Source: a virus | Lineage: Duplodnaviria; Caudoviricetes | DNA: 64,000 nt | Reading direction: 5' to 3' (one strand) | IMG/VR virus record: IMGVR_UViG_3300011008_000012 | Span: 1 to 64,000 of that record | Shown: one piece after another, positions 1 through 64,000 of the stretch | Layout of the letters: each line of letters starts with the position of its first letter | Position numbering within the stretch: position 1 is the first letter of the stretch | Notes under the pieces: model-generated | Told to the model about the DNA's origin: nothing | Databases searched by the model: none | What the model saw: only the letters and a program-made list of their open reading frames with translations | Made by a program: the position numbers and the translations under genes

Positions 1-198
1 GACAGCGACAGCGAACGGGGGACAGGGCGAAGCGGTAAAGCGCAACAAGCGAAGCGACGAAAAGCAGAGCTTGACAAGCAGCGCAAAATGTGCTATACTG
101 AAAGAGCCTTGAAGCCCGACGAACGGCGGACAGCGACAGCGAACGGGGGACAGGGCGAAGCGGTAAAGCGCAACAAGCGAAGCGACGAAAAGCAGAGC
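1..198 (+). repeat. 70-bp direct repeat (1-70 and 129-198) flanking a consensus promoter
   Basis: gacagcgacagcgaacggggg...aaaagcagagc occurs identically at 1-70 and 129-198; the first copy may extend beyond the window edge. Confidence 0.9.
71..99 (+). promoter_or_regulatory. sigma70/sigmaA-type promoter
   Basis: TTGACA (71-76), 17-bp spacer, TG-n-TATACT (94-99). Confidence 0.85.
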
Positions 199-832
199 CC
201 GCGCTATATCCAGAAGTGTACCTTGAAAGCAGCCGTAAATAGCTATGGGAGTAAATGCCCTACAATAGCGGTGAAAGAATGGGACTAGCAAGGGGAGAAG
301 TTTACCCTGTGGGTAGGTCTGTGGCCGTTATAAACTTCAAACTGTGCGAAAAGGCGAATGGAGTAGCCCTGTACATTGATAAGGTCCGTACCAACGTGGC
401 GATTATAAGGGGAGTAGTCTACCCTGCCGGACGAAAAACGATAGCAAGTTAAGTAGTCCCGTACCACTCTGGCGGTGAAAACCCGTCAATGGCGCTGTGG
501 GTAAATTCGATACGTTGTGAAGTGGGCGCGGTTAGCTGTGTGAGTAGCTTTAAGGTTGACGCCGCTATACTGTTGACTTGTCCAGTATAGTTAGCAAGGG
601 GCGCAGTGTCTTAAAAGCCGTAGCGTAAAAAGACAAGGTACAAGTGTAAACAATAGCCCTATGAATAGGGCGTGAACATATCGGACGGCGACGGGATCAC
701 CATACCCTGCCGCCGTCCGTCTTTACTTCTGAAAGCAAACAGCAAAGCGACGAAAATTTATACGCCGGCATACTGCCGAAGTGTGTCAACGTGTGCATTT
801 TTAACAATCAAATTTTATGGAGGTAAAGAAAA

Positions 833-1813
833 ATGGCACAGGATAGGTCTGCTCTCAACAAGACTGCGGGTGAGCTCCGCAACAAGTACGGCTTCACGGG
901 GGATTGCCCTGCCGTGTTCGCAGCCAACATCCAGCGCGTTTTCGGTATCTTCCGCGCTTTCGTGGAGGAGGGGCATACCGACGAGGAAATCACCCTCGCG
1001 CTCAAGCCCGTGAATGACGCAATCTCCCTGTTCAACGATGAGGCGCGCCGGGAGCGTCTGGAGCAGCTTGAGGCCATGCCGCAGGCTGACGCCGTCCGTG
1101 ACTTCATGCGGACCCAGTGCGTCAAGGGGTTCACCGTCGGCCGCAACAAGGACAAGGCATGGGAAATCACGGAGGATACTGCCGTCGCCGTGTCCCCGTA
1201 TGACATGGTGAAGTCTCTATTCCCCGTGGAAAAGGCGACTATCACGGACGCCTGCTGCATCTTCGCGGACAACGTGGCGAAGTGGCACTTCAAGAACGAC
1301 GAGAAGTCTGCCGTCAATCGTAAGGGGCTTTCTGAGCAGTATATCGCCCTGCGTAAGCGCATGGGCTGGGAAATCAACGCGGCGAAGTGCAGCAAGTCTG
1401 CGCTCGCGGCACAGCTCACGCAGATCGTGGGATGGGTGTGCCCTGGGCTCGACATTACCATGATTAACGCCGACGTGACGTTCCTGGAAACGTCCATCAT
1501 TCAGGGCAAGGCAATCGCGGACAAGGCCGGCGCGTATACCATGCGGAACGAGGAAACTATCGTCAACTACCTGTATCGGGCGGCTTATACCCGGTTCAAC
1601 AAGCTCCCGTATGACTTCCAGAGCCAGACCCGCGGGGAAAAGACGCCGGAAAGCGAAAAGGCCAACAAGGACATGGCCGAAGTCGAGCCCAAGACGCCCA
1701 AGGCGGACAAGGTGACGGCGGAAAAGGTGGAGATCCCCGCGGCTGAGGAAAAGAAGCCTGCGCGGAAAACCACGCGCAAGACCGCGACGAAGAAGGAAGC
1801 GACCGCGGCCTAA
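833..1813 (+). CDS. hypothetical phage protein with Lys/Ala/Thr-rich C-terminal tail
   Basis: 326-aa ORF, GGAGG RBS, strong C/G third-position bias, tail KKPARKTTRKTATKK. Confidence 0.85.
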   Translation: MAQDRSALNKTAGELRNKYGFTGDCPAVFAANIQRVFGIFRAFVEEGHTDEEITLALKPVNDAISLFNDEARRERLEQLEAMPQADAVRDFMRTQCVKGFTVGRNKDKAWEITEDTAVAVSPYDMVKSLFPVEKATITDACCIFADNVAKWHFKNDEKSAVNRKGLSEQYIALRKRMGWEINAAKCSKSALAAQLTQIVGWVCPGLDITMINADVTFLETSIIQGKAIADKAGAYTMRNEETIVNYLYRAAYTRFNKLPYDFQSQTRGEKTPESEKANKDMAEVEPKTPKADKVTAEKVEIPAAEEKKPARKTTRKTATKKEATAA

Positions 1814-2092
1814 TCGGAATTTCATCGGAGTCCTCCTTCATCATAGGGCGGGGAATATAATCCCCGCTCAGGCTCCATGCACAAGCCTCCACGCGGCGGA
1901 GCTGGATAACCAACCGATTGTGCGGAAAGGGAGAACTATGGAGATATTCTGGAAACTGTTCATGCTGTGCGGGTTTACGGGCGTATTCTGCCTGATCCTT
2001 GCAGCCAGCGACGCGATCATGGACGGGCTTTGCAGGGCATTTCCGCGCCTTGATGCGTGGATTGACGGCCTGTCGGACAAGGGGGATTTCTG

Positions 2093-2347
2093 ATGCAGAT
2101 AATCACTCTGGTCATGACCCTGATAGCAGCACTGGGGCTTTACCCGCGGGCCGGGTATGTCTGCGAGCTTGACCGGGAAAACGATACGGTCATCATTGAG
2201 GACGCCTCCGGTTTTCTGTGGGAAATCGAAGAAATCGAGGACTGGTGCGTCGGGGATGGGTGTGCCATGATTATGTACGACAATGGCACGCCGGAGGTTT
2301 TCGACGACGCGATCGTATCAATCCGTTATAACGGGTTTGTCAGGTGA
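2093..2347 (+). CDS. hypothetical protein with hydrophobic N-terminus
   Basis: 84-aa ORF with AAGGGGG RBS. Confidence 0.65.
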   Translation: MQIITLVMTLIAALGLYPRAGYVCELDRENDTVIIEDASGFLWEIEEIEDWCVGDGCAMIMYDNGTPEVFDDAIVSIRYNGFVR

Positions 2348-2667
2348 TCCGGCGGGGTTTCTCGACCGTTTGTCCCCTAAACAAGCGGTATTCCATACCT
2401 GTATAAGGTTTTCGTCACGGTGATTGGCTCGTTCTACTGTGAGAGTAGCAGGAACGGCACCGGCATATCAGGGATGAATGAGTATGCGGCGAAGCGGGCA
2501 ATCCCTTAGAACCCGCAGGATTTCTATACATAGCGTATAGTCAAGCGTTTTGCGGTATCGTTCAACAAACCGCGGATTTACATACACACGACGGGAATAC
2601 TGTCGTTTGCTATACGTCCACGGCAAGGGAAGTGATCTACACAACAGGGTATTATAAACAATCGTCT

Positions 2668-2696
2668 TTGACTTTGACTCGGGTTTGTGCTATCAT
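2668..2696 (+). promoter_or_regulatory. probable sigmaA promoter for the 2714 gene
   Basis: TTGACT-17bp-TATCAT with extended TG. Confidence 0.55.
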
Positions 2697-2713
2697 CACA
2701 TCGGTGATAGCTT

Positions 2714-3655
2714 ATGTATAATGAGGAAATCAAAGAGCGGTTTTTGAATGAATACTGTCCACAGCACAAGGACTACCGCACAACACACGGGCTTTTCAGT
2801 AGGACAGAGCCTGGGGAAATTGCAGTCGGAGCAGATGTTGCGGTGATGACGGTTAATCAGGCTATGCTTGCTATTGATTCTATGGATATGACGGGCATAC
2901 AGATGATTTATAATCTTCGCATAGTAATCAAAGCATATATCGAATGGTGTAAAACCAACGGAATTATGGAGACAAACGACGGGTTTTTGCAGGTTTGTAA
3001 CCCGGATTTGGATATTTCTCCGTCGATTTCAAGGGTTTTATTCCGCGATGAAAACGATCTGATATACTCCATGCGCAAGGTTTGTGCGTTCAATGAAGGG
3101 TATCCGCAGCCTGTAATCATGGCTTTTGCTTGGCTTGGTTTGCAGCAAAAAGAAATCATAGATTTGCGGGAAGCTCATGTCGATCTAAATGTAAGACGGG
3201 TTTATGATGCAGCCGGGAATATAATCGTGGACGGCTTTTCCGATCGAATTGCGGATATTTTGCAGGAATTTGAGGAAACGACCGTAGGCCAGAGGGAAAA
3301 CCATACGACGGTCTACGAGGTTATCAAGGACCGTTCGACGGACGCCTATCTCAAAAGGTTTCTGCCGAGGAACTCCGAGAAATTCGGCGGGGAATATACC
3401 ACAAGTCAGGTGTATTCCGCACTGAATAGGTACAATCTCAAGTATAGAGAGCAGGGTTTTCCATCTCGTCTCACGTTCTCAAACGTCTGGAAATCCGGAC
3501 GATATCATGCTCTATGGGAATGGGAGCAAGTGTCAGGGTTAGACGCATTTAAGTCTGAAAATCAGGGAAAAGTTCTGGAAATCTTCCGAAATTCTGCCAA
3601 TTATGCCAGTATCATCTGGTTTTACAAAGCCTATAAACGGGCATTCAATCTGTAA
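2714..3655 (+). CDS. tyrosine-recombinase-fold protein, SPbeta YopR/MrpR-like repressor (paralog 1)
   Basis: MYNEEIKERFL start, YIEW helix, AWLGL..EIIDL, VWKSG; no intact R-H-R-Y set recognised; clear paralog of 41818-42804. Confidence 0.6.
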   Translation: MYNEEIKERFLNEYCPQHKDYRTTHGLFSRTEPGEIAVGADVAVMTVNQAMLAIDSMDMTGIQMIYNLRIVIKAYIEWCKTNGIMETNDGFLQVCNPDLDISPSISRVLFRDENDLIYSMRKVCAFNEGYPQPVIMAFAWLGLQQKEIIDLREAHVDLNVRRVYDAAGNIIVDGFSDRIADILQEFEETTVGQRENHTTVYEVIKDRSTDAYLKRFLPRNSEKFGGEYTTSQVYSALNRYNLKYREQGFPSRLTFSNVWKSGRYHALWEWEQVSGLDAFKSENQGKVLEIFRNSANYASIIWFYKAYKRAFNL

Positions 3656-3660
3656 ACAAT

Positions 3661-3690
3661 AAGCCGCCGGATTTCTCCGACGGCTTTTCT
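3661..3690. terminator. bidirectional intrinsic terminator
   Basis: aagccg...cggctttt hairpin between convergent genes. Confidence 0.7.
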
Positions 3691-3918
3691 TTATAGGGAT
3701 AACACGACGCAGTAAGTCACAGCGTCCTCAACAAGGTTATTAAGTTCATCCGGGATGCGAGGATAAACAACGCAGCACAGTTCCGCATCATATTCGGTTA
3801 TGTATGCGCTTGTTACGTCCAATCCAGTGAGGTTTGCAATTTTCTGCAGAGCATGGTTGTCCATAATGCGGAGTTCCTCGACTTCAATCTCACCCAATTT
3901 GCCAAGTTTCAAAGTCAT
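3691..3918 (-). CDS. hypothetical protein
   Basis: ATG at 3918 with GGAGG RBS on the minus strand. Confidence 0.6.
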   Translation of the reverse strand: MTLKLGKLGEIEVEELRIMDNHALQKIANLTGLDVTSAYITEYDAELCCVVYPRIPDELNNLVEDAVTYCVVLSL

Positions 3919-4296
3919 AGCAATACCTCCCATTGTAATTGGTTGCAATTTATGAATTGCAAATCGTGAATTGATATGCCACCCACGAAAAGAGCAGTAA
4001 CTAGCACAAAACTATACTCGTGTATATTTCAAAAGTCAACGGTTTTTCTAGTTTCACCGGCAGTTTTGTGGTAATTGTATAACAATCATTACGGATTTTC
4101 AATGGAAATAACCACTTGACAAGGCGTGATTTACCACGAGATTGTGCATTATATTGGTAATAGCGCAAACTATACTTGAAAATAGTTCGACATAAAAATA
4201 ATACCAGTATAGCAAAAATATATAGGAATGAGCCTCGTAAGTGTAACAACACCTACGAGGCTTTAACCATATTTAAGTGGAAGGCGGTGATACATA

Positions 4297-4521
4297 ATGG
4301 GTCTCAACGGTCTGGAATTCAAGCAGCGGGTCGAGCGTCTCCTGCACAAGATTGACGGTCGGCTATATGCTGAGTTCTCCGCGGAGAACGGCAAGTTCAC
4401 AGCCAGAGTCTCCGACGGCACGAAAATCATCGGCACACGCGGAACAAAGCCGGACGAGAACGACCAGTATAAGGTATTATTCCGGTGGGGTTCCGGGCAT
4501 ACCGCGCCGGCAATGATATAA
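4297..4521 (+). CDS. hypothetical protein
   Basis: 74-aa ORF with RBS after an AT-rich divergent intergenic region. Confidence 0.7.
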   Translation: MGLNGLEFKQRVERLLHKIDGRLYAEFSAENGKFTARVSDGTKIIGTRGTKPDENDQYKVLFRWGSGHTAPAMI

Positions 4522-5216
4522 GCCAGGGTTTGTTTTTCATGGTTTACCTCCTTTCTCCCCAGGGGCGGATCAACACGGTCCGCCCCAATTTCCTATGTCT
4601 AATGCGACTCAGCCATGAACGCCGATGGTTGAGCGGTCTCAAGTCCGTGTAAACGCAGAGAGGGCCTAGAAATAGCGGCAAAAAAACACCCAGTGCGATG
4701 GTTTTTGGTGTTTTCCATCGCCCTGAAACGCCGCCGCTAACGGTCCGACCTCTGCCCAGCGGAGCGGATTTGACATGGTTGAGCCGCGCCTTACAAAAAG
4801 CATCAAACGGAAGGAGGTGGTGATTGTGTATACGGATTGCACCTGTTATGACTATGTGGATTACCGGCAATGGTTGGACTGGAACGATGATTCGCTCTCC
4901 TCCTACTTCGACAAGCCTGACATTCCACCGGGCAGCGGCATCCCTCGCCGTATGCGAATAGGTGCGCCTCCCACACGAAGGTATCGCGGGTTTTCTGTGA
5001 AGACTCGCTCGGTTCCCTAGCAACGCACATATGCTTAAAACCAGATTGAATAAAATACACATTTCCCGCACCCTTTCGACTTCCCGGGGCGCGGCTTTTG
5101 ACATTCCCGCGCCTCTAAATGGAGGCGCGGCTTTAATGCAGCCAACGGCGGTCACAAGCCCGCGAGTAATGCAGAGTGGAGTTGTCAGAAATACAAAACG
5201 ATAAGGAGGAACAACA

Positions 5217-5399
5217 ATGGCAACGTATACCAATGCGCTGGAAAAGATCACGACAGCGCCCGTCCTGCATGTGGACGGCTCTCCGACGAACTACCGTCCC
5301 GATGCTCACAAGTATTTCTGTGAGCGGTGCTATAAGCACAACGGCGGAATCTGCCCTGATACCGGGAGGAAGGGCAAGAAACAGTTCTGCAACGCATGA
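5217..5399 (+). CDS. small Cys-rich hypothetical protein
   Basis: AAGGAGG RBS; CERC and further Cys; overlaps next start (ATGA). Confidence 0.7.
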   Translation: MATYTNALEKITTAPVLHVDGSPTNYRPDAHKYFCERCYKHNGGICPDTGRKGKKQFCNA

Positions 5400-5833
5400 G
5401 CGCGGGGCAGAGCGTCGCCTTCGAGAGAGTCCGGCGTGTGACCGGGTATCTCGGCACTCTCGATAGGTTCAATGATGCGAAGAAGGCCGAGGAAAAAGAT
5501 CGCGTAAAGCACACGATGACCGGCGACGACGGGTATGTACTGCTCGCCGCCGCTGTCATTGATAGAGCGGTTCAGGATTATGAGGACGCAAAAGACGCAC
5601 TCAAGCGAATCGAAGAAACGGGCAGGGAATTTGTGTCGGTGCACGGCGAAAGGATGTATCGGTTCACAGCTCTTGCCAATCTTGCCGATGTGGATGACTT
5701 CTTCCGGTCGAAACGCGCAGCGGCTCTCATGTCTTTCGATCCGATGAAGCTCTATGACAAGATCAGGGAAAACTATGAGCGGTACGGAAAATGCCAGCCG
5801 CACCGTGAAGGAAACGAGGTGATCCCGGCGTGA
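5396..5833 (+). CDS. protein with N-terminal NrdD-type glycyl-radical tail motif
   Basis: FERVRRVTGYLGTLDRFNDAKKAEEKDRVKH matches the NrdD C-terminal motif. Confidence 0.7.
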   Translation: MSAGQSVAFERVRRVTGYLGTLDRFNDAKKAEEKDRVKHTMTGDDGYVLLAAAVIDRAVQDYEDAKDALKRIEETGREFVSVHGERMYRFTALANLADVDDFFRSKRAAALMSFDPMKLYDKIRENYERYGKCQPHREGNEVIPA

Positions 5834-6246
5834 GAGTGCCTATCGAGGCAAAGAAAGCAGAGGCCGTTGCCCGCATGAAGAAGCTCGGCATTTTCCCTCA
5901 GACGATCAAACAGTTTGAGAAGGACGGGTATATCAGCATCAGTGAGCCGCCTTTCGGAGCGTTCTACTGGGCTGAGGGCGAGGATCTTGAGCGTATCCGC
6001 GCCATCGAAGAGGAAAACAACGGTCTCGTATATCTGGTCGTCCGCAGTTATACGACCGATGGGAAGATGGACGCCTACCTGTGGGTAAGCGACTGCGAGG
6101 AAGAGTGGGATTACGACAACGAGGATATCACTGACGGGATCGTGTTTGCTTATGTGTATAACCACGACGATCCGATCTGTCCCGAGTTTGGCAGCATCAC
6201 TGTGGAACGAACGGTTGCGGCTGGGCTTCGCCGCGTCTTCTTCTGA
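5830..6246 (+). CDS. hypothetical protein
   Basis: 138-aa ORF, GAGGTG RBS, coupled to neighbours. Confidence 0.75.
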   Translation: MRVPIEAKKAEAVARMKKLGIFPQTIKQFEKDGYISISEPPFGAFYWAEGEDLERIRAIEEENNGLVYLVVRSYTTDGKMDAYLWVSDCEEEWDYDNEDITDGIVFAYVYNHDDPICPEFGSITVERTVAAGLRRVFF

Positions 6247-6653
6247 TGTGGTTGGATGTTTGGACGAGTGGTTTTTCGATGTCTGATGAAAGGATTCTTT
6301 TTATGGTCGAATTAATAATTCATACGGACGGTAATAACTATGAGACACTACGGAATTCGATTTGCGATGCGCTTGTGGGAAGCCGCCCCTTTGTAGAAAA
6401 TGAAATCATCATATCTGATGATCTTCAGGACGCAAATAAACTAAGCATTGTGCTCGGAGAATCGAATGGTTTTGGAACAACGGTTGAAGTGACAGATAGC
6501 ACCTTTCTCGCAAACCTCTTCCGAGATATACACGAAGCTGGCGGCGCAGGTGCGACGGACGAGTATTCCAAAGGATGGGATGGCGCTGTGGAAGAGTGCG
6601 AGCGAATATTCACTGCATCCACCGGCATCTCATGTTTGGATATTGAAGAATGA
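6246..6653 (+). CDS. hypothetical protein
   Basis: 135-aa ORF, coupled start; true start may be slightly downstream. Confidence 0.6.
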   Translation: MWLDVWTSGFSMSDERILFMVELIIHTDGNNYETLRNSICDALVGSRPFVENEIIISDDLQDANKLSIVLGESNGFGTTVEVTDSTFLANLFRDIHEAGGAGATDEYSKGWDGAVEECERIFTASTGISCLDIEE

Positions 6654-6707
6654 AGTAGATACGTAAAGTTCAATAACAAAACTATACTTGCTACGGAGGA
6701 TGATTCA

Positions 6708-7166
6708 ATGCAATTTCCGTGGTTATATCCAGCCCAAAATCCGTTGAGCTTCGAGGTTGGTGACAGGCGTTGCACATGCAATATGTGCGCCAACTACAAT
6801 GTTCGATACGATGAGGAGCCGTGCAAATCATGTATCCCTGGCATTTCTCGCACCGGGTTTTACGGATGCCACGCCATCGGGTTCGAGCCTGCTAAGGACG
6901 GGATTGTTGAGGAACTTGGAACACGATTCCATGAACTAAAAACGCTTCCTCGGTATTTTCACGCAAGAGACAAGAACTTTGAAATCCGTCGTGATGACCG
7001 CGGTTTTGAAACCGGAGATATCTTAGTCCTGCGCGAGTGGGACGGCACAGATTATACCGGCGCTTATACGGTTCATCGCATCACATACATCTTGCGGAAT
7101 GCAAGCGAGTACGGGTTGATGTCCGGGTTCTGTATTCTCGGGCTATGTCCTATGGAATATCTGTAA
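6708..7166 (+). CDS. DUF3850/ASCH-like domain protein with N-terminal Cys motifs
   Basis: HELKTLPRYF..KNFEIRRDDRGFETGDILVLREW. Confidence 0.75.
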   Translation: MQFPWLYPAQNPLSFEVGDRRCTCNMCANYNVRYDEEPCKSCIPGISRTGFYGCHAIGFEPAKDGIVEELGTRFHELKTLPRYFHARDKNFEIRRDDRGFETGDILVLREWDGTDYTGAYTVHRITYILRNASEYGLMSGFCILGLCPMEYL

Positions 7167-7362
7167 AAGAGGTGTTCTATAATGCGAGATTTCTACTGGA
7201 ATGAGCTTCCCATCCAGCACGACAGCACTGGTCAGCCGTTTATTAATACACTTCCGGAGGGCATGAGGGAGGAACTCGGCCCCGACGACGACGGCGCGTG
7301 GGTTCTGGCCGGGATCAACGAGTCGTTGGCGTGGTGCCACGAGCACATGAAATGAGGTTTCT

Positions 7363-7770
7363 ATGACGGTAAAACATCCTTGCGTTAGGTGTGTCTACTT
7401 CGATGCGTGCGGTGTTACAACTCGCACGGAGCCGTGCTCCGGCCGCCTGACAAAGCGCATGAAGCGGTACAACGATAGGAGCGAAAAAGAGGTGGACTAC
7501 ATCGTTGATATGTACAAGAAATACAACCTTGGCCTTATCACGCCGAAGAAACTTAAAGATATTCAGGTTGGTGAGTTTTTCAGTGCGGAACTTCCGCCAA
7601 CGTCTATGAACACATATATGCGTCCTGGCAAAGGAAATGAGAAACTCATTCCGGCCTACGACAGTGCAGGCTGTCCGCTGCTCTTCACCGGAGTTGATGA
7701 GCTGGTTTATCCGCTTCCGAAAGAAATCGGGGAGCGCTTATTTGCTCCGCGGGAAGAGCATCATAACTGA
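7363..7770 (+). CDS. hypothetical protein
   Basis: 135-aa ORF with GAGG RBS, N-terminal CxxC. Confidence 0.65.
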   Translation: MTVKHPCVRCVYFDACGVTTRTEPCSGRLTKRMKRYNDRSEKEVDYIVDMYKKYNLGLITPKKLKDIQVGEFFSAELPPTSMNTYMRPGKGNEKLIPAYDSAGCPLLFTGVDELVYPLPKEIGERLFAPREEHHN

Positions 7771-7773
7771 AGT

Positions 7774-8049
7774 GTGGCTCCTATGGACATAGGAAATGGC
7801 GTAAACTTCGAGCGTGTTCGCCGGGTCACGGGGTATCTCGGAACGCTGGACAGGTTCAACAAAGCCAAGCAAGCGGAGGTTCGAGACAGAGTAAAACACG
7901 GTAATATCGTTCTGTATGACCGCGAGACATACATCGCGGCTTATCACTGGTTTGGCTGGAAATTAGCCAAAGCTGAGCGACTGTACGATGAGGGTGCTCG
8001 GTACAACAATCTGGTTGCCGAGTATCTTCGACATACTATGGGAGGGTAG
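7774..8049 (+). CDS. second protein with NrdD-type glycyl-radical tail motif
   Basis: FERVRRVTGYLGTLDRFNKAKQAEVRDRVKH. Confidence 0.7.
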   Translation: MAPMDIGNGVNFERVRRVTGYLGTLDRFNKAKQAEVRDRVKHGNIVLYDRETYIAAYHWFGWKLAKAERLYDEGARYNNLVAEYLRHTMGG

Positions 8050-8144
8050 GGAAGCGGTCAAACCCACTCAGGCGCGCCGCACGGTAAACGTGTGTAAAAT
8101 GAGTCCAAAATGGTACGGTGGTTCAAATCCATCCCCTCCCACCA
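8040..8144 (+). tRNA. tRNA-Tyr-like RNA with about 22-nt insertion in the anticodon loop
   Basis: acceptor gggaggg/ccctccc + ACCA, Tyr-type D-arm, T-arm ggtgg-ttcaaat-ccatc, anticodon stem actca/tgagt closing a 29-nt loop. Confidence 0.6.
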
Positions 8145-8716
8145 TATATGCCGGTCAGGGTGTAGCAGCCATTGGGTCGCCGAAGATCACGGCGGCAGTA
8201 CGAATGGAGTGGAGGTTCGAGCCCTCCAGCCGGTGCCGGTTGCAATCCGGAGGAAATCCCGCGTTCCGGGGCAGAGTAGCTATCTTTCCAGCGGGTGTGT
8301 GGCTCACAAACGAGCAAGTCAGGGAAATGCTGTCCTGGCGGCGGGAGTATCAATAAATGTGCATCCTTGCGGTGGAGAATACAGGTGAACCGCGCCCCGC
8401 TAAAAAGAAGGAGGATTTGCAATGGTAATTGTCTTGACCGTGAAAGACATCGTTGGTGCGATCGTTATCTCGCTCCTCGTGATTTGCGCTGTGATCTTCG
8501 TTTGCCTTATCAAGCACGAGGAAAAGAAAGACAAGAGGTGCCGCAAATGAAATGGCTTTTTGGCAGACGCCGCTCGAAGTCCTATGAGGTCGTGCAGACC
8601 AACATGTTCGACATCGAGGAGATCCATGAGAATTGTACCGTGCAGGTTCTCAGGAACTCTGTCACGGGCGAGGTGAGCGTCGGATGGTGGGAGAACGACG
8701 ATCCTCCCGCGACGAT

Positions 8717-9331
8717 ATGACCGATTGGCTGACGAAGCGGCTGGAGGTGGAAATCCCTCCGCGATGTACGCAGCATCAATGCGTCAAGGGCGCGGCATTT
8801 GATCCGTCCGGGAGCTACAAGGGGTGTATCACATGTGAGCGGTATCACCTCAATCTCAACACGGAAACGTGTCTGACATGTCTGGCGTCGGAGCATCTGG
8901 ATCACTATCAACCCGATCCATGGTTCATTGAGAGCCTGGAGAAGCTCAAAAGAGATCACGCAAAGGAGGCAACGAGCGTGTCAAAACCCGGCATCCCCAA
9001 GGGTTACCGCGAAACGACGGTGTATACATATCGCGGTGATCCGGTGACAAAGAAGAGCAAGATCGACCGCGTTCGCGGCCTCGAAGAGGACAAGCCCTTC
9101 AACTTCCAGTACTACTGGCACAAGGGAAGCGAGAAATGGTTCGCCATCGACAAGATGACAGGGCGCTCCATAGCGAGCGGCGCGACGCTCAAGGAAGTCC
9201 ATGACATCGCGCACAGTGAGGAGCGAATGGCGGCTTTCGATACGCTGTCGAAGACAGAGGCGTATGGAGATATGGTTGCCAAGCACTACAAGGCTATGGT
9301 TGAGTGCGGCGCTTATGTCGAGCTTCACTAG
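8717..9331 (+). CDS. hypothetical protein with Cys/His-rich N-terminus
   Basis: ATG at 8717 overlapping the upstream stop; several CxxC. Confidence 0.65.
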   Translation: MTDWLTKRLEVEIPPRCTQHQCVKGAAFDPSGSYKGCITCERYHLNLNTETCLTCLASEHLDHYQPDPWFIESLEKLKRDHAKEATSVSKPGIPKGYRETTVYTYRGDPVTKKSKIDRVRGLEEDKPFNFQYYWHKGSEKWFAIDKMTGRSIASGATLKEVHDIAHSEERMAAFDTLSKTEAYGDMVAKHYKAMVECGAYVELH

Positions 9332-9594
9332 GAGGAAAGACATGCAGTATGCGATCTTCTTCGTGCTGGTGTTTATCGCCCTGGAGCTGTGGGCGATCGG
9401 CGATATGCTGGCTGAAATAAAGAACAAAAACATGCGGTGATGGTTTTCCGGTTTGTATACCGGAACGTCGGTTCAACTCCGACCCGCCGCTGGTGAGACG
9501 GTAACTCGTCATCTTGGCGGGCGTGCTTTGAGCATCGGGCGGTACGTTAATCCGCCCATTTATTAAAAATCAATCATCAAAAAGGAGAAGCAAC

Positions 9595-10239
9595 ATGACT
9601 AAGGAGACAATGACGATTCATCAGGCTCTGTGCGAGCTCAAGACTCTCGACTCCCGTATTCTCAGTGCGATCGAGGCAAACAGCTATGTGTTCGCCAACA
9701 AGCACGCCAATACCAAGGTTGGCGGTGTGGAGATCGGCAAGATCTGCGACGAGATCAAGGCCAAGTACGATCAGGCGAACGATCTGATCCGCCGCCGCGA
9801 CGCCATCAAGCGTACTGTCGTGCTGTCGAACGCGGCTACGATGGTGACGATCGACGGCCAGCAGTATACCGTGGCCGAGGCGATTGAGCTCAAGAACCAT
9901 CAGATCCCCATTCTCCAGCGGATTCTCAAGAAGATGCAGATGCAGCTTGAGTATGCGCGGCGTGAGGCCGACCGTTCCAACGGCGATGCTCTGGAGGCTC
10001 GTGCCGACGGGTACATCAAATCCCTGTACGGCGATAAGACCGACCTCAAGAACATGAGCGAGGAAATCCGGAAGACCCGCGAGGAGTTCATCCGGCAGCA
10101 GACGGTCGAGATCGTCGATCCTCTGGATATCACGGCGAGGATGAAGGAGCTGGAGGATCGGATCAACGGGTTCATCGTCAACATTGACTCCGCTCTGTCC
10201 GTGTCCAACGCTCTGACGAGCATCGAAATCGAGTACTAA
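9595..10239 (+). CDS. coiled-coil hypothetical protein (DIP1984-like), directly upstream of a long structured RNA
   Basis: MTIHQALCELK.., TVAEAI, IDSALSVSNA; AAGGAG RBS; strong codon bias. Confidence 0.7.
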   Translation: MTKETMTIHQALCELKTLDSRILSAIEANSYVFANKHANTKVGGVEIGKICDEIKAKYDQANDLIRRRDAIKRTVVLSNAATMVTIDGQQYTVAEAIELKNHQIPILQRILKKMQMQLEYARREADRSNGDALEARADGYIKSLYGDKTDLKNMSEEIRKTREEFIRQQTVEIVDPLDITARMKELEDRINGFIVNIDSALSVSNALTSIEIEY

Positions 10240-10248
10240 GCCATCAAT

Positions 10249-10694
10249 ACTCGCTGTCATGCGAAAACCCGAAACCATATACCTTCTGTGTTTTTGATGC
10301 TTCCATCGAAGAGAAAATGAATAAAAAAGCATCTCCTTCTAACAAGATTTGCGAATATGGGTTTTGCAAATTTGTTTCCAGAATAGCCAAATAGGTTAAG
10401 GCGCTGAATGTAAAATTCGGAAATCTGGGTTCGAGTCCCAGTTTTGGATCGAAACAAATTATTGAAGACTGCGGGAGTCTTTAGTCCCGCTCCATGCTGT
10501 AAAACTCAATCGTAAAAGCTCAGTCGTTAAGATTGAACGCTTAAAGTTTTTGTTTGAAGAAATCTCAAAGCACACCGCCATATGGTTGGGCGGTAAAGTT
10601 TACTAGGTGTAACACTTTACAAAACCCATGGTTTTCGGTTTGTCGGATGTATATGCTGCCGCAGGGAGTACCGCATGGCTGCATGACAGCGAGT
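10249..10694 (+). ncRNA. putative 446-nt structured ncRNA with an embedded tRNA-like domain (10377-10449)
   Basis: perfect 14-bp terminal inverted repeat actcgctgtcatgc/gcatgacagcgagt; internal cloverleaf with ctgggttcgagtcccag T-arm; no credible ORF. Confidence 0.65.
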
Positions 10695-10738
10695 TTGATT
10701 ATATATAAACGGCCGGGATTTTTCCCGGCCCCGTTTAT

Positions 10739-10830
10739 GTCGGGATGGCGGAACCGGTTAGACGCGCCGCTCTTTTATTGCGGTGAGGGTCGCTCCCTTG
10801 TTGCAGGTTCGAATCCTGCTCCCGGCACCA
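10739..10830 (+). tRNA. atypical tRNA: anticodon TTT (Lys) on a class II, Leu-like body
   Basis: acceptor gtcggga/tcccggc + ACCA; loop cttttat; long variable arm. Confidence 0.7.
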
Positions 10831-10934
10831 AATACATAAATTGGAGTGATAAAAATGGACAGCATTCTTTTCGGGTTGATCGTATTCCCGATCATGTTCG
10901 CTGTAATCAACACAGATCACAGGAGGTATCCATA

Positions 10935-11207
10935 ATGGTCAAAGAAGAACTTGTCTCCGAAGTGGCGGCGCAGGCTGGCGTCACCAAGCGCGTGGCGGAG
11001 GCCGCTGTCGAAGCGGTTATTGATACGATCATGGCCGCGGTCGAGGACGGCGAAAGGGTAACGCTCAATAACTTCGGAACCTTTGAGCGGAAGCACAGGA
11101 ATCCGAGGACCGGCAGGGTGCCGGCGACGGGCGAGGCCGTGGATATTCCCGCTCGGGATCTTCCGTGGTTTACGCCGAGTCAGTGTTTTAAGGACAGACT
11201 GACATAA
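10935..11207 (+). CDS. hup: HU family DNA-binding protein
   Basis: KEELVSEVA..GERVTLNNFGTFE..RTGRVPATGE..PWFTPS; AGGAGG RBS. Confidence 0.9.
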   Translation: MVKEELVSEVAAQAGVTKRVAEAAVEAVIDTIMAAVEDGERVTLNNFGTFERKHRNPRTGRVPATGEAVDIPARDLPWFTPSQCFKDRLT

Positions 11208-11850
11208 CCAACCACACAACTCAATGCCATCCTCCTTTCTGACACCTCCTTTCTAAGTTCTCCAACAATCTGTTTCCGAGGCAGACGCCATTAGAGTCGC
11301 CGCCTTTTGTTGTTGCGGGCGGCAGCAGCGCATAACCTACATCACGGCGTTGAGTTGTTATCTAAAGAGGCGCGACCATGAGATCGCGCCTCGCCTTTAT
11401 GAGGAGTCAGGTGCGTCGGATGCGGTTCGAGTCCGCTCCTCCTCAAACATATGAATCGAAACGGTAAGAGCTCCCCAAGGATCAGGGGCAATGCTGGCCG
11501 GAGTAGCGCATGGCCCGGCGTGACGAGGGCAAGTCAAGAAATGCTGCTTGGCGCAGGGGAAAATGAAGAAGTGCATCCTGGCAGTGGAGAGCCGCTAGAG
11601 CCGGCGTGGTAAACTGCCTACCCTGTTGATCGGAGGTTCGATATGAACGAGCGTGTGTTCTACAAAAGCGTGGAAACCGGCGAGATCACGGAGTCACGCG
11701 GCGAGGCCGCGTTTTGGTACGAAGCAAACGGCGACACGATCGAGTACTGGAAGTACGGTCGTAAAGTCGCGGAATGGTGTCACAACTGAGCACGCAGAGG
11801 CTGCGGACAGCGGCCTCTGCTCTGCTTTGCTGAATAAAGGAGGTGAATGT

Positions 11851-12456
11851 ATGGCTGACGAAGCCATCATGGGACCGGGAGTGCAGGTGTCACTCTGGCC
11901 TAAAGATATCTGGGAGTGGACACAGCGCCCGGATGTGAAGAAGAGGCTGAAATCGGAGATCGTATCTATCGCGGAAAGCGGTCTGACCGGATACGAAATT
12001 TGCGTTTCAGTCGAGTCCAATCTCGTCACGCTGTATGTGTACGACGGCGATAAGAGAGTGTACAACGAGGCGGTCGTATCCACCGGTGACTGCCAGCGCA
12101 CAGCGCAGAAGCTGTTCGACAAGTATCTTCCGAAGGAAGACGACGATGACGAAGACATGGATCGTCTCGATAAGGAAGCGGAAATCGAGGACAGAGAAGA
12201 CTATCTTCACTATGCGTTTATCGATTTTCTGTCCGCCGTCTGCGACTGCGATATGAGTTCGGCGTATGACGCCGGGTATTCATCCGATCTGGACGATGTC
12301 TTCGAGGAGATCCTGCTGAAGCTCGCAACAGAGCATGACATTCCCGTTTATCGCCCGATGTTTATCGTCGAGGAAGAGACAGGCAACGAGGTATACACCG
12401 AGTATCCGTATGAGGATTACGACCTGAGCGGAGGTCCGGCACAGGCCGGAACCTGA
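11851..12456 (+). CDS. acidic hypothetical protein
   Basis: AAGGAGGTG RBS before ATG 11851; Asp/Glu rich. Confidence 0.75.
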   Translation: MADEAIMGPGVQVSLWPKDIWEWTQRPDVKKRLKSEIVSIAESGLTGYEICVSVESNLVTLYVYDGDKRVYNEAVVSTGDCQRTAQKLFDKYLPKEDDDDEDMDRLDKEAEIEDREDYLHYAFIDFLSAVCDCDMSSAYDAGYSSDLDDVFEEILLKLATEHDIPVYRPMFIVEEETGNEVYTEYPYEDYDLSGGPAQAGT

Positions 12457-12520
12457 ATCATTCTGAACCATAGCGGCTGACATACCGCATGGAAATATAC
12501 ATCCAAAAAGGAGAAACATT

Positions 12521-12919
12521 ATGTCCAAAGTCATCATCGCTGGCGACGCGGCCGTCGTCAAGTCCGAACTCACCCTGGAGCAGCTCAAGACCATCAAGCG
12601 CTATCGTCCCCAGGCTCTCGTCCTGAAGGGCGGCGAGAATGGCAAGGAGCCTATCTTCGCCATCGACGTGACCACCGGCACCGGTGAGATCAACGCCTAC
12701 GGCGCGAGCTTCGGTCGTGAGTCCCACGACGAGTCCAAGGTCGCCATGATCACCCTGGTCACCTCCGGCGTGTCCGGCGACGTGAAGGAGGCCATCGCTG
12801 ACAAGCTCGGCGGCGCTCTCATCAAGCTGAACCAGCTTGAGGCCACCCTGCCCGCGGTTCTGGCCGAGATCGAGGCGGAGAAGGCGACCGTCCTCTCCAA
12901 CATCTCCGTCGCGGAGTGA
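12521..12919 (+). CDS. hypothetical protein, first gene of the Ubl cluster
   Basis: 132 aa, AAGGAG RBS, extreme C-ending codon bias. Confidence 0.85.
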   Translation: MSKVIIAGDAAVVKSELTLEQLKTIKRYRPQALVLKGGENGKEPIFAIDVTTGTGEINAYGASFGRESHDESKVAMITLVTSGVSGDVKEAIADKLGGALIKLNQLEATLPAVLAEIEAEKATVLSNISVAE

Positions 12920-13003
12920 TCGGATCGGGGCGGGTTTACCGCCCCTCCAGTCCTAATTCATCAACCAATCAACAATAAAACCTACATAAAGGAGACATCA
13001 AAA

Positions 13004-13234
13004 ATGATCAAAGTCACTGTCGGCAACAACGTCAAGCGCGAGTCCGTCATCGTCAGCCCCAACACCACCCTGCGTTCCGTTCTGGAGAACAACGGCATCG
13101 ACTACACCCGCGGCGTCATGCACCTCGACGGTTCCTCCCTGAACCCCGGCGATCTGGACAAGACCTTCGAGTCCTTCGGCATCACCGAGAAGTGCTTCCT
13201 CCTGAACGTCGTCAAGGCTGACAACGCGGCCTGA
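13004..13234 (+). CDS. ubiquitin-like (beta-grasp) protein
   Basis: 76 aa with Ub-like pattern (MIKVTV..VSPNTTLRSVL..LDG..L.DLDKTFESFGI..LLNVVK); adjacent to E2-like, JAB and ThiF genes; ends KADNAA. Confidence 0.75.
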   Translation: MIKVTVGNNVKRESVIVSPNTTLRSVLENNGIDYTRGVMHLDGSSLNPGDLDKTFESFGITEKCFLLNVVKADNAA

Positions 13235-13299
13235 TAGCAGAAGCAACTCAAGAAAGAGCTAAGCGATAGGCGGGGCCGTAAAGCCCCGCCGTGCTATAT

Positions 13300-13376
13300 G
13301 CCGACGTGGTGCAATCGGAAGACACATCCGGTTTAAACCCGGTAAGTTGAGGGTTCAAATCCCTCCGTCGGTACCA
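13300..13376 (+). tRNA. tRNA with TAA (Leu) anticodon and short variable loop
   Basis: gccgacg/cgtcggt + ACCA; loop tttaaac; T-arm gagggttcaaatccctc. Confidence 0.8.
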
Positions 13377-13406
13377 TCGAGTTTTATAAAAGTGAGGTGT
13401 AAGTAA

Positions 13407-14894
13407 GTGTTCAAGACGCCGATCACATCGACGCCGTTCACAACGGATGCGGCAAACGGATACTTCCAGAACATTCGCGGTCAGGCGTATCAGGGAGACT
13501 ATTCGTTCCTCGCCACCCTGCGTGCGTTTATGGGACAGCGTATCCCGGAGAACGAGTCGATCGAGCTGAGGTTTTCTACCTCGAACATAACAGAAGATCA
13601 TGTCAAAAACAATAGCGCCGATGCTATCATTCGCGCAATCTGCGGCTCGTGGGATGTGACGAGCCATGGCTATCTCCAGATCCACAATCTTGGCAGCCCG
13701 ATCTCCGCGAACAACTTGGCGTGCTATCACTGCCTGCATTCATACTTCGCCGCCACATATCACGGATGGCGGCAGATCGAAGAGATCACCAATCTGTTCC
13801 GAAAGAACTTCAACGTGCTCTGCTATATCAACGCCGAGCAGAAGAGTACGATTCTGTTCGTGGAATCGCTCAACATGAAGCGAATGCACTTCCTGCAGAG
13901 CATAACGCTCGGCATCCTGCCGTGGTATTTCAGCCCGGACAAGGGGTGGTCTGATCTCGATAAGGAGCTGATGCAGTCTTTCAAAGAAACCACGCCGGAT
14001 AAGTACATCGAGTGCATCAATAAGATCGCATCGCAGTACGATTTCGAGACGATCCGCATCAAGACGCTGCTCCGTGGTTTTGAGACGAGGTATGAGCGCA
14101 ATGAAGTGCAGAAGGTCGAGCGCGAAATCGCCAATCTGTATGAAAACATCGCCATATTGAATACAGATATCGGAACAAAAATGCGCATGATCAACGAGAA
14201 AAATATTCGCCTCCTTGGATTGCAGGCAAAGATCGCCGGCTATTCCGACGAGGACTCCGAGCTGATGGAGTATTTTCTGTGCAACCGCCAGCTCGTTATC
14301 GAGGATGTGGTTAACGATACGATCTACTTCTCAGTGAAGACCTATATGGAGTACTTCGACGAGGATGTCGTCAACAAGTATCTCAACAATCACGGCAGTT
14401 TCGTTTATCAAAACGAGCCGAGAGGCTTCACGCTGGATCAGATGGAAAAGCTCCTGCGTGCGGTATTCATCGATCAGTCGATCCGTCTCCGGTTCTGCGC
14501 TGCGTATTGCTTCTCTTTGAACGGGAACGTCGATCCGCAGACAAACCACGATTTCGGACAGGAGTTTCGGCATTATATGCCGAATCCGCATATCAATCGC
14601 TGGCATTGTATGGGGAATTACCTGTCGAAGGTAAACAACCTGCTCAAGGAAAACAACTACATCGCGGCGCTGGAACAGTGTGTCGCGTCTGCCAAGAGCT
14701 TGAACTGGACAGACGGTACGGTGATGGGCACGTTCCTGAAGACGGTATGCGGCAGAGAAAACTACAACAACAAGGCATTCGAGCTTCCTGACGGCCGCGT
14801 AGTGACGCCGATCGAGGCGATCAAGTGGCTGGAGGAACAGGAAAAGGCGAGTACCACAACGGAAAATACAGAAAGTGAGGCGGCAGATGAGTAA
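13407..14894 (+). CDS. coiled-coil protein with C-terminal prokaryotic E2-like domain
   Basis: PNPHINRWHCMG resembles the E2 HPH/HPN...C active-site region; lies between Ubl and JAB genes. Confidence 0.6.
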   Translation: MFKTPITSTPFTTDAANGYFQNIRGQAYQGDYSFLATLRAFMGQRIPENESIELRFSTSNITEDHVKNNSADAIIRAICGSWDVTSHGYLQIHNLGSPISANNLACYHCLHSYFAATYHGWRQIEEITNLFRKNFNVLCYINAEQKSTILFVESLNMKRMHFLQSITLGILPWYFSPDKGWSDLDKELMQSFKETTPDKYIECINKIASQYDFETIRIKTLLRGFETRYERNEVQKVEREIANLYENIAILNTDIGTKMRMINEKNIRLLGLQAKIAGYSDEDSELMEYFLCNRQLVIEDVVNDTIYFSVKTYMEYFDEDVVNKYLNNHGSFVYQNEPRGFTLDQMEKLLRAVFIDQSIRLRFCAAYCFSLNGNVDPQTNHDFGQEFRHYMPNPHINRWHCMGNYLSKVNNLLKENNYIAALEQCVASAKSLNWTDGTVMGTFLKTVCGRENYNNKAFELPDGRVVTPIEAIKWLEEQEKASTTTENTESEAADE

Positions 14895-15819
14895 GATCAT
14901 CAAAATGACGGACGAGTACCGGGAACAGCTCAAGCGTGAATTTGCGGAGGCGATCCTCTCCGTCCGTTGCACGGATGGAAAGATGAGCTTCACAAGAACC
15001 TTCGACGCGATTGATCGGAAGGCAAATCTGTACTTCTCGGAGAAAGCGTGGGAGAAGATGTGGGCGCTTCTTCGTGAGTTCGACAAGGAGGTCGCGTGGC
15101 ACGGCGTCGCGCATCGCGGAGAGGGTGAAGGCGACGACTACTACATCGAGGACATTCTCGTCTACCCCCAGGAAGTGACTGGCGCGACAGTCAACACGGA
15201 TCAGGAGCGCTATCAGGACTGGCTCTACCAGTTCGACGACGATGTGTTCAACAACATTCGTATGCAGGGTCACAGCCATGTGTATATGAATCCGGCTCCT
15301 TCGGGTGTCGATGTCACGCATCAGGAGAAGATCCTGGAGCAGCTCGACGACGACATGTTCTACATCTTCCTGATCTGGAACAAGCGCGGCGAAAAGACGA
15401 TCAAGATCTTCGATCTCCAGAAGAACACGCTGTTTGAGACAGGCGATGTGGTCGTGCATGTGGTCGAAAGCGAAGACGGGATTGCCAAGTTCATCCGCGA
15501 GGCGAAGGAAATGGTCAAGGATCGCGTATACACTGCGCCGACATATAAGGGACCGCCTCCCTCGTCGTCCGTCCCCGCTCCGACGCCGGCAACGTCCGTT
15601 GTCAACAACGTGACGCAGCTCAAGGCTCCGAGCACGCCCCCTGAGAAACCGGCCAACTCCAAAAAGAACAAGAAGGACAAGAAGCGGACCAAGTACGGAG
15701 CCGGGTGGGCTGGCGCGAACGCGAGCGGTCAGACAACGCTCGCCGGGTTTTCTGACGAGGATGAAGATCCGTATGGCCCGTTCGGTTATTCCGACGTATT
15801 CTTCAGGGAGGATAAGTAA
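14887..15819 (+). CDS. JAB/MPN+ metallo-isopeptidase with low-complexity tail
   Basis: KEVAWHG glutamate plus GHSHVYMNPAPSGVD (HxH-x7-S-xx-D). Confidence 0.85.
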   Translation: MSKIIKMTDEYREQLKREFAEAILSVRCTDGKMSFTRTFDAIDRKANLYFSEKAWEKMWALLREFDKEVAWHGVAHRGEGEGDDYYIEDILVYPQEVTGATVNTDQERYQDWLYQFDDDVFNNIRMQGHSHVYMNPAPSGVDVTHQEKILEQLDDDMFYIFLIWNKRGEKTIKIFDLQKNTLFETGDVVVHVVESEDGIAKFIREAKEMVKDRVYTAPTYKGPPPSSSVPAPTPATSVVNNVTQLKAPSTPPEKPANSKKNKKDKKRTKYGAGWAGANASGQTTLAGFSDEDEDPYGPFGYSDVFFREDK

Positions 15820-16490
15820 TGGACTTATCGAAAAGCTACGAGTATTTCAATCCCGATCAGGATGACGCGAGGGTACACATCATCGGATGTGGTTCCGTAG
15901 GCTCGACCGTCGCGGAGAACCTCGCGAGAAGCGGCGTCACAAAGATGACGCTCTGGGATTTTGACACGGTGGAGGCGCACAACATCGTCAATCAGATGTT
16001 CTTCGCCCGCCACATCGGGATGCCGAAGGTCGAAGCGCTGAAGGATATCCTCATGGATATCAACCCGGACATCGTGGACGATCTGGTTCTCCAGCCGGAT
16101 GGTTGGAAGGGCAAGCTCCTGTCCGGGTATATCTTCCTGTGTGTGGACAATATCGATCTGCGCCGGGAGATCGTGGAAAAGCACATGGACTCTACGTTCG
16201 TCAAGGCGATCTTCGACTTCCGCACTCGTCTGGAGGACGCGCAGCACTACGCCGCCGACTGGAACGACGAGAAGATGAAGAAGGATCTGCTCAACTCCAT
16301 GCAGTTCTCTCACGATGAGGCGAAGGAAGAGACGCCGGTGTCCGCCTGCAATGTCACGCTGGGCGTGTGCCCGACGGTTCGCATCATCTGTGCGAGAGGC
16401 GTGGCGAACTTCATGAACTTCATCAATGGCAAGCCTCTGAAGAAGTTGGTGCTCGACGATGCGTTCGGCATGATGTGCGACGCATTCTGA
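15819..16490 (+). CDS. ThiF/E1-like adenylyltransferase
   Basis: IIGCGSVGS, DFDTVEAHNIVNQ, PKVEAL, CVDNIDLR, candidate catalytic Cys in PVSAC. Confidence 0.9.
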   Translation: MDLSKSYEYFNPDQDDARVHIIGCGSVGSTVAENLARSGVTKMTLWDFDTVEAHNIVNQMFFARHIGMPKVEALKDILMDINPDIVDDLVLQPDGWKGKLLSGYIFLCVDNIDLRREIVEKHMDSTFVKAIFDFRTRLEDAQHYAADWNDEKMKKDLLNSMQFSHDEAKEETPVSACNVTLGVCPTVRIICARGVANFMNFINGKPLKKLVLDDAFGMMCDAF

Positions 16491-16512
16491 GGCGCAGAAG
16501 GCGAGGTACCCC

Positions 16513-17274
16513 ATGGATAGGAAAATCAAAGACCTGAAGGTCGGCACAAGGCTTCAGTTCGGACGCTACACATGCGATCCCTCGCCGAACGCAGCCGGCG
16601 TGCCGATCATTTGGTTGAAAGCCAGTCCAAATTGCGATTTTATATCGGAATACGCGCTCGATTCGTTGGTTTTTGACGCCCGCGAACGCGGTTCGCCGAT
16701 CAACGATCACAAATGGTACGGCAACAATACATACGAACTGTCCAATATCTATCAGTTCCTCAACAGCGAGGACGCGGTCTGGTTCCATAATATGCACGAG
16801 TACGACGTGCTTCACGGCGACTATGCGAACCGTCGCGGATTTCTTTACGCCTTCGAGCCTTATGAGATCGCGGCAATATCCGGCGGCGTTCAACTGCCGG
16901 AATTCAATGACATCTTTAATGTGTATGGAAGCAATTTTGCTCTGTTCAAGCGGAAGGGCATTCGTCCGCATCCGTCACAAGATTTCCGCAATCGATTCTG
17001 GCGTGAGGGCTATGAGGCATCGTCCTATGTATCATATTGGACTTCTACGCCGAAGGAGGCGTCAACGAGGGTTCATGTGGTAGGCAGAGACGGTTACGGA
17101 TCGTCTGCTGAACCGGCTCATCGCGCTGGTCTTCGTCCAAAATGCCGGATCAGCGGAGATCTGATCGTGGATATCACAGCGGATGGCGTCTACACGTTAA
17201 GAGCTTTCGAGGTCGATGATACAGAGGAAGTATACAGCGACGACGATCTTTTCAGTTTCCTCGGTTTGCGGTGA
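16513..17274 (+). CDS. DUF6273-like protein
   Basis: IKDLKVG..FG, FDARE, YGNNTYELSNIYQFLNS, YWTSTP, GLRP. Confidence 0.65.
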   Translation: MDRKIKDLKVGTRLQFGRYTCDPSPNAAGVPIIWLKASPNCDFISEYALDSLVFDARERGSPINDHKWYGNNTYELSNIYQFLNSEDAVWFHNMHEYDVLHGDYANRRGFLYAFEPYEIAAISGGVQLPEFNDIFNVYGSNFALFKRKGIRPHPSQDFRNRFWREGYEASSYVSYWTSTPKEASTRVHVVGRDGYGSSAEPAHRAGLRPKCRISGDLIVDITADGVYTLRAFEVDDTEEVYSDDDLFSFLGLR

Positions 17275-17292
17275 TCCTTAAACCGCCAACAA

Positions 17293-17600
17293 GATTGTAA
17301 CGTATTTCATTCGTTAGAGTGAACTCTTGCGCTCCGCAGGAGTATCGAAAAGGTAAGGCGACAAGGGGACGATGGTCAGACTCGATCGAAATCAGTCCGC
17401 CAGATGACGACCCACCTCCGAGTTGTACAACTGCAGTCATCGCGATCTCATCAGCAGACACGCACGGGAAGCAATTGCACTGCAGCTTTCTGGAACCGAT
17501 CCTCATCCTCAGAATGGATCTGGTCTCAGACATCCAGCTCGAGCGTGCAATTGGCGCCGACCTGGCAAGCGGTCAGCAATACTCAACAAAGGTTACAATC
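17293..17600 (+). ncRNA. retron-like msr/msd ncRNA unit 1
   Basis: IR gattgtaac (17293-17301)/gttacaatc (17592-17600); G17302; hairpin ttcattc/gagtgaa; hairpin actcttgcg-ctc-cgcaggagt (17323-17343). Confidence 0.85.
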
Positions 17601-17626
17601 ACACTACTGAATAAGGAGGTGATCGA

Positions 17627-18766
17627 GTGACGTATATAACGGTTATGCAGTCTCCGATGTATCATCAGCTTACATTGGAGGAATTCTTATTTGAGAAGCG
17701 GCGCGGAAATCTGATGATAAACGACAGCACGGCAAATACACGAACATACGCTGTTGAGCATGTCAGCAACAATTTTCTGCGCACGATCAGCGTTCCATAT
17801 CTGATCTCACAGCTCATAAAGTTCAATGAACGGACGGAGTTTCTCCGTCAGCAGCCGCGCAAAGAACTCTATTATGAATTCTATATCCCCAAGAAATCCG
17901 GTGGACTTCGCAGGATCGACGCGCCGTGTGAGGATTTGATGACGGCACTTCGTGATCTGAAACGGATGTTCGAGTCTGATTTCAGGGCGCTGTATCACAC
18001 GTCAGCGTTTGCGTATGTCAAAAAGCGCTGTACGATCGACGCCGTTAAGCGCCATCAGGCCAACGAAAGCAAGTGGTTTGGCAAGCTGGATCTATCAAAT
18101 TTCTTCGGCAACACGACGCTGGAATGGTCGATGCAGATGCTGTCAATGATTTTCCCGTTTTCGGAGGTCATGAAGATCGACCAGGGAAAGGAACAGCTCG
18201 AAAAAGCTGTGGAGCTCGGTTTCTTGAATGGAGGTCTCCCGCAGGGGACTCCGCTCTCTCCGACGCTCACGAACATCCTGATGATCCCCATCGACTATAC
18301 GCTCGCCAATGCGTTCCGGGATTTTCAGAAGCAGCAGTTCGTTTACACAAGGTATTCTGACGATACGATCGTATCGTCGAAGTATGACTTTGATATCCAC
18401 GCTGTTGAACGACTCATCAAGGACGTACATAAGCAATTCAACTCTCCACACGTTTTGAATGAGAAAAAGACGCGGTACGGCTCATCGTCCGGCTCAAACT
18501 GGAATCTCGGTCTGATGCTTACAAGAGACAACGAGATCACCATCGGGCTTCAGGCGCGAAGGCAGTTCCGTGGAATGATCACGGCGTATGTGTCAGATAA
18601 GCAACACGGGATCGAGTGGGATCTCCATGATATCCAAGTTATGGAGGGTCTTCGCAACTACTATCGCAATGTGGAACGCGAGGCGATCGACGATATGGTG
18701 AAGCACATCGGAGAAAAATACAACGCGGATATCGTTGCGATGATCCGAAAGGACTTAAAGCGATAA
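17627..18766 (+). CDS. retron-type reverse transcriptase (YSDD)
   Basis: IPKKSGGLRRIDAP, AFAY..DAVKRH (region X-like), KLDLSNFF, GLPQGTPLSP, YTRYSDD, NLGL (region Y-like); AAGGAGGT RBS, GTG start. Confidence 0.93.
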   Translation: MTYITVMQSPMYHQLTLEEFLFEKRRGNLMINDSTANTRTYAVEHVSNNFLRTISVPYLISQLIKFNERTEFLRQQPRKELYYEFYIPKKSGGLRRIDAPCEDLMTALRDLKRMFESDFRALYHTSAFAYVKKRCTIDAVKRHQANESKWFGKLDLSNFFGNTTLEWSMQMLSMIFPFSEVMKIDQGKEQLEKAVELGFLNGGLPQGTPLSPTLTNILMIPIDYTLANAFRDFQKQQFVYTRYSDDTIVSSKYDFDIHAVERLIKDVHKQFNSPHVLNEKKTRYGSSSGSNWNLGLMLTRDNEITIGLQARRQFRGMITAYVSDKQHGIEWDLHDIQVMEGLRNYYRNVEREAIDDMVKHIGEKYNADIVAMIRKDLKR

Positions 18767-18777
18767 TCAAAGGATAA

Positions 18778-19103
18778 TTCCTATGATGAAATAACCGCCA
18801 TGTTTTTTTTGGCGGTGCTTCTGCGCTCCGCAGAAGTTACGAAAAGTTACGGTGACGATGTCAGGCAGGTTACGGCCGCGGCCGTAGCCTTGCGCCGCCC
18901 CACGAGCGACGGATCATCTAACCTGAAGACAGGAAAAGGAGTAATAGCGAGCATCCCTGAAGACGCCTGCACTGCAATGGACATGCGAGTCTCGACGACA
19001 CCAAGAAACCTTTTTCTGAAGATGGAAGATCATCTGTATGTGCGCAGTTGGCTGCCGCAGCACCTGGTAACTTGCAAGGCTATCTCTATGTAGATCATAG
19101 GAA
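18778..19103 (+). ncRNA. retron-like msr/msd ncRNA unit 2
   Basis: IR ttcctatgat/atcataggaa; G18788; hairpin accgcca/tggcggt; gcttctgcgctccgcagaagt at 18817-18837. Confidence 0.85.
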
Positions 19104-19109
19104 ATAACA

Positions 19110-19385
19110 ACTATCTGCAATGCAATGATACATCGAGAGATGTATGCTTCTGCGCTCCGCAGAAGTGCCGCCTAGATCTGGCGACGAAGAAGACACCAAG
19201 GCGATGAAACAAGCGAGCCGGGCCCAGTACCGAGTTGGACGAAGCTCTCGGATCCTAAGATCCAAGGCTAACATAAAACAAAGCAAACCGGAATCGGCTG
19301 CACTGCATAGCCGGAAACCAGAGGAGACTCTCCCGCTTGGATACTTCAGTACGAAACAGGAACAACTATATCGATTGCAGATAGT
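19110..19385 (+). ncRNA. retron-like msr/msd ncRNA unit 3
   Basis: IR actatctgcaat/attgcagatagt; G19122; hairpin atacatc-gaga-gatgtat; gcttctgcgctccgcagaagt at 19146-19166. Confidence 0.85.
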
Positions 19386-19389
19386 GAAC

Positions 19390-19465
19390 AGCGGCGTAGC
19401 ACAATCGGTTAGTGCATTGGACTTTGACTCCAACGATGTCGGTTCGATTCCGACCGCCGCCGCCA
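19390..19465 (+). tRNA. tRNA-Gln(TTG)
   Basis: ttgga-ctttgac-tccaa anticodon arm, 1-72 mismatch, GCCA end. Confidence 0.92.
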
Positions 19466-19466
19466 T

Positions 19467-19542
19467 GCTGGTATAGCTCAGTTGGTAGAGCAGCTGATTT
19501 GTAATCAGCAGGTCGGGGGTTCGAGTCCCCCTACCAGCTCCA
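19467..19542 (+). tRNA. tRNA-Thr(TGT)
   Basis: gctga-tttgtaa-tcagc; canonical cloverleaf, CCA. Confidence 0.95.
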
Positions 19543-19568
19543 TTCAAAATACTATGGGAGGTATTATT

Positions 19569-20117
19569 ATGACAAGGCAGGAATTTGTCGATGGCGTGAC
19601 TGAATGGTATGAGCTCATGGAGTTCTGCCAGGACTACGGCATTGAAGTGTGTGATGATGTCATTGACGAAGAAGACTATGAAAGCAATGTGGAAGACGAT
19701 ATCTGCGACCGCGACTGCGGCTGGAGCACTCTTCGGGATTGCCTGAACGATCTTCCGGAGGGCGATTACTCGTATTACCACCGCAATGGCTGGCTCGACT
19801 ATGAAGGTCTTGACGAATACGGAGATTTCCGCGCCTATAAGCAGGATGTCCTTGACTGGATGGACCATTACGGCGAATGGGATGAAGAGGAAGAGGATGA
19901 AGAAGACGAGTACGACTGGTACGATGAATTCGTCGGCGGAGAATGTGACGAAGAACCGGAAGATGACGATGAGCCCGTCGTGGAAATCGACTTCGCGTTC
20001 GTGATTTCTTCCGGCCAGGGTCATCTCCAGATGCTTATGGAGGATGCTGTAAAGGCGGATGAAGAGGACGCCGCTCTCGTAGATGAAGCGGCCGACCTTA
20101 TCCTATCACCGGTTTGA
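19569..20117 (+). CDS. highly acidic hypothetical protein
   Basis: GGAGG RBS before ATG 19569; very Asp/Glu rich with many Trp/Tyr. Confidence 0.8.
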   Translation: MTRQEFVDGVTEWYELMEFCQDYGIEVCDDVIDEEDYESNVEDDICDRDCGWSTLRDCLNDLPEGDYSYYHRNGWLDYEGLDEYGDFRAYKQDVLDWMDHYGEWDEEEEDEEDEYDWYDEFVGGECDEEPEDDDEPVVEIDFAFVISSGQGHLQMLMEDAVKADEEDAALVDEAADLILSPV

Positions 20118-20162
20118 TAATAGGCCGCGTCAGGCGGGAGGCGAAACCGCAGGCGCGGCTTT

Positions 20163-20366
20163 TGTACCCCATGCAGATGAATTGTCGATACATATCCGCT
20201 TCGGCAGTTGCTTCTGCGCTCCGCAGAAGTTTCGGAATGGTAGCTGCGTCGGTGCCTTATTTTAATTTTCAATTTCAGCGAAATTGAAAATTAAAATGTC
20301 TCCGACGGCGGCTCAGTGCATGTGCTGACTTGACTAACACGTGTGTCAGCACACGGATGGGGTACA
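20163..20366 (+). ncRNA. retron-like msr/msd ncRNA unit 4
   Basis: IR tgtaccccat/atggggtaca; G20173; hairpin aattgtcga/tcggcagtt; gcttctgcgctccgcagaagt at 20210-20230; long AT-rich msd-like hairpin. Confidence 0.85.
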
Positions 20367-20418
20367 TCGTGGGGCTGGTCTCCCAGCCCCATTATTCTGA
20401 ATGAAAGGCGATCTGAGA

Positions 20419-20778
20419 ATGACACACGACGAATTCTTAAGAGCGTTCATTGATACAGAACATAAGATCAGCGTAAAATGCGAGACGGTCGAAGAACGAG
20501 AGCATATCTGTGAGCTTCTTGAGGAAAACGGAATACCAAGAAATCCGGAGTCAAAAGAAAACTATATCAGAAATCCGGCGAGTAAAATGTACATGTATCC
20601 CGGAATCGACAGTAATGGCAAAACATTCTGCTTATGGGCACATGCGTCCAGTTTTTCGTCTGTGATTTCTTACAAAGAAGCTGTCGAGGTGCTTTCAAGC
20701 CCAGACGATGAAGATGGCGTGTTGTTGGAAGGTTTCGATGACGAGCTCGCCTCGCTGATGGGAGTGGCGTACAGGTGA
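20419..20778 (+). CDS. hypothetical protein (paralog of 20775 and probably 26013)
   Basis: shares MT..EF, CETVEER and acidic tail with the next gene. Confidence 0.75.
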   Translation: MTHDEFLRAFIDTEHKISVKCETVEEREHICELLEENGIPRNPESKENYIRNPASKMYMYPGIDSNGKTFCLWAHASSFSSVISYKEAVEVLSSPDDEDGVLLEGFDDELASLMGVAYR

Positions 20779-21134
20779 CACGAGAAGAATTTGACAAATG
20801 CTTTATACAAGATCATTACTTCATCCGATGCGAGACCGTTGAGGAACGCAATATGATGGTCGATCTGCTGGTCGAATACGGCTTCAAGCATCACCCGCTA
20901 TCCGTTGAGTATGTGGAGAACAACCCGACGGACACGACATACATGCACATCGGTATGGATAATGATGATGAGGAGGGAATCTGCTTTGTGCTTTGGAGCG
21001 GCAGATACATCCCTTCTGAAACCACGCTTTCATATGAAGATGCCGTAAGTGCTCTCACAGGAGTAGAGGACGACGACCAGCCGGATGAAGACTTCTGCGA
21101 TATGCTGAATACTTTTATGTGTGCTGTGCTATGA
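20775..21134 (+). CDS. hypothetical protein (paralog of 20419)
   Basis: IRCETVEERNMMVDLLVEYG; coupled GTGA start. Confidence 0.75.
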   Translation: MTREEFDKCFIQDHYFIRCETVEERNMMVDLLVEYGFKHHPLSVEYVENNPTDTTYMHIGMDNDDEEGICFVLWSGRYIPSETTLSYEDAVSALTGVEDDDQPDEDFCDMLNTFMCAVL

Positions 21135-21634
21135 AGAAATACAAATCAGGTATGTATGGCGGCAAGTTTATGCCGTTCCATAAGGGGCATTTACATTGCC
21201 TCGAATACGCCGCGTCGCTCTGCGACGTGGTTTATCTTTTGCTGGTGCTTGGCGGGAAACAGGAAGAAGAGATCAGGCGTAAGAGTTTTATGGGGATTTA
21301 CCATAGAGTTCTTACCGATCCTGAGCCGCGTAAGCAACAGATCGAAAAGGTTGCCGCCATGTTTGATAACGTGATCCCGGTTGTCATTGACGTTTCGTCA
21401 TGTCGGGATGAGAACGGTGAGGAAAGCTGGGATATGGAAACGCCGATCGTTCTTGAGGCGTGCGGTCGGTTCGACGCTGTATTTGGCAGCGAGCCGGAAT
21501 ACGCGCCGTATTTCAAAAGAGCCTATCCGTGGGCGACCTACGAACTAGTTGATCCAGAGAGAAAAGAAGTTCCCATCAGCGCGACAGCGGTTCGCGAAAT
21601 GGGAATCGAAGAAGCAAAACAATGGATTATTTAG
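21131..21634 (+). CDS. NadR-like nucleotidyltransferase (NMN adenylyltransferase family)
   Basis: GGKFMPFHKGH, VFGSE, VDPERKEVPISATAVR. Confidence 0.85.
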   Translation: MKKYKSGMYGGKFMPFHKGHLHCLEYAASLCDVVYLLLVLGGKQEEEIRRKSFMGIYHRVLTDPEPRKQQIEKVAAMFDNVIPVVIDVSSCRDENGEESWDMETPIVLEACGRFDAVFGSEPEYAPYFKRAYPWATYELVDPERKEVPISATAVREMGIEEAKQWII

Positions 21635-21642
21635 GAGGCAAT

Positions 21643-22377
21643 ATGAGCATCAAAAAGAGTGAGCGCAATCTGATCCGTTCTTTCAAGAGCCTGAAATGGT
21701 ACGAATGGGTCATGGCCGGCATCATGGTCGTGATCGCCGCATACGCGATGGTAACGGCGTTCGTTGATCCTGCGTCAAGCGAGAATCCTGCGTGGCTCAC
21801 GATCGTCAACTTTGTCAGCGCGGTCTGTGGCGTCGTCTGCATTTTCTTCTGTGCCAGAGCGAGTATCTCAAACTTCGGGTTCGGCCTCGTCAATACGGTC
21901 GTGTACATAGTGTATCTGGCGTACTGGAAGATCTACGGCACGATGTGTCTCGAACTCCTCCTTTATCTCCCTCTAAATATCATTTCGTGGATCGCATGGT
22001 CGAGGCATCGTGATGAGACGCAGCAGGAGCTGACAAAGGCGAGGAAAATGACATGGTGGCAGGACGCCATTGTGGTCGGCGTCGTCGGTATCTCTACGGT
22101 GATCTATCACGCGATCCTTGTTCGCGTCGGCGGTACGGTTGCGTGGCTTGACGCGGCAACGGTCGCGATCGGCATCATTGCCACGTTCCTTGAGCTGTTC
22201 CGGTATCGTGAGCAGTATGTTCTCTGGATCGTTACGGATATCGTCGCGGTGGCTATGTACATCGTACACTTCGATACCGTGTATCTGACCAAGAAATCCA
22301 TCTACCTGATTATGGCTGTAATCGGTCTTATCAACTGGTATAAGCTCAACAAATCGAGGAACGCGACCAATGAGTAA
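21643..22377 (+). CDS. pnuC: PnuC-family nicotinamide riboside transporter
   Basis: multiple TM helices, AWLDA, RYREQYVLWIVTDIV; next to a NadR-like gene. Confidence 0.8.
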   Translation: MSIKKSERNLIRSFKSLKWYEWVMAGIMVVIAAYAMVTAFVDPASSENPAWLTIVNFVSAVCGVVCIFFCARASISNFGFGLVNTVVYIVYLAYWKIYGTMCLELLLYLPLNIISWIAWSRHRDETQQELTKARKMTWWQDAIVVGVVGISTVIYHAILVRVGGTVAWLDAATVAIGIIATFLELFRYREQYVLWIVTDIVAVAMYIVHFDTVYLTKKSIYLIMAVIGLINWYKLNKSRNATNE

Positions 22378-22885
22378 GCCGAAGCTCTACATGATGTGCG
22401 GTCTTAGCGGAAGCGGCAAGACCACCTTCGCTAAGAGCTACGCTGAGGAAGATCATTTGCATTATCTCTGCCCTGATGATTTCTATCGCCTATTCAACGG
22501 CGATGATCGTAAACACATCAATGAGTTTGAGATCTGGATGGCATTGTTCCGTGCGCTCCATATGGCAGAGCAACAGGGAATCGATACGATCTTCGATACG
22601 AATAATCCAACGTATGTTGGTAGAATCCAGCTCCTTGACTGGTTTCCGGGTTTTGAAACACATCTTATTTACATTGAGACAGACAAAGAGCTGTGCCGAG
22701 AGAACAACAGGTCGCGTCGTCGTGTCATCCCAGAGCAGGAAATGGATCGCATGATTCGCGTATTTGAACCGCCGTCTTTTGATGAGGACGATCGTTATCA
22801 TACGTTTTCTCATTATCGCAATAAAAACAATAGCGGTTTTGAGCTTGTTGATCAAATTGGGCGTGGACAGTACGCCTATTTGTAA
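22370..22885 (+). CDS. P-loop kinase (AAA_33-like)
   Basis: MCGLSGSGKTT, DTNN, ENNRSRRRVIP. Confidence 0.8.
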   Translation: MSKPKLYMMCGLSGSGKTTFAKSYAEEDHLHYLCPDDFYRLFNGDDRKHINEFEIWMALFRALHMAEQQGIDTIFDTNNPTYVGRIQLLDWFPGFETHLIYIETDKELCRENNRSRRRVIPEQEMDRMIRVFEPPSFDEDDRYHTFSHYRNKNNSGFELVDQIGRGQYAYL

Positions 22886-22908
22886 TAACTATCATAAGGA
22901 GTAAGTAC

Positions 22909-23892
22909 ATGTTTCTTTTCATTCTCGCAATCATTGTCATGGTGGCCGGAATTGTGGCCGGTGCGTGCTTCAAGAACGCCAATGAGGCAAAGATCGGTAA
23001 GACAATCCGCTCTGTTGCTATCGTGGTAGCCGTCTTGATGCTTCTCGGTTCATGTATGGCAGTCGTACCTACCGGGTATACGGGAATCCTGACGACGTTC
23101 GGCAGGGTTGAGAACAGAACCGTCAATGCTGGTGCGAACTTCATCGCCCCCTGGCAGAAGGTTGTGAAGATGGATAATCGAACGCAAAAGGTGCAGATTG
23201 AAACCTCGGCATTCTCCAGCGATATCCAGCAGGTGGATCTTCAGCTTTCTGTGAACTATTGCATCGATCAGGCAACGGCGCAGGAACTGTACCGCACAGT
23301 TGGTCTGAACTATTACGAGAACGTCATGTATCCCCGTGTGATCGAGAACACAAAGGCGATCTTTTCGCAGTACACGGCGGAGAATCTGATTGCCAGCCGT
23401 GATACGCTGTCCGATCTGATCGCAGAGAGCACTACGACGGATATGGCATCCTACGGCATCACAATCGTCTCTATCGCTATCGAGGATATTGACTTCACCG
23501 ATGCGTTTACTAACGCGGTCGAAGCGAAGCAGGTAGCTGCGCAGAACAAGCTGACTGCGGAAACTGAGCAGGCTCGTATGACGATGGAGGAACAGGCCGC
23601 CGCAGATCGTTCTGTGATCGCCGCGAACGCCGAAGCAGAGAAGGCTATCATTGCCGCAAATGCGGATCTGGAGGTCGTTAAGATCCAGGCGGAGGCGGCG
23701 CTGTATGCCGGTGAGCGTGAGGCGGAAATGAACCAGCGGATTGCTGGGGCCCTGACGAGAGAACTGATCAGCTACTACTGGATCAAACAGTGGGACGGTA
23801 TGCTCCCGTCAACCGTTCTCGGATCGGATTCCTCGTTTATGATCGATTTGACCGATAGTTCGACTCCGCGTTCCTCAGCCTCGGGTGAGTAA
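22909..23892 (+). CDS. SPFH/prohibitin family membrane protein
   Basis: two TM helices, VPTGYTGILTTFG, AVEAKQVA, WDG. Confidence 0.88.
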   Translation: MFLFILAIIVMVAGIVAGACFKNANEAKIGKTIRSVAIVVAVLMLLGSCMAVVPTGYTGILTTFGRVENRTVNAGANFIAPWQKVVKMDNRTQKVQIETSAFSSDIQQVDLQLSVNYCIDQATAQELYRTVGLNYYENVMYPRVIENTKAIFSQYTAENLIASRDTLSDLIAESTTTDMASYGITIVSIAIEDIDFTDAFTNAVEAKQVAAQNKLTAETEQARMTMEEQAAADRSVIAANAEAEKAIIAANADLEVVKIQAEAALYAGEREAEMNQRIAGALTRELISYYWIKQWDGMLPSTVLGSDSSFMIDLTDSSTPRSSASGE

Positions 23893-23926
23893 ACCCGATT
23901 TAGGGGCGGTTTTCCGCCCCACATAT

Positions 23927-24002
23927 CTGGGTGTAGCTCAGTTGGCAGAGCGCGTGGCCTGGGACCACGAGGCCGGGGGTTCGAGACCCTCCACTCAGAC
24001 CA
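23927..24002 (+). tRNA. tRNA-Pro(TGG)
   Basis: cgtgg-cctggga-ccacg; CCA; C at position 33. Confidence 0.9.
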
Positions 24003-24076
24003 GCCTCCTTTTATAATACACTTCCCAAGGTTCCTTGGTTTTCCTCTGTCTCGGGCAGAAAAAGCCAAGATATTAT

Positions 24077-24152
24077 GGTGCGTTAGTTCAATGGGTAGAA
24101 CCACCGGCTCATAACCGGCAAGTTCAGAGTTCGAGTCTCTGGCGTGCCACCA
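24077..24152 (+). tRNA. tRNA-Met/Ile2(CAT)
   Basis: ccgg-ctcataa-ccgg; CCA. Confidence 0.88.
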
Positions 24153-24156
24153 TCAT

Positions 24157-24233
24157 GCGGTCTTGGTGTTTAACGGTCAGCACACCGGTCTTCCAAACCG
24201 GGAGTACGGGTTCAAATCCCGCAGATCGCTCCA
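24157..24233 (+). tRNA. tRNA-Gly(TCC)
   Basis: ccggt-cttccaa-accgg; TCCA end. Confidence 0.92.
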
Positions 24234-24238
24234 ATTAT

Positions 24239-24327
24239 GCTGGCGTACTGTAACTGGTAACAGCCCGGTCCTGAAAACCGAGAGTAGATGAAAGTCTATG
24301 TGGGTTCGAGCCCCTCCGCTGGCGCCA
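24239..24327 (+). tRNA. tRNA-Ser(TGA)
   Basis: loop cctgaaa, long variable arm, GCCA end. Confidence 0.85.
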
Positions 24328-24594
24328 CCGGTAGAAACCAATCATTTGCAGGAAACGCTCCGGAAAGATACGCGATCCTTCCGGCCGCCCGTCAGCCAAG
24401 CGTTGTAATACCTGCGGACTCCGAAGCACAGAAGTACAATGTGTTTCGCCGCAGTTATAGTTTGGAGGCTGATGTTATTGAACGGAATCGCACATAGGCG
24501 GCCTCTGGCATCCGAATCATCTGCGGAGCCAATGGGAAGAGAGATGGAAAGGGAGGTGCGACACGAGGGTTTTGGTGGTTAGGCTCTCTCATAT

Positions 24595-24671
24595 GCGCCA
24601 GTAACTCAGATGGTTAGAGTAGCTGATTTTTAATCTGCCTGTCGGAGGTTCGAGTCCTCTCTGGCGCACCA
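24595..24671 (+). tRNA. tRNA-Lys(TTT)
   Basis: loop tttttaa; gcgccag/ctggcgc + ACCA. Confidence 0.88.
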
Positions 24672-24960
24672 CGATACATACTGGGAGGTAAATATGTTTG
24701 GAGGACCGATGCTTATTTGCACCAAGGAAGAGCTTGGTAAGATGAAGCGATTTAGACAAGGAGGTAAACAGATGAGCGTAGTTGAACTGATCGTTGCGCT
24801 TGAGGGGCTGTACGCAAAGTACGGCGATATAAGAGTTTCGGTTTTGGACGAGGAGGCATGGATCAACTATCCAAAGATTAAGGCACGCGGTGTTGAAGGT
24901 GACGACCTTGAAGATGGTGAGTCTCCGTATATTGCCGTGGCATTTAGTAGGTGATGCGAT

Positions 24961-25293
24961 ATGGTAGATATTTCTACGCTTTCTCCCGGCGACGTAGTAA
25001 AGATCGTTGACCAGTGGGGACGTGGCTGTTGCGAAAATCCATATGGTCTGATGGATCATTGGCTCGGAAAGACAATGACGGTGCGCAAATTGTACGAAGG
25101 CAAATATGCGTACATGGAGGAAGATAAAGACGACCGCATGGGCTGTGATGGGTGGCATTGGTTCGCAGACGCGATCGATTATGTCGTGCTTCGGGCTGAG
25201 GATATAGATAATATCGACGACGGCGATTACGAGATAGACGATGATGAGATCATGTCGATTCTGGAATTTGCGAGAAAGGATATTTGGGTATGA
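24961..25293 (+). CDS. hypothetical protein with acidic tail
   Basis: 110 aa, AGGTG RBS. Confidence 0.7.
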   Translation: MVDISTLSPGDVVKIVDQWGRGCCENPYGLMDHWLGKTMTVRKLYEGKYAYMEEDKDDRMGCDGWHWFADAIDYVVLRAEDIDNIDDGDYEIDDDEIMSILEFARKDIWV

Positions 25294-25940
25294 TCGCTAA
25301 AATCAATATCGGATACGAAACGTCGTGGCGTGAGATGGCAGACGATCTGCGGACCGGTACAGAGAACTATGCGCTCAATAGCGGGAGCATCGTGGACGCC
25401 CGCTTAACCGATGGACGTGTCATTGAGTTCAAAGTATGTCGTGATGAAAGAGGCAAGGTATTCTTCCTGTCCAACAACATCACATTCAGGCATCGGATGA
25501 ACGAGCGCGATACGAACGCCGGAGGATGGCGTGACAGCGAGATGCGCAGTTATCTTCAGGACGAGATCTACCCATTGCTGTCTGATGAGCTTCGGTCTGT
25601 GATACAGCCGACACGCATCGTTCAGGTTTTGAACGGCGAGCGCATCGAAACGCTTGATAAGCTGTTCATTCCTTCTCGTACACAAATGTTTGGCATCGGA
25701 GACTACTCTGATGCAGAGCCGGAAGATACGCAGCTCGACATCTTTCATTGTAATTTGGATCGTGTCAAGGCGCGTGGCGGCGATCCGTGCTGGTATTGGC
25801 TTCGCTCTCCCGCCCTTGGCTACACCACCTACTTCATGTTTGTCAACAACGGCGGCAACCTCTACTACTACACCGGCGCGAGCTCCAACTATGGCGTGTG
25901 CCTCGGCTTCTCTATCGAAGAAAATGAAATTTTGTTCTAG
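25284..25940 (+). CDS. DUF6273-like protein with DGR variable-region-like C-terminus
   Basis: TNAGGWRDSEMRSYL, DKLFIPS, YWLRSP..GVCLGF. Confidence 0.75.
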   Translation: MGMIAKINIGYETSWREMADDLRTGTENYALNSGSIVDARLTDGRVIEFKVCRDERGKVFFLSNNITFRHRMNERDTNAGGWRDSEMRSYLQDEIYPLLSDELRSVIQPTRIVQVLNGERIETLDKLFIPSRTQMFGIGDYSDAEPEDTQLDIFHCNLDRVKARGGDPCWYWLRSPALGYTTYFMFVNNGGNLYYYTGASSNYGVCLGFSIEENEILF

Positions 25941-26012
25941 TTTTGAAACGAGTCGCTACGAAAAGAAAAGAATCGATCGGGCGGCTTTAGACCGCCCATA
26001 CGGAGGAAAGTA

Positions 26013-26351
26013 ATGATAGCTTCCGAGGAACAGTATAGAGAATTTATTAAAGGCAGACTTGTTGTTCACTGTAATAGCGAAAACGAAAAAGTTTCGTTTT
26101 TTTTGTGGGCACGAGAATGCGGCCTTGATCTTAGTCGTTCTGCTCAGACGACATTAGAGTTTCCCGACCAAACTAATATGAGCTACCCGTTTGTGCATTA
26201 TGATATACCACACAAAAGTGTTGTCGGAATGGCGAATCCGCATGAGCGTTTTGAACGTGTAGAATTCGATGATTTCTTCGGATGCGATGAAGAGAACCAG
26301 ATCGACGATAGTTTTACGGACGAGCTGTTTCAAATCATCGGAAGTGTATAA
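26013..26351 (+). CDS. hypothetical protein, distant paralog of 20419/20775
   Basis: VVHCNSENEK, acidic tail; GGAGG RBS. Confidence 0.7.
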   Translation: MIASEEQYREFIKGRLVVHCNSENEKVSFFLWARECGLDLSRSAQTTLEFPDQTNMSYPFVHYDIPHKSVVGMANPHERFERVEFDDFFGCDEENQIDDSFTDELFQIIGSV

Positions 26352-26574
26352 AACGAGTGTTTCATCGTCAAAATAACACAATATATTGATGCCAAAGAGC
26401 TTCAATGACAGAATATCTTGATGAAAAATAACGCATATAAGAAAAGCTATCACATCGACAGGTTTGCGAGGCACTATTGGTGTGATCATGCGCGGCTCAA
26501 CCAGCTCCGTGCTGACAAGAAAGCCGCGAAACGCAAGGTCCGCCGTGAGAACAAGCGGCTGACTGCTTAATATA

Positions 26575-26744
26575 GTATTCGGTGGCGGAATAGAGCTGAC
26601 CGGAGCGAATATGCGTAAGCATGATAAACCGGAGGCGGCAGGGAGGGCGACGTTACACGAAGTTGACCCTGTCAGTAGACGCTATGTAACAGAGCGGCCA
26701 TTTAAGCGGCTGGTATGTCGGGTGGAAATCCCGGCCCGAATACA
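26575..26744 (+). ncRNA. tRNA-like RNA with large D-loop insertion
   Basis: gtattcgg/ccgaatac closing stem; tggcggaatag...gtagacgc D-arm halves about 85 nt apart; T-like arm gtcggg-tggaaat-cccggc. Confidence 0.55.
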
Positions 26745-26768
26745 TCGTTAAAGAAGGGAAATACTTAG

Positions 26769-27164
26769 ATGAAAAAGATTATCTCAATTCTGTTGTGCGC
26801 TGTGATCGCGTTCGCGCTCTGCGGATGCGAGACAGAAGCGAATAAGGTTTCTTACAATCTGTCTCAGCAGGCGGATAACTTCAATGTTGTGCGCCAGCTC
26901 ACGGTTATCAACTGCATCCAGGGAGACACGCTCTTCCAGATGACAGGGAAAATGTCGATCAAGGCGGATACAGCGGATAACCAGCTTGAGATCATTGTCG
27001 AGAACGACGACGGGTCATATCAGAAGCATTTTGTCGGTCTGAGCGACAATGTTACATATGTCGTAGAAGATGTGTCATCGAATTTCGTCGGGAAGTATCA
27101 TTACACGCTGTACTTCAATCCGAAGATGTGGATTCCGTATGACACCGTTGCGCTGATCGACTGA
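26769..27164 (+). CDS. phage lipoprotein
   Basis: signal peptide with lipobox ALCGC. Confidence 0.8.
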   Translation: MKKIISILLCAVIAFALCGCETEANKVSYNLSQQADNFNVVRQLTVINCIQGDTLFQMTGKMSIKADTADNQLEIIVENDDGSYQKHFVGLSDNVTYVVEDVSSNFVGKYHYTLYFNPKMWIPYDTVALID

Positions 27165-27165
27165 T

Positions 27166-27822
27166 ATGCAGGACGTATGTGTATGCTGCGGTACATATGT
27201 ACCGGAGGGGCGGCAGGTGTGCCGATCCTGTGAAGAGAAAACAGCAAGATATGATCCGAATGAGTTTTTCAGCGCAGAACGCAAAGAGAAAGCGCAGAAG
27301 AAGCCATACCGTGTGCTGGTAGTTGTCGATGCGCAGAACGATTTTATCACAGGTCGTCTCGGATCAGAAAATGCGCGAGCTGCCGTTCCCAATATCGTCC
27401 GAAAGATAAAGGAGTATAAAAGGAATGGCTGGCCTATCGTTGCCACGCAGGACACGCATTGGGAAAACTACTCAGATACGCACGAGGGTAAGTTGTTCCC
27501 TATTGAACACTGTATGCACGGAACACGCGGGTGGGAAATAGATGATAGAATTGAGGCGCTTATATCTGATGAGCCGCATATCAGAAAACCTGCCTTCGCA
27601 TACATACACTGGAAGCTGTACTACGATCTTTTCCATGATGCTGTGATCGAAGTGGTCGGGTTTTGCACCGACATCTGCGTGGTTTCCAACGCACTATATC
27701 TTCGTTCCGCTTTCAAGGAAAACGATATTGTGGTTGACTCAAAGTGTTGTGCGGGAACATCGGAGGAGGCGCACAACGCAGCGCTGCTCGTAATGAAATC
27801 CTGTCAGATTGAGGTGATATGA
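27166..27822 (+). CDS. isochorismatase/nicotinamidase-family cysteine hydrolase
   Basis: VVDAQNDF, TQDTH, EHC, GFCTDICV. Confidence 0.88.
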   Translation: MQDVCVCCGTYVPEGRQVCRSCEEKTARYDPNEFFSAERKEKAQKKPYRVLVVVDAQNDFITGRLGSENARAAVPNIVRKIKEYKRNGWPIVATQDTHWENYSDTHEGKLFPIEHCMHGTRGWEIDDRIEALISDEPHIRKPAFAYIHWKLYYDLFHDAVIEVVGFCTDICVVSNALYLRSAFKENDIVVDSKCCAGTSEEAHNAALLVMKSCQIEVI

Positions 27823-28263
27823 TGCGGAAACATCGCATGAAAAAGGCAAAGGAGATGCGCCGGTATCTCCACGAACGCGGCGTGGATTTCGTTGGGAAAC
27901 GCGATCTGATGCATAAGATCACCGGCGAGCACGCGATCGGTATTGAAGCGCGTGTTGGTACGAGTCGCCACATTGCCATAGGGCATGACGAAGTAGACGC
28001 GCTCCGTAATCTCAAGAAAACTCTTGATACATATTTCGCATGAGAGCTCCAAAGGGAAGTAAGGCCGACGACGCCAAATCCATCAAATGGCGGGATTCTG
28101 GTCTGTCAATCGGCGAGAAGGTGAGTTATCACAATGACTCTTTCTGTGTATGCTGTGGTGAACCCGTCCCGGAGGGACGCTGGGTCTGCCCAACGTGTGA
28201 GCTCAAAAAAGCGGAGAAAATTCTGTTCGAGAACAGGAGTATCTAAGAGATGAGGACCATCAG

Positions 28264-28962
28264 ATGAGGATCATTGATAAGAACACGGACTTCTATGATT
28301 ATTTGCAAAATATATACCGTGACAACTCAACGACGTTTGATCGCACCGACTCTTTCGTTCTTACGAAGGATTTGATGTGCGAGTATTTCAGCGTACTAAC
28401 ACGTTGGCGTTCGGACGATCGTGATCGATATAGGTTTGTCTTGTTGCAAGTATGCAACACCTTCTGGCTGTTCCTGTTCGAGATTACAGATAAGAATGAT
28501 TACGGTATACCGACGAACTATAAGGTTGAGTTGCTGACGACATGGAAGAACTACTCTAAACAGCGTCGTCTGAACAAACTGGATGTAATTTCTTTCGGTT
28601 TCGCGGTGAGCGGGCAAATCAGCACATCCTTCTGGCGATACGACAGGGCAACCATTCTGAAAAAGGTTGATGTTCTTACTCGTGCAATCGACCAAAACGA
28701 CTTCAAGGTCATCAAAAGTATCGATCATCATACGATATTCCACGGCACCAATGTGAGAACGGAGAAGCATCTGCCGCTATTGAAGGCGTGCGGGATCGGG
28801 AATTGCATTGATCCATTGGATATCTATCTCTCGTTCGAGGAGTATTTCTCATTGGAGAGGCAGTCACAAGAGCGCATTGCCTCAGTTGGGCTTACGGATA
28901 AAGAAAAGATCGAAAACCACGGTTTTGACGCCAAGGTTTCTTTCCGGGGAAAGGGAAAATGA
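28264..28962 (+). CDS. hypothetical protein
   Basis: 232 aa, GAGG RBS, ends KIENHGFDAKVSFR. Confidence 0.75.
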   Translation: MRIIDKNTDFYDYLQNIYRDNSTTFDRTDSFVLTKDLMCEYFSVLTRWRSDDRDRYRFVLLQVCNTFWLFLFEITDKNDYGIPTNYKVELLTTWKNYSKQRRLNKLDVISFGFAVSGQISTSFWRYDRATILKKVDVLTRAIDQNDFKVIKSIDHHTIFHGTNVRTEKHLPLLKACGIGNCIDPLDIYLSFEEYFSLERQSQERIASVGLTDKEKIENHGFDAKVSFRGKGK

Positions 28963-29205
28963 TAAAAGAAGAAATATTGACCAACCATTGGTATGTCATT
29001 CACACATTGGTATCTCTTTCTGGTATCTTGTATTGGTCGCATTTGCAAATGTGCATAAAGATGATTTTTGGAGCGATCTTCCAGAGAAAATCACGTCTGA
29101 TGATAACCGAGAAAAGGGGTGGGCGCTTATCCTCACGGTTATTATCAGTAATCTACCGGTTGTCAGGTTCTTCGTATTTATTGCTTGGGTAATGGATGCG
29201 TGCGG

Positions 29206-32200
29206 ATGAAAGGCGGCTTTTATGACCTTATTCAAAAGACGTAAGTTACTTGAAAAGCAATCTCGCGGGTTACATATGATCGATCAGTGCATGGAGGTGC
29301 AGATTGAGTTGCTGGCCAGTCGTTCAGAATGGCTAGAAAAAGAAGGCCGAGACGACGAAGCTAAGGAGTGTGCGGCTGTTGTGAGGACCATCAGATACTG
29401 GCAGGATGAAGTCCGTAAAGCAATCCGTGGCGACTTCTGATCTGGATTATGATGAAAGGCGATTTTTATGAGGCTAATTGATGCGGATGCGCTCCCCACT
29501 TCCGAGGAAAAATGTGATACAGAAGATGGTATCAGAATATGGGAAAGAACAAATGGGATGAACATTGTTATTAGGCAGCTGCTTAACGCTCCCACCATCG
29601 ATGCCGTCCATGTCGTGCGGTGCGACGAGTGCTGGTTTAGACCAAAGGGTAAGACGTATTGCATCGAACTCGAACGGCACACTGGCGATGGGTTTTACTG
29701 TGCTTTCGGTCAGCGCAGAGAGGAATGAAAGGATATTTTTATGGCTATTAAGCTATGTGGGCACTGTAAATATTTCGTGCCGAATGGCGGTGTTACTTCT
29801 GATGGTGCAAGATATCAGCGTCCTTGGTTGTCCTGCGGGCTAGGAGAATGCAAGTGCCCCATCGAACCGCCGTATGGGAGATTCAAGAACGAGCAGAACG
29901 GCTGTAACAACTGGCGGGAGAGAGGTATTAAATGATTCTAACATTGATATTCATTAGCGTGGCTGTTGGTAGCGGACTTATTGCTAAGTCAGCGTCGGAA
30001 CATGGTTGGGATACCACAAGTTTAATTGCAGTAACTCTTTGTGTGCTTGCCATTATTGCCATCTTTGTGTCTGGCATCTGTATCGTTGATGAGCGGATCA
30101 ATCACGATGCAAATCTTTCAAATCTCCAGGCTAAAAGGGAAGCCCTTGTGTACCAGCTTGAAAACAATATGTTTTTAGGAGATGCAGTTGGGGAGTTTAA
30201 TGGCGAGATTGCCTCGGCAAGAGCTAAACATGAGAGTCCGTGGACAAGCTGGTTCTATGGTGACTACTATATGGAAGTCGAACCTATTGAAATGAAATGA
30301 AAGAGGCTTTTTATGAACAATCGGTTTGAGCAAATAGTTAACGAGCTTCACGCTATCGAAAAAGACCTCACAGAACGAGGGGCTTTACTGGATGATATTG
30401 AAGTTCATACCTTTGAGCAGGTTTGGTCAAGTACCGCGCTTGGGTTTGGCGGGTTAGGTGGTCAAGCTATAACAAGGGCAAACACATACGTCATCATTAC
30501 ATTCGACGAGCATACGACATGCTACGTATATTTTTCATCGGGCTTTGCGTATTCGATGCCATACAACTCAAAGGTGTTTGAAGATATTAAAAACCGAAAC
30601 ATGGCTCCTGTTCGAGAACGTGGGAAATATTTGTACGAATGAAAGAGGTTTTGATGAGCAAGTCATTAGAATATTGTTGCGTCGTTGCTTCCGACAAAAC
30701 TCGTTCATCTTACGCCGACAGGGATTGGAGTAAAGCAACAGAGTATGAAGCGGAACCAATTTTTGATCTGCAACTTGAAGGCGAGCGCGAGCTAACCGTG
30801 ACGGGGACGGACGACAGAGGGGAGCGGTTTTCGGCTCGTCTCGACTTAGTATTTGATCCATCGGCAGACTTCCAATTCTTTACCTCTGAATCTTGCAAAC
30901 ATGATGGTACTCTTCTATTCGTAGATGAGCTGTACACAAGGTGCGTTGCGAAGGTTTGCTGCCTTAAAACATGGTACAACCTGCTGGACGCTCCGAAGAC
31001 TGGCGATCATGTCAGATTTACGGTTGGGAATTTCGTTTCTTTGAATGAATACGGGAAAGAAATCGCGCCGGAAGACAAACCGTGGATGCAACAACGAACG
31101 ACGGTGTTGCTCCCATTGAAGGCCGAATACGTTAAATGAAAGAAGATTTTTATGTATATGAACAAGAATACCCGCGTTGATATACGCCAAGAATTCATAG
31201 ACGGGCAAACTAAAAGAGACATAGATGTTCACGAGGTCAAACTGACGAAGCGATTTATTTCCTGGCTATTCAGACATTACTATACAGACTGTCTGGTATT
31301 CGACTTCTATGATATGGATTCTTCATGGAGTGAATTTGCACCGGTAACATGGGACAAGCGAATATCAACATGTGTATGGCAAGATTATTTCGATGATGGC
31401 TGCTGGTGCGAGACACAGCGCGAGGTAGATGCGCTTGCCAAACGCAATGTGAATGAATTCCGTAAGGCAGGTCATTTATCTCGTCGATCCTGGATCGGTA
31501 AGTATATCTTCAATGATGGTTCGACAGGAATGCATTTATATCTTTACGGGAGAGATATTCACGAGTTTGACGTTCATGTCATTTTAAAAGAACGAAAATG
31601 AAAGTGGATTTTGATAACAACATATGAAATTCTTGATATGGGAAATCCGAGTTAACGATTACGCGCTTGCTAAAATCCAATGGGCGTTATATAAGACGGT
31701 TGGCGCAAAGCCAAAAGACCCGTGCGGTCATTCAAAGACACAAGCTGGTTATTGGTGTAGACAGCCGCTTGATCTTAAACATTGTTATGTCGAGAAAGAT
31801 CATGATGGTTGTGGATATGTAGTTAAATGCAAGTGCTGTAATAGTGTAAAAATGAGTTCAAATCATTATATCGATCCAACAGACGATAGTGCATGGTCTG
31901 GTTGGTGATATATGAAAAGGGATTTTTATGATGGATGAACACGAGTATTGTAGAAATTGCCTAAAGCAGTCCGGGTGCAAAGACTGGCGCAATGTTATAC
32001 ATGGATGTCCAGAGTACGAGCCACACATTATTTTCGGGTCATCAAGACTGACAGAGCAGGAACAAAAGATAGTGGATTATCTCGAAACGTGTTATACAGG
32101 AGCGCGTATGATGGATGACGATTTGTATATGGTGAGATTGAGCAGGGCGCTAGCAGCCTTCAAAGCAAATCCTCTCGATCCGCCAGAAAGCATCTTTACG

Positions 32201-32251
32201 GAGCGGTTCATTGAATCGTCTTGGAAACTGTAATGAAAGTGAAATTTTATG
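29206..32251 (+). repeat. nine copies of junction motif ATGAAA-N6-TTTTAT(G) separating small ORFs
   Basis: copies at 29206, 29452, 29725, 30297, 30639, 31136, 31598, 31912, 32233; ORFs start at 29222, 29468, 29741, 30313, 30654, 31152, 31624, 31928, 32249. Confidence 0.85.
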
Positions 32252-32376
32252 AAGATTGTTCCACTGAGTAAAGCAATCGACAAAGCCAAGGTTTGTAGAA
32301 GAGGTTCTTGGACTAAAACTATTTCCATGCCAGAAGTTGATGCTAGATGCAATGGACATCTATAGGAGGCTAACGT

Positions 32377-33192
32377 ATGGCGGACGTAATCAACCTGTCG
32401 GAGTTCAAAGCTCGTCAAACGATCGATGTCTCCGCATTACAGAAGAACAACAGAAAACTGCAAGCCGGTATGATCGAACCAGCGAAAGAGGTCGTGACTC
32501 CTGATATTGCACCGGAGCACGCGGCGGAACCGATTAAAAGCATGGATGATATCATGCGAATATCGAAGTATCTGATATCCAAGGGACGGTACAGGGATAA
32601 CATGCTGTTTATCGTCGGTATTAACTTCGGGCTGCGTGTCAGCGATCTGCGGCTCTTGCGGTTCACAAATCTTATCAACGACAATCTGACGTTCAAGGAC
32701 AGCTTCCCGGTTTTTGAACAGAAGACGAGAAATACAAGAACAAGGAAAAAGAACCGCTACATAACGATCAATACAGCGGTAATCGAGGCGGTCACTCTTT
32801 ATCTTGAGCATACACCGGGCATATGTCTGAGTGACTATATGTTCCGCAGTCAGTCAAGGAATAGCGGCAACAAGAACGTCCCGCTCCACAGGAGCGCAAT
32901 CGACGACATATTGAAGGGGATCGCAAGAGATCTTAACCTGAACATCCATATGTCAACGCATACGCTTCGCAAGACATTCGCGTATCACCAGATGGTGATG
33001 TCAAACAACGATCCGAGAAAGCTCCTGCTTCTGTCCAAGATATTCGGCCATTCATCGGTAGCAATTACTTTGGATTACATCGGGATCACAGGCGAAGAGA
33101 TCGAGGAGGCGTACAGGAATCTCAATCTCGGAAGTGAGACATACAACTATTTAAACTCCAATATCAAAGAAGAAGAAATGTGTGCCGTATAA
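32377..33192 (+). CDS. tyrosine recombinase/integrase family protein
   Basis: GLRVSDL, EQKT, THTLRKTF, FGHSS, TLDYIG: full catalytic set. Confidence 0.92.
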   Translation: MADVINLSEFKARQTIDVSALQKNNRKLQAGMIEPAKEVVTPDIAPEHAAEPIKSMDDIMRISKYLISKGRYRDNMLFIVGINFGLRVSDLRLLRFTNLINDNLTFKDSFPVFEQKTRNTRTRKKNRYITINTAVIEAVTLYLEHTPGICLSDYMFRSQSRNSGNKNVPLHRSAIDDILKGIARDLNLNIHMSTHTLRKTFAYHQMVMSNNDPRKLLLLSKIFGHSSVAITLDYIGITGEEIEEAYRNLNLGSETYNYLNSNIKEEEMCAV

Positions 33193-33295
33193 AGTTTTGA
33201 CGGTCATATAGGGTTTTGTTTTTATCCGACTTGTCAGGATAATAGTTTTTAAGGTATTATAAATAGTATAAATCATATATGGTGGTGATATTTCA

Positions 33296-33850
33296 ATGAT
33301 TCATGTCGGTGTAATTCTCAAAGCGCTTGCTTGGCAAGCGGTCGGAGTTGGTATGCTCACAAAGCATGGTGTTGATCACGCTCGCGCTAAGCACGCACAG
33401 ACGGTAACAAACCGGTATTATGCTCCATTGGATACGTGGTGGGCGAAATACGGGTCGTCTGTGAATGACACAAGCAAGAAGGTTCTCGACGCCTGCAAAC
33501 TTGCTTACTACGATGATTCATGGATCGATTATGTGCGCAGCGTGGTCACGCCGGATAATGAGTATATCGAAGATATGCTGAAAAACCCGAGGATGCCTCG
33601 CTATAGAAACCACGGATATCCTATGACGATGATCTACTATGCTTGCCTGGGGCAGGCGGCGAATATTACGAGGTTCGGAGATTTGCATCCTGTAAGGAGA
33701 GTCCCATCGGGGAATCTGTTCCAGCAGCAGGAAAAGCCTGTACAGGAACTTATCGTAAAGTTATTGGAAGAGCGTGGAGTTCCGGAGCTTTATTGGTACA
33801 CAGAAGATGTGGACAGCATTATGAAACGACTAGATGAGCTGTCCAGATAA
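33296..33850 (+). CDS. hypothetical protein
   Basis: 184-aa ORF after an AT-rich intergenic region. Confidence 0.65.
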   Translation: MIHVGVILKALAWQAVGVGMLTKHGVDHARAKHAQTVTNRYYAPLDTWWAKYGSSVNDTSKKVLDACKLAYYDDSWIDYVRSVVTPDNEYIEDMLKNPRMPRYRNHGYPMTMIYYACLGQAANITRFGDLHPVRRVPSGNLFQQQEKPVQELIVKLLEERGVPELYWYTEDVDSIMKRLDELSR

Positions 33851-33862
33851 CGCAAGTAAGAC

Positions 33863-33947
33863 GCCGGCATGGTGAAATTGGCAAACACGTCGGCCTCAAG
33901 TACCGATGCCGCATGGCTTGAGAGTTCGAGTCTCTCTGCCGGCACCA
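33863..33947 (+). tRNA. tRNA-Leu(CAA)
   Basis: loop ctcaagt, variable arm, gccggca/tgccggc + ACCA. Confidence 0.9.
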
Positions 33948-34203
33948 TCCCATGGCGGCGGGGAGAATAGTCGCCCAGGAAGGTGAGAGGACAAATAAAC
34001 AAAAAGCCCCTTAGCTCACCACCACGCTCCCACCAGTTGGAAGCAGGTCGGCACGGAGACCTTAAATTCTGTGATTCCAGTGAAATTCTGAGCGTGTCCA
34101 CCATCTGGGCGCACCGTGACAGCCGGGCAGTAGAAATATCATCTGAAAACAATATGATGGAACCACGGCCGACGCCGTGTTTTTTTTGTGATGAGGTAAA
34201 ACA

Positions 34204-34575
34204 ATGGGATATTATTCTACATATGCGCTTACTTGGGAATACAAGGGAACGGACACGACACAGGCAGAGATTTCCGAAAGAATCATCAATGCCTTTGCCG
34301 ATCTTCCGTACTGGTCAGCCGGCGGCTTTGATGTTGATAGCGATGACAGCATTTATATCTCAGAAGCCAAGTGGTACGACTACAGTGAAGATATGTACGA
34401 TCTCTCCGTACAGTTCCCCGATGTGGTGTTCCACCTGTGGGGTGATGGAGAAAGTGCAGACGACCTATGGGAAGAACACTGGCAGAACGGTAAAACACAG
34501 CATTGTGCGGCGGAGATTCCGCCATATGATCCAATGAAGATGGTCGATTACAAACGGAGGTGCCGATGTCAGTAA
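34204..34575 (+). CDS. hypothetical protein
   Basis: GAGG RBS; MGYYS.., AKWYD, LWGDGE. Confidence 0.75.
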   Translation: MGYYSTYALTWEYKGTDTTQAEISERIINAFADLPYWSAGGFDVDSDDSIYISEAKWYDYSEDMYDLSVQFPDVVFHLWGDGESADDLWEEHWQNGKTQHCAAEIPPYDPMKMVDYKRRCRCQ

Positions 34576-34609
34576 TGGTGTCGACCAATATATCTATAGG
34601 GAGGACGCT

Positions 34610-35311
34610 ATGTCCAGAATCTTTGTGACCGGTGATACGCATGGAGATTACGACTGGGGAAAAATCAATACGGCTAGATGGCCTGAACAGAAGAAACTCA
34701 CGAAGGACGATTACCTGATCATTGCTGGCGACTGGGGAGGTATCTGGAGTATGCCTGTCGATGAAGGCGAAAGCGCATACTGTATTGAGGTCTACAACAG
34801 CAGGAATTTCACGACGCTGTTTGTCGATGGAAACCATGACCGTCATGATTACTACGCCACACTCCCGGTCGAGGAATGGAACGGCGGCAAAATACATAGG
34901 GTGTCCGATTCCATCTTCCATCTGATGCGCGGTCAGGTTTTCAATATCGACGGACGCACCATCTTTACAATGGGAGGCGCAGACTCCGTTGATAAACTGT
35001 GGCGTAAACCTGGCGTAAGCTGGTGGCCGGAAGAAATGCCAAACATCGCCGAGTACACAGAGGCGATGGAGAATCTGGAGAGAGCCGGTTTCAATGTTGA
35101 TTACGTCATTACACATTGCTGCGGGACACAGCTCCTCCATCGAATGTATACGCACCACTCGCAGCCAGATGCGCTCACAAATTTCTTCTGGGAGCTGGAG
35201 AAGGATCATAATCTTACGTTCAAGTCGTGGTTTTTCGGGCACCATCATCAGGATGCGATATTCGATGATGGGAAATACAGATGCCTCTATCAGGACATCG
35301 TGGAGATATAA
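34610..35311 (+). CDS. calcineurin-like metallophosphoesterase
   Basis: GDTHG, GDWG, GNHD, THC, GHHH. Confidence 0.9.
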   Translation: MSRIFVTGDTHGDYDWGKINTARWPEQKKLTKDDYLIIAGDWGGIWSMPVDEGESAYCIEVYNSRNFTTLFVDGNHDRHDYYATLPVEEWNGGKIHRVSDSIFHLMRGQVFNIDGRTIFTMGGADSVDKLWRKPGVSWWPEEMPNIAEYTEAMENLERAGFNVDYVITHCCGTQLLHRMYTHHSQPDALTNFFWELEKDHNLTFKSWFFGHHHQDAIFDDGKYRCLYQDIVEI

Positions 35312-35416
35312 CGGTACACCGAAGTCATTCTGTTTTCGCTCATCATGTGCATCCTTTTCCTGATCTATGAGACGATGGAGCTTTTCCCCGGAAACGACTG
35401 AAAATAGGAGAGTAAA

Positions 35417-35821
35417 ATGAGATTTAACGTCATCATCGCCGGATCACGCGGCTTCAATGATTATGATCTTCTTTGTATAAAATGTGATAAGTTCTTCGCA
35501 AGAAAAACGCCGACGATGATCCTCTGCGGAGAGGCAAGGGGAGCAGACGCCCTTGGACGCAGATATGCGGAAGAGCGCGGCATCGAAGTCGGCTCGTTCC
35601 CGGCTGAATGGAGTAAATACGGTAAATCTGCCGGTATGCTCCGCAATCGAGCAATGCTGGAACACGCGGATGCGCTCGTCGCGTTTTGGGACGAGCGCTC
35701 CGCAGGTACCAAACATATGATAGAAATCGCAAAAGGGAAAGGAATCCCTGTTCGCGTTGTAAAATATGCGAGTGTGAGTTTAGAACAGAAGGACGAGAAT
35801 GGGACAAGTATCGATCAGTAA
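35417..35821 (+). CDS. SLOG family (DUF2493/YspA-like) protein
   Basis: IIAGSRGF, GEARGAD, AGMLRNRAM, SAGTKHMI. Confidence 0.85.
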   Translation: MRFNVIIAGSRGFNDYDLLCIKCDKFFARKTPTMILCGEARGADALGRRYAEERGIEVGSFPAEWSKYGKSAGMLRNRAMLEHADALVAFWDERSAGTKHMIEIAKGKGIPVRVVKYASVSLEQKDENGTSIDQ

Positions 35822-36404
35822 CGGAAATTCAAAAATGGGTTCTATCCCGAGTGTGTCACTCCCATCCATCGTAACATGCAGGGAGTGTGCGTGTCAGAAG
35901 AAATGCTATGCGCATAAACTGGAGCGGCTTCGCCCCTCTGTTCTGAACGCATATCAAAACAATCTGAGGATTTTGCGGGAAGATCCAAAAACATATTGGA
36001 GAGAAATCGAAGCGGCGATCATGATGAGCCGCTTCTTTCGTTTCCATGTATCCGGCGACATACCGGATGAAGAGTACTTCAAGCACATGGTAGAGATCGC
36101 CAAAAGGAATGAACACTGTCAGATCCTGTGCTTCACAAAGAAGTACGAGATCGTAAACAGATGGCTCGGTCAAACAAACGGGTATTTGCCAGACAATTTA
36201 CATATCGTTTTCAGCGGTTGGGTTGGCCTTGAGATGGTCAATCCATTTTTCTTGCCGGAAGCGCATGTCCGATACAAGGATGGGACGACTACGGCGAGAG
36301 ACGACGCGATGGAATGTCCGGGAAATTGTACGGACTGTGCCATAACAGACTGTGGATGTTGGGTCTTAGGACTTGGCGAGCAGGTGGTTTTCCACGAACA
36401 TTAA
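35799..36404 (+). CDS. GP88-like Cys-rich phage protein
   Basis: GNSKMG, TCRECACQKKCYA, FRFHVSGD, FTK. Confidence 0.7.
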   Translation: MGQVSISNGNSKMGSIPSVSLPSIVTCRECACQKKCYAHKLERLRPSVLNAYQNNLRILREDPKTYWREIEAAIMMSRFFRFHVSGDIPDEEYFKHMVEIAKRNEHCQILCFTKKYEIVNRWLGQTNGYLPDNLHIVFSGWVGLEMVNPFFLPEAHVRYKDGTTTARDDAMECPGNCTDCAITDCGCWVLGLGEQVVFHEH

Positions 36405-36416
36405 AGGAGGTATGCA

Positions 36417-38645
36417 ATGAGAGTATTGCTTTTGCTGCGCGGAGCTCCTGGCTGCGGCAAGACGACATGGATCAAAGAACACGGGCTGACGCCATACGCG
36501 CTGTCCGCTGATGATATTCGTCTGATGTGCGCCGGACCGGTCATGACGGTTGACGGAGGGCGGGCGATCAATGTCACGAGCGATCAGGTGGTTTGGAATA
36601 CGCTGTTTCGCCTGCTGGAAACTCGTATGCAGAACGGCGCGTTCACGGTGATCGACGCCACGAACTCCAAAACGATCGAGATGAAGCGTTATAAAGACAT
36701 GTGCGATACATACCGGTACCGTATCTACTGCGTTGACTTCACCGGATTGCCTATCGAATGGTGCAAGGCACAGAACAAGATGCGTCCCGAGATCAAACAG
36801 GTTCCTGACGAGGCGATCGACCGTATGTACGCGAGGTTTGCCACGCAGAAGATCCCGTCCGGTATCACGGTCATCCAGCCGGATGAGCTGGATAAGATAT
36901 GGATGCGGAAGATCGATCTTTCCAACTATAAGAAGATTCATCATATCGGTGACATTCACGGATGCTGGACAGTACTTCAACAGTACTTCAATAATGAGGG
37001 GACGCTAAAAGATGATGAGTTCTACATCTTCTGCGGAGACTACATTGACCGAGGGATCGAGAATGTACAGGTGATCAACTTCCTCATGGATATTGTCGGG
37101 CGTGATAACGTACTTCTCCTTGAGGGCAATCATGAGCGTTGGCTCTGGACGTATGGATGTGATGGAGTGGCGAAATCCAAGGATTTTGAACTGCACACGA
37201 AGGCAGAACTTCAGGACGCGAAGATTGACCGAAAGGCAATGAGACAACTTTACCGGCGTATGGGACAGTGCGCTTGGTACTCATACGGTGATAAGACGGT
37301 TCTCGTAACTCATGCCGGCCTGAGCTGTATTCCAGAGAACATGACGCTCGTAGCTACTCAGCAGATGATCAAGGGCGTGGGGAACTATAACGATTTCGAG
37401 AAGGTCGCCAACGCTTTTGTTGCGAATACACCAGAGAATACATATCAAATTCACGGGCATCGGAACACAAAGCATCTGCCGGTTCAGGTGAATGAGAGAG
37501 TGTTCAATCTGGAAGGACGGGTCGAGTTTGGCGGTGAGCTCCGTGTAGTCCAGTTGTCAGCGGATGGTTTCAAGACGGTGGAAATCAAGAACACGGTTTT
37601 TCGTGAGCCGGAAGAGGTCGTTGTATATGAGCCCAAAAAGACAACGAATGTTGCTGATGTGATCCTCGAAATGCGGGAGAACAAGTACATTCAAGAGAAA
37701 CGTTACGGAGACATCTCATCCTTTAATTTCACCAAGAGCGCATTCTACGATAAGGTGTGGGACGAGCAGACGATGAAGGCACGCGGGCTTTACATTAATG
37801 TCCCAAAGGCAAAGATCGTGGCAAGAGCTTACGATAAGTTCTTCAATATCAATGAGCGCCCCGAGACGAAATTCGATATGCTGGAATCCAAGCTGGTCTT
37901 CCCGGTAACTGCGTATGTGAAAGAAAACGGGTTCCTCAGCCTGATCAGCTATGACCATGACAAGGATAATCTATTTATCACAACCAAATCCTCTCCGGAC
38001 GGAGACTACGCTGTTTGGCTGCGCGGGATTTTTGAGACGGTCGCTCCCGGTGTTCGCGAGCGCATCAAGCAATATCTGAAAGAGAATGATGTCACGATGG
38101 TCTTCGAGTGTGTGGACATGGTTCATGATCCACACATCATTGAGTATTCAGGTAACTGTCTCTACCTGCTGGACATTATCAAAAACGACCTGAAATGCAC
38201 GAAGATGCCGTATGAGCAACTGAAAGAGGTCGCCGCCGCTTTTAGCCTGCGCTGCAAGGAAAAAGCGTTCGTGCTTCATGAGTGGCCCGAATTCTTTGAC
38301 TGGTATTACGAAGTAACAGACCCGGAATACATGTACCAAGGACGCCATATCGAAGGCTTTGTAATCGAAGATTCAACAGGGTATATGATTAAGCTCAAGC
38401 TGGCTTACTACAACTTCTGGAAATTTATGCGCGGCGTTGCGCACGAGGCTATCCGCAAAGGTCATATTGACGGTAAACGTACATCAGCTCTGACGACAGC
38501 GCTTGCCAATCGTTTTTACGGTTGGGTACGCACACTCCATGACCGTGATGATGTAGACACGATCCCGAAGGATATCTGCACGCTCCGCAAGATGTTTTAC
38601 GCATCGGACGATGGGCGGGAATTCATCACGACCGAGGGTATGTAA
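36417..38645 (+). CDS. RNA repair enzyme: polynucleotide kinase + metallophosphatase + RNA ligase
   Basis: RGAPGCGKT/DATN kinase; GDIHG/GDYIDRG/GNHE phosphatase; KFFN, KENGFL, EGFV, KLK ligase motifs. Confidence 0.88.
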   Translation: MRVLLLLRGAPGCGKTTWIKEHGLTPYALSADDIRLMCAGPVMTVDGGRAINVTSDQVVWNTLFRLLETRMQNGAFTVIDATNSKTIEMKRYKDMCDTYRYRIYCVDFTGLPIEWCKAQNKMRPEIKQVPDEAIDRMYARFATQKIPSGITVIQPDELDKIWMRKIDLSNYKKIHHIGDIHGCWTVLQQYFNNEGTLKDDEFYIFCGDYIDRGIENVQVINFLMDIVGRDNVLLLEGNHERWLWTYGCDGVAKSKDFELHTKAELQDAKIDRKAMRQLYRRMGQCAWYSYGDKTVLVTHAGLSCIPENMTLVATQQMIKGVGNYNDFEKVANAFVANTPENTYQIHGHRNTKHLPVQVNERVFNLEGRVEFGGELRVVQLSADGFKTVEIKNTVFREPEEVVVYEPKKTTNVADVILEMRENKYIQEKRYGDISSFNFTKSAFYDKVWDEQTMKARGLYINVPKAKIVARAYDKFFNINERPETKFDMLESKLVFPVTAYVKENGFLSLISYDHDKDNLFITTKSSPDGDYAVWLRGIFETVAPGVRERIKQYLKENDVTMVFECVDMVHDPHIIEYSGNCLYLLDIIKNDLKCTKMPYEQLKEVAAAFSLRCKEKAFVLHEWPEFFDWYYEVTDPEYMYQGRHIEGFVIEDSTGYMIKLKLAYYNFWKFMRGVAHEAIRKGHIDGKRTSALTTALANRFYGWVRTLHDRDDVDTIPKDICTLRKMFYASDDGREFITTEGM

Positions 38646-39216
38646 GTTGAGGCTTTTTGTATTATTTTGGGCATTCACGATGGTGCTTGGGTTGCCTATT
38701 TTCTTGCTAGATCTGTTTTGTTCAAACAGTCCAATGAGTTACAGAAAATCAAAAACGGACGGAGAGTACGATTCTTCTGTTAAATTGACATTTGATCAGT
38801 TCGCCTCTTTTTTCGCTATCAATCCTAACCGATACGAGATTGACAACGACTGGTACGCGGTTGCCTACTGTGACGAAGAGTACGAAACGAGAAGGGTTTT
38901 TTGTGAGAAAACCATCCCCAATGGAGAAAAATACATAACACTGACGTATTCTCCTACGTCACAACCGATCTACAAAGGTAAACAGCGTATATACTTCAAA
39001 AACTATTTTCAGGCCTTGAAATACAATCGCTTCAGACGAAAGGTCGAGAGGGAACTTAAACTGCGCAGAGAAATAGATAGACAAAACGCTGAGATGGAGA
39101 GCTTTGCGCAAGTCGTACAAAAAGATATCGATCGCATACAGGAGCTTGCGGGCAGAGAACGCGAGCAGGCTCTTGATGAAATGATGAACCAACTGGAAAT
39201 GATGAAAGGCAGGTGA
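38611..39216 (+). CDS. hypothetical protein with N-terminal TM segment
   Basis: ORF fills the operon gap; exact start uncertain. Confidence 0.6.
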   Translation: MGGNSSRPRVCKLRLFVLFWAFTMVLGLPIFLLDLFCSNSPMSYRKSKTDGEYDSSVKLTFDQFASFFAINPNRYEIDNDWYAVAYCDEEYETRRVFCEKTIPNGEKYITLTYSPTSQPIYKGKQRIYFKNYFQALKYNRFRRKVERELKLRREIDRQNAEMESFAQVVQKDIDRIQELAGREREQALDEMMNQLEMMKGR

Positions 39217-39794
39217 GCTACATAGCGAACTACTACATATCTGACCTACACTTCGGACATGCAAACGTCATTAAGTTTGACAACCGCCCATTCAATTCGG
39301 TGGAGGAGATGGATTTGGAACTGATGCGCCGGTGGAACTCTGTCGTCTTACCTGGGGATACAGTCTACGTTCTCGGGGATATGATATGGAAGAATGAGGC
39401 TCGCTGGCCTGAACTCCTGAAAGAGTTAAAGGGCAACAAAGTTCTTATTATTGGCAACCATGATCTGAAACACTATTCTGGGAAAGTGCGCAAGTGCTTC
39501 CAAGATATCAAGGAGCTCAAAACAATCCATGATGGCGATTACGAAGTTGTCATGTGCCATTACCCGATCCTCTTCTATCCACACAGCTACAATCCTAACA
39601 CGATCATGCTGTGCGGCCACGTTCATGTAACGAGGGAGAACCTATATCTGGAGGCTTTCCGCGATATGATACGTGCAAACTACGAGGGCGGTGGCGACAA
39701 CCGCGGACGAATTATCAATGTTGGGTGCATGATGCCGTGGATGGACTACACGCCGAGGACTCTTGAGGAAATTCTGGAAAGGACTGGTCTGTAA
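39213..39794 (+). CDS. metallophosphoesterase
   Basis: SDLHFGH, LGD, GNHD, CHYP, GHVH. Confidence 0.9.
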   Translation: MSYIANYYISDLHFGHANVIKFDNRPFNSVEEMDLELMRRWNSVVLPGDTVYVLGDMIWKNEARWPELLKELKGNKVLIIGNHDLKHYSGKVRKCFQDIKELKTIHDGDYEVVMCHYPILFYPHSYNPNTIMLCGHVHVTRENLYLEAFRDMIRANYEGGGDNRGRIINVGCMMPWMDYTPRTLEEILERTGL

Positions 39795-40957
39795 TGATCT
39801 ACTTGGACAGCGCCGCCACGACGAAGATCGATCCGCAGGTACTTGAAGCTATGCTTCCATATCTCACAAACGAATACGGCAACGCCGGTTCTTTGCATAG
39901 CCTTGGACGAAAGGCGAGTCAGGCGATCGACCATGCGAGGGAGCAGGTAGCGAAATTCCTGAACTGCGAACCGGATCAGGTGATATTTACATCCGGCGGG
40001 AGTGAAGGGAACAATCTGGTGATCCAGGGCGTCGCTCCCTATTTGGAGAAGATCGGAAGAACCGGGATCATCACATCGATGGGCGAGCACGACAGCGTCA
40101 TTCGCGCAGTAAAAGCACTGGCTATGAAACCTGTCTTTCATACAGAGTTTTTACCCATTTTTATGGGCGGAAAGGTCAATTTGCGTGACTTTTCCAAGGA
40201 AAAACTGCTTGAAAGCGGGCTTTGCAGCATCATGTATGTCAATAACGAGCTCGGAACAGTCAATGAAATTTCGAGCATCGCGGATCTGTGCAACAGGTAT
40301 GGAGTACTGCTCCATACAGACTGTGTTCAGGCGGCCGGGACATATGAACTCGATGCCAATGAGCTGGGATGTGATTTCTTAACCATATCGGCTCATAAGA
40401 TCCACGGACCGAAAGGTGTCGGTGCGGTTTTTGCGAAAAACAAACACATTATTATGCCGATGATCTATGGCGGGTCAGAGCAGGAGTACGGTCTGAGAGG
40501 CGGTACAGAGAATGTGGCCGGTATCGTAGGCTTTGGTAAGGCGTGCGAAATTGCACAGACGGAGTTTCATGATACAGAGGTACGAATTGAGGCCGTAAAG
40601 CAACAGTTTTACACTTCGCTGATGGAATCTTTGCATCAGCTCGATCTCGATAGTGTAGTACATGTAAACGGAGACCCTGTTATCCATAAAGGGAAAATCG
40701 TGAGCTTGCGGTTCGACAGGGTGGATAGCGAGGCATTGCTTTTGATGTTGGACTCAAAGGGAGTGTGCGCCTCCGCTGGTTCCGCGTGTCACGGACACAG
40801 CTCCGAGCCGAGTCGTGTTTTGATGGCCGCAGGTCTGAGCGAAAGCGATGCCAGGAACACGATCCGTGTGTCTTTCTCTAAGAATACGACACTGGACGAC
40901 GCGGACAGCGCCGGCCAGATCATGGCGTCTTGCGTATCCGTTTTGAGAAAAATTTGA
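39794..40957 (+). CDS. iscS: cysteine desulfurase (IscS/NifS family)
   Basis: IYLDSAATT, SAHKIHGPKG, GGTENV, SAGSAC. Confidence 0.93.
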   Translation: MIYLDSAATTKIDPQVLEAMLPYLTNEYGNAGSLHSLGRKASQAIDHAREQVAKFLNCEPDQVIFTSGGSEGNNLVIQGVAPYLEKIGRTGIITSMGEHDSVIRAVKALAMKPVFHTEFLPIFMGGKVNLRDFSKEKLLESGLCSIMYVNNELGTVNEISSIADLCNRYGVLLHTDCVQAAGTYELDANELGCDFLTISAHKIHGPKGVGAVFAKNKHIIMPMIYGGSEQEYGLRGGTENVAGIVGFGKACEIAQTEFHDTEVRIEAVKQQFYTSLMESLHQLDLDSVVHVNGDPVIHKGKIVSLRFDRVDSEALLLMLDSKGVCASAGSACHGHSSEPSRVLMAAGLSESDARNTIRVSFSKNTTLDDADSAGQIMASCVSVLRKI

Positions 40958-41300
40958 GTTGTTAGAAATAATTACCGGGTCTAATCCTCTGCGCCGCAGA
41001 GGATTAGACCCTGCTTGATGGGGTGTACTTAATGAGATACCCACGCGGTGAGATCGTTTGGACGGGTTACTACAACAAAAACCACGAGCTCAAGTTCATT
41101 GTTACAAGTAAGCCGTTGCGCGATTATTATTTCTTATACGAAGTGGTCGATGCCGAGCTGAAGAAGCTCGGCAAAACAAGATCGCCAATGGAACTGGAAT
41201 CCAAATTCAACGTGATGGATGTTATAAGCGGGTAGGAACTATTTTTCTTACTCTCGCAAGGTAAAACAGATATGGGTGGCATGTAAACGAAAAAATTGAC

Positions 41301-41330
41301 TTGACATTCGACCACGGGTCGTGCTATACT
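41301..41330 (+). promoter_or_regulatory. sigmaA promoter
   Basis: TTGACA-18bp-TATACT with extended TG. Confidence 0.7.
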
Positions 41331-41363
41331 CCGTACATAAAGCAAAGGAGTACACGCCCACAA

Positions 41364-41789
41364 ATGAATACAAGCAAGACTCCCCGCATAGGCGAGGTGT
41401 ATATGGTCCGATTTGAAGGATCTGGCAGCGAACAGACCGGAGTGCGACCAGCAGTGATATTCCAGAACAATATCGGGAATATGCACAGTCCGAATGTCAT
41501 AGTTCTTCCACTCACAAGTAAATACAAGAAGACAAATCAGCCAACGCATGTGCTGGTACCGGCGAAGGGAACCGGATTGAAGATGGACAGTATGGTTCTC
41601 TGTGAAAATCCGGTATGTATATCGAAGCAAAAGCTCCAAAAGTACATGACGACACTACCACAAGAGTATATGGCGAAGGTTGCGGAGGCAAATCTTCTGG
41701 CATCATCGGCCATATGCTATATAAACCCAGAGATACTGAAGGCTCTGTGGGAAAGGGCGGCAAGGATGAACGCAGTTCTTCCGGCATAA
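41364..41789 (+). CDS. PemK/MazF family protein
   Basis: GEVY..GSEQTGVRPAVIFQN..PLTS..PTHV; AAGGAG RBS before ATG 41364. Confidence 0.9.
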   Translation: MNTSKTPRIGEVYMVRFEGSGSEQTGVRPAVIFQNNIGNMHSPNVIVLPLTSKYKKTNQPTHVLVPAKGTGLKMDSMVLCENPVCISKQKLQKYMTTLPQEYMAKVAEANLLASSAICYINPEILKALWERAARMNAVLPA

Positions 41790-41817
41790 CGCCCCTACAT
41801 AGACTGGAGGTGTTGCT

Positions 41818-42804
41818 ATGTACAATGAAGAACAAAAGCGCCGCTATATCTCGGAACAGATAGAGAACTCAAAACGTGCGCGCACATGCGAACAGGTTTT
41901 TGAGGCGCTGGCTCCATATGAGGAAGAATGGGGAGCCGATTTTTCAACAAGGTCACCGGAAGAATTGCGTCCCATATTCGAGCAGATCGCAGGACTTCGC
42001 GAGCGAGTTCGGATGAATTACATGATCATTATCAGGAACTATATCAAGTGGCTGATCGGTCAAGGGGACAACACAGTTCAGAGGGGTATCTTGTCTATTG
42101 ATACGCTCGGCCTCGGCAATATCAGGAATATGACCGTAAAGAACCCGGTACATCTGCAACAATGTCTGAACGAAATTTTTGAGCCGGAAACAGAGCAGAT
42201 GGTAAGCAATATCCATCGCTGCTTCTACTGGCTTGCGTATGCCGGACTCAGAGAACAGGATATACTGAGCGTGAAATGCTCCGATGTTGATCTGGATCAC
42301 TTAACCGTCACATTTGGCGGCGAGACATATCGCATCTACGAAGAGGGACTCCTTGCTTTTAGAAATGCGGCAACACTGCCGACATTCGTTTATAAGAACA
42401 GTAATTACACGGCAGATAAGAAGATTATCACGCGCATCAGAGCTCAAGGCGATACGTTGATTCGCGGTTTTACATCAAAACCGACAAGCAAAGGTATAAG
42501 AGGCGAGCTTTCGCATCGCACCAAGGACGCGATAGACAGTGGGCGGACAAAAATGAAGCTCAGCCATCATCGCGTACAAATATCCGGGATTTTCTACCGT
42601 ATGTATGAACGGGAAGTTCGAGGATTACCGGTAGACTTCTCGGAAGACGCCGCGAGATTTATGGAACACAGCGTCGAGCGGCGAAAAGGCGAGTCGTATA
42701 AACTGGACAGCGGAAGAAACACGATTGAGGCAAAACAACGTCAGATCGAACGAGACTACATGCGGGATTATGAACGCTGGAAAGTAGCATGGGTGATCCT
42801 TTAA
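41818..42804 (+). CDS. tyrosine-recombinase-fold protein, YopR/MrpR-like (paralog 2)
   Basis: MYNEEQK, YIKW, LAYAGL..DILSV, VQISG, DYERWK. Confidence 0.6.
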   Translation: MYNEEQKRRYISEQIENSKRARTCEQVFEALAPYEEEWGADFSTRSPEELRPIFEQIAGLRERVRMNYMIIIRNYIKWLIGQGDNTVQRGILSIDTLGLGNIRNMTVKNPVHLQQCLNEIFEPETEQMVSNIHRCFYWLAYAGLREQDILSVKCSDVDLDHLTVTFGGETYRIYEEGLLAFRNAATLPTFVYKNSNYTADKKIITRIRAQGDTLIRGFTSKPTSKGIRGELSHRTKDAIDSGRTKMKLSHHRVQISGIFYRMYEREVRGLPVDFSEDAARFMEHSVERRKGESYKLDSGRNTIEAKQRQIERDYMRDYERWKVAWVIL

Positions 42805-42820
42805 TAACGAGTGAACGAAA

Positions 42821-42848
42821 CACCCGCTTCGGCGGGTGCTTTTCTTTA
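42821..42848 (+). terminator. intrinsic terminator
   Basis: cacccgc-ttcg-gcgggtg followed by a T-run. Confidence 0.85.
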
Positions 42849-42972
42849 CATATATCAAAACAATAAAATTATCTGCATCAAAAACGCAGAACGGAAAGGA
42901 AGGTGCTCCATGAAGAATGTAGCTGGTTAGCATGGCGATCAGATAACAAATTTCTTGTATTGGAGGAATTGA

Positions 42973-43650
42973 ATGGCAGAAACGCTGAACATCTATCAGA
43001 AATTGGCAAAGGTCCGCAAGGCCGTCGAGGTCGTGCAGAAGAATGCCAGCGGTTATGGGTACAAATACGTCACAGATGACGAGTTACTTGCTCGCATCAC
43101 GGGCGTTATGGATAAGCATGGGCTCTCGCTTATCCCAAGTATCGTGCCGAACACATTCACAGTAGAGCCTTATACATATACGAAGATCAAAAAGGGCGAA
43201 GAAGAGATCGTCAATGAGATCCTCGTCAACGCAGACATGGAATTTGTCTGGATCAATAACGACGCGCCGAATGAGGTGATTCGTGTGCCGTGGGCGCTTA
43301 CCGGTCAGCAGAGCGATGCGTCGCAGAGCTTTGGTTCCGGTCTGACGTATGCCTATCGCTACTTCCTTCTGAAATACTTCGGGGTCGCCACTCCGAACGA
43401 TGATCCTGACAACTGGCGAAACAAGCAGCGCGAGGCGGAAGCCGCGGAAGATCGTGCGCTTGCAGAGCAGATCGTCAATATCATCGATAAAGAATTCAAG
43501 GATTATATCTCGAACGGTGGTTCCACCGAAGAGATCCGCGACTTTGCAAGTAAGTATGTGAAGGGCGGAAATTACTTCAACATCAAAGAGTCTGCGGTAG
43601 CGGCAAAGATGCTTGAAGATTTCAAGAATACTTTTAAGAAGGAGGCGTGA
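42973..43650 (+). CDS. ERF family ssDNA-annealing recombinase
   Basis: GYGYKY, GSGLTYAYRYFL..FGVAT..DDPD. Confidence 0.85.
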   Translation: MAETLNIYQKLAKVRKAVEVVQKNASGYGYKYVTDDELLARITGVMDKHGLSLIPSIVPNTFTVEPYTYTKIKKGEEEIVNEILVNADMEFVWINNDAPNEVIRVPWALTGQQSDASQSFGSGLTYAYRYFLLKYFGVATPNDDPDNWRNKQREAEAAEDRALAEQIVNIIDKEFKDYISNGGSTEEIRDFASKYVKGGNYFNIKESAVAAKMLEDFKNTFKKEA

Positions 43651-43653
43651 GAG

Positions 43654-44037
43654 ATGGGTTTTCGTACTGGAGCCTACTGCAAAATCTGGGAAATCAAGCC
43701 GATCTCCAACTCGATGACGAAAATCCGTATTTCCATCAGCCGTAAGAAACGCGGCGAGGACGAATACGTCCAGGATTTCAGCGGATATGTAGCGTGCATC
43801 GGAACGGCGGCCGCCGATAAGGCGTCGCGTTTGAGCGTCGGAGATACGATCAAGCTCGGTGATGTGGATGTTTCCACTACATACGACAAGGAGAAGAAGG
43901 TCACCTATACTGACTTCAAGGTTTTTTCGTTTGATGTCAGTGATCGGGATGCGAAAGGCTCAAACAACGGATCTGCCGGTGGCGTAGATGATGGAGAGCC
44001 GGAAGCGTCTGGCTCTGATAGCCGTCTGCCGTTCTGA
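43654..44037 (+). CDS. single-stranded DNA-binding protein
   Basis: OB-like core, Gly/acidic tail ending LPF, position after ERF. Confidence 0.75.
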   Translation: MGFRTGAYCKIWEIKPISNSMTKIRISISRKKRGEDEYVQDFSGYVACIGTAAADKASRLSVGDTIKLGDVDVSTTYDKEKKVTYTDFKVFSFDVSDRDAKGSNNGSAGGVDDGEPEASGSDSRLPF

Positions 44038-44048
44038 GGCGTCGTTAA

Positions 44049-44870
44049 ATGACGGCTATCGATTATAAGCCGCTCATTCAGGACATGGTATGGAGCTACT
44101 CAAGGCTGGAAGCGTTTGAGGATTGCCCATATAGATGGTTTCTGCATTATCTTCTGAACTTCCAAGACGAGGATAAGTTCTACGCGAGCTTCGGTTCGTT
44201 CATGCACCATTTGCTCGAACAGTTTTATACCGGCAAAAAAGATCGGTCTGAGCTTGTCATGGAGTTTATCGCGGATTTTCAGGAGAAGGTCGTTGGGAAA
44301 AGACCGTCAGAAAAAATCCTGTCCAAATACATTCAGAACGGAGTCAATTACCTACAGGCATTTGACCCGCTTCCGTTCAATGTGATCGATATTGAGAAAA
44401 GGGTCCGGTTTTCCATCCAAAGAGATGGGGAACCGGATATACAGATGATCGGTATTATTGATTATCTTGGAGAGAAGGACGACGAATTGTATATCGTCGA
44501 TCATAAATCCAGGAAATTGAGTCCGAGGAGCAATCGGGCAAAGCCGACACTGAAGGACAAAGAACTAGATAAGATGCTCAGGCAGCTCTATGTCTATTCG
44601 ATCGCCGTTGAACAGAATTACGGGAAATTGCCGAATTACTTATGCTTCAACTGCTTCCGGTCAAATGAGCTTATCGTTGAGCCATTCAAGCAGGAAGCAT
44701 ACGAGGAGGCGAAACAATGGGTAATTGACACGGTAAAAAAGATCGAGAACACAGCGGAGTTCCCTCCGAAGCAGGATCTATTCTCATGCTTTTGGATATG
44801 CGGCGTCAATCGTCATTGCAAATATGACATTGAAAGTATGAATGAGAGGAGGAATGTCCGTGGACTATGA
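44049..44870 (+). CDS. PD-(D/E)XK (RecB/Cas4-like) nuclease
   Basis: WSYSRL..CP, GIID..IVDHKS, QLYVY, C-terminal Cys cluster. Confidence 0.85.
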   Translation: MTAIDYKPLIQDMVWSYSRLEAFEDCPYRWFLHYLLNFQDEDKFYASFGSFMHHLLEQFYTGKKDRSELVMEFIADFQEKVVGKRPSEKILSKYIQNGVNYLQAFDPLPFNVIDIEKRVRFSIQRDGEPDIQMIGIIDYLGEKDDELYIVDHKSRKLSPRSNRAKPTLKDKELDKMLRQLYVYSIAVEQNYGKLPNYLCFNCFRSNELIVEPFKQEAYEEAKQWVIDTVKKIENTAEFPPKQDLFSCFWICGVNRHCKYDIESMNERRNVRGL

Positions 44871-46195
44871 GAATTGATGATATCAACAGCATAGACAGCG
44901 AGAGCGGTATCATTGCGTCTCTCATACATAACCCGGAGCTGTCGTTCTACTCTGAGCAGCTCCTGCCTGAACACTTTACGCGCAAAGACAACAGGTATGT
45001 TTATACTGCGATCTGCAATCTTGCGAAGCGCGGAATATCAACGGTAGATCCTTACAACATCATCGAGGTTTTGAACACCGAGGAATCCACACGGCAATTT
45101 GCAAGCGAACTATCCATTGATATGCTGCAGGAGCTCATAAGTATGAGCGATGTGCTCGCCAGAAGGACTCCGGAAGAGTATAAAATCCTGGTTTCAAACG
45201 TGATTGATGCGGCATTTCGCAGGGAAATGTACCAAAAACTGTCCGATTGCCAGCGTTTGTGTTGTGATCGGAACGCAGAAAACATCCAGGAACAGGTGTA
45301 CGCGACGATCGACGAGATCCTCACAAGTTATTCGACCGTCGATGACATTCTTCCATATTCAGATGTTGTGGATCAGTGCTGGAAAGAAATCCAGTCAAGA
45401 CAGGGGACAGGGTTTGCCGGTATCCCTTTCAAATTCCCAACGCTGAATGAGTATGTAACGATCGAAGACGGAGAACTTGTGATATTCGCGGCGGAAGCGA
45501 AGCAGGGAAAGTCAATGCTCCTCCTGAATTGTGCGGTCGATCTTCTAAAACAGGACAAAGCAGTTTTGTATTTAGACAGCGAATTGAGCGATATGCTTTT
45601 CACAAAAAGGATTTTGGCGCATCTGTCAGGCGTGGAGTATAAGCGTTTGGAAATCGGAGCGTATGACGTAAATGAGGCGGCAAAGATCGACACGGCGCGT
45701 GAGTGGCTGAAAACACGGAAATTTACGCATTTGTATATTCCGATGTTCGACCAGCAGACGATCTACACAACCGTCAAAAAGGTTGCGCATACGCAAGGGA
45801 TCGACGTTCTGATCGTTGACTATTTCAAGGGGCAGGGTACAACCGATGCGTTCGCAAGCTATGCAGAACTAGGAGCATTTACAGACTGTATTAAGAACAA
45901 AATCTGTGGCGACATGAAAATTGCTGGAATTGGTGCTGCGCAAGCGACATCAACCGGTAAATTGGCCGATTCCGTCAAGATTGTCAGGAATGCAAGTACA
46001 ATTTGCATGATAACGGACAAGACAGAAGAGGAAATCGAAGCGGACGGACCGGAATGTGGCAACAAAAAGCTCCGTGTTGTATTCAATCGAAACGGGATGC
46101 AGCATACGTCGTCTGAGTATATAGATATGTTGTTCGACGGGAATCACATCTTATACAAAGAGGCAAAACAGCATATCCCTGTCAGCCCATATTAA
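44867..46195 (+). CDS. dnaB: DnaB-like replicative helicase
   Basis: AEAKQGKS Walker A, YLDSE, IVDY, AQ, ADS. Confidence 0.85.
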   Translation: MRIDDINSIDSESGIIASLIHNPELSFYSEQLLPEHFTRKDNRYVYTAICNLAKRGISTVDPYNIIEVLNTEESTRQFASELSIDMLQELISMSDVLARRTPEEYKILVSNVIDAAFRREMYQKLSDCQRLCCDRNAENIQEQVYATIDEILTSYSTVDDILPYSDVVDQCWKEIQSRQGTGFAGIPFKFPTLNEYVTIEDGELVIFAAEAKQGKSMLLLNCAVDLLKQDKAVLYLDSELSDMLFTKRILAHLSGVEYKRLEIGAYDVNEAAKIDTAREWLKTRKFTHLYIPMFDQQTIYTTVKKVAHTQGIDVLIVDYFKGQGTTDAFASYAELGAFTDCIKNKICGDMKIAGIGAAQATSTGKLADSVKIVRNASTICMITDKTEEEIEADGPECGNKKLRVVFNRNGMQHTSSEYIDMLFDGNHILYKEAKQHIPVSPY

Positions 46196-46201
46196 AACAG
46201 T

Positions 46202-47191
46202 ATGGATCTATCAGAGCTTTTATCGAAAATCGATATTATCGAATACATATCACAGTATGTGGAACTCGAACAGCGAGGGGATGAATGGTGGGGAATCTCG
46301 CCATTCACCTACCCGCCGGAAAAAACACCATCGTTTTCTGTAAGACAGTCTGAAGGTACGTTTTACGATTTCTCATCAGGCATAGGCGGTAACCTATACA
46401 CCTTTATACGCTTTTACGATAAGTGCTCACGCCGTGATGCGCTGGAAAAGATCAAGTCTTATGCCGGGTTTGATGGGAAAATCATGCGTCCATCAGAAAA
46501 AATGTCGGCAACGATGACCTGCAAGAAGTTTTCACCGCCCATTTCGCGGGAAAGACAGTCAAAAGCGGCTGTGTTGCCAGACAACTATATGGAGCGGTAC
46601 GAGAATAAGCCAGAGAAGCTCAAGGTCTGGGAAGACGAGGGCATTTCACTGGATGTCATGGAGCGTTTTCAGGTCAGATACGATAGCTTCTCTGATCGGA
46701 TCGTGTATCCAATACGCAATCCGGAAGGGAAAATCGTCAATGTGGGCGGTCGTGCTCTTGATCCGGAGTGGAAGGAGAAGGGGCAGCGTAAGTACTGCTA
46801 CTTTTTCCCATGGGGAACGATGCAGACAATCTACGGGTATGCAGAGAATCTAAAGAGCATCAAAGAAAAGCACGAGATCATCCTTTTCGAGGGGTGTAAA
46901 AGCGTGTTAAAGGCTTCATCGTGGGGAATAGAAAACTGTGGCGCGATACTCACAAGCCATGTCAATCCGTTTCAGATGAAGCTGCTTGCCAAACTCGGGT
47001 GCGACGTGGTTTTTGCCTTGGATAAAGACGTGCGAATCTTTGACGATCATAATATAGAGAAGCTGAGACGTTATGTGAACGTCTCGTTTTTGTTTGATCA
47101 GAGAAATTTGCTCAATGAGAAGGATAGCCCAGTCGATCAAGGTAAGGAAGTGTTCATGGATCTATACGAAAAAAGGTGTGTTTACAAATGA
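46202..47191 (+). CDS. DNA primase (DnaG-like)
   Basis: EKTPSF, GGR, EG TOPRIM, ALDKD. Confidence 0.85.
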   Translation: MDLSELLSKIDIIEYISQYVELEQRGDEWWGISPFTYPPEKTPSFSVRQSEGTFYDFSSGIGGNLYTFIRFYDKCSRRDALEKIKSYAGFDGKIMRPSEKMSATMTCKKFSPPISRERQSKAAVLPDNYMERYENKPEKLKVWEDEGISLDVMERFQVRYDSFSDRIVYPIRNPEGKIVNVGGRALDPEWKEKGQRKYCYFFPWGTMQTIYGYAENLKSIKEKHEIILFEGCKSVLKASSWGIENCGAILTSHVNPFQMKLLAKLGCDVVFALDKDVRIFDDHNIEKLRRYVNVSFLFDQRNLLNEKDSPVDQGKEVFMDLYEKRCVYK

Positions 47192-47228
47192 ATACGGAAA
47201 ATGAACAGATTCCGAAGAGGGACGAAGT

Positions 47229-47839
47229 ATAAGCAGAATCATTTTAGACTTATGCGGAGGTACTGGCAGTTGGAGCAGGCCGTATGCGGAAGCTGGTTAT
47301 GATGTCAGGATTATAACACTTCCAGAATATGATGTGCGTACTTACGCCCCCCCCGCGAGGTTTATGGTATTTTAGCGGCTCCGCCATGCACCGAGTTCTC
47401 TGTTCTAAATTGTGTAGCAGCTCCGAGAGAGCGTGACGAAGAAGCAGGAATGGAGATCGTTAATGCCTGCCTGCGGATCATCCGTGAATGTAATCCAGTA
47501 TGGTGGGCAATGGAGAACCCAAGAGGCTATCTACGCAAATATATGGGCGCTCCGAAATTGACGTTCCAGCCATGGTGGTATGGCGATCCGTGGACAAAAG
47601 CGACGGATATTTGGGGAAATTTCAACATACCGGAGCGGGTATACGAGAACTGGGAAGACGTTCCAAAACTCCCGTTGTACACCCGAAAGGGTAGAGAGAA
47701 GCCAAACTTCGCATTTTTACATAAATCTGCGAGGGAAAACATCCCGCAGTTATCATTCCATAAACCAGCAACAGACGCGGAGCTGAGGGCGATGACGCCT
47801 CCTGGCTTCGCGCAAGCATTTTTCAGAGCAAATCAGTAA
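47229..47839 (+). pseudogene. frameshifted C5 DNA-methyltransferase-like gene
   Basis: ILDLCGGTGSWS (motif I) is in a different frame from AAPPCTEFS/WAMENP; a C8 tract at 47347-47354 needs C9 to join them; apparent start codon reads ATA. Confidence 0.7.
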
Positions 47840-48276
47840 CACATAGATTTTATTCACAAGAAAGTGAGGATAAAGCCAAAATCATGGCTAAATCACAGCC
47901 AAAATTCACCAGCGAAGACCTCTATGAGATGCAGAGCTGGCCTTTATGGCGAAAAATTCAGGTCACAACGAGCAGAATCATTGAGTTTGCAAACAAATTT
48001 GATGATAAAATCTATGTTTCCTTCAGCGGTGGCAAAGATAGCACAGTCCTGCTTGATATTGTCAGGAAAGTGTATCCGGATTGCCCCGCTGTATTCATAG
48101 ATACAGGTCTTGAGTATCCGGAAGTCAGGGAATTTGCGCGTTCTATGTATATGTCAATCGAAAATTAGGTCAAGCGCTCATCGAAAACTAGGTCACTCAA
48201 GGGCGGGAGAAGCGCCCGCAATATAGGTGCGAGCGCGTACTCCTGGTGAGGACTGCGTTTCCGCGGCCATCGAAAA

Positions 48277-48624
48277 TTAGGTCAGATGTCCATCCAAAAC
48301 TAGGTCAGCCGGTCTCGGTAGGGCTTCCAGTTCCCATAGGCTTTGCTCAAAGGCATGCGCCTCCTCAGAGTGATCTCGGCTCAGTTCAAGGCGTTCTTCC
48401 TCGGTCATAGCTTCGTATTCCTCCAAGCGGTCGTTGTCCATCCGGATAGCGGTAACGAGATCTGCCGGCCAGCCGGCTTCATTGTAGTAGAACCAAGGAT
48501 TATCGTAGATATCTACTCCGTGGTGGACCCAGTACCATACGTCGGCGCGTTCAGATTTGGCGGCGTTCATTTCCGTAAGATATTTCTGCACTTCGCGGCG
48601 CAGCTCAGAATCAAGCTTTGGCAT
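48277..48624 (-). CDS. IS21 passenger hypothetical protein
   Basis: 115 aa, overlaps the istB end, GGAGG RBS. Confidence 0.65.
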   Translation of the reverse strand: MPKLDSELRREVQKYLTEMNAAKSERADVWYWVHHGVDIYDNPWFYYNEAGWPADLVTAIRMDNDRLEEYEAMTEEERLELSRDHSEEAHAFEQSLWELEALPRPADLVLDGHLT

Positions 48625-49399
48625 CGTTCTTACCCTCCATCAGTCGTTCAAAAGAAGCTCCATTGGCACGGAGGGTCTCGCGGAAACGATATGAGTCGCC
48701 CTCCATATCTACCAGGATGGCTTTGTAGGTGAGTCTGTCCACAATGGCGCTGGTAATGGCAGCGTCGCCAAATATCTCGTCCCAGCGCTCAAAGGTCAGG
48801 TTGGATGTAATAATCGTGGATTTCTGGGTGGCGCGCAGAGAGAGGTTTGTAAACAGGAGGTCTGCGCCCTCTCGGTCAAAGGAGACATAGCCCATCTCAT
48901 CGGCTATGACCAAATCATACTTTTCAAACCGTTTCTCAAACGCCTTGAGCGTTTTTGCATTCACATTTTCCTTCAGTTCTGTTACCAAATATGGAACAGT
49001 GGTGAACAGAACGCGGAAGCCTTGCTCGCAAGCTCGAATACCGAGGCCAATGGCCACATGTGTTTTTCCAGTGCCGGGATTGCCGGTGAGAATGAGATTT
49101 TGGCCGTTGCGGATGAAGTCCAATCCAGCGAGCTCCGGCAGCCGCTTGCGCATATCCCTTGGCAAGCATTCCAATTCAAGGTCTTCCAGATATTTTTTGT
49201 ACGGAAAGTGGGCACGTCGGATTCGGGACTGTTTCATCCGTTCCTCGGCTTCCTGCAGTTCCTGAGATAATATTCGGTACAGAAAATCCTCGTAGTCCGC
49301 AGCTTCCTGCTCCATGGTCTCAAAGCTCTTCGCGATACCGTTCAGCCGCAGGATCTTGCACAGTTCCTTTATGTCGGCGTTCGTCTTGGCGCTCGTCAT
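48611..49399 (-). CDS. istB: IS21 helper ATPase
   Basis: GNPGTGKTH, ADEMGY, TSNL, AIVDRL. Confidence 0.95.
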   Translation of the reverse strand: MTSAKTNADIKELCKILRLNGIAKSFETMEQEAADYEDFLYRILSQELQEAEERMKQSRIRRAHFPYKKYLEDLELECLPRDMRKRLPELAGLDFIRNGQNLILTGNPGTGKTHVAIGLGIRACEQGFRVLFTTVPYLVTELKENVNAKTLKAFEKRFEKYDLVIADEMGYVSFDREGADLLFTNLSLRATQKSTIITSNLTFERWDEIFGDAAITSAIVDRLTYKAILVDMEGDSYRFRETLRANGASFERLMEGKNDAKA

Positions 49400-50967
49400 A
49401 CAGCGACACTCCCTTCCATCTGCAGTTGTCTGAGCAGATCATATTGAGAGAGCGTGCTTTTTGCTTTTTCACTGAGATGGTCAGAACCCGGCTGCTGAGG
49501 CACCTTACGCAGTGTGTTCTCGCATACGACGCGGATCTTTTGGGCGCTCATATCCTTCGGCGACAGACGCTCCATACGTTTAAGCGCCTGCTGTACAGTA
49601 TCCGCGCCTAGCTCGTATATGACCTCCAGAACTTCGAGGAAGGTACGAGCATCCTGTGTGTAATAAGTGTCGTAAATCTGCTTTACAACAGAGTCGGACT
49701 GCAGCAGTGCCGTGCTGCCGGGCAGAGCGCCGGGCTTGCGTTTCAGGGTTCGGAGATAGTGATAGATGTCAATCGTCCAGTCATGAGGGCGGAAACTCCG
49801 GCTGTGAGTCGCCACGATCCGGTTTTCGTAGTAAACAACGAGCTTGCTCGTGTAAAGACGTACCTGCACACGCTTTCCCACAAGCGTGTCCGGCACAGAG
49901 TAATGATTACCGGCAACCATGACTGTAGAGTACTTGTCCACGCTGTTTTCCGTCCGGATACAGCACTCGAACCTCGGCATGGCCGGCAGTAGACAGCGCT
50001 GTTCTTCTTCAAAGAGTTCTGCCGGAACCTGGCCGTTGGATGCCGTTTCCCGGTTCAGCCTGACACATACGCCAAACAGATACCGGTTGGCAGACTCCAG
50101 AGATTCAAAAATGTCACAGCCGGGTGCACTGAAAGCTTTGTGGCGAACCACATCCACACTGCGCTCCACATGCCCCTTCTCGTTCCCGCGGCGTACATTG
50201 CAGAACCGAAACTGGAAGCCATAATACAGAGACAACTCCAGCAGCGCGTTCGTGGGTTCCTTTTCTGTCGGGCCAACAAATTTCCGCACGGCGACCTTCA
50301 TGTTGTCATAGACCATGGTGTGAAATGCTCCATGACAGAAGGAAAAGAAGGTCGTATGGGATTCCTGGAATGCTGCCGTATCCTGTGAACAGTAGAGAAC
50401 GGCAAATCGCTCCCCGCTATATGCTGCTGTGAATACGGCCATCTGGTATCTCTTGAAGCCGCTGTTCGCTATATCCAGCTTGACCTCGCCCCAGTCGAAC
50501 TCACAGGTTTCACCGGGCTGATATTCCTGCCGGATATACGCCTCTTCATGACGGGCTTCCAGTCTGTTCACCAGCCGTTTTACCGTGGAATAGCTTACAG
50601 AAAAGCCTTCCCGAACCAGGTATTCGTGGATGTCCTTCTTCCTCATCGCCTGTTTCCGCATCCCGGACACTCGCTTCACAGCGTTGAGCTGTAGGCACTG
50701 CTCCACGGCGGCTTCCATCTCCGGCGTTACGATGACCGGGGTGCGGTTACTGGCGTCGTATTTCGGTTCTTCTACGAAGGTCTGGAGAATCTCTTCTGGA
50801 TCTGCATCCGGATCCCGAGTCAGCAATTCTGCCCGCTGTGCATCGTACTCCTTCACATACTTGTTCACGGTGTCCTTGCTGATGTGCATCTTCGATGCAA
50901 TCTGCCGGTTGCTCACCCCGGCCAGGTGGCTCATGATGATTTGCTGCTTTCTGGTCAATGTGATCAC
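49396..50967 (-). CDS. istA: IS21 transposase
   Basis: N-terminal HTH, FDWGE, YDNMK, EKGHVE, YSVP. Confidence 0.95.
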   Translation of the reverse strand: MITLTRKQQIIMSHLAGVSNRQIASKMHISKDTVNKYVKEYDAQRAELLTRDPDADPEEILQTFVEEPKYDASNRTPVIVTPEMEAAVEQCLQLNAVKRVSGMRKQAMRKKDIHEYLVREGFSVSYSTVKRLVNRLEARHEEAYIRQEYQPGETCEFDWGEVKLDIANSGFKRYQMAVFTAAYSGERFAVLYCSQDTAAFQESHTTFFSFCHGAFHTMVYDNMKVAVRKFVGPTEKEPTNALLELSLYYGFQFRFCNVRRGNEKGHVERSVDVVRHKAFSAPGCDIFESLESANRYLFGVCVRLNRETASNGQVPAELFEEEQRCLLPAMPRFECCIRTENSVDKYSTVMVAGNHYSVPDTLVGKRVQVRLYTSKLVVYYENRIVATHSRSFRPHDWTIDIYHYLRTLKRKPGALPGSTALLQSDSVVKQIYDTYYTQDARTFLEVLEVIYELGADTVQQALKRMERLSPKDMSAQKIRVVCENTLRKVPQQPGSDHLSEKAKSTLSQYDLLRQLQMEGSVAV

Positions 50968-51819
50968 ATCCCTTTCCGCCTCCTTACTGCTTGATACAGC
51001 AAGGATAGCATACTTCTTGGATGTGACCTACTTTTCAATGAGCCAGCTGACCTATTTTTAGATTACCATAAACATTCTACGGAAAACGTCATCGTAGTCA
51101 GACCTGAAATGAACTTTCGCAAAGTCATAGAGCGATGGGGTTATCCTCTGATAAGCAAAGAGGTCGCGTTTATGATCTACACGGCGCGGAATAGTCCTGA
51201 CGGAAAGATAGCTCAGCGTTTTGAGCCTGATAACGAGCATGATCTAAAGTACAACGGGCATTTTTCTGTTGCGAAATGGAAATGGCTCAAGGACAGCGAC
51301 ATTCCCATCAGCAATTATTGCTGCAAGGTCATGAAAAAGCGCCCCGCAAAGAAGTTTGAGAAAGAATCTGGGCTACATCCGATCACAGCAATGATGGCTT
51401 GTGAAAGTAGTCTGCGCCGTAATTCCTGGACGCAAAACGGATGCAACATTTTTGATGGTGAGCGGCCAATCTCTAATCCGATGTCGTTCTGGACAGAGCA
51501 GGATGTGCTGGAATATCTCGATACATACAACATTCCATACGCATCTGTATATGGATCGATCGTGAAAAACAGTAAGGGGAAATTCAGGACAACCGGCTGT
51601 GATCGAACAGGATGCGTGTTTTGCGGTTTTGCATGTCACAGAGATAAAGAACCGAACAGATTTCAGAGGTTAAAACAAACACATCCACAGTTGTGGGACT
51701 ACTGTATGCGCCCATGGGATCAGGGAGGTCTCGGAATGAGAGAGGTCATGGACTTCATTGGTGTAAAGGTGGAGTAAATGACATCGCTAGTTTAATCAGA
51801 ACAGAAAGGTGGTGGTTGG

Positions 51820-54800
51820 TTGGCAGGAAACTACATACCATATCACGTTCACAGCGATTACAGCCTTCTCGATAGTTGCACGAAGTTTGAAGATTACGTT
51901 GATCTTGCAGTTCGTGACGGCGTTAAGGCGATTGCGTCTACAGAGCATGGGAAACCAATGGGTTGGGTTTCCAAAAAGTTGTACTGTGACAAGCAGGGTA
52001 TCAAGTTTATCCACGGCGTTGAGATTTACCTGACAGAAAACCTCGACGAAAAAGTCAGAGATAACTACCACACAGTTCTGCTTGCGAGGAATCTGGATGG
52101 TGTACGCGAGCTGAACAGGCTGGTATCAATGTCGTGCGATAAACGACACTTCTACTATACAAACCGAATTAGTTTTGATGAGTTTCTCGGTATATCCGAT
52201 AATATCTTGTCAACGAGCGCGTGTCTGGCGTCACCGTTGAACAGGTTGTCCGAAAGTCATCCGTACTATATGGCATTGGCACAGAAGTACGACTTCCTGG
52301 AGGTGCAAGCCCATAACCATCCAGATCAGATCGCGTTTAATAAAAGGTTGTTTCAGCTATCTTTGGATCTTGGCACTCCATTGATCGCAGGAACAGATAC
52401 ACACAATTCTTCTCCGTATAAAGCGGAGTGCAGGTCGATCCTTCTGAAAGCAAAGCACAAATCATTTGGCGATGAAGATGCGTTCGACCTTACATATAAA
52501 ACATACGACGAGCTGGTCGAAATGTTCCGGCGTCAGAACGCGCTTCCAGAGGATGTGTATCTGGAGGCTATTACCAACACGAACATGCTTGACGAACTCG
52601 TTGAAAATTTTGAACTTGATAAAAGCATTAAATACCCGATCCTGTACGGATCACGAGAAGCCGACTCTGCGAAGTTTACAGAAACAGTAGAACGTATGTT
52701 TGCTGAAAAACTTGAGAGCGGCGTTATTCCACCGGAGCAAAAGGATGCGTTCCGTGCCGCGATCGATGAAGAAATGCGGGTTTTCCAAAAGCTCAAAATG
52801 GATGGCTTTATGCTGTCTATGTCCGAGCTTATATGCTGGTGCAAGAACCATGGCATGGCGATCGGTACTGCCCGCGGCTCCGTCGGCGGTTCCAGAGTGG
52901 CGTATGTCACAGACATCATTGACCTTAACCCGGAAACATGGCAGACGGTTTTCTCGCGTTTCTGCAACGAAGACAGAACAGAAATAGGCGATATTGATAT
53001 CGACTGCATTGAAGAAGACCGTCCGGAGATATTCCGCCATATTATATCAAGATTTGGCGCGGACAAGACAGGCCGCGTCGCTTCGTTCGGCACGATACAG
53101 ACCAAGGGTGTCATCGACGAGGTTTGCCGTGCAAAGATGAACGACTGGAATAAGGAACACGGATACAAGGAAGGCGAAAAGGTTGATGATAATCCGTATG
53201 GGTACGATATCGTTAACAAAATTAAGGCAGAATTGACTCCAATCGACAACTTATCCAAGAAAGAAAAGAAGCCGATCACAAGCTATCCTGAATACGATGT
53301 GCTTGCGAAAAAGTACCCACAGGTTTTCTACTACTTCGATGGTTTGTTCAACACAAAGGTTTCCCAGTCCGTTCATCCGGCCGGCATGGTCATCAGTCCT
53401 ATCACGCTTATAGATAACTATGGGATGTTTGATAAGGACGGAGAGAACTGTCTAATGATGGATATGGAAGAGGCTCATGAGGTCGGAGCGGCGAAATACG
53501 ACTTCCTTGTTTTGAAGACAGTGCAGGTTATACGGGATGCTTGCGAATATCTCGGAGTGAACTATCCGCATACATACGAAATCGATTGGAACGATCAAAA
53601 TGTGTGGGCGGATATGCAGAAAAACCTGACTGCGATCTTCCAGTTTGAGGGAGCATTTGCCGCAGACTGTTTTAAGAAGTTCAAAACGTCGAGTATCTTC
53701 GATATGTCGCTCGTCACGGCTTGCATACGTCCGTCCGGTGCGTCATACAGAGATCAGCTTCTTGCACGAAAACCGCATAAGAATCCGTCCGAAATGATCG
53801 ACGAACTCCTAAAGGATAACCTTGGTTATCTGGTGTATCAGGAGGACACGATCAAATTCCTGCAGCAGATTTGCGGTTTGACTGGCAGCGAGGCGGATAA
53901 CGTGCGTCGTGCGATAGGACGAAAACAGCATGACAGACTGGCAGCGGCGCTTCCGTCGATCCTTGAAGGTTATTGCGGGAAATCTCCAAAACCTCGTGAC
54001 GAGGCGGAGAGCGAAGCGAAAGAGTTCTTGCAGATTATAGAAGACAGTGCGAATTACCAATTTGGGTTAATGATTAGCCCATTCTTTGTGAACCCTATTA
54101 CTCAGGGGTGTGTATCTTACGAAGCTGAGTAACCGCAGGAAATGGCGGCTAAAAGATATGCTAACGGGGGAACCCTACTGTATTGAGGGCAATCCTGTGC
54201 TAAGCAGATAGGAGTGAAGATGTGGAAATCAATTAGTGGCTATGAAGGATACTACGAGGTGAGCGACGATGGTAGGGTGAGGAGCCTCACTCGCACAATC
54301 TTAGACTCACGCGGGGTAATACGAACACTTCACGGCGGTGAAATGAAGGTTACAGAATCGATCGGTAAAGACCGGTCCGGAGACGGTTATTATGTAGTAA
54401 ACCTAAGACGTGAGCATACTTCGAACGTGTGCCCGGTTCATAGGTTGGTTGCTGAAGTATTTATACCAAACAGCGATAATCTTCCGACTGTGAACCACAT
54501 AGACGGAGACAAGTATAATAATCATGTTTCAAATCTGGAGTGGGCTTCATACGCAGACAATAATGTACATGCGCTAAAGCACCAGTTAAGACAACCTAGA
54601 GGTAATCGTATTGCCCAGTATTCTTTGGACGGTTCCTATATTTCCACATTTCAGTCTACATGCGAAGCCGCGAGGCAAACAGGTGTATCGCGCGGAATGA
54701 TTTCACACTGCTTGAATGGCAGATGTGGTTCAGCAGGCGGCTTTGTATGGAAAAAACTATCTGAAAGTGCAACGACTATCCCGCAAGGGAGTACGCAGGA

Positions 54801-55827
54801 AGATGAGTTACCTGCGGAAGCGCAAAGACCACAATAAGTGGAAGATATAGTCTACGCCACCAGTAATGGTGGAATGCGTGATAATCATTCAATCGCATAT
54901 TGCCTTCTAGGGTATCTGTGTGGATATTATCGCTACTATCATCCTTTGGAATTTGTCACGTCGTTTTTGAACAATGCGGCAAACGATGAGGATATCAGAA
55001 ACGGTACTGCATACGCAACAAAGGTCGGGATCAAAGTGACGATGCCAAAATGGGGCGTATCCAAAGGTGAGTACTACTTCGACCGGGACAAAAACATCAT
55101 CGCAAAGGGTGTCACATCGATCAAGTACATGAGCGAACAGCTCGCAGATGAAATGTTCATCCTCTCGAAGAATCATTATGAACGATTCATTGATTTGGTC
55201 GCCGATCTTAAGTCAAAGACAAGCATAAACTCGCGCCAACTTGAGATCCTCGTTAAGCTGGATTTCTTTTCCGACTTCGGCAATCAAAGAGAATTGCTTC
55301 GCATCATTGATGTGTTCAGTCAGTTGTTAAAGGACGGAGAGGTCAAACAGATCAAGAAGGAATCTGTCGATGGAACACCGTTCGGTGAGATTATCGCACA
55401 ATACTCAAACGGGAAAACGAAGAATGGCGCTGAGTCCAAAAGCTACGTCATTCAGGATATCCACGCGATCATGCGCGGAGTTGAAGATGCAATCATGGCG
55501 GCTCGTCTGGAAGATTTGCCAGACATTGTGAAGATACAAAACTTCCACGACGCTATGGGCTATGTCGGATACACATCCGGCAAGGAAGAGGACAGAAGAA
55601 AGCTCTATGTTCTCGATGTTTTCCCTCTCGCAAGAAAAAGTGACGGAAAGAAGTTTGGGTATTCCGTCATCACAAAATCGATCGGAAGCGGCGTTGAAAG
55701 CCGCTTCACGGTTTTTAATCGGGTATTCGATAAGGAACCGATACATAAGGGCGACGTGATCTACTGCAAAGGATATGAACGGAATAGACAATACTTTACA
55801 CTCACTTTTTATGACAAAGTCTACTAA
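51820..55827 (+). CDS. dnaE: DNA polymerase III alpha subunit; exons 51820-54067 and 54881-55827 (1064 aa spliced)
   Basis: PHP HVHSDYS, ARGSVGGS, DIDID, HPAG, KYDFL, YQE; splice junction restores YQFG-YNHSIAY. Confidence 0.92.
54068..54880 (+). mobile_element. group I intron in dnaE
   Basis: P1 gggt/gccc with U-G at the splice site, P10 atgatta/taatcat, R gcaacgactat, S aagatatagtct, terminal G54880. Confidence 0.92.
54214..54837 (+). CDS. intron-encoded HNH homing endonuclease (NUMOD4-HNH-NUMOD1)
   Basis: WKSISGYEGYYEVSDDGRVRS, HRLVA, VNHIDGDKYNNHVSNLEW. Confidence 0.92.
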   Translation: MKMWKSISGYEGYYEVSDDGRVRSLTRTILDSRGVIRTLHGGEMKVTESIGKDRSGDGYYVVNLRREHTSNVCPVHRLVAEVFIPNSDNLPTVNHIDGDKYNNHVSNLEWASYADNNVHALKHQLRQPRGNRIAQYSLDGSYISTFQSTCEAARQTGVSRGMISHCLNGRCGSAGGFVWKKLSESATTIPQGSTQEDELPAEAQRPQ

Positions 55828-55839
55828 GGCGGTGACCAA

Positions 55840-56598
55840 ATGCGGGAATTTGATTCGGAAAGCCTGACTGAGCTTCTCACTGATTGCTATGAAAACCCAG
55901 GGTTCGTCGGAGGTTTATTGTTTAGGTACGCAGATGAAGTGGAGCGTGTTAAAAAGCTCTTCGAGGACGGAATTAGAGCCGGTAGGATAGATGGTGCTGA
56001 ACGCATCGAGTCTGACGTGAATGTCGAGCTGATGGCACGATATGATTGGATTCGGTTTAGTAATGGCAGCTCCATTTATATGATGAGCTCATCCACTGCT
56101 AATACTGGAGCTGCAATTTACCAAGCTGGTCATCACTTTGATCGAATCCTATTTGACATTTCTGTGCCGGAAATAGATCGTATGGCGTTTCTATCGTTAG
56201 AGAAGATGCAGGATACATACGATCTCCGCGATTGGTTGCCATCATTATCTATGTGTGTCGATGCGACTCCTGATTACCGCTATATTGTTAGTAATGAACC
56301 ATGGAGTATGCCTACAACATCATCTGCTACAACTTATGCGCACACAACGACATCACCAACATACATGGAAAGGTCAACCACCATACCAACAAGCACGATT
56401 AGTGGTCCGTGGTGCTCATCCGGTACAACATTTCAGTATGCGTATGACGAATCCATGCGTGGGAAAACATGGCGTCGAAGTGATGCGCTCAAAAATGCTC
56501 TGAAAAAGCTCAAAATCAAAGATGAATCGGACGTAATTGATGAGAAAGCGTTCGATTCGTTTATGAAAAAGCTCGAAAACGGAGAAAAATTGGCATGA
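55840..56598 (+). CDS. hypothetical protein with Thr/Ser-rich linker
   Basis: 252-aa ORF in operon. Confidence 0.65.
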   Translation: MREFDSESLTELLTDCYENPGFVGGLLFRYADEVERVKKLFEDGIRAGRIDGAERIESDVNVELMARYDWIRFSNGSSIYMMSSSTANTGAAIYQAGHHFDRILFDISVPEIDRMAFLSLEKMQDTYDLRDWLPSLSMCVDATPDYRYIVSNEPWSMPTTSSATTYAHTTTSPTYMERSTTIPTSTISGPWCSSGTTFQYAYDESMRGKTWRRSDALKNALKKLKIKDESDVIDEKAFDSFMKKLENGEKLA

Positions 56599-56637
56599 TT
56601 TTGCTTATAAAACTTGGTTTTCATAGAGGAGGTGTTT

Positions 56638-57348
56638 ATGGCAAGTAAAAAGAAACCATACATTGAGACACATCCAGACCCGCCGGAGAAGATCACGAAC
56701 GAGTGCTTCTACGGTATAAAGCTGGACAAGGAACAACTGGAGCTGGCGAATACGATCTGGAATCCAGACATTGATATCGTGTTTGTCAACAGTACAGCCG
56801 GTACTGGAAAGACAACCATAGCGACCGGTGTGGCAAACCTCCTCGTGCATTACGGTATGTTCGACGGGATCGTGTACATCATGTCGCCATACGGCGAACG
56901 AAAGCAAGGGTATCTTCCTGGTAGCTTCACGGAAAAGAGTGCTGTCTACTTCGAGGCTTTTTATCAGGCGCTCATCAACTGCAACGTCAATCCGACAACA
57001 TCTATCAACGATGAGAGCATGGTGAACCAGAAAAACGGAACTGGGTATATCACCTGTATCACAGATACGTTCCTGAGAGGAACGAACCTTGATAGAGCTG
57101 TAATTATTCTTGACGAAGCGCAGAACTACACGACGGCGCAACTCAAGAAAACGCTTACAAGAGTTGGATCGCGATCCAAAGTGATCGTGATCGGTCATGA
57201 TAAGCAATGCGATCTGGACGATCCGAACGCAAGTGGATTTGTCAGATACATCAACCATTTCTCCGGCAAGGAACGTGCTGCTATCTGTGAGCTTCATACC
57301 AATCACCGTGGGTGGGTTAGTCAGCACGCTGATGAGCTTGAGGAATAA
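56638..57348 (+). CDS. phoH: PhoH family ATPase
   Basis: AGTGKT, GYLPG, FLRG, LDEAQN, LTRVG, QCD. Confidence 0.92.
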   Translation: MASKKKPYIETHPDPPEKITNECFYGIKLDKEQLELANTIWNPDIDIVFVNSTAGTGKTTIATGVANLLVHYGMFDGIVYIMSPYGERKQGYLPGSFTEKSAVYFEAFYQALINCNVNPTTSINDESMVNQKNGTGYITCITDTFLRGTNLDRAVIILDEAQNYTTAQLKKTLTRVGSRSKVIVIGHDKQCDLDDPNASGFVRYINHFSGKERAAICELHTNHRGWVSQHADELEE

Positions 57349-57369
57349 TACATAACAGGAGACACGCCT

Positions 57370-57606
57370 TTGAGGATTTGTATTTGCAATAAGTGCGGAA
57401 AAACCATGGACGTTTATGATATTCAGGAGAAGTTCTCATTCCATACACGTCTTGGGTATGGATCAAGGTACGATGAGGATTATCTTGATATCGATCTCTG
57501 CTGTGAGTGCATGGATAAGATAATCGATGAATGTCTGATCTCGCCAATCACGGAATGCGGCTTCTGGGATGAATATGACGAAGAAGAGGACTGTGAAAAT
57601 GAGTGA
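57370..57606 (+). CDS. small Zn-finger hypothetical protein
   Basis: CNKCG..GYGSRYD..DLCCEC. Confidence 0.7.
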   Translation: MRICICNKCGKTMDVYDIQEKFSFHTRLGYGSRYDEDYLDIDLCCECMDKIIDECLISPITECGFWDEYDEEEDCENE

Positions 57607-58210
57607 GTACATAGTTACAGACTACGGGTGTTGCCGAAACACGCATGTATACGGCCTCGATGAGAGCATCCGGTTTGCAAAATATCCAATGTCAACCGAC
57701 ACGTCATGCCTGAATGCAGAGCTGACGGATGGAATCCGAGGTCTTGCGCAGAGTGAGAAGGGGGAGGGACATGACCAGTGGCTGACGGGCGTTACCGTCG
57801 AGTTTGACCTTGAGTTTACGATTAAAGCATGGACGGAGGAAGAACGGTACACGTTTATGAACTTCGTCAGCAGTCAATCGACAATGCACCGCATAGCTAG
57901 ATTCGACTACGACGAATCATATATCAAATACACAGATCCACGTTGCATCGAGATCGTGAAAGAACTTGCAGATCGATATAATGCTACAAGAGATCCAGAG
58001 GATTACCTCCGGCTTCTGTACAGCAATCCATGCGGCATGAAGCTCCGCGCAGGCATCGTGACAAACTACCGTGCTCTCAAAACGGTCTATGCGCAGCGTA
58101 AAAACCATCGGCTTCCCGAGTGGAGAGAGTTTTGCAGATGGGTCGAAACGCTCCCGATGGCAACCGAGCTCATCCTTCCAAGAGAAGAGAAGGAGGAAGA
58201 GGTGGCGTGA
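57599..58210 (+). CDS. divergent ThyX-like (flavin-dependent thymidylate synthase fold) protein
   Basis: GHDQWL, SSQSTMHR, TNYRALKTVYAQRKNHRLPEW; nucleotide-metabolism context. Confidence 0.55.
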   Translation: MSEYIVTDYGCCRNTHVYGLDESIRFAKYPMSTDTSCLNAELTDGIRGLAQSEKGEGHDQWLTGVTVEFDLEFTIKAWTEEERYTFMNFVSSQSTMHRIARFDYDESYIKYTDPRCIEIVKELADRYNATRDPEDYLRLLYSNPCGMKLRAGIVTNYRALKTVYAQRKNHRLPEWREFCRWVETLPMATELILPREEKEEEVA

Positions 58211-58773
58211 AGGTAATCTGCATATCTGGGAAAGCGCAGCATGGAAAAGATACTACGGCGTCGATCATGGCTAGTACGCTGCGTGAAAGAGGTTTTCGTG
58301 TGCTGGTTGCGCATTATGCCGACCTGCTGAAATACATCTGTAAGATGTTTTTTGGTTGGGACGGCAAGAAGGATGAGGATGGCCGTCAGCTTCTGCAATA
58401 TGTTGGCACAGACGTTATTCGTGCGCAGGATCAAAACTTCTGGGTTCGATTCATTGGAAGCGTTCTCAATCTTTTCCCTGACGAATGGGATTTTGTTCTG
58501 ATTCCTGATACAAGGTTCCCGAACGAGATCAGTGCTATGAATGGATATGGGTTTGATGTGTCGCTCCTTCGTGTAATTCGTGATGGGTTTGATAACGGTC
58601 TCACCGAAAAGCAAAAGAATCATCCATCCGAGACTTCGCTTGACGGTGTGAAAGCAGACTATACGATCCATAACAACGGGCCAATGTCCGATCTGATTGT
58701 GGATGTACATAACCTGATCGATAGTATGATCGAGCCAATGCCGCTTATAGATGGATACGAGGTGACAGATTGA
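58207..58773 (+). CDS. deoxynucleoside monophosphate kinase
   Basis: ISGKAQHGKDT, RQLLQYVGT, DTRFPNE, HPSE. Confidence 0.85.
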   Translation: MKVICISGKAQHGKDTTASIMASTLRERGFRVLVAHYADLLKYICKMFFGWDGKKDEDGRQLLQYVGTDVIRAQDQNFWVRFIGSVLNLFPDEWDFVLIPDTRFPNEISAMNGYGFDVSLLRVIRDGFDNGLTEKQKNHPSETSLDGVKADYTIHNNGPMSDLIVDVHNLIDSMIEPMPLIDGYEVTD

Positions 58774-59321
58774 CAATACTTGTAGACATGGATGAGGTAT
58801 TAGATCAGCTATTACAGGCATGGATACCATATCTCAACAAAAAGTACGATCGGAATGTTGATCCAGAAGACGTTACTGGTTGGTGGATCACAGATTTTTA
58901 TCCCGGTCTTACGCACAAACAAATATATGGCGTCTTAAAAGACGGGGAATTGTGGGCGAATGTCAAACCGGTTCCTGGAGCAAGTGAAGTGCTCCAGAAG
59001 CTAATGGCAGACGGCCACGATATTTTTATCGTCACGAACTCCAACTATAAGACCGTGGAAGTGAAGATGGATACCGTGCTGTTCAAATACTATCCATTCC
59101 TTTCATGGGACAAGGTAATCCTGGCGACAAAGAAACAAATGATCCGTGGCGATGTTTTGATCGACGACGGAATCCACAATTTAGAGGGCGGCGATTATCA
59201 CAAAATCCTGATGGACGCGCCGCACAACCGCGGGTATGACGCGGCTATACACGGTATGCACCGGGTTTTTAACTGGGATGACATCTACCGGGTGATTCAG
59301 CACATAGATCAAAGGAATTGA
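58770..59321 (+). CDS. 5'(3')-deoxyribonucleotidase (HAD)
   Basis: VDMDEVL, LIDDGIHNL, APHN. Confidence 0.85.
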   Translation: MTILVDMDEVLDQLLQAWIPYLNKKYDRNVDPEDVTGWWITDFYPGLTHKQIYGVLKDGELWANVKPVPGASEVLQKLMADGHDIFIVTNSNYKTVEVKMDTVLFKYYPFLSWDKVILATKKQMIRGDVLIDDGIHNLEGGDYHKILMDAPHNRGYDAAIHGMHRVFNWDDIYRVIQHIDQRN

Positions 59322-59551
59322 ATGCTATGTATGATATTACGCTTTACAGCACAGATTGCCCTCAGTGCGTCGTGTTGAAGAAAAAGATGAACGCCAGAGG
59401 ATTGGCGTTCAAAGAGAACAACGATATAAAGACCATGCAAGACATGGGTATTACATATGTCCCGGTTCTTCAGGTCAATGATACGTTGATGGATTTTGCC
59501 GCCGCGTGCAGATGGGTAGACGCGGAGGAGGCAGACCAGAATGAACATTGA
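59318..59551 (+). CDS. glutaredoxin/NrdH-like protein
   Basis: LYSTDCPQC, YVPVL. Confidence 0.8.
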   Translation: MNAMYDITLYSTDCPQCVVLKKKMNARGLAFKENNDIKTMQDMGITYVPVLQVNDTLMDFAAACRWVDAEEADQNEH

Positions 59552-61466
59552 ACTGAAACTGTCAAAGGACTTTGAACGGTGTCTTGAAGAACTGAAAAAG
59601 AAATATGGTGAGGACTTTGAGTATATCAACGGTCTTCATCCAAGCCAGCTCGATTTCTCGGAGTTCATTGAGAACTTCGTTGATCACGAAACTGTGGCCG
59701 ACGCGAGCATCGATCCAAATGCGAATGTGAGTCATAAGGATATCCGCAGCTTTATGACGGAGAAAGCAAAGAGCGAGGACAAGCTCTTTGGATTAAATAA
59801 GATCTTTATGACAATCAAGAAGCAGTGGGGACTTCGCACAGCGAAACAATGGCTTGAGCAGGAATTCAGCAAGGGGTTTTACCTTAACGATAGTACAACA
59901 GCAAGTTATTTCCCGTACTGTTGGGCAAATGATTTCACAAGGCTCGCCAAGGAAGGGCTTTTCTTCCTCGGTAATTACAACAACGAGGCTCCAAAGCACC
60001 TTACAACATATTTCGATGATGTGATCGAGTTCGTTTCCTTCCTGTCAAACCGCCAGAGCGGAGCAGTTGGGATGCCCAATGTACTGATTTGGGCATGGTA
60101 CTTCTGGAAGAAGGATGTTGAGAACGGATACTTCATGAAAGATCCGGATTACTACCTTCGCCAGCAGTATCAGAAGCTGATCTATCGTCTTAACCAACCA
60201 TTCCTAAGGATAGATCAATCAGCCTTTACTAATATTTCGATCTTCGATCATCCATATCTCGAATCGCTGTTCGGAGGCGTGGAGTTCCCGGACGGCACTT
60301 TCGCCATTGACCACATCAACGATCTGATCGAAGCGCAGAAGATATTTATGGATGTAGTCAGCGAGATTCGTGAGACCAATATGTTCACATATCCGGTTTT
60401 AACATACTCACTGCTCTATCAGAACGGGAAATTCGTAGACGAAGAGTTCGCCAGATGGTGCTCCAACCATAACATTAGATGGTCTGACAGCAACTTCTTC
60501 GTCAGCGACAATGTTGGCGTCTTATCAAACTGCTGCCGCCTGTTATCAGATACGAAAAAGCTCGATGCGTTTATCAACTCCATCGGCGGTACAGCGCTGT
60601 CTGTCGGTTCCTGCCGCGTCAGCACTATCAATCTCGTGCGAATTGCCTATGAGAGCGGATTTAACCGCAAGAAGTATCTGAACATCCTTCGTGATCGCGT
60701 GACCCTTGACTGTAAAGCACTGTTTTCCATGCGGCACATCATCAAGCGAAACATTGAGAAGGGGCTTTTGCCTAACTACCAGGACGGAGCTGTCGAGCTT
60801 GACAAGCAGTTCTGTACAATCGGCGGTATCGGTATGTATGAGGTCATGGATCTGTTTGGCCTGATCGATACAGACGTTCTTGGCAATAAGTTTTATTCTG
60901 AAGCCGCTGTTGAATTCGCAACCGAGATTCTTGATGTGATGAACGAAGTGAAAGATAATTTCGATTGTGACTTTTCTTTCAATATCGAAATGATACCGGC
61001 GGAAAACTGCGCTGGCGTGATCTGCCAAGCGGACAATCTCCTGTTCGAGCAGAACAAGTACTTTATATATTCGAATCAGTGGATTCCGCTGATGGAGAAA
61101 TGCACAATCCAAGAGAAGTGTAGGCTTGGTTCTCTGTTCGATAAGAAGTGCGGCGGAGGTTGTATCGCCCATATCAACATCGAGAACAGATTTCAGAATG
61201 AAGAAACCGCGTGGGATATGCTGAACTATGTAGCGTCCCACGGGGTTATTTATTTCGCTTTCACCACGAAGATCAGCGTTTGCGAAGACAAGCACGCATT
61301 CATCGGTATGAACACATGCCCAAAATGCGGTAAACCGGTGTCTGATACATATGCAAGAGTCGTCGGGTTTTACACGCCAGTCAGCAGTTATCAGCGAATT
61401 CGTAAGAATGAGTTCGATAAACGACGCTGGATAGACGTTTTGGCGAACGACGGAGTCATGAAGTGA
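59541..61466 (+). CDS. nrdD: anaerobic ribonucleoside-triphosphate reductase
   Basis: QSGA, SNCCRL, IPAE, CPKCG, RVVGFY. Confidence 0.9.
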   Translation: MNIELKLSKDFERCLEELKKKYGEDFEYINGLHPSQLDFSEFIENFVDHETVADASIDPNANVSHKDIRSFMTEKAKSEDKLFGLNKIFMTIKKQWGLRTAKQWLEQEFSKGFYLNDSTTASYFPYCWANDFTRLAKEGLFFLGNYNNEAPKHLTTYFDDVIEFVSFLSNRQSGAVGMPNVLIWAWYFWKKDVENGYFMKDPDYYLRQQYQKLIYRLNQPFLRIDQSAFTNISIFDHPYLESLFGGVEFPDGTFAIDHINDLIEAQKIFMDVVSEIRETNMFTYPVLTYSLLYQNGKFVDEEFARWCSNHNIRWSDSNFFVSDNVGVLSNCCRLLSDTKKLDAFINSIGGTALSVGSCRVSTINLVRIAYESGFNRKKYLNILRDRVTLDCKALFSMRHIIKRNIEKGLLPNYQDGAVELDKQFCTIGGIGMYEVMDLFGLIDTDVLGNKFYSEAAVEFATEILDVMNEVKDNFDCDFSFNIEMIPAENCAGVICQADNLLFEQNKYFIYSNQWIPLMEKCTIQEKCRLGSLFDKKCGGGCIAHINIENRFQNEETAWDMLNYVASHGVIYFAFTTKISVCEDKHAFIGMNTCPKCGKPVSDTYARVVGFYTPVSSYQRIRKNEFDKRRWIDVLANDGVMK

Positions 61467-61948
61467 TCGTCAAAGACATTGTAATTGAGGATTTCGTCAA
61501 CTACAGATTGCCATCCATGTTTATCATCAGCTCAAAATGCGACTGGAAGTGCTGTAGAGAGCAGGGCTTGGATATCAGTATATGTCAGAACGCAGATCTT
61601 GCTCTATCTAAGCCTCGTGATGTTTCCGACGACACTATATTAAATATGTATAGGTCAAATGATATTACAAAGGCCGTCGTTATCGGCGGCCTTGAACCCT
61701 TATTGCAGGCGGATGAAGTTTTGGAACTGGTACGAACCTTTCGTAAGCACGGAGAGATGTGTGATTTCGTTATTTACACAGGATACTATCCGGAGGAAAT
61801 TACCGAGTCTTTTATGACCGCCTTACAGGAATTCGGAAACATCATTATTAAGTTTGGGCGCTACATTCCCAATATAAAGCCAATATTTGACGATGTGCTT
61901 GGCGTCCAACTCGCATCCGAAAATCAATTCGCAAGGAAGATTAGCTGA
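61463..61948 (+). CDS. nrdG: anaerobic RNR activating enzyme-like radical SAM protein
   Basis: CDWKC..CQN, GGLEP, IYTGY, KFGRY, LASENQ. Confidence 0.78.
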   Translation: MIVKDIVIEDFVNYRLPSMFIISSKCDWKCCREQGLDISICQNADLALSKPRDVSDDTILNMYRSNDITKAVVIGGLEPLLQADEVLELVRTFRKHGEMCDFVIYTGYYPEEITESFMTALQEFGNIIIKFGRYIPNIKPIFDDVLGVQLASENQFARKIS

Positions 61949-62136
61949 TGAAAATCAAAATGACAGAGAATCATGAGCATCGGGAGAAAATTCTCGACGC
62001 TCTTCGCAAAAATGACGGATATTGCCCCTGCGCTCTTGAAAAAGTGCCAGAGACGAAGTGTATGTGTAAAGACTTCAAAGATATGAAGTCAGGGACTTGC
62101 CATTGCGGCCTTTATATCAAGGAGGTTTCAGATTGA
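61948..62136 (+). CDS. ferredoxin-thioredoxin reductase catalytic-like small protein
   Basis: GYCPC, CMC, CHCGLY. Confidence 0.75.
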   Translation: MKIKMTENHEHREKILDALRKNDGYCPCALEKVPETKCMCKDFKDMKSGTCHCGLYIKEVSD

Positions 62137-62277
62137 CGTGCTGTAAGAACGACAGTTGTCCGTTCGATGATTGTGAGCGTAGCTATAAGAACTACGGAGG
62201 CAACATCGATGATATGTTCGTCACAAATTTTTTCAGTACATGCGACAGGTACATGAAATATCTCGCGGAGAAGATCA

Positions 62278-62460
62278 ATGGGAATACAGAAAAAACCTGA
62301 CAGAGATTATGTTAGGGAGGTTCAGAAGCAACTGAAACAAAACAGCGGCTACTGCCCAAGCCGCCTTGAACGGAATGCAGACACAAAATGTATCTGCAAA
62401 GAGTTCAGAGAGCAGGACAGCGGCATGTGCCGCTGTGGGCTCTACATAAAAAATAGGTGA
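62278..62460 (+). CDS. second FTR-like small protein with variant motifs
   Basis: GYCPS, CIC, CRCGLY. Confidence 0.65.
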   Translation: MGIQKKPDRDYVREVQKQLKQNSGYCPSRLERNADTKCICKEFREQDSGMCRCGLYIKNR

Positions 62461-62571
62461 TACATACTTCCTAGTATTCATGTTTGTCATGTACCTTGTC
62501 TCGATTGCGTTTGTGTTCAACAACAATATGACACCACGAAATTAAATCATCTTTACACAAGGGGATTATGA

Positions 62572-63096
62572 ATGAATAGACGAATAGCTCAATTTGAAAA
62601 GGTAAGTTTTGATCAGTGGGTTACTGATATGAAAACACATCAGCCCGATTGTTGCAGTGACAAGTCTCAACTTAAATACCTATACGACATCATTCAGCTA
62701 CCAACCCGCGCCACAAGGGGGTCATCTGGTTACGATTTTAGGGCGCCATTCCCGTTTTCTCTCGAAGCAGGTGAGAGCATCGTTATTCCTACTGGCATAC
62801 GATGCTGGATAAACGACGAATGGTGGCTTATGTGTATGCCAAAGAGCGGCCAAGGATTCAAGTACAGAGTCCAGTTAGACAACACTGTCGGCAATATCGA
62901 TAGTGATTATTACGGCTCGGAAAAGAACGAGGGGCACATCATCGCAAAGCTTACAAATGATGGCCGGGAAGGGAAGAAGATGGAAGTGATGCGTGGCGAT
63001 GGTTATATGCAAGGCGTCTTTACTGTATACGGCATCACTATTGATGATGAGGCTGACGGTATAAGAAACGGCGGTTTTGGAAGCACGGGCAAATAA
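62572..63096 (+). CDS. dut: trimeric dUTPase
   Basis: SGYDF, IPTGI, PKSG, GNIDSDYY, RNGGFGSTG. Confidence 0.92.
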   Translation: MNRRIAQFEKVSFDQWVTDMKTHQPDCCSDKSQLKYLYDIIQLPTRATRGSSGYDFRAPFPFSLEAGESIVIPTGIRCWINDEWWLMCMPKSGQGFKYRVQLDNTVGNIDSDYYGSEKNEGHIIAKLTNDGREGKKMEVMRGDGYMQGVFTVYGITIDDEADGIRNGGFGSTGK

Positions 63097-63113
63097 TACA
63101 CATCTGGAGGAGT

Positions 63114-63139
63114 GGGGCGGGATTCCGCCCCTTTTTTTT
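63114..63139 (+). terminator. intrinsic terminator
   Basis: ggggcgg..ccgcccc + T8. Confidence 0.85.
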
Positions 63140-63460
63140 ATTATGCAATACGAAAAAATTGCGCGCGGACGACGCGCAGATTGCCTTTATCGACGAGACG
63201 CAAGCGGAGTGCTTTGTGCTTCAAGGCTAGTTCCGCACGAAGGAATGAGACTATATGAGATCAGAGCAACATACGCAAAACAACTCAACGATAGCACATA
63301 CTACACACTTGCCAAAAACCACATCGAAGCGATAGCATACTTCAAAGACAACTACCCATGGATCAGTATTATAAGGGATGTGCTCGAAGTGAAGTCACAA
63401 CAAGAGGCGGATAATATTCTGACCGATATATACCGTATGCCGATACACTGTGTGTAAACT

Positions 63461-63652
63461 ATGGACAGAAACGATAAGCTATTGACATGTAAAGACCTGC
63501 AACATATACTTAATATGGGAAGAGGAAGGGTATATGAGTTGCTCAAATCAGATTGCTTCCCAACTATACATATTAATAATAGAATGTATGTAAGAGAGAC
63601 AAGGCTCCGTGAGTGGATGCTAGCATACGAAGGAAGGAAGTACGTTTTATAA
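63461..63652 (+). CDS. excisionase-like HTH protein
   Basis: LLTCKDLQHILNMGRGRVYELL..FP..L.EW; adjacent to the att site. Confidence 0.8.
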   Translation: MDRNDKLLTCKDLQHILNMGRGRVYELLKSDCFPTIHINNRMYVRETRLREWMLAYEGRKYVL

Positions 63653-63656
63653 TGAC

Positions 63657-63930
63657 ATAGTGTACAGATAGTGTACATTTTGTCAGTATAGAGCCAATAC
63701 TATACTGCAACGCAGTTGATTATAAGCGTTTCACGACGGTCTCCAAAACCGTAGGCCGAGGGTTCGAAACCTTCTTCCCCTGCCAAATTTCCACCAAATT
63801 TCGTAAGAAATGCGGTGGATTTTTGTTATCTTTGTACAAATTATTAGCTTTTTGATGATGTCTCTTTACTTCTTTTTGAACATCCTGTAAACTAATGTAC
63901 CAGTTAGTAGTGTACATTATAGTGTACAGA
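63657..63930 (+). other. attP-like site: 3' part of tRNA-Trp (63736-63785) flanked by TAGTGTACA arm repeats
   Basis: acggt-ctccaaa-accgt..ggttcgaaacc..cccctgcca without a 5' half; paired tagtgtaca repeats at 63658/63669 and 63908/63920. Confidence 0.8.
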
Positions 63931-63970
63931 GCTCTCGAACTTCTACATATTTACTACACGAGGTGAGAAT

Positions 63971-64000
63971 ATGGCAGATAAACGTCGAGAAAAAGGTACA
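63971..64000 (+). CDS. probable integrase, 5' end only (truncated by the window)
   Basis: GAGGTG RBS, MADKRREKG start typical of an integrase arm-binding N-terminus, position next to the att site. Confidence 0.5.
   Translation, partial: MADKRREKGT

Follow-up and report, generated by a model that had tools for sequence, protein, structure and literature searches.

A cluster of five co-oriented genes in a gut phage

The window analyzed here, a stretch of 64,000 nucleotides (positions 1 to 64,000 of IMG/VR record IMGVR_UViG_3300011008_000012), belongs to a gut phage of roughly 120 kb. Between positions 12521 and 16490 the initial annotation had described five co-oriented genes, all of which are present on the plus strand in the list of open reading frames: p132, encoding an abundant 132-aa partner protein (12521-12919), a 76-aa ubiquitin-like (Ubl) protein referred to as the tag (13004-13234), the E2-like 495-aa protein p495 (13407-14894), a JAB/JAMM metallopeptidase (14887-15819) and a minimal E1 of 223 aa (15819-16490). 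The tRNA reported inside the cluster was identified by ARAGORN as tRNA-Leu(UAA) (13300-13376, plus strand) between the tag and p495 genes. The position directly upstream of the E2-like gene is a conserved slot for tRNAs, holding tRNA-Leu(UAA) in 22 of 33 relatives scanned and another tRNA in 4. No paper describing this phage Ubl/p495/JAB/E1/p132 cassette was found in the literature and, judged by sequence, the cassette appears to be built from unannotated protein families.

The extreme codon bias claimed for the tag and the 132-aa gene was confirmed, with Nc values of 26.0 and 28.4 being the two lowest among the 59 genes of the window (next gene: 38.9) and a GC3 of about 0.9 in both. The p132 gene has a strong AAGGAG ribosome site and the tag gene is likewise preceded by a strong site. 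Folding of the 60 nt after the p132 stop revealed a GC-rich hairpin without a T tail (12927-12945, plus strand); this segment reached -15 kcal/mol or lower in 91% of 46 distinct relatives, compared with 11-19% for control segments. A second GC-rich hairpin lies 3' of the tag gene (13269-13290, plus strand), and the region reached -15 kcal/mol or lower in 96% of 49 distinct relatives (median -25.4). Extreme bias, strong ribosome sites and conserved 3' hairpins are confined to the tag and p132 genes; p495, JAB and E1 are linked by overlapping starts and stops. The JAB start codon, ATG 14887, overlaps the p495 stop by 8 nt, and a single base is shared between the JAB stop and the E1 start. GTG 14875 was rejected as the JAB start, ATG 14887 being conserved.

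A ThiF-type E1 is predicted to bind the tail of the tag

A ThiF/E1 enzyme had been recognized in the initial annotation, and the product of 15819-16490 indeed matched ThiF with an E value of 4e-22. PDB matches to MoeB and UBA5 had E values of 1e-11 to 1e-12 and the best match in PADLOC was to the Cap2 E1-E2 models (E 1e-19), while all scores of the E1 stayed under every family-specific cut-off. In homologue alignments the GxGxxG motif, D47, K70, D110, R115 and C177 are invariant; counting against a conjugation cascade, the Arg of the MoeB 'RQ' ATP motif aligns to an invariant Asn (Asn58). From its sequence, the 223-aa protein carries a solid, single adenylating domain of the ThiF type.

The tag ends in KADNAA and thus, as described before, lacks a terminal Gly. 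Homologue alignments define its C-terminus as an invariant Lys-x-Asp-Asn-Ala (K71, D73, N74 and A75), beyond which the final Ala76 of the tag in the window is an extra residue, and the mature end is probably Ala75. In one relative (L045) the tag terminates in ...KAD. To our knowledge, none of the known Ubl pathways uses a folded tag that ends in Asp-Asn-Ala. A PDB search with the sequence profile of the tag found no Ubl, and its Pfam matches, all sub-threshold, were to the ubiquitin-like families TUG-UBL1 and Cobl and to DUF2604.

When the tag was co-folded with an E1 dimer, an ipSAE of 0.82 was obtained (runs: 0.78, 0.82 and 0.82), whereas the best of three controls reached 0.01; the mark applied is passed by 58 of 80 solved complexes and by 2 of 110 mismatched pairs. 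Since complexes of the MoeB-MoaD type are solved, passing this mark shows likeness to MoeB-MoaD. Partner pLDDT was at least 88 and contact agreement between runs at least 77%. In the model, tag tail residues 69-76 sit in the nucleotide pocket and contact E1 residues 23, 25-28, 107-112, 115 and 134-137, with Ala75 touching residue 27. Resting on this co-fold and the sub-threshold Pfam matches, the tag is predicted to adopt a beta-grasp-type fold.

Invariant residues of the peptidase and the E2-like protein

The HxH..S..D motif noted in the JAB protein is intact (E..HxH-x7-S-xx-D). Numbered from ATG 14887, E68, H129-S-H131, S139 and D142 are invariant in sets of 28 and 55 homologues. The sole PDB match of the family profile was RPN11, at E 0.18 and with the catalytic residues aligned; the PADLOC JAB model was matched at E 0.003, and Pfam Prok-JAB by 6 of 28 family members. 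The protein ends in a disordered, basic and Pro-rich tail.

The p495 family comprises 2274 clusters at 50% identity, and searches with the p495 sequence in Pfam, PHROG, PADLOC, NCBIfam and the PDB gave no match. The full-length model (pLDDT 88.6) consists of an N-terminal alpha/beta domain (residues about 20-190; 13464-13976, plus strand), a 55-residue helix, a UBC/RWD-like domain (14244-14846, plus strand) and an acidic tail. The N-terminal domain showed weak but recurring resemblance to MogA/MoaB/Cnx1G folds (Z 4.2-5.3 over 110-130 aligned residues), and H93, C139 and H161 are invariant in an alignment of 47 sequences (A1), each at least 45% identical to p495 of the window.

The PNPHINRWHC segment pointed out before is present in p495 and belongs to the C-terminal domain (model pLDDT 92.6, pTM 0.87). 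No variation was seen at N393, H395 or C401 across 49 sequences with identities down to 33%, and this invariant Asn-x-His-x5-Cys appears to stand at the place of HPN...Cys in E2 enzymes. N393 and C401 are 8 residues apart, the spacing of Asn77 and Cys85 in UbcH5. When 48,161 chains were compared with this domain in VIA-align, only 136 reached Z >= 2, with UBC/RWD/UEV folds making up at least 40 of the best 50, as was also seen in a repeat run. These folds, at Z scores of 3.2-5.3 which the tool warns may reflect merely a common arrangement, included UBC12, Ubc9, Cap2 and one chain from a bacterial complex of E1, E2 and Ubl. Foldseek searches with the p495 models found no E2, and neither Prok-E2 nor UQ_con was matched by the cassette proteins in Pfam. 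Weak structural matches in VIA-align (Z <= 5.3), but not Foldseek, support a UBC/RWD-like assignment of the predicted domain, in line with the E2 fold suggested for this gene.

Tag and E1 might instead form a ThiS/MoaD-like sulfur carrier, working by acyl-adenylate and thiocarboxylate, or activate some other small molecule, with the JAB peptidase only maturing the carrier and p495 not being an E2. ThiF and MoeB as the best family-level matches of the E1, its single short ThiF-like domain and the faint similarity of the p495 N-domain to MogA/MoaB of the molybdenum cofactor pathway would agree with such a role, as would archaeal SAMP and Thermus TtuB, in which sulfur transfer is combined with JAMM enzymes. 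Nevertheless, we regard it as improbable: the tag has no Gly-Gly end, the E1 scores all fall short of the family-specific cut-offs, the invariant Cys of p495 lies within a UBC/RWD-like domain, and a rhodanese, cysteine desulfurase, ThiG, MoaE or TtuA-type partner was absent from the cluster in Pfam and NCBIfam searches.

The tag is fused to p132 in many relatives

p132 has more than 1000 homologues, among which no Pfam domain was detected, and it is present in 49 of 50 full loci. Tag and p132 are encoded by two genes in most phages and as a single Ubl-p132 polyprotein in many relatives. Longer relatives of the tag amounted to 251 matches, and in about 117 of the 120 listed Ala75 of the tag is joined directly to Ala2 of p132, so that ...KxDNA is followed by A-x-[IV]-x-[IV]-x-G with zero linker. 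Direct fusions also occur in L059 and in L057, the latter carrying two copies of the tag. The 132-aa gene had been treated as a mere neighbour of the Ubl gene; its adjacency and codon bias stood, but its status as a neighbour only did not, since the natural fusions place p132 within the system, as a candidate partner or acceptor. This role of p132 is new in the present analysis.

In the alignments p132 has no invariant Lys or Cys. Lys3 is conserved solely in the unfused form, a pattern that could be due to efficient translation and not to a role as acceptor site. p132 is the first candidate acceptor, with host or rival-phage proteins, the purely conjectural targets put forward in the initial annotation, being equally conceivable.

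The equal and very high expression signals of tag and p132, their frequent fusion and the missing invariant Lys or Cys could also be explained by an abundant non-covalent complex, for instance a regulator or a mimic soaking up a host factor, with the peptidase just splitting the polyprotein and E1 and p495 acting elsewhere. This appears hardly likely to us, as the invariant tail of the tag docks in the E1 active site in the co-fold and the catalytic residues of E1, p495 and JAB are all retained in fused-gene phages (alignments A2, A5 and A6, including L057 and/or L059). Moreover, the fusion order blocks the C-terminus of the tag, which is sensible only if this end is later freed or if the tag-p132 link is itself the product.

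The cassette and a retron-type reverse transcriptase form one conserved island

The gene set was found in 63 IMG/VR phage loci and 17 MAG loci, a recurrence which shows that the grouping is not due to chance. Outside the cluster, at 17627-18766 on the plus strand, lies a retron-type reverse transcriptase (RT; PADLOC RT_II-A, E 4e-41), co-oriented and strictly co-conserved with the cassette, with which it may, as suggested earlier, be co-transcribed. Its co-occurrence in relatives, raised in the initial annotation, was seen in 62 of 63 loci and in all 50 with full flanks. Tag, p495, JAB and E1 also occur in 50 of 50 full loci, whereas outer flank genes are shared by 0-1 of 50, so that the block from partner to E1 together with the RT is the only part conserved over 50 phage loci. 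Median identity was 87% for the tag, 69% for E1 and 45-46% for p495 and JAB, and the cassette is kept down to 30% p495 identity. Cassette and RT are one conserved island, core to the phage lineage rather than swappable cargo.

The phage looks temperate: an integrase-like gene is located at 2714-3655 of the window, and the relative L065 lies within a 359-kb bacterial contig. Cassette and retron could therefore be a bacterial-type system riding a temperate phage, which would protect the lysogen in a Bil-like manner through tags placed on the proteins of further invading phages. Defence is a known function of retrons, and the bacterial Ubl/E1/E2/JAB systems Bil and type II CBASS are anti-phage, with the same suggested for Bub by its genomic context. 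We consider prophage-borne defence unlikely: defence cargo is typically swappable, whereas this island is present in every full locus amid non-shared neighbours. It is also retained at such low p495 identity, and extreme codon bias together with polyprotein or duplicated tag genes points to bulk output, which is unusual in sensor-type defence.

A predicted phage-encoded conjugation cascade

We favor, with some reserve, the prediction that the cluster at 12521-16490 is a complete phage-encoded ubiquitin-like conjugation cascade. The Ubl/E2-like/JAB/E1 cascade with a non-Gly Ubl, as previously proposed, is supported computationally by the fold of the E1, the way in which the tag docks to it, an intact JAMM site and the UBC/RWD-like fold with its invariant Cys, and also by the expression signals, the tag-p132 fusions and the co-conservation of the cassette genes. 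Tag (75/76 aa, beta-grasp-type) and p132 would be made abundantly and in roughly equal amounts. We infer that the JAMM peptidase trims the tag to ...Lys-x-Asp-Asn-Ala75, removing Ala76 in the window and p132 in fused forms. The homodimeric minimal E1 would then bind the tag, thread its tail into the nucleotide pocket, adenylate Ala75 and form a thioester, probably at the invariant Cys177, from which the tag would be handed to p495, at the invariant Cys401 of its UBC/RWD-like domain. The acceptor may be selected by the long helix and the N-terminal domain of this protein, and we therefore propose p495 as a combined E2/E3. The peptidase may also reverse conjugates.

Comparison with known systems

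The cassette resembles BilABCD (type I/II Bil, operon classes 6d/6C of Iyer et al. 2006, PMC1779556; PMC10557695; preprint Hoer et al., 10.1101/2023.09.04.556158) in encoding Ubl, E2-like protein, JAB and E1 as four separate genes without an E3, the E2 being thought to pick targets and the DUB trimming residues past the reactive end. However, the Gly at the end of Bil tags is universally conserved, while the phage tag ends in an invariant Asp-Asn-Ala; the Bil E1 is multidomain (IAD-AAD-CYS) and the phage E1 a single 223-aa domain. In Bil E2 the Cys precedes His (CEHH in type II), whereas p495 has Asn-x-His before Cys and, unlike Bil E2, holds its E2-like domain in the C-terminal third of its 495 residues. 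Bil resides in bacterial defence islands, while the phage cassette is lineage-core and tied to the retron RT and p132.

With type II CBASS Cap2/Cap3 (10.1101/2022.03.31.486616; PMC10097602) it shares a homodimeric ThiF-type E1 domain, to which its best PADLOC match belongs, a substrate C-terminus that can be Ala (CdnD ...GRFA) and a JAB antagonist (Cap3). Cap2, in which E2 and E1 are fused, acts on a disordered CD-NTase tail; in the phage, E1 and the E2-like protein are two separate polypeptides, a small folded tag is the substrate and a CD-NTase is absent from the cluster.

As in Bub (6E/DUF6527), where the tag is made as a Ubl-E2 fusion and released by its own JAB peptidase (PMC11601596), the phage tag may be freed by cleavage, and both have highly diverged families missed by standard annotation. 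Bub E1 and E2 lack a catalytic Cys and use Tyr/Ser oxyesters, whereas phage E1 and p495 keep an invariant Cys; the DUF6527 serine protease of Bub was not found with the phage cassette, and the fusion partner is E2 in Bub and p132 in the phage. A further parallel is offered by eukaryotic ubiquitin precursor genes (polyubiquitin, Ub-L40 and Ub-S27a fusions) and by archaeal SAMP1-MoaE with HvJAMM1 (PMC4443979), in that the tag is joined head-to-tail, with zero linker, to a partner that is abundant, tandem tag genes occur (two in L057) and a JAMM enzyme could free the tag.

Both an Ala terminus and precursor trimming have precedent: the E. cloacae CD-NTase, which bears out the earlier statement that Cap2 substrates can end in Ala, terminates in ...GRFA and is AMP-linked in Cap2 (10.1101/2022.03.31.486616), BilC takes off residues beyond the reactive Gly (PMC10557695) and BubCD cuts the Ubl-E2 fusion (PMC11601596).

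Gene layout of the cassette

The initial annotation had described a co-oriented operon of a ubiquitin-like protein (Ubl), an E2-like protein, a JAB peptidase and an E1 enzyme, with a tRNA inside it and extreme codon bias in the Ubl gene and its 132-aa neighbor, and ORF calling together with codon usage over the 59 genes of the window recovered this arrangement as described. All genes lie on the plus strand. The gene of the 132-aa partner (p132, 12521-12919) and that of the 76-aa Ubl, referred to here as the tag (13004-13234), precede a tRNA-Leu(UAA) (13300-13376), the E2-like 495-aa protein p495 (13407-14894), the JAB peptidase (14887-15819) and the 223-aa E1 (15819-16490). A DUF6273 protein (16513-17274) is encoded between E1 and the retron-type reverse transcriptase (RT, 17627-18766). 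A conserved ATG at 14887 is the JAB start and gives an 8-nt overlap with the p495 stop, and from the ORF coordinates the JAB stop and the E1 start overlap by one base. These overlapping starts and stops make translational coupling of p495, JAB and E1 probable.

The slot before p495 holds a tRNA, usually tRNA-Leu(UAA), in about 26 of 33 loci; in some relatives tRNA-Met, tRNA-Tyr or tRNA-Leu(CAA) is found at this place, and in others none. The copy in the window measures 77 nt and the same-slot copy in relatives usually 83-88 nt, and the variable arm of the window tRNA may be shortened. The wider neighborhood of the cassette is no structural module; it contains numerous tRNAs together with genes for an integrase-like, an RNA-binding and an HU-like protein. 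Further upstream, the N-terminal residues 10-41 of a 145-aa protein (5396-5833) match the C-terminal end of the NrdD-like anaerobic ribonucleotide reductase (phrog_487, E 4e-6), and judged by this match the protein may be of the glycyl-radical 'spare part' type.

Conservation across related phages

By tblastn the same gene set was detected in 63 IMG/VR phage contigs, mostly of 53-133 kb with a few shorter fragments, and in 17 MAG contigs from Clostridia (Oscillospiraceae, Acutalibacteraceae and others), in one case inside a contig of 359 kb. Megablast of the cluster against GenBank phages returned no match. The annotation of one relative in Acutalibacter muris suggests that a host in culture may be accessible.

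Presence counts were taken from the 50 loci with full 8-kb flanks. The tag, p495, JAB, E1 and the RT were present in every one of them, and p132 was present in 49. An acidic 201-aa protein (11851-12456; 47/50), an HU-like DNA-binding protein (10932-11207; 43/50) and a second acidic protein (19569-20117; 42/50) were also frequent, the two acidic proteins belonging to no known family. Most other genes within 8 kb were found in none or one of the 50 loci, with the exception of a 'tail fibre' ORF (9595-10239) present in 28. Median identity was highest for the tag (87%), followed by E1 (69%), p132 and RT (58% each) and p495 and JAB (45-46%). The island, i.e. the cassette together with the RT, is a conserved core inside a variable region. 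This speaks for a functional link with the retron and against the cassette being exchangeable defence cargo. The HU-like protein and the two very acidic proteins may be part of the same functional island, and the acidic proteins could be DNA mimics.

The DUF6273 protein, which also matches a Hoc-like decoration PHROG, is probably not obligatory to the cassette, as it was found in only 32 of the 50 loci. In one relative three extra genes lie between JAB and E1 (L045:10451-12754), encoding an acidic protein and unannotated ORFs of 193 and 251 aa that resemble, by eye only, a Uma2-type endonuclease and a protein of the Bro-N/KilA type. Insertions into the operon are thus tolerated.

E1 and the tag

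The ThiF/E1 assignment of the initial annotation held up in profile searches. E1 matched PF00899 (ThiF) with an E-value of 4e-22 (78.8 bits, cut-off 28.1), MoeB and UBA5 among the PDB sequences with E-values of 1e-11 to 1e-12, and the Cap2 models of PADLOC with 1e-19. Its sequence thus marks the 223-aa protein as a clear ThiF-type adenylation domain. The superfamily features are all present (Rossmann-type ThiF domain, GxGxxG, ATP-binding Asp and Lys, Mg-binding Asp), and among 25-47 homologues G23xG25xxG28, D47, K70, D110, R115 and Cys177 were invariant. Invariant Asn58 aligns with the Arg of the MoeB 'RQ' motif. None of the named subfamilies (ThiF, MoeB, UbaA, TcdA, Cap2) accommodates E1, as all NCBIfam matches, which span residues 16-120 only, stayed below their curated cut-offs; the best was ThiF PRK08644 with 86.9 bits against a cut-off of 159.

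The C-terminus of the tag, which the initial annotation had reported to lack a terminal Gly, is strictly conserved: Lys71-x-Asp73-Asn74-Ala75 was invariant in an alignment of 26 sequences, and Ala75 is the last residue in most relatives, while a few, including the window, carry one extra Ala. Neither a terminal Gly nor a Gly-Gly is found, and no Gly occurs among the last 16 residues. A precedent for a terminal Ala is the E. cloacae CD-NTase, which ends ...GRFA and was seen AMP-linked in Cap2 (10.1101/2022.03.31.486616). In one relative the tag ORF terminates ...KAD, without Asn-Ala (L045:7152-7373). Searches of the tag against Pfam gave sub-threshold matches throughout, to DUF2604 in 8 of 26 members (best E 0.0016) and to the ubiquitin-like TUG-UBL1 and Cobl, the remaining ones being scattered over single members. 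The tag profile retrieved no Ubl from the PDB sequences, and in the ESM Atlas the tag matched its own family and one weak ThiS lead at 0.86.

To characterize the E1-tag pair, two E1 chains and the tag were co-folded with a separate alignment per chain and three controls. An ipSAE of 0.82 was obtained (runs 0.78, 0.82 and 0.82), compared with 0.01 for the best of the three controls; the mark applied is one that 58 of 80 solved complexes attain, as do 2 of 110 mismatched pairs. The partners, the tag included, had a pLDDT of at least 88, and at least 77% of the contacts were common to the runs. In this model of the complex the tag docks in a Ubl-like manner, and the beta-grasp fold given for it in the initial annotation is a candidate assignment. 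Its residues 69-76 contact the E1 P-loop (23, 25-28), the D110 region (107-112), R115 and residues 134-137, with Ala75 touching E1 residue 27, so that the C-terminal tail of the tag is predicted to sit in the adenylation pocket. As MoeB-MoaD-type complexes have already been solved, this result is to be read as a predicted likeness to a Ubl-E1 pair and not as binding.

The Asn-Ala end was also considered, and rejected, as a sign of MccB-like peptide-nucleotide chemistry, since a folded protein of high conservation is the substrate and the detectable similarity of E1, MccB included, is confined to the Rossmann region (residues ~15-120).

A probable E2-like fold in p495

As a single-sequence query, p495 was named by none of Pfam, PHROG, PADLOC, NCBIfam and the PDB sequences, and the Pfam E2 families in particular did not match it. 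The full model (pLDDT 88.6) consists of an alpha/beta N-domain, a 55-residue helix and a C-domain. Since this helix swamped VIA-align when the full model was used, the C-domain was folded separately (pLDDT 92.6, pTM 0.87) and aligned exhaustively to 48,161 chains, of which 136 reached Z ≥ 2, families being assigned from entry titles. UBC, RWD or UEV folds made up at least 40 of the top 50, at Z values of only 3.2-5.3, and a repeat run agreed. Among the matches were enzyme-type entries (UBC12, UBE2F, Ubc9, Ubc13, UbcH5B, Cap2 and a chain of a bacterial E1-E2-Ubl complex) and RWD entries (GCN2, Knl1, Spc24/25). The E2-like assignment of the initial annotation is thereby supported in part: VIA-align favors it, whereas Foldseek against the PDB, with the full model as well as with the C-domain, gave nothing at E 0.001 or better. 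Because the Z values are low, a UBC/RWD-like fold of the C-domain is graded as likely rather than proven.

The modelled C-domain runs in the order helix, two strands, helical insert, two strands, loop and three helices, which agrees with the UBC-type succession of a helix, a four-strand meander and helices. The motif Pro-Asn393-Pro-His395-x5-Cys401 is invariant and lies in the loop between strand 4 and the next helix, and Asn393, His395 and Cys401 remain unchanged down to 33% identity. Asn393 and Cys401 are 8 residues apart, as are their counterparts in UbcH5. In the model the motif appears to occupy the place of the E2 HPN...Cys.

The N-domain (residues ~20-190; 13464-13976), in which His93, Cys139 and His161 are invariant, gave weak but repeated matches to MogA/MoaB/Cnx1G molybdopterin-binding folds (Z 4.2-5.3), a likeness that we treat as a lead only. 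By hhalign the two domains of p495 showed no relation to each other.

Clustered at 50% identity, the E2-like domain family comprises 2274 clusters, of which the top 150 have the same architecture. In BFVD the full model retrieved no named family; its sole match was A0A8S5PR93 of Siphoviridae sp. ct96x5, an uncharacterised protein of 420 aa (Foldseek E 2e-19). As this match has 15% identity, the p495 family appears from the models to extend well past the reach of sequence searches.

JAB peptidase and Ubl-p132 fusions

The intact HxH..S..D motif attributed to JAB proved to be invariant: the complete zinc-site pattern E ... HxH-x7-S-xx-D (E68, H129, H131, S139, D142; His-Ser-His in HxH) was conserved in sets of 28 and 55 homologues. 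HMM scores were weak, with an E-value of 0.003 for the PADLOC JAB model and a best E-value of 0.013 for Prok-JAB, which matched 6 of 28 members, and the single sequence found no match among the PDB sequences. With the family profile RPN11 was the sole PDB match, with the catalytic residues aligned.

p132 belongs to the system. The tag and p132 genes are the two most codon-biased of the window's 59 (Nc 26.0 and 28.4, the next being 38.9), both have a GC3 of ~0.9 and a strong AAGGAG ribosome site, and each is followed by a GC hairpin without a T tail (12927-12945 for p132, 13269-13290 for the tag). Among relatives, a folding energy of -15 kcal/mol or lower was obtained for 91% after p132 and for 96% after the tag, compared with 11-19% for control segments. 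These hairpins could stabilise the messages or attenuate read-through, and thereby set the tag and p132 high relative to the enzymes.

In two related phage loci, L057 and L059, tag and p132 form a single ORF, in L057 as two tandem copies and in L059 as a protein of 206 aa (L059:4945-5565). These adjoining fusion genes (L057:6119-7480; 205 and 210 aa) recall a polyubiquitin-type gene dosage. Searching for longer tag relatives gave 251 proteins, and fusions of 201-210 aa account for about 117 of the 120 listed. The junction always reads ...Lys-x-Asp-Asn-Ala followed by Ala-x-[Ile/Val]-x-[Ile/Val]-x-Gly, i.e. tag residue 75 is joined to p132 residue 2 with zero linker. The tag comes first in the fused form, the reverse of the two-gene order, and its C-terminus is blocked. 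A tree of 271 p132 sequences requires at least 5 changes between the fused and separate states, and phages with the fused gene retain E1, p495 and JAB with every catalytic residue.

On the conservative reading the fusion would be a precursor cut by JAB, for which ubiquitin fusion genes, trimming by BilC (PMC10557695) and cleavage of a Ubl-E2 fusion by BubCD (PMC11601596) are precedents. With a cut after Ala75, the mature products would be identical to those of the two separate genes. A bolder reading, which we consider improbable, takes the joined form as the natural product: Ala75 of the tag would be linked to the p132 N-terminus in a 1:1 conjugate, as in Atg12-Atg5 or linear ubiquitination, the zero-linker fusions would be its hard-wired form, and the island, including the RT and template RNAs, would be a new phage-owned retron type with a Ubl-cascade accessory module that is used by the phage during infection, e.g. 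against host defences. Lys3 of p132 is conserved where p132 is encoded separately and varies in the fusions; little weight was given to this difference, since the fusions are the more diverse set as a whole and a Met-Ala-Lys start also favors translation.

The C-terminus of p132 as a second E1 substrate was rejected, as this end varies (ITVAQ, ITVM, ISVQ, extensions). A family search for p132 gave more than 1000 homologues and no annotation, and the ESM Atlas offered a poor model (pLDDT 0.37) with no usable match. Since hhalign showed no relation of p132 to the tag or to either p495 domain, p132 cannot be recognised as a further Ubl or as an E2.

Significance and comparison with known systems

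Taken together, the reading of the cassette as a putative Ubl cascade is well supported by computation. The prokaryotic Ubl conjugation systems characterised so far (Bil, CBASS, Bub) are weapons of bacteria against phages. In the present case the Ubl machinery belongs to the core gene set of an uncultured and very large gut phage lineage, as reflected by the 2274 E2-like clusters, and it is distinguished by unnamed families, an Ala-ended tag, a dedicated abundant tag partner and strict linkage to a retron-type RT. If the chemistry is true, bacterial viruses themselves would use protein tagging, the terminal-glycine rule for folded Ubl tags would be widened, and a testable handle on the role of phage-borne retrons would be gained. 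Our literature searches yielded neither a description of such a cascade encoded by a phage nor one of a retron associated with Ubl, ThiF or JAB genes.

Sulfur-carrier systems of the ThiS/MoaD type combine a Gly-Gly carrier with a sulfurtransferase or synthase partner (ThiG, MoaE, rhodanese), whereas the tag has no Gly-Gly end and none of these partner families was detected among the cluster genes by Pfam or NCBIfam. With type II CBASS (Cap2/Cap3) the cassette shares the E1 type and, as predicted for the tag, the tolerance of an Ala end. However, Cap2 is an E2-E1 fusion that acts on a CD-NTase, while E1 and the E2-like protein are separate genes here. In PADLOC, p132, the tag and p495 gave no match and the peptidase matched JAB models alone, and for E1 the 25 matches listed of 32 were exclusively Cap2 'E1-E2' models; therefore no other gene of the cluster matched a CBASS component. 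Bub resembles the cassette in having a fused tag, which in Bub is released by a JAB peptidase, but its E1 and E2 lack a catalytic Cys (PMC11601596), whereas C177 of E1 and C401 of p495 are invariant, and it includes a DUF6527 serine protease (PMC11601596), to which no cluster gene gave a Pfam match. Bil is the closest in its parts list and differs in three defining features (PMC10557695, PMC11601596): its Ubl ends in Gly and not in Ala, its E1 is a multidomain IAD-AAD-CYS protein rather than one 223-aa domain, and its E2 has a conserved His after the Cys, whereas in p495 the conserved His precedes it. We regard the cassette as a new variant of the prokaryotic Ubl conjugation systems.

Follow-up and report, generated by a model that had tools for sequence, protein, structure and literature searches.

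Long runs of small genes in large phages have no known function; many of these genes are thought to counter host defences, and their fast turnover is poorly understood. One run of small genes lies in the window (the whole 64,000-nt stretch of DNA analysed here), which comes from a ~120-kb phage of gut Clostridia (Oscillospirales) with SP-beta-type marker genes, and it is punctuated by copies of a short repeated element, hereafter called the joint. This raises the question of what the joint does, and of whether the tyrosine recombinase gene that follows the run has any part in it. We consider it reasonably probable that the joint is a stereotyped intercistronic element of a block of small accessory genes and that it is also a seam for gene exchange. 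Turnover would then be tied to a concrete 19-nt element that may also ensure the translation of the newcomer.

The joint and its place at gene junctions

The joint, ATGAAAG-N5-TTTTTATG, comprises 19 bases and is present between 29206 and 32251 in seven exact and two near copies on a single strand, where none is expected by chance. The exact copies, all on the plus strand, lie at 29206–29224 (joint 1, with the variable part GGCGGC), 29452–29470 (joint 2, GGCGAT), 29725–29743 (joint 3, GGATAT), 30297–30315 (joint 4, GAGGCT), 31136–31154 (joint 6, GAAGAT), 31912–31930 (joint 8, AGGGAT) and 32233–32251 (joint 9, GTGAAA). The near copies, on the same strand, are joint 5 at 30639–30656 (GAGGTT), which has one T fewer, and joint 7 at 31598–31615 (GTGGAT), a decayed copy that reads TTTTGAT and is not directly followed by an ATG. 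The exact pattern ATGAAA-N6-TTTTAT occurs nine times in the window and in none of 100 dinucleotide-preserving shuffles. The whole genome of 119,578 bp has 12 joint copies, nine of them inside one 3-kb run of tightly packed genes and the others at 6286–6305 on the plus strand and at 93534 and 102825 on the minus strand; these solitary joints begin unrelated genes, the minus-strand half of the genome included. A T-run just upstream is found at only 10 of 177 called gene starts, so that the joint differs from the general start context of the genome.

Every joint of the array occupies a gene junction and stands in constant register to the next start codon. The earlier note had described nine such copies, with the final ATG usually the next start and the TGA often the upstream stop. 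The first two points are borne out, the ATG being the next start at eight of the nine sites (the exception is joint 7, where the next start is 31624). The third holds for up to six of the nine, the case of joint 1 hanging on a gene call that is uncertain; joints 2 and 8 are preceded by the real stop at distances of 12 nt and 4 nt, and a TAA stop overlaps joint 9. Reverse-orientation copies (ATAAAA-N6-TTTCAT) had also been reported at 26348 and 56607, and both exist as exact copies, but no minus-strand gene starts there.

The block holds eleven small plus-strand ORFs of 38–161 aa (29222–32365), preceded by an uncertain ORF that ends at 29209. They include those at 29222–29440, 29468–29728, 29741–29935, 29932–30300, 30313–30642, 30654–31139, 31152–31601, 31624–31908, 31928–32233 and 32249–32365, with 30654 as the true start of the 161-aa gene after joint 5. 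They had been called small and unrelated, and comparison with one another found no paralogy; tandem duplication as the origin of the array was rejected on the lack of significant similarity between them. Pfam and PHROG searches of ten array ORFs returned no family, and a search of IMG/VR with two of the array proteins gave no close relative. Four array ORFs that were searched have homologues elsewhere and so are real genes. The left flank of the block is a conserved 232-aa gene (28264–28962, plus strand), with ~50% amino acid identity to the corresponding flank in the related contig L179 and 49% to L001.

Read in order, the motif would consist of a TGA stop, an extended Shine-Dalgarno sequence (GAAAGG), a U-rich spacer and an ATG, as at joint 1, whose ATG starts a 72-aa ORF. 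GAAAGG pairs with CCUUUC at the 3' end of 16S rRNA, and the predicted Shine-Dalgarno:anti-Shine-Dalgarno pairing averages -8.0 kcal/mol at the array starts and -8.4 kcal/mol at other genes. In the mRNA, the TGA would end the gene before, and the GAAAGG, spacer and ATG would serve the gene after, so that ribosomes could pass from one small gene to its neighbour; this translation coupling is read from the sequence. The conservation of the A before the TGA and of the U-tract exceeds what Shine-Dalgarno pairing would require.

Several other readings at the RNA level were considered. Predicted joint hairpins reach only -0.5 to -5.3 kcal/mol (z -2.1 to +0.7 against shuffles). An RNA hairpin or palindrome was rejected on these weak stems, which shuffles equal, and on the TTTTGAT variants, which disrupt the pairing without compensation; RNase III-type processing sites were rejected on the same grounds. 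An Rfam search found only the tRNA, the joints matching no family. Stop-codon recoding or a polyprotein, for which one might cite ten TGA stops in a row and a TGA that shares its frame with the next ATG, was rejected as TGA makes up 44% of the stops in the genome and a suppressor tRNA is absent. A leader mini-ORF M-K-x-x-F-Y from the motif ATG is not favoured, being a mere translation of the conserved bases that is broken in relatives by indels and by an early stop. There is no enrichment of promoter-like sites (22 against 19.5 expected), and no site resembling a promoter or a terminator recurs across the joints.

The conservation beyond pairing needs may instead reflect a bound regulator, the joint being either a stoperator-like DNA operator for an MrpR-like protein or, in the RNA, the target of a translational repressor or a nuclease by which the block is shut down. 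The phage encodes two MrpR_N_CB proteins (2714 and 41818), and MrpR, a repressor with a recombinase fold, binds a repeated element (PMC10516654). The motif has a loose two-fold symmetry, perfected in versions with 6-bp arms in the L003 genome, and such a site would leave room for the two reverse copies, which otherwise have no explanation. The symmetry is broken by the TTTTGAT variants with no compensating change, however, and the hairpins are no stronger than those of shuffles. Known MrpR sites (SPBRE) occupy about ten promoter regions across the prophage (PMC10516654), unlike the joints, which stand at every junction of one 3-kb operon, all in one orientation and one ATG register, and of which few copies occur in the relatives searched. 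The MrpR-like operator reading thus fits poorly, and a regulator site of either kind appears improbable.

Exchange of genes at the joints

That the joint is also a seam for exchange is suggested by comparison of the window with five related contigs (L078, L154, L184, L179 and L191; six genomes in all). In these, the joint variants of the window recur in broadly the same order, but the ORFs that they enclose are mostly different; the slots differ in length and content across the six genomes while the series of variants stays broadly collinear, and the sharing of variants is above chance (P about 8e-4 for the window against L154). The variant of joint 1 is that of the first joint of L191, and the variant of joint 7 recurs in L154. 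Joint 2 is an identical 18-mer in L078, L154, L184 and L179, and joint 3 is identical over 19–23 nt in all five contigs, where the adjoining ORFs differ. Between these two joints, both identical in the window, L078 and L154, lies an 86-aa ORF in the window and an unrelated 78-aa ORF in the other two. Since the same joints in the same order enclose different genes, the joints read as the seams of gene swapping and the array as a gene-shuffling array.

This is also consistent with the edges of individual exchanged genes, which start and stop in joints at 85–97% nucleotide identity between genomes. The segment 30639–31162 of the window is 94% identical to 7232–7757 of L078 and runs from joint 5, its left edge, to the ATG of joint 6, where the homology ends, with unrelated flanks on both sides; the segment 31912–32250 is 92–97% identical in L154 and runs from joint 8 to joint 9. 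The homology of the 122-aa gene with L191 stops within the ATGAAA of joint 4, and the visible crossover points lie within ATGAAA and at TTTTTAT. Among blocks shared at 80% identity or more, 16 of 26 ends fall within 10 nt of a joint, the joints making up 2–5% of the DNA. The earlier note had proposed looking for synteny breakpoints at the motif, and in these blocks they coincide with it. The exchange would be recent, because the backbone genes are only 50–77% identical at the protein level.

Several breakpoints lie within ORFs or at motif-free junctions, and two array genes have homologues in other phages (L149 and L150) at which the motif is missing from one side or from both. Homology of gene size that ends at gene borders is also seen where the motif is absent (L150 and the left side of L149). 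Such edges would be expected if the joint were a translation (re)initiation signal and nothing else, kept because it is functional, with breakpoints coinciding with it since the motif fills the gap and only intact genes survive. The fixed stop/start register on one strand, the Shine-Dalgarno pairing of ordinary strength and the solitary copies at unrelated gene starts would all follow from this. It accounts less readily for joints that are identical over 18–23 nt, including the variable middle, with unrelated ORFs on both sides and flanking genes of only ~50% protein identity, given that random joining would make new junction sequences. The broadly conserved order of variants over six genomes also argues against it, as does the rest of the genome, which translates well without the A before the TGA or the U-tract. 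A pure translational-coupling signal had been named beforehand as the alternative outcome; the motif does appear to be such a signal, but breakpoints fall on it, and we regard translation as its sole role as rather unlikely.

Beyond the six genomes, a nucleotide search of phage GenBank records gave no match, and a strict scan of IMG/VR for the motif pattern returned single copies only, mostly incidental. Alignment to a genome collection identified two contigs of metagenome-assembled genomes, from Acutalibacteraceae and Lawsonibacter.

The neighbouring recombinase and the route of exchange

The array ends at 32251 and is followed, after a 38-codon ORF, by a gene for a 271-aa tyrosine recombinase (32377–33192, plus strand) that consists of the catalytic domain only (PF00589, residues 56–235, E = 1.4e-15). 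The 127 bp from the last joint to this gene agree with the distance of about 125 bp given earlier, and the enzyme, which had been called catalytically intact, has R87, H195-x-x-R198, H225 and Y234 in an alignment to a XerC-like structure, all of its catalytic residues. Such an enzyme could in principle cut and join the joints, taken as 6-bp arms around a 6-bp spacer, and so capture and excise cassettes as in an integron; its closeness to joint 9 and, in L154, to the array of small ORFs, together with the precise breakpoints, would suit this role. However, in 77 relatives that retain the recombinase, no more than one to three joints lie at a distance of 10 kb or less from the gene, and five whole genomes searched have 1–3 joint copies per ~120 kb, with the exception of the L003 genome, which has about eight distinct sites. 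The gene follows the block in the window but precedes the array in L154; in L001 and L002 it directly adjoins a Pnkp-ligase gene, and it is absent from the 9.2-kb L078 contig, which has joints. The contigs of many relatives end ~1.75 kb upstream of the recombinase, which suggested a variable hotspot at first but is explained by a 57-bp perfect tandem repeat.

Neither the enzyme nor the sites resemble those of integrons. With the integron-integrase model TIGR02249, the recombinase reaches 17 bits where the cutoff is 265, and its best profile matches are generic Xer-like models, far under their cutoffs. It is co-directional with the cassettes and variable in placement, rather than divergent at a fixed end with attI and a cassette promoter. 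The joints, at 18–19 nt, are strand-specific and keep a set phase with stop and start codons, in contrast to the 57–141-nt folding palindromes of attC. The binding arms of recombinases are usually far longer than fixed arms of 6 AT-rich bp. Action of this enzyme on the joints is therefore very hard to credit, and it is probably not involved in the array. From the earlier proposal of an integron-like capture or shuffling array, the shuffling with breakpoints on the motif is retained and the tyrosine-recombinase mechanism is not; a tyrosine recombinase found nearby should not be taken as part of such an array.

For a joint that both couples translation and serves as a seam, recombination from joint to joint through short homology is the most likely route of exchange, by which single genes would be replaced, inserted or lost and the newcomer would be fused correctly to a stop, a ribosome site and a start. 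The phage encodes an Erf-like single-stranded DNA annealing protein (42973–43650, plus strand; phrog_155, E = 2.6e-32) and its exonuclease partner (44049–44870, plus strand; phrog_69, E = 2.8e-24), which are candidate catalysts. A precedent for regulatory motifs as shuffling linkers is provided by the promoter-early stem-loops (PeSLs; PMC2839356). Against this explanation, constant segments of 7–8 nt are very short for homologous recombination. The data cannot distinguish homology-guided crossover from selection after random joining, because the intergenic space here is approximately the joint alone and any exchange that spares genes would break there. It is conceivable, though we hold it only tentatively, that the joint is a purpose-built 19-nt translational linker shared by diverged gut phages, and that exchange driven by the annealing protein at the constant segments allows any small gene to enter between a stop and a start, yielding an integron-like platform for accessory and anti-defence genes without a site-specific recombinase. 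A version with a dedicated joint-recognising enzyme is less likely.

Comparison with known systems

Integrons share with the array the promoterless, unrelated small genes and the repeated site, and in two of the six contigs examined a tyrosine recombinase gene is close by. The array differs in having no IntI-type integrase, which would be a tyrosine recombinase with an integron-specific extra domain, and no folded sites of attC length, in sites that belong to particular slots and are in phase with codons, and in a co-directional, variably placed recombinase that is kept in relatives with few joints at most. The stoperators of Cluster A mycobacteriophages and the SPBRE/MrpR operators of SP-beta (PMC10516654) are likewise short sites present in many copies in short intergenic gaps, oriented with transcription, and the phage described here encodes recombinase-fold MrpR-like proteins. 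Those sites, to which a repressor binds, are distributed over the genome or located at promoters, whereas the joints are clustered in one block in exact register to start codons.

The closest known systems are the PeSLs of T4-type phages and the start-associated sequences (SASs) of mycobacteriophages. The SASs of Cluster K (Pope et al. 2011, PMC3203893) are, like the joints, short asymmetric repeats in one orientation with a Shine-Dalgarno core a few bases before starts; they precede non-structural genes of different families, sometimes with the upstream stop inside the repeat, and show conservation beyond rRNA pairing, with a function that is not known. The likeness is one of function and placement only, since the joint is unrelated in sequence to the 13-bp GGG...CCC consensus of that actinobacterial system. 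SASs are, moreover, spread over half the genome, in contrast to joints packed in 3 kb, and they have not been reported to act as seams of recombination.

In T4-type phages, PeSLs (Arbiol et al. 2010, PMC2839356; Comeau et al. 2014, PMC4122927) are short conserved expression signals around unrelated ORFans in a hyperplastic region, and the signal contains the breakpoints of the insertions, deletions and replacements that distinguish related phages, so that an incoming gene brings, or enters, a working expression context. The joint likewise flanks ORFans and contains indel and replacement breakpoints. It lacks the early promoter and terminator stem-loop of a PeSL, which is ~100 bp long and transcriptional (a sigma-70-type promoter and a terminator hairpin), whereas the joint is 19 nt long, apparently translational and confined to one apparent operon, in another host and another phage group; mini-circles have been shown for PeSLs. 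If the joint does act as a recombination linker, it would carry the PeSL idea over from transcription signals, as in T4-type phages, to signals for translation in gut Firmicute phages, and it offers a simple sequence handle for accessory-gene platforms in metagenomes.

The joint between the small genes

Seven exact plus-strand copies of ATGAAA-N6-TTTTAT lie between 29206 and 32251, and two degenerate copies, at 30639 and 31598, make nine in all; shuffles of the window gave zero matches, and the rest of the genome holds only three further copies, all at gene starts. All array copies lie at gene junctions and keep one common register. As described in the earlier note, the TGA (bases 2–4) is often the stop of the preceding gene, at no more than six of the nine sites (the gene call behind 29206 is uncertain; at the other three, the true stop precedes the joint by 12 nt at 29452 and by 4 nt at 31912, and overlaps the motif at 32233), and the terminal three bases are usually the next gene's ATG (8/9). 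The constant GAAAG(G) is complementary to the CCUUUC 3′ end of 16S rRNA, with a mean predicted Shine-Dalgarno pairing energy of −8.0 kcal/mol for array starts versus −8.4 kcal/mol for other genes of at least 80 codons. The element combines a stop, a Shine-Dalgarno sequence and a start in one joint. It differs from the phage's usual start context, which elsewhere consists of AAGGAGG-type sites; among 177 called starts, just 10 have a T-run immediately upstream.

At eight of the nine joints (29206–32260) the first ATG of the motif opens a mini-ORF of 8–14 codons (M-K-x-x-F-Y...), forming ATGA with the upstream stop and overlapping the real start in another frame; the conserved bases probably create it incidentally. 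Two exact copies in reverse orientation, 26348–26365 and 56607–56624, were also confirmed and exceed chance expectation in number. One is directly 3′ of a plus-strand gene's stop, the other between a stop and the next plus-strand gene's Shine-Dalgarno sequence, and no minus-strand gene starts at either.

The imperfect inverted repeat reported previously is apparent in the joint but weak: predicted hairpins range from −0.5 to −5.3 kcal/mol (z-scores −2.1 to +0.7), recurrent TTTTGAT variants disrupt the pairing with no compensating change, and an Rfam search over the array region returned tRNA only. Three joints of a more distant relative (L003:2703–3659, minus strand) have perfectly complementary 6-bp arms (ATGAAA ... 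TTTCAT) but a middle that makes a poor Shine-Dalgarno sequence. The joints may be bound by a regulator, such as the MrpR-like proteins; however, known MrpR sites are found in promoter regions (PMC10516654).

Array genes and their phage

The ORFs between joints (38–161 codons) are small and unrelated, as had been claimed, with no similarity found among them and no family in Pfam and PHROG searches. All four that were searched have metagenomic homologues and are therefore real genes. Homologues of one array gene occur on contigs from Acutalibacteraceae and Lawsonibacter genome bins, which makes gut Oscillospirales the probable hosts. Two candidate ORFs overlap at 28959–29209: one frame has a good ribosome site and ends at 29192, while the other is more protein-like (a two-helix membrane protein), ends in the first joint's TGA and would have to start from a weak TTG (28988). 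A frameshift or sequencing error may be involved. The 101-aa gene (31928–32233; L154:8001–8225) is modular, its Cys-rich residues 1–32 being common to a 74-aa protein at 88% and residues 40–97 matching many other small proteins; in the copy on L154, a related JGI contig, a 143-nt internal deletion shifts the frame. An AcrIC5-family (anti-CRISPR) match and a YAcAr gene in the L154 array (L154:4743–4937 and 6576–6929) hint at anti-defence cargo in these arrays.

The window covers the opening 64 kb of a virus record that comprises 119,578 bp at 48% G+C. This record has 13 tRNA genes (11 within the window) and encodes a Pnkp/RNA-ligase fusion, two MrpR-type proteins, and an Erf-like annealing protein with an exonuclease. 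Inside the replication module, an insertion-sequence-like pair lies on the opposite strand (48611–50967, minus), in which a 523-aa ORF with HTH, integrase-core and Mu-transposase C-terminal domains adjoins a 262-aa ORF.

Joints as borders of swapped genes

The block is also present on five contigs: L078 (Logan), L154, and L184, L179 and L191, metagenome contigs retrieved using one joint as the search pattern. The variable middles of the joints recur in broadly the same order (GGCGAT, GGATAT, GAAGAT and GAGGTT, GAGAAT, GTGGAT, AGGGAT), with GAAGAT and GAGGTT swapped in the window. Variant sharing is well above chance, the window and L154 having at least four in common (0.7 expected; simulated P ∼8e-4) and L078 and L154 six (0.9 expected). 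The slots between joints vary in length and content; that from GGCGAT to GGATAT measures 252 nt in three genomes, 273 in the window, 626 in L184 and 966 in L191, and the 86-aa ORF that fills it in the window bears no relation to the 78-aa ORF found there in L078, L154 and L179.

Single genes are shared at high nucleotide identity by genomes that are otherwise far apart: the 161-aa gene with L078 (94%, with homology running from the joint's first base to the next joint's ATG), the 101-aa gene with L154 (92–97% identity, joint to joint), the 64-aa gene with L184 (96–97% identity) and the 122-aa gene with L191 (96% identity), where it occupies a different slot. The backbone is far more diverged, with protein identities of 50% for the left flank, 53% for the right flank, 65% for the recombinase and 77% for the Pnkp-ligase.

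Synteny breakpoints between related genomes, the check suggested in the earlier note, coincide with the motif. Sixteen of 26 ends of shared blocks (≥80% identity) lie no more than 10 nt from a recognised joint and four more fall at degenerate joints identified by eye, the joints making up only 2–5% of the sequence. Individual crossovers can be placed within ATGAAA and at TTTTTAT, and homology between the related contigs L001 and L079 also resumes at a joint. Some breakpoints lie inside ORFs, and in more distant phages the homologues of two array genes are missing the motif from one side or from both. Genes that have been swapped have this element at their borders. In this block the joint is itself the intergenic space, so breakpoints would fall on it even if selection did no more than keep genes intact.

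The tyrosine recombinase and the proposed mode of exchange

The adjacent tyrosine recombinase (32377–33192, plus strand; Phage_integrase catalytic domain) is catalytically intact, as stated previously, with R87, H195-x-x-R198, H225 and Y234 present; only ∼55 residues precede the catalytic domain. The proposal that it runs an integron-like array is not upheld. It scores 17 bits against the integron-integrase model (cutoff 265), and the element fails the tests that define integrons. The recombinase is encoded on 77 IMG/VR contigs at 56–75% identity, almost none with a joint array beside it, and four of five related whole genomes carry one to three joint copies, the remaining one, that of L003, having ∼8 distinct sites. 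Its neighbours also vary: in L001 and L002 it directly adjoins the Pnkp-ligase gene, in L154 it stands at the beginning of the small-gene array, and the 9.2-kb L078 contig carries ∼12 joint copies and extends to the conserved right-flank gene without a recombinase. Many relatives' contigs stop ∼1.75 kb upstream of the recombinase; the array was rejected as the cause, a perfect 57-bp tandem repeat (6.2 copies) accounting for these ends. The link between array and recombinase therefore looks accidental.

The tandem repeat, seen ∼1.7 kb upstream of the recombinase at L020:7995–8350 and in L008 and others, is absent from the window and L001; an iteron, an origin and a partition site are possible identities. 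Relative to L001 and L002, ∼3.2 kb (33193–36400) is inserted in the window between the recombinase and the Pnkp/RNA-ligase gene, comprising tRNA-Leu(CAA) and phosphoesterase, YAcAr (SLOG) and GP88-like genes.

We propose that the joint acts at two levels. In mRNA, it would let ribosomes terminate and then restart a few bases on. In DNA, its constant ends would offer short homology for exchange between co-infecting relatives or prophages, with the full 18–23 nt available where both partners carry the same variant. The phage's Erf-like protein and exonuclease could plausibly catalyse this exchange; relaxed homologous recombination driven by Rad52-like phage recombinases has been reported (PMC3945230). 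A gene recombined via joints would come automatically fused to a stop, ribosome site and ATG, so that joint-borne exchange would be viable much more often than random joining, an argument made for the PeSLs (PMC2839356). The joint differs from integrons; it is alike in placement and make-up to the start-associated sequences of Cluster K mycobacteriophages (PMC3203893), and in evolutionary behaviour to the PeSLs of T4-type phages (PMC2839356, PMC4122927).
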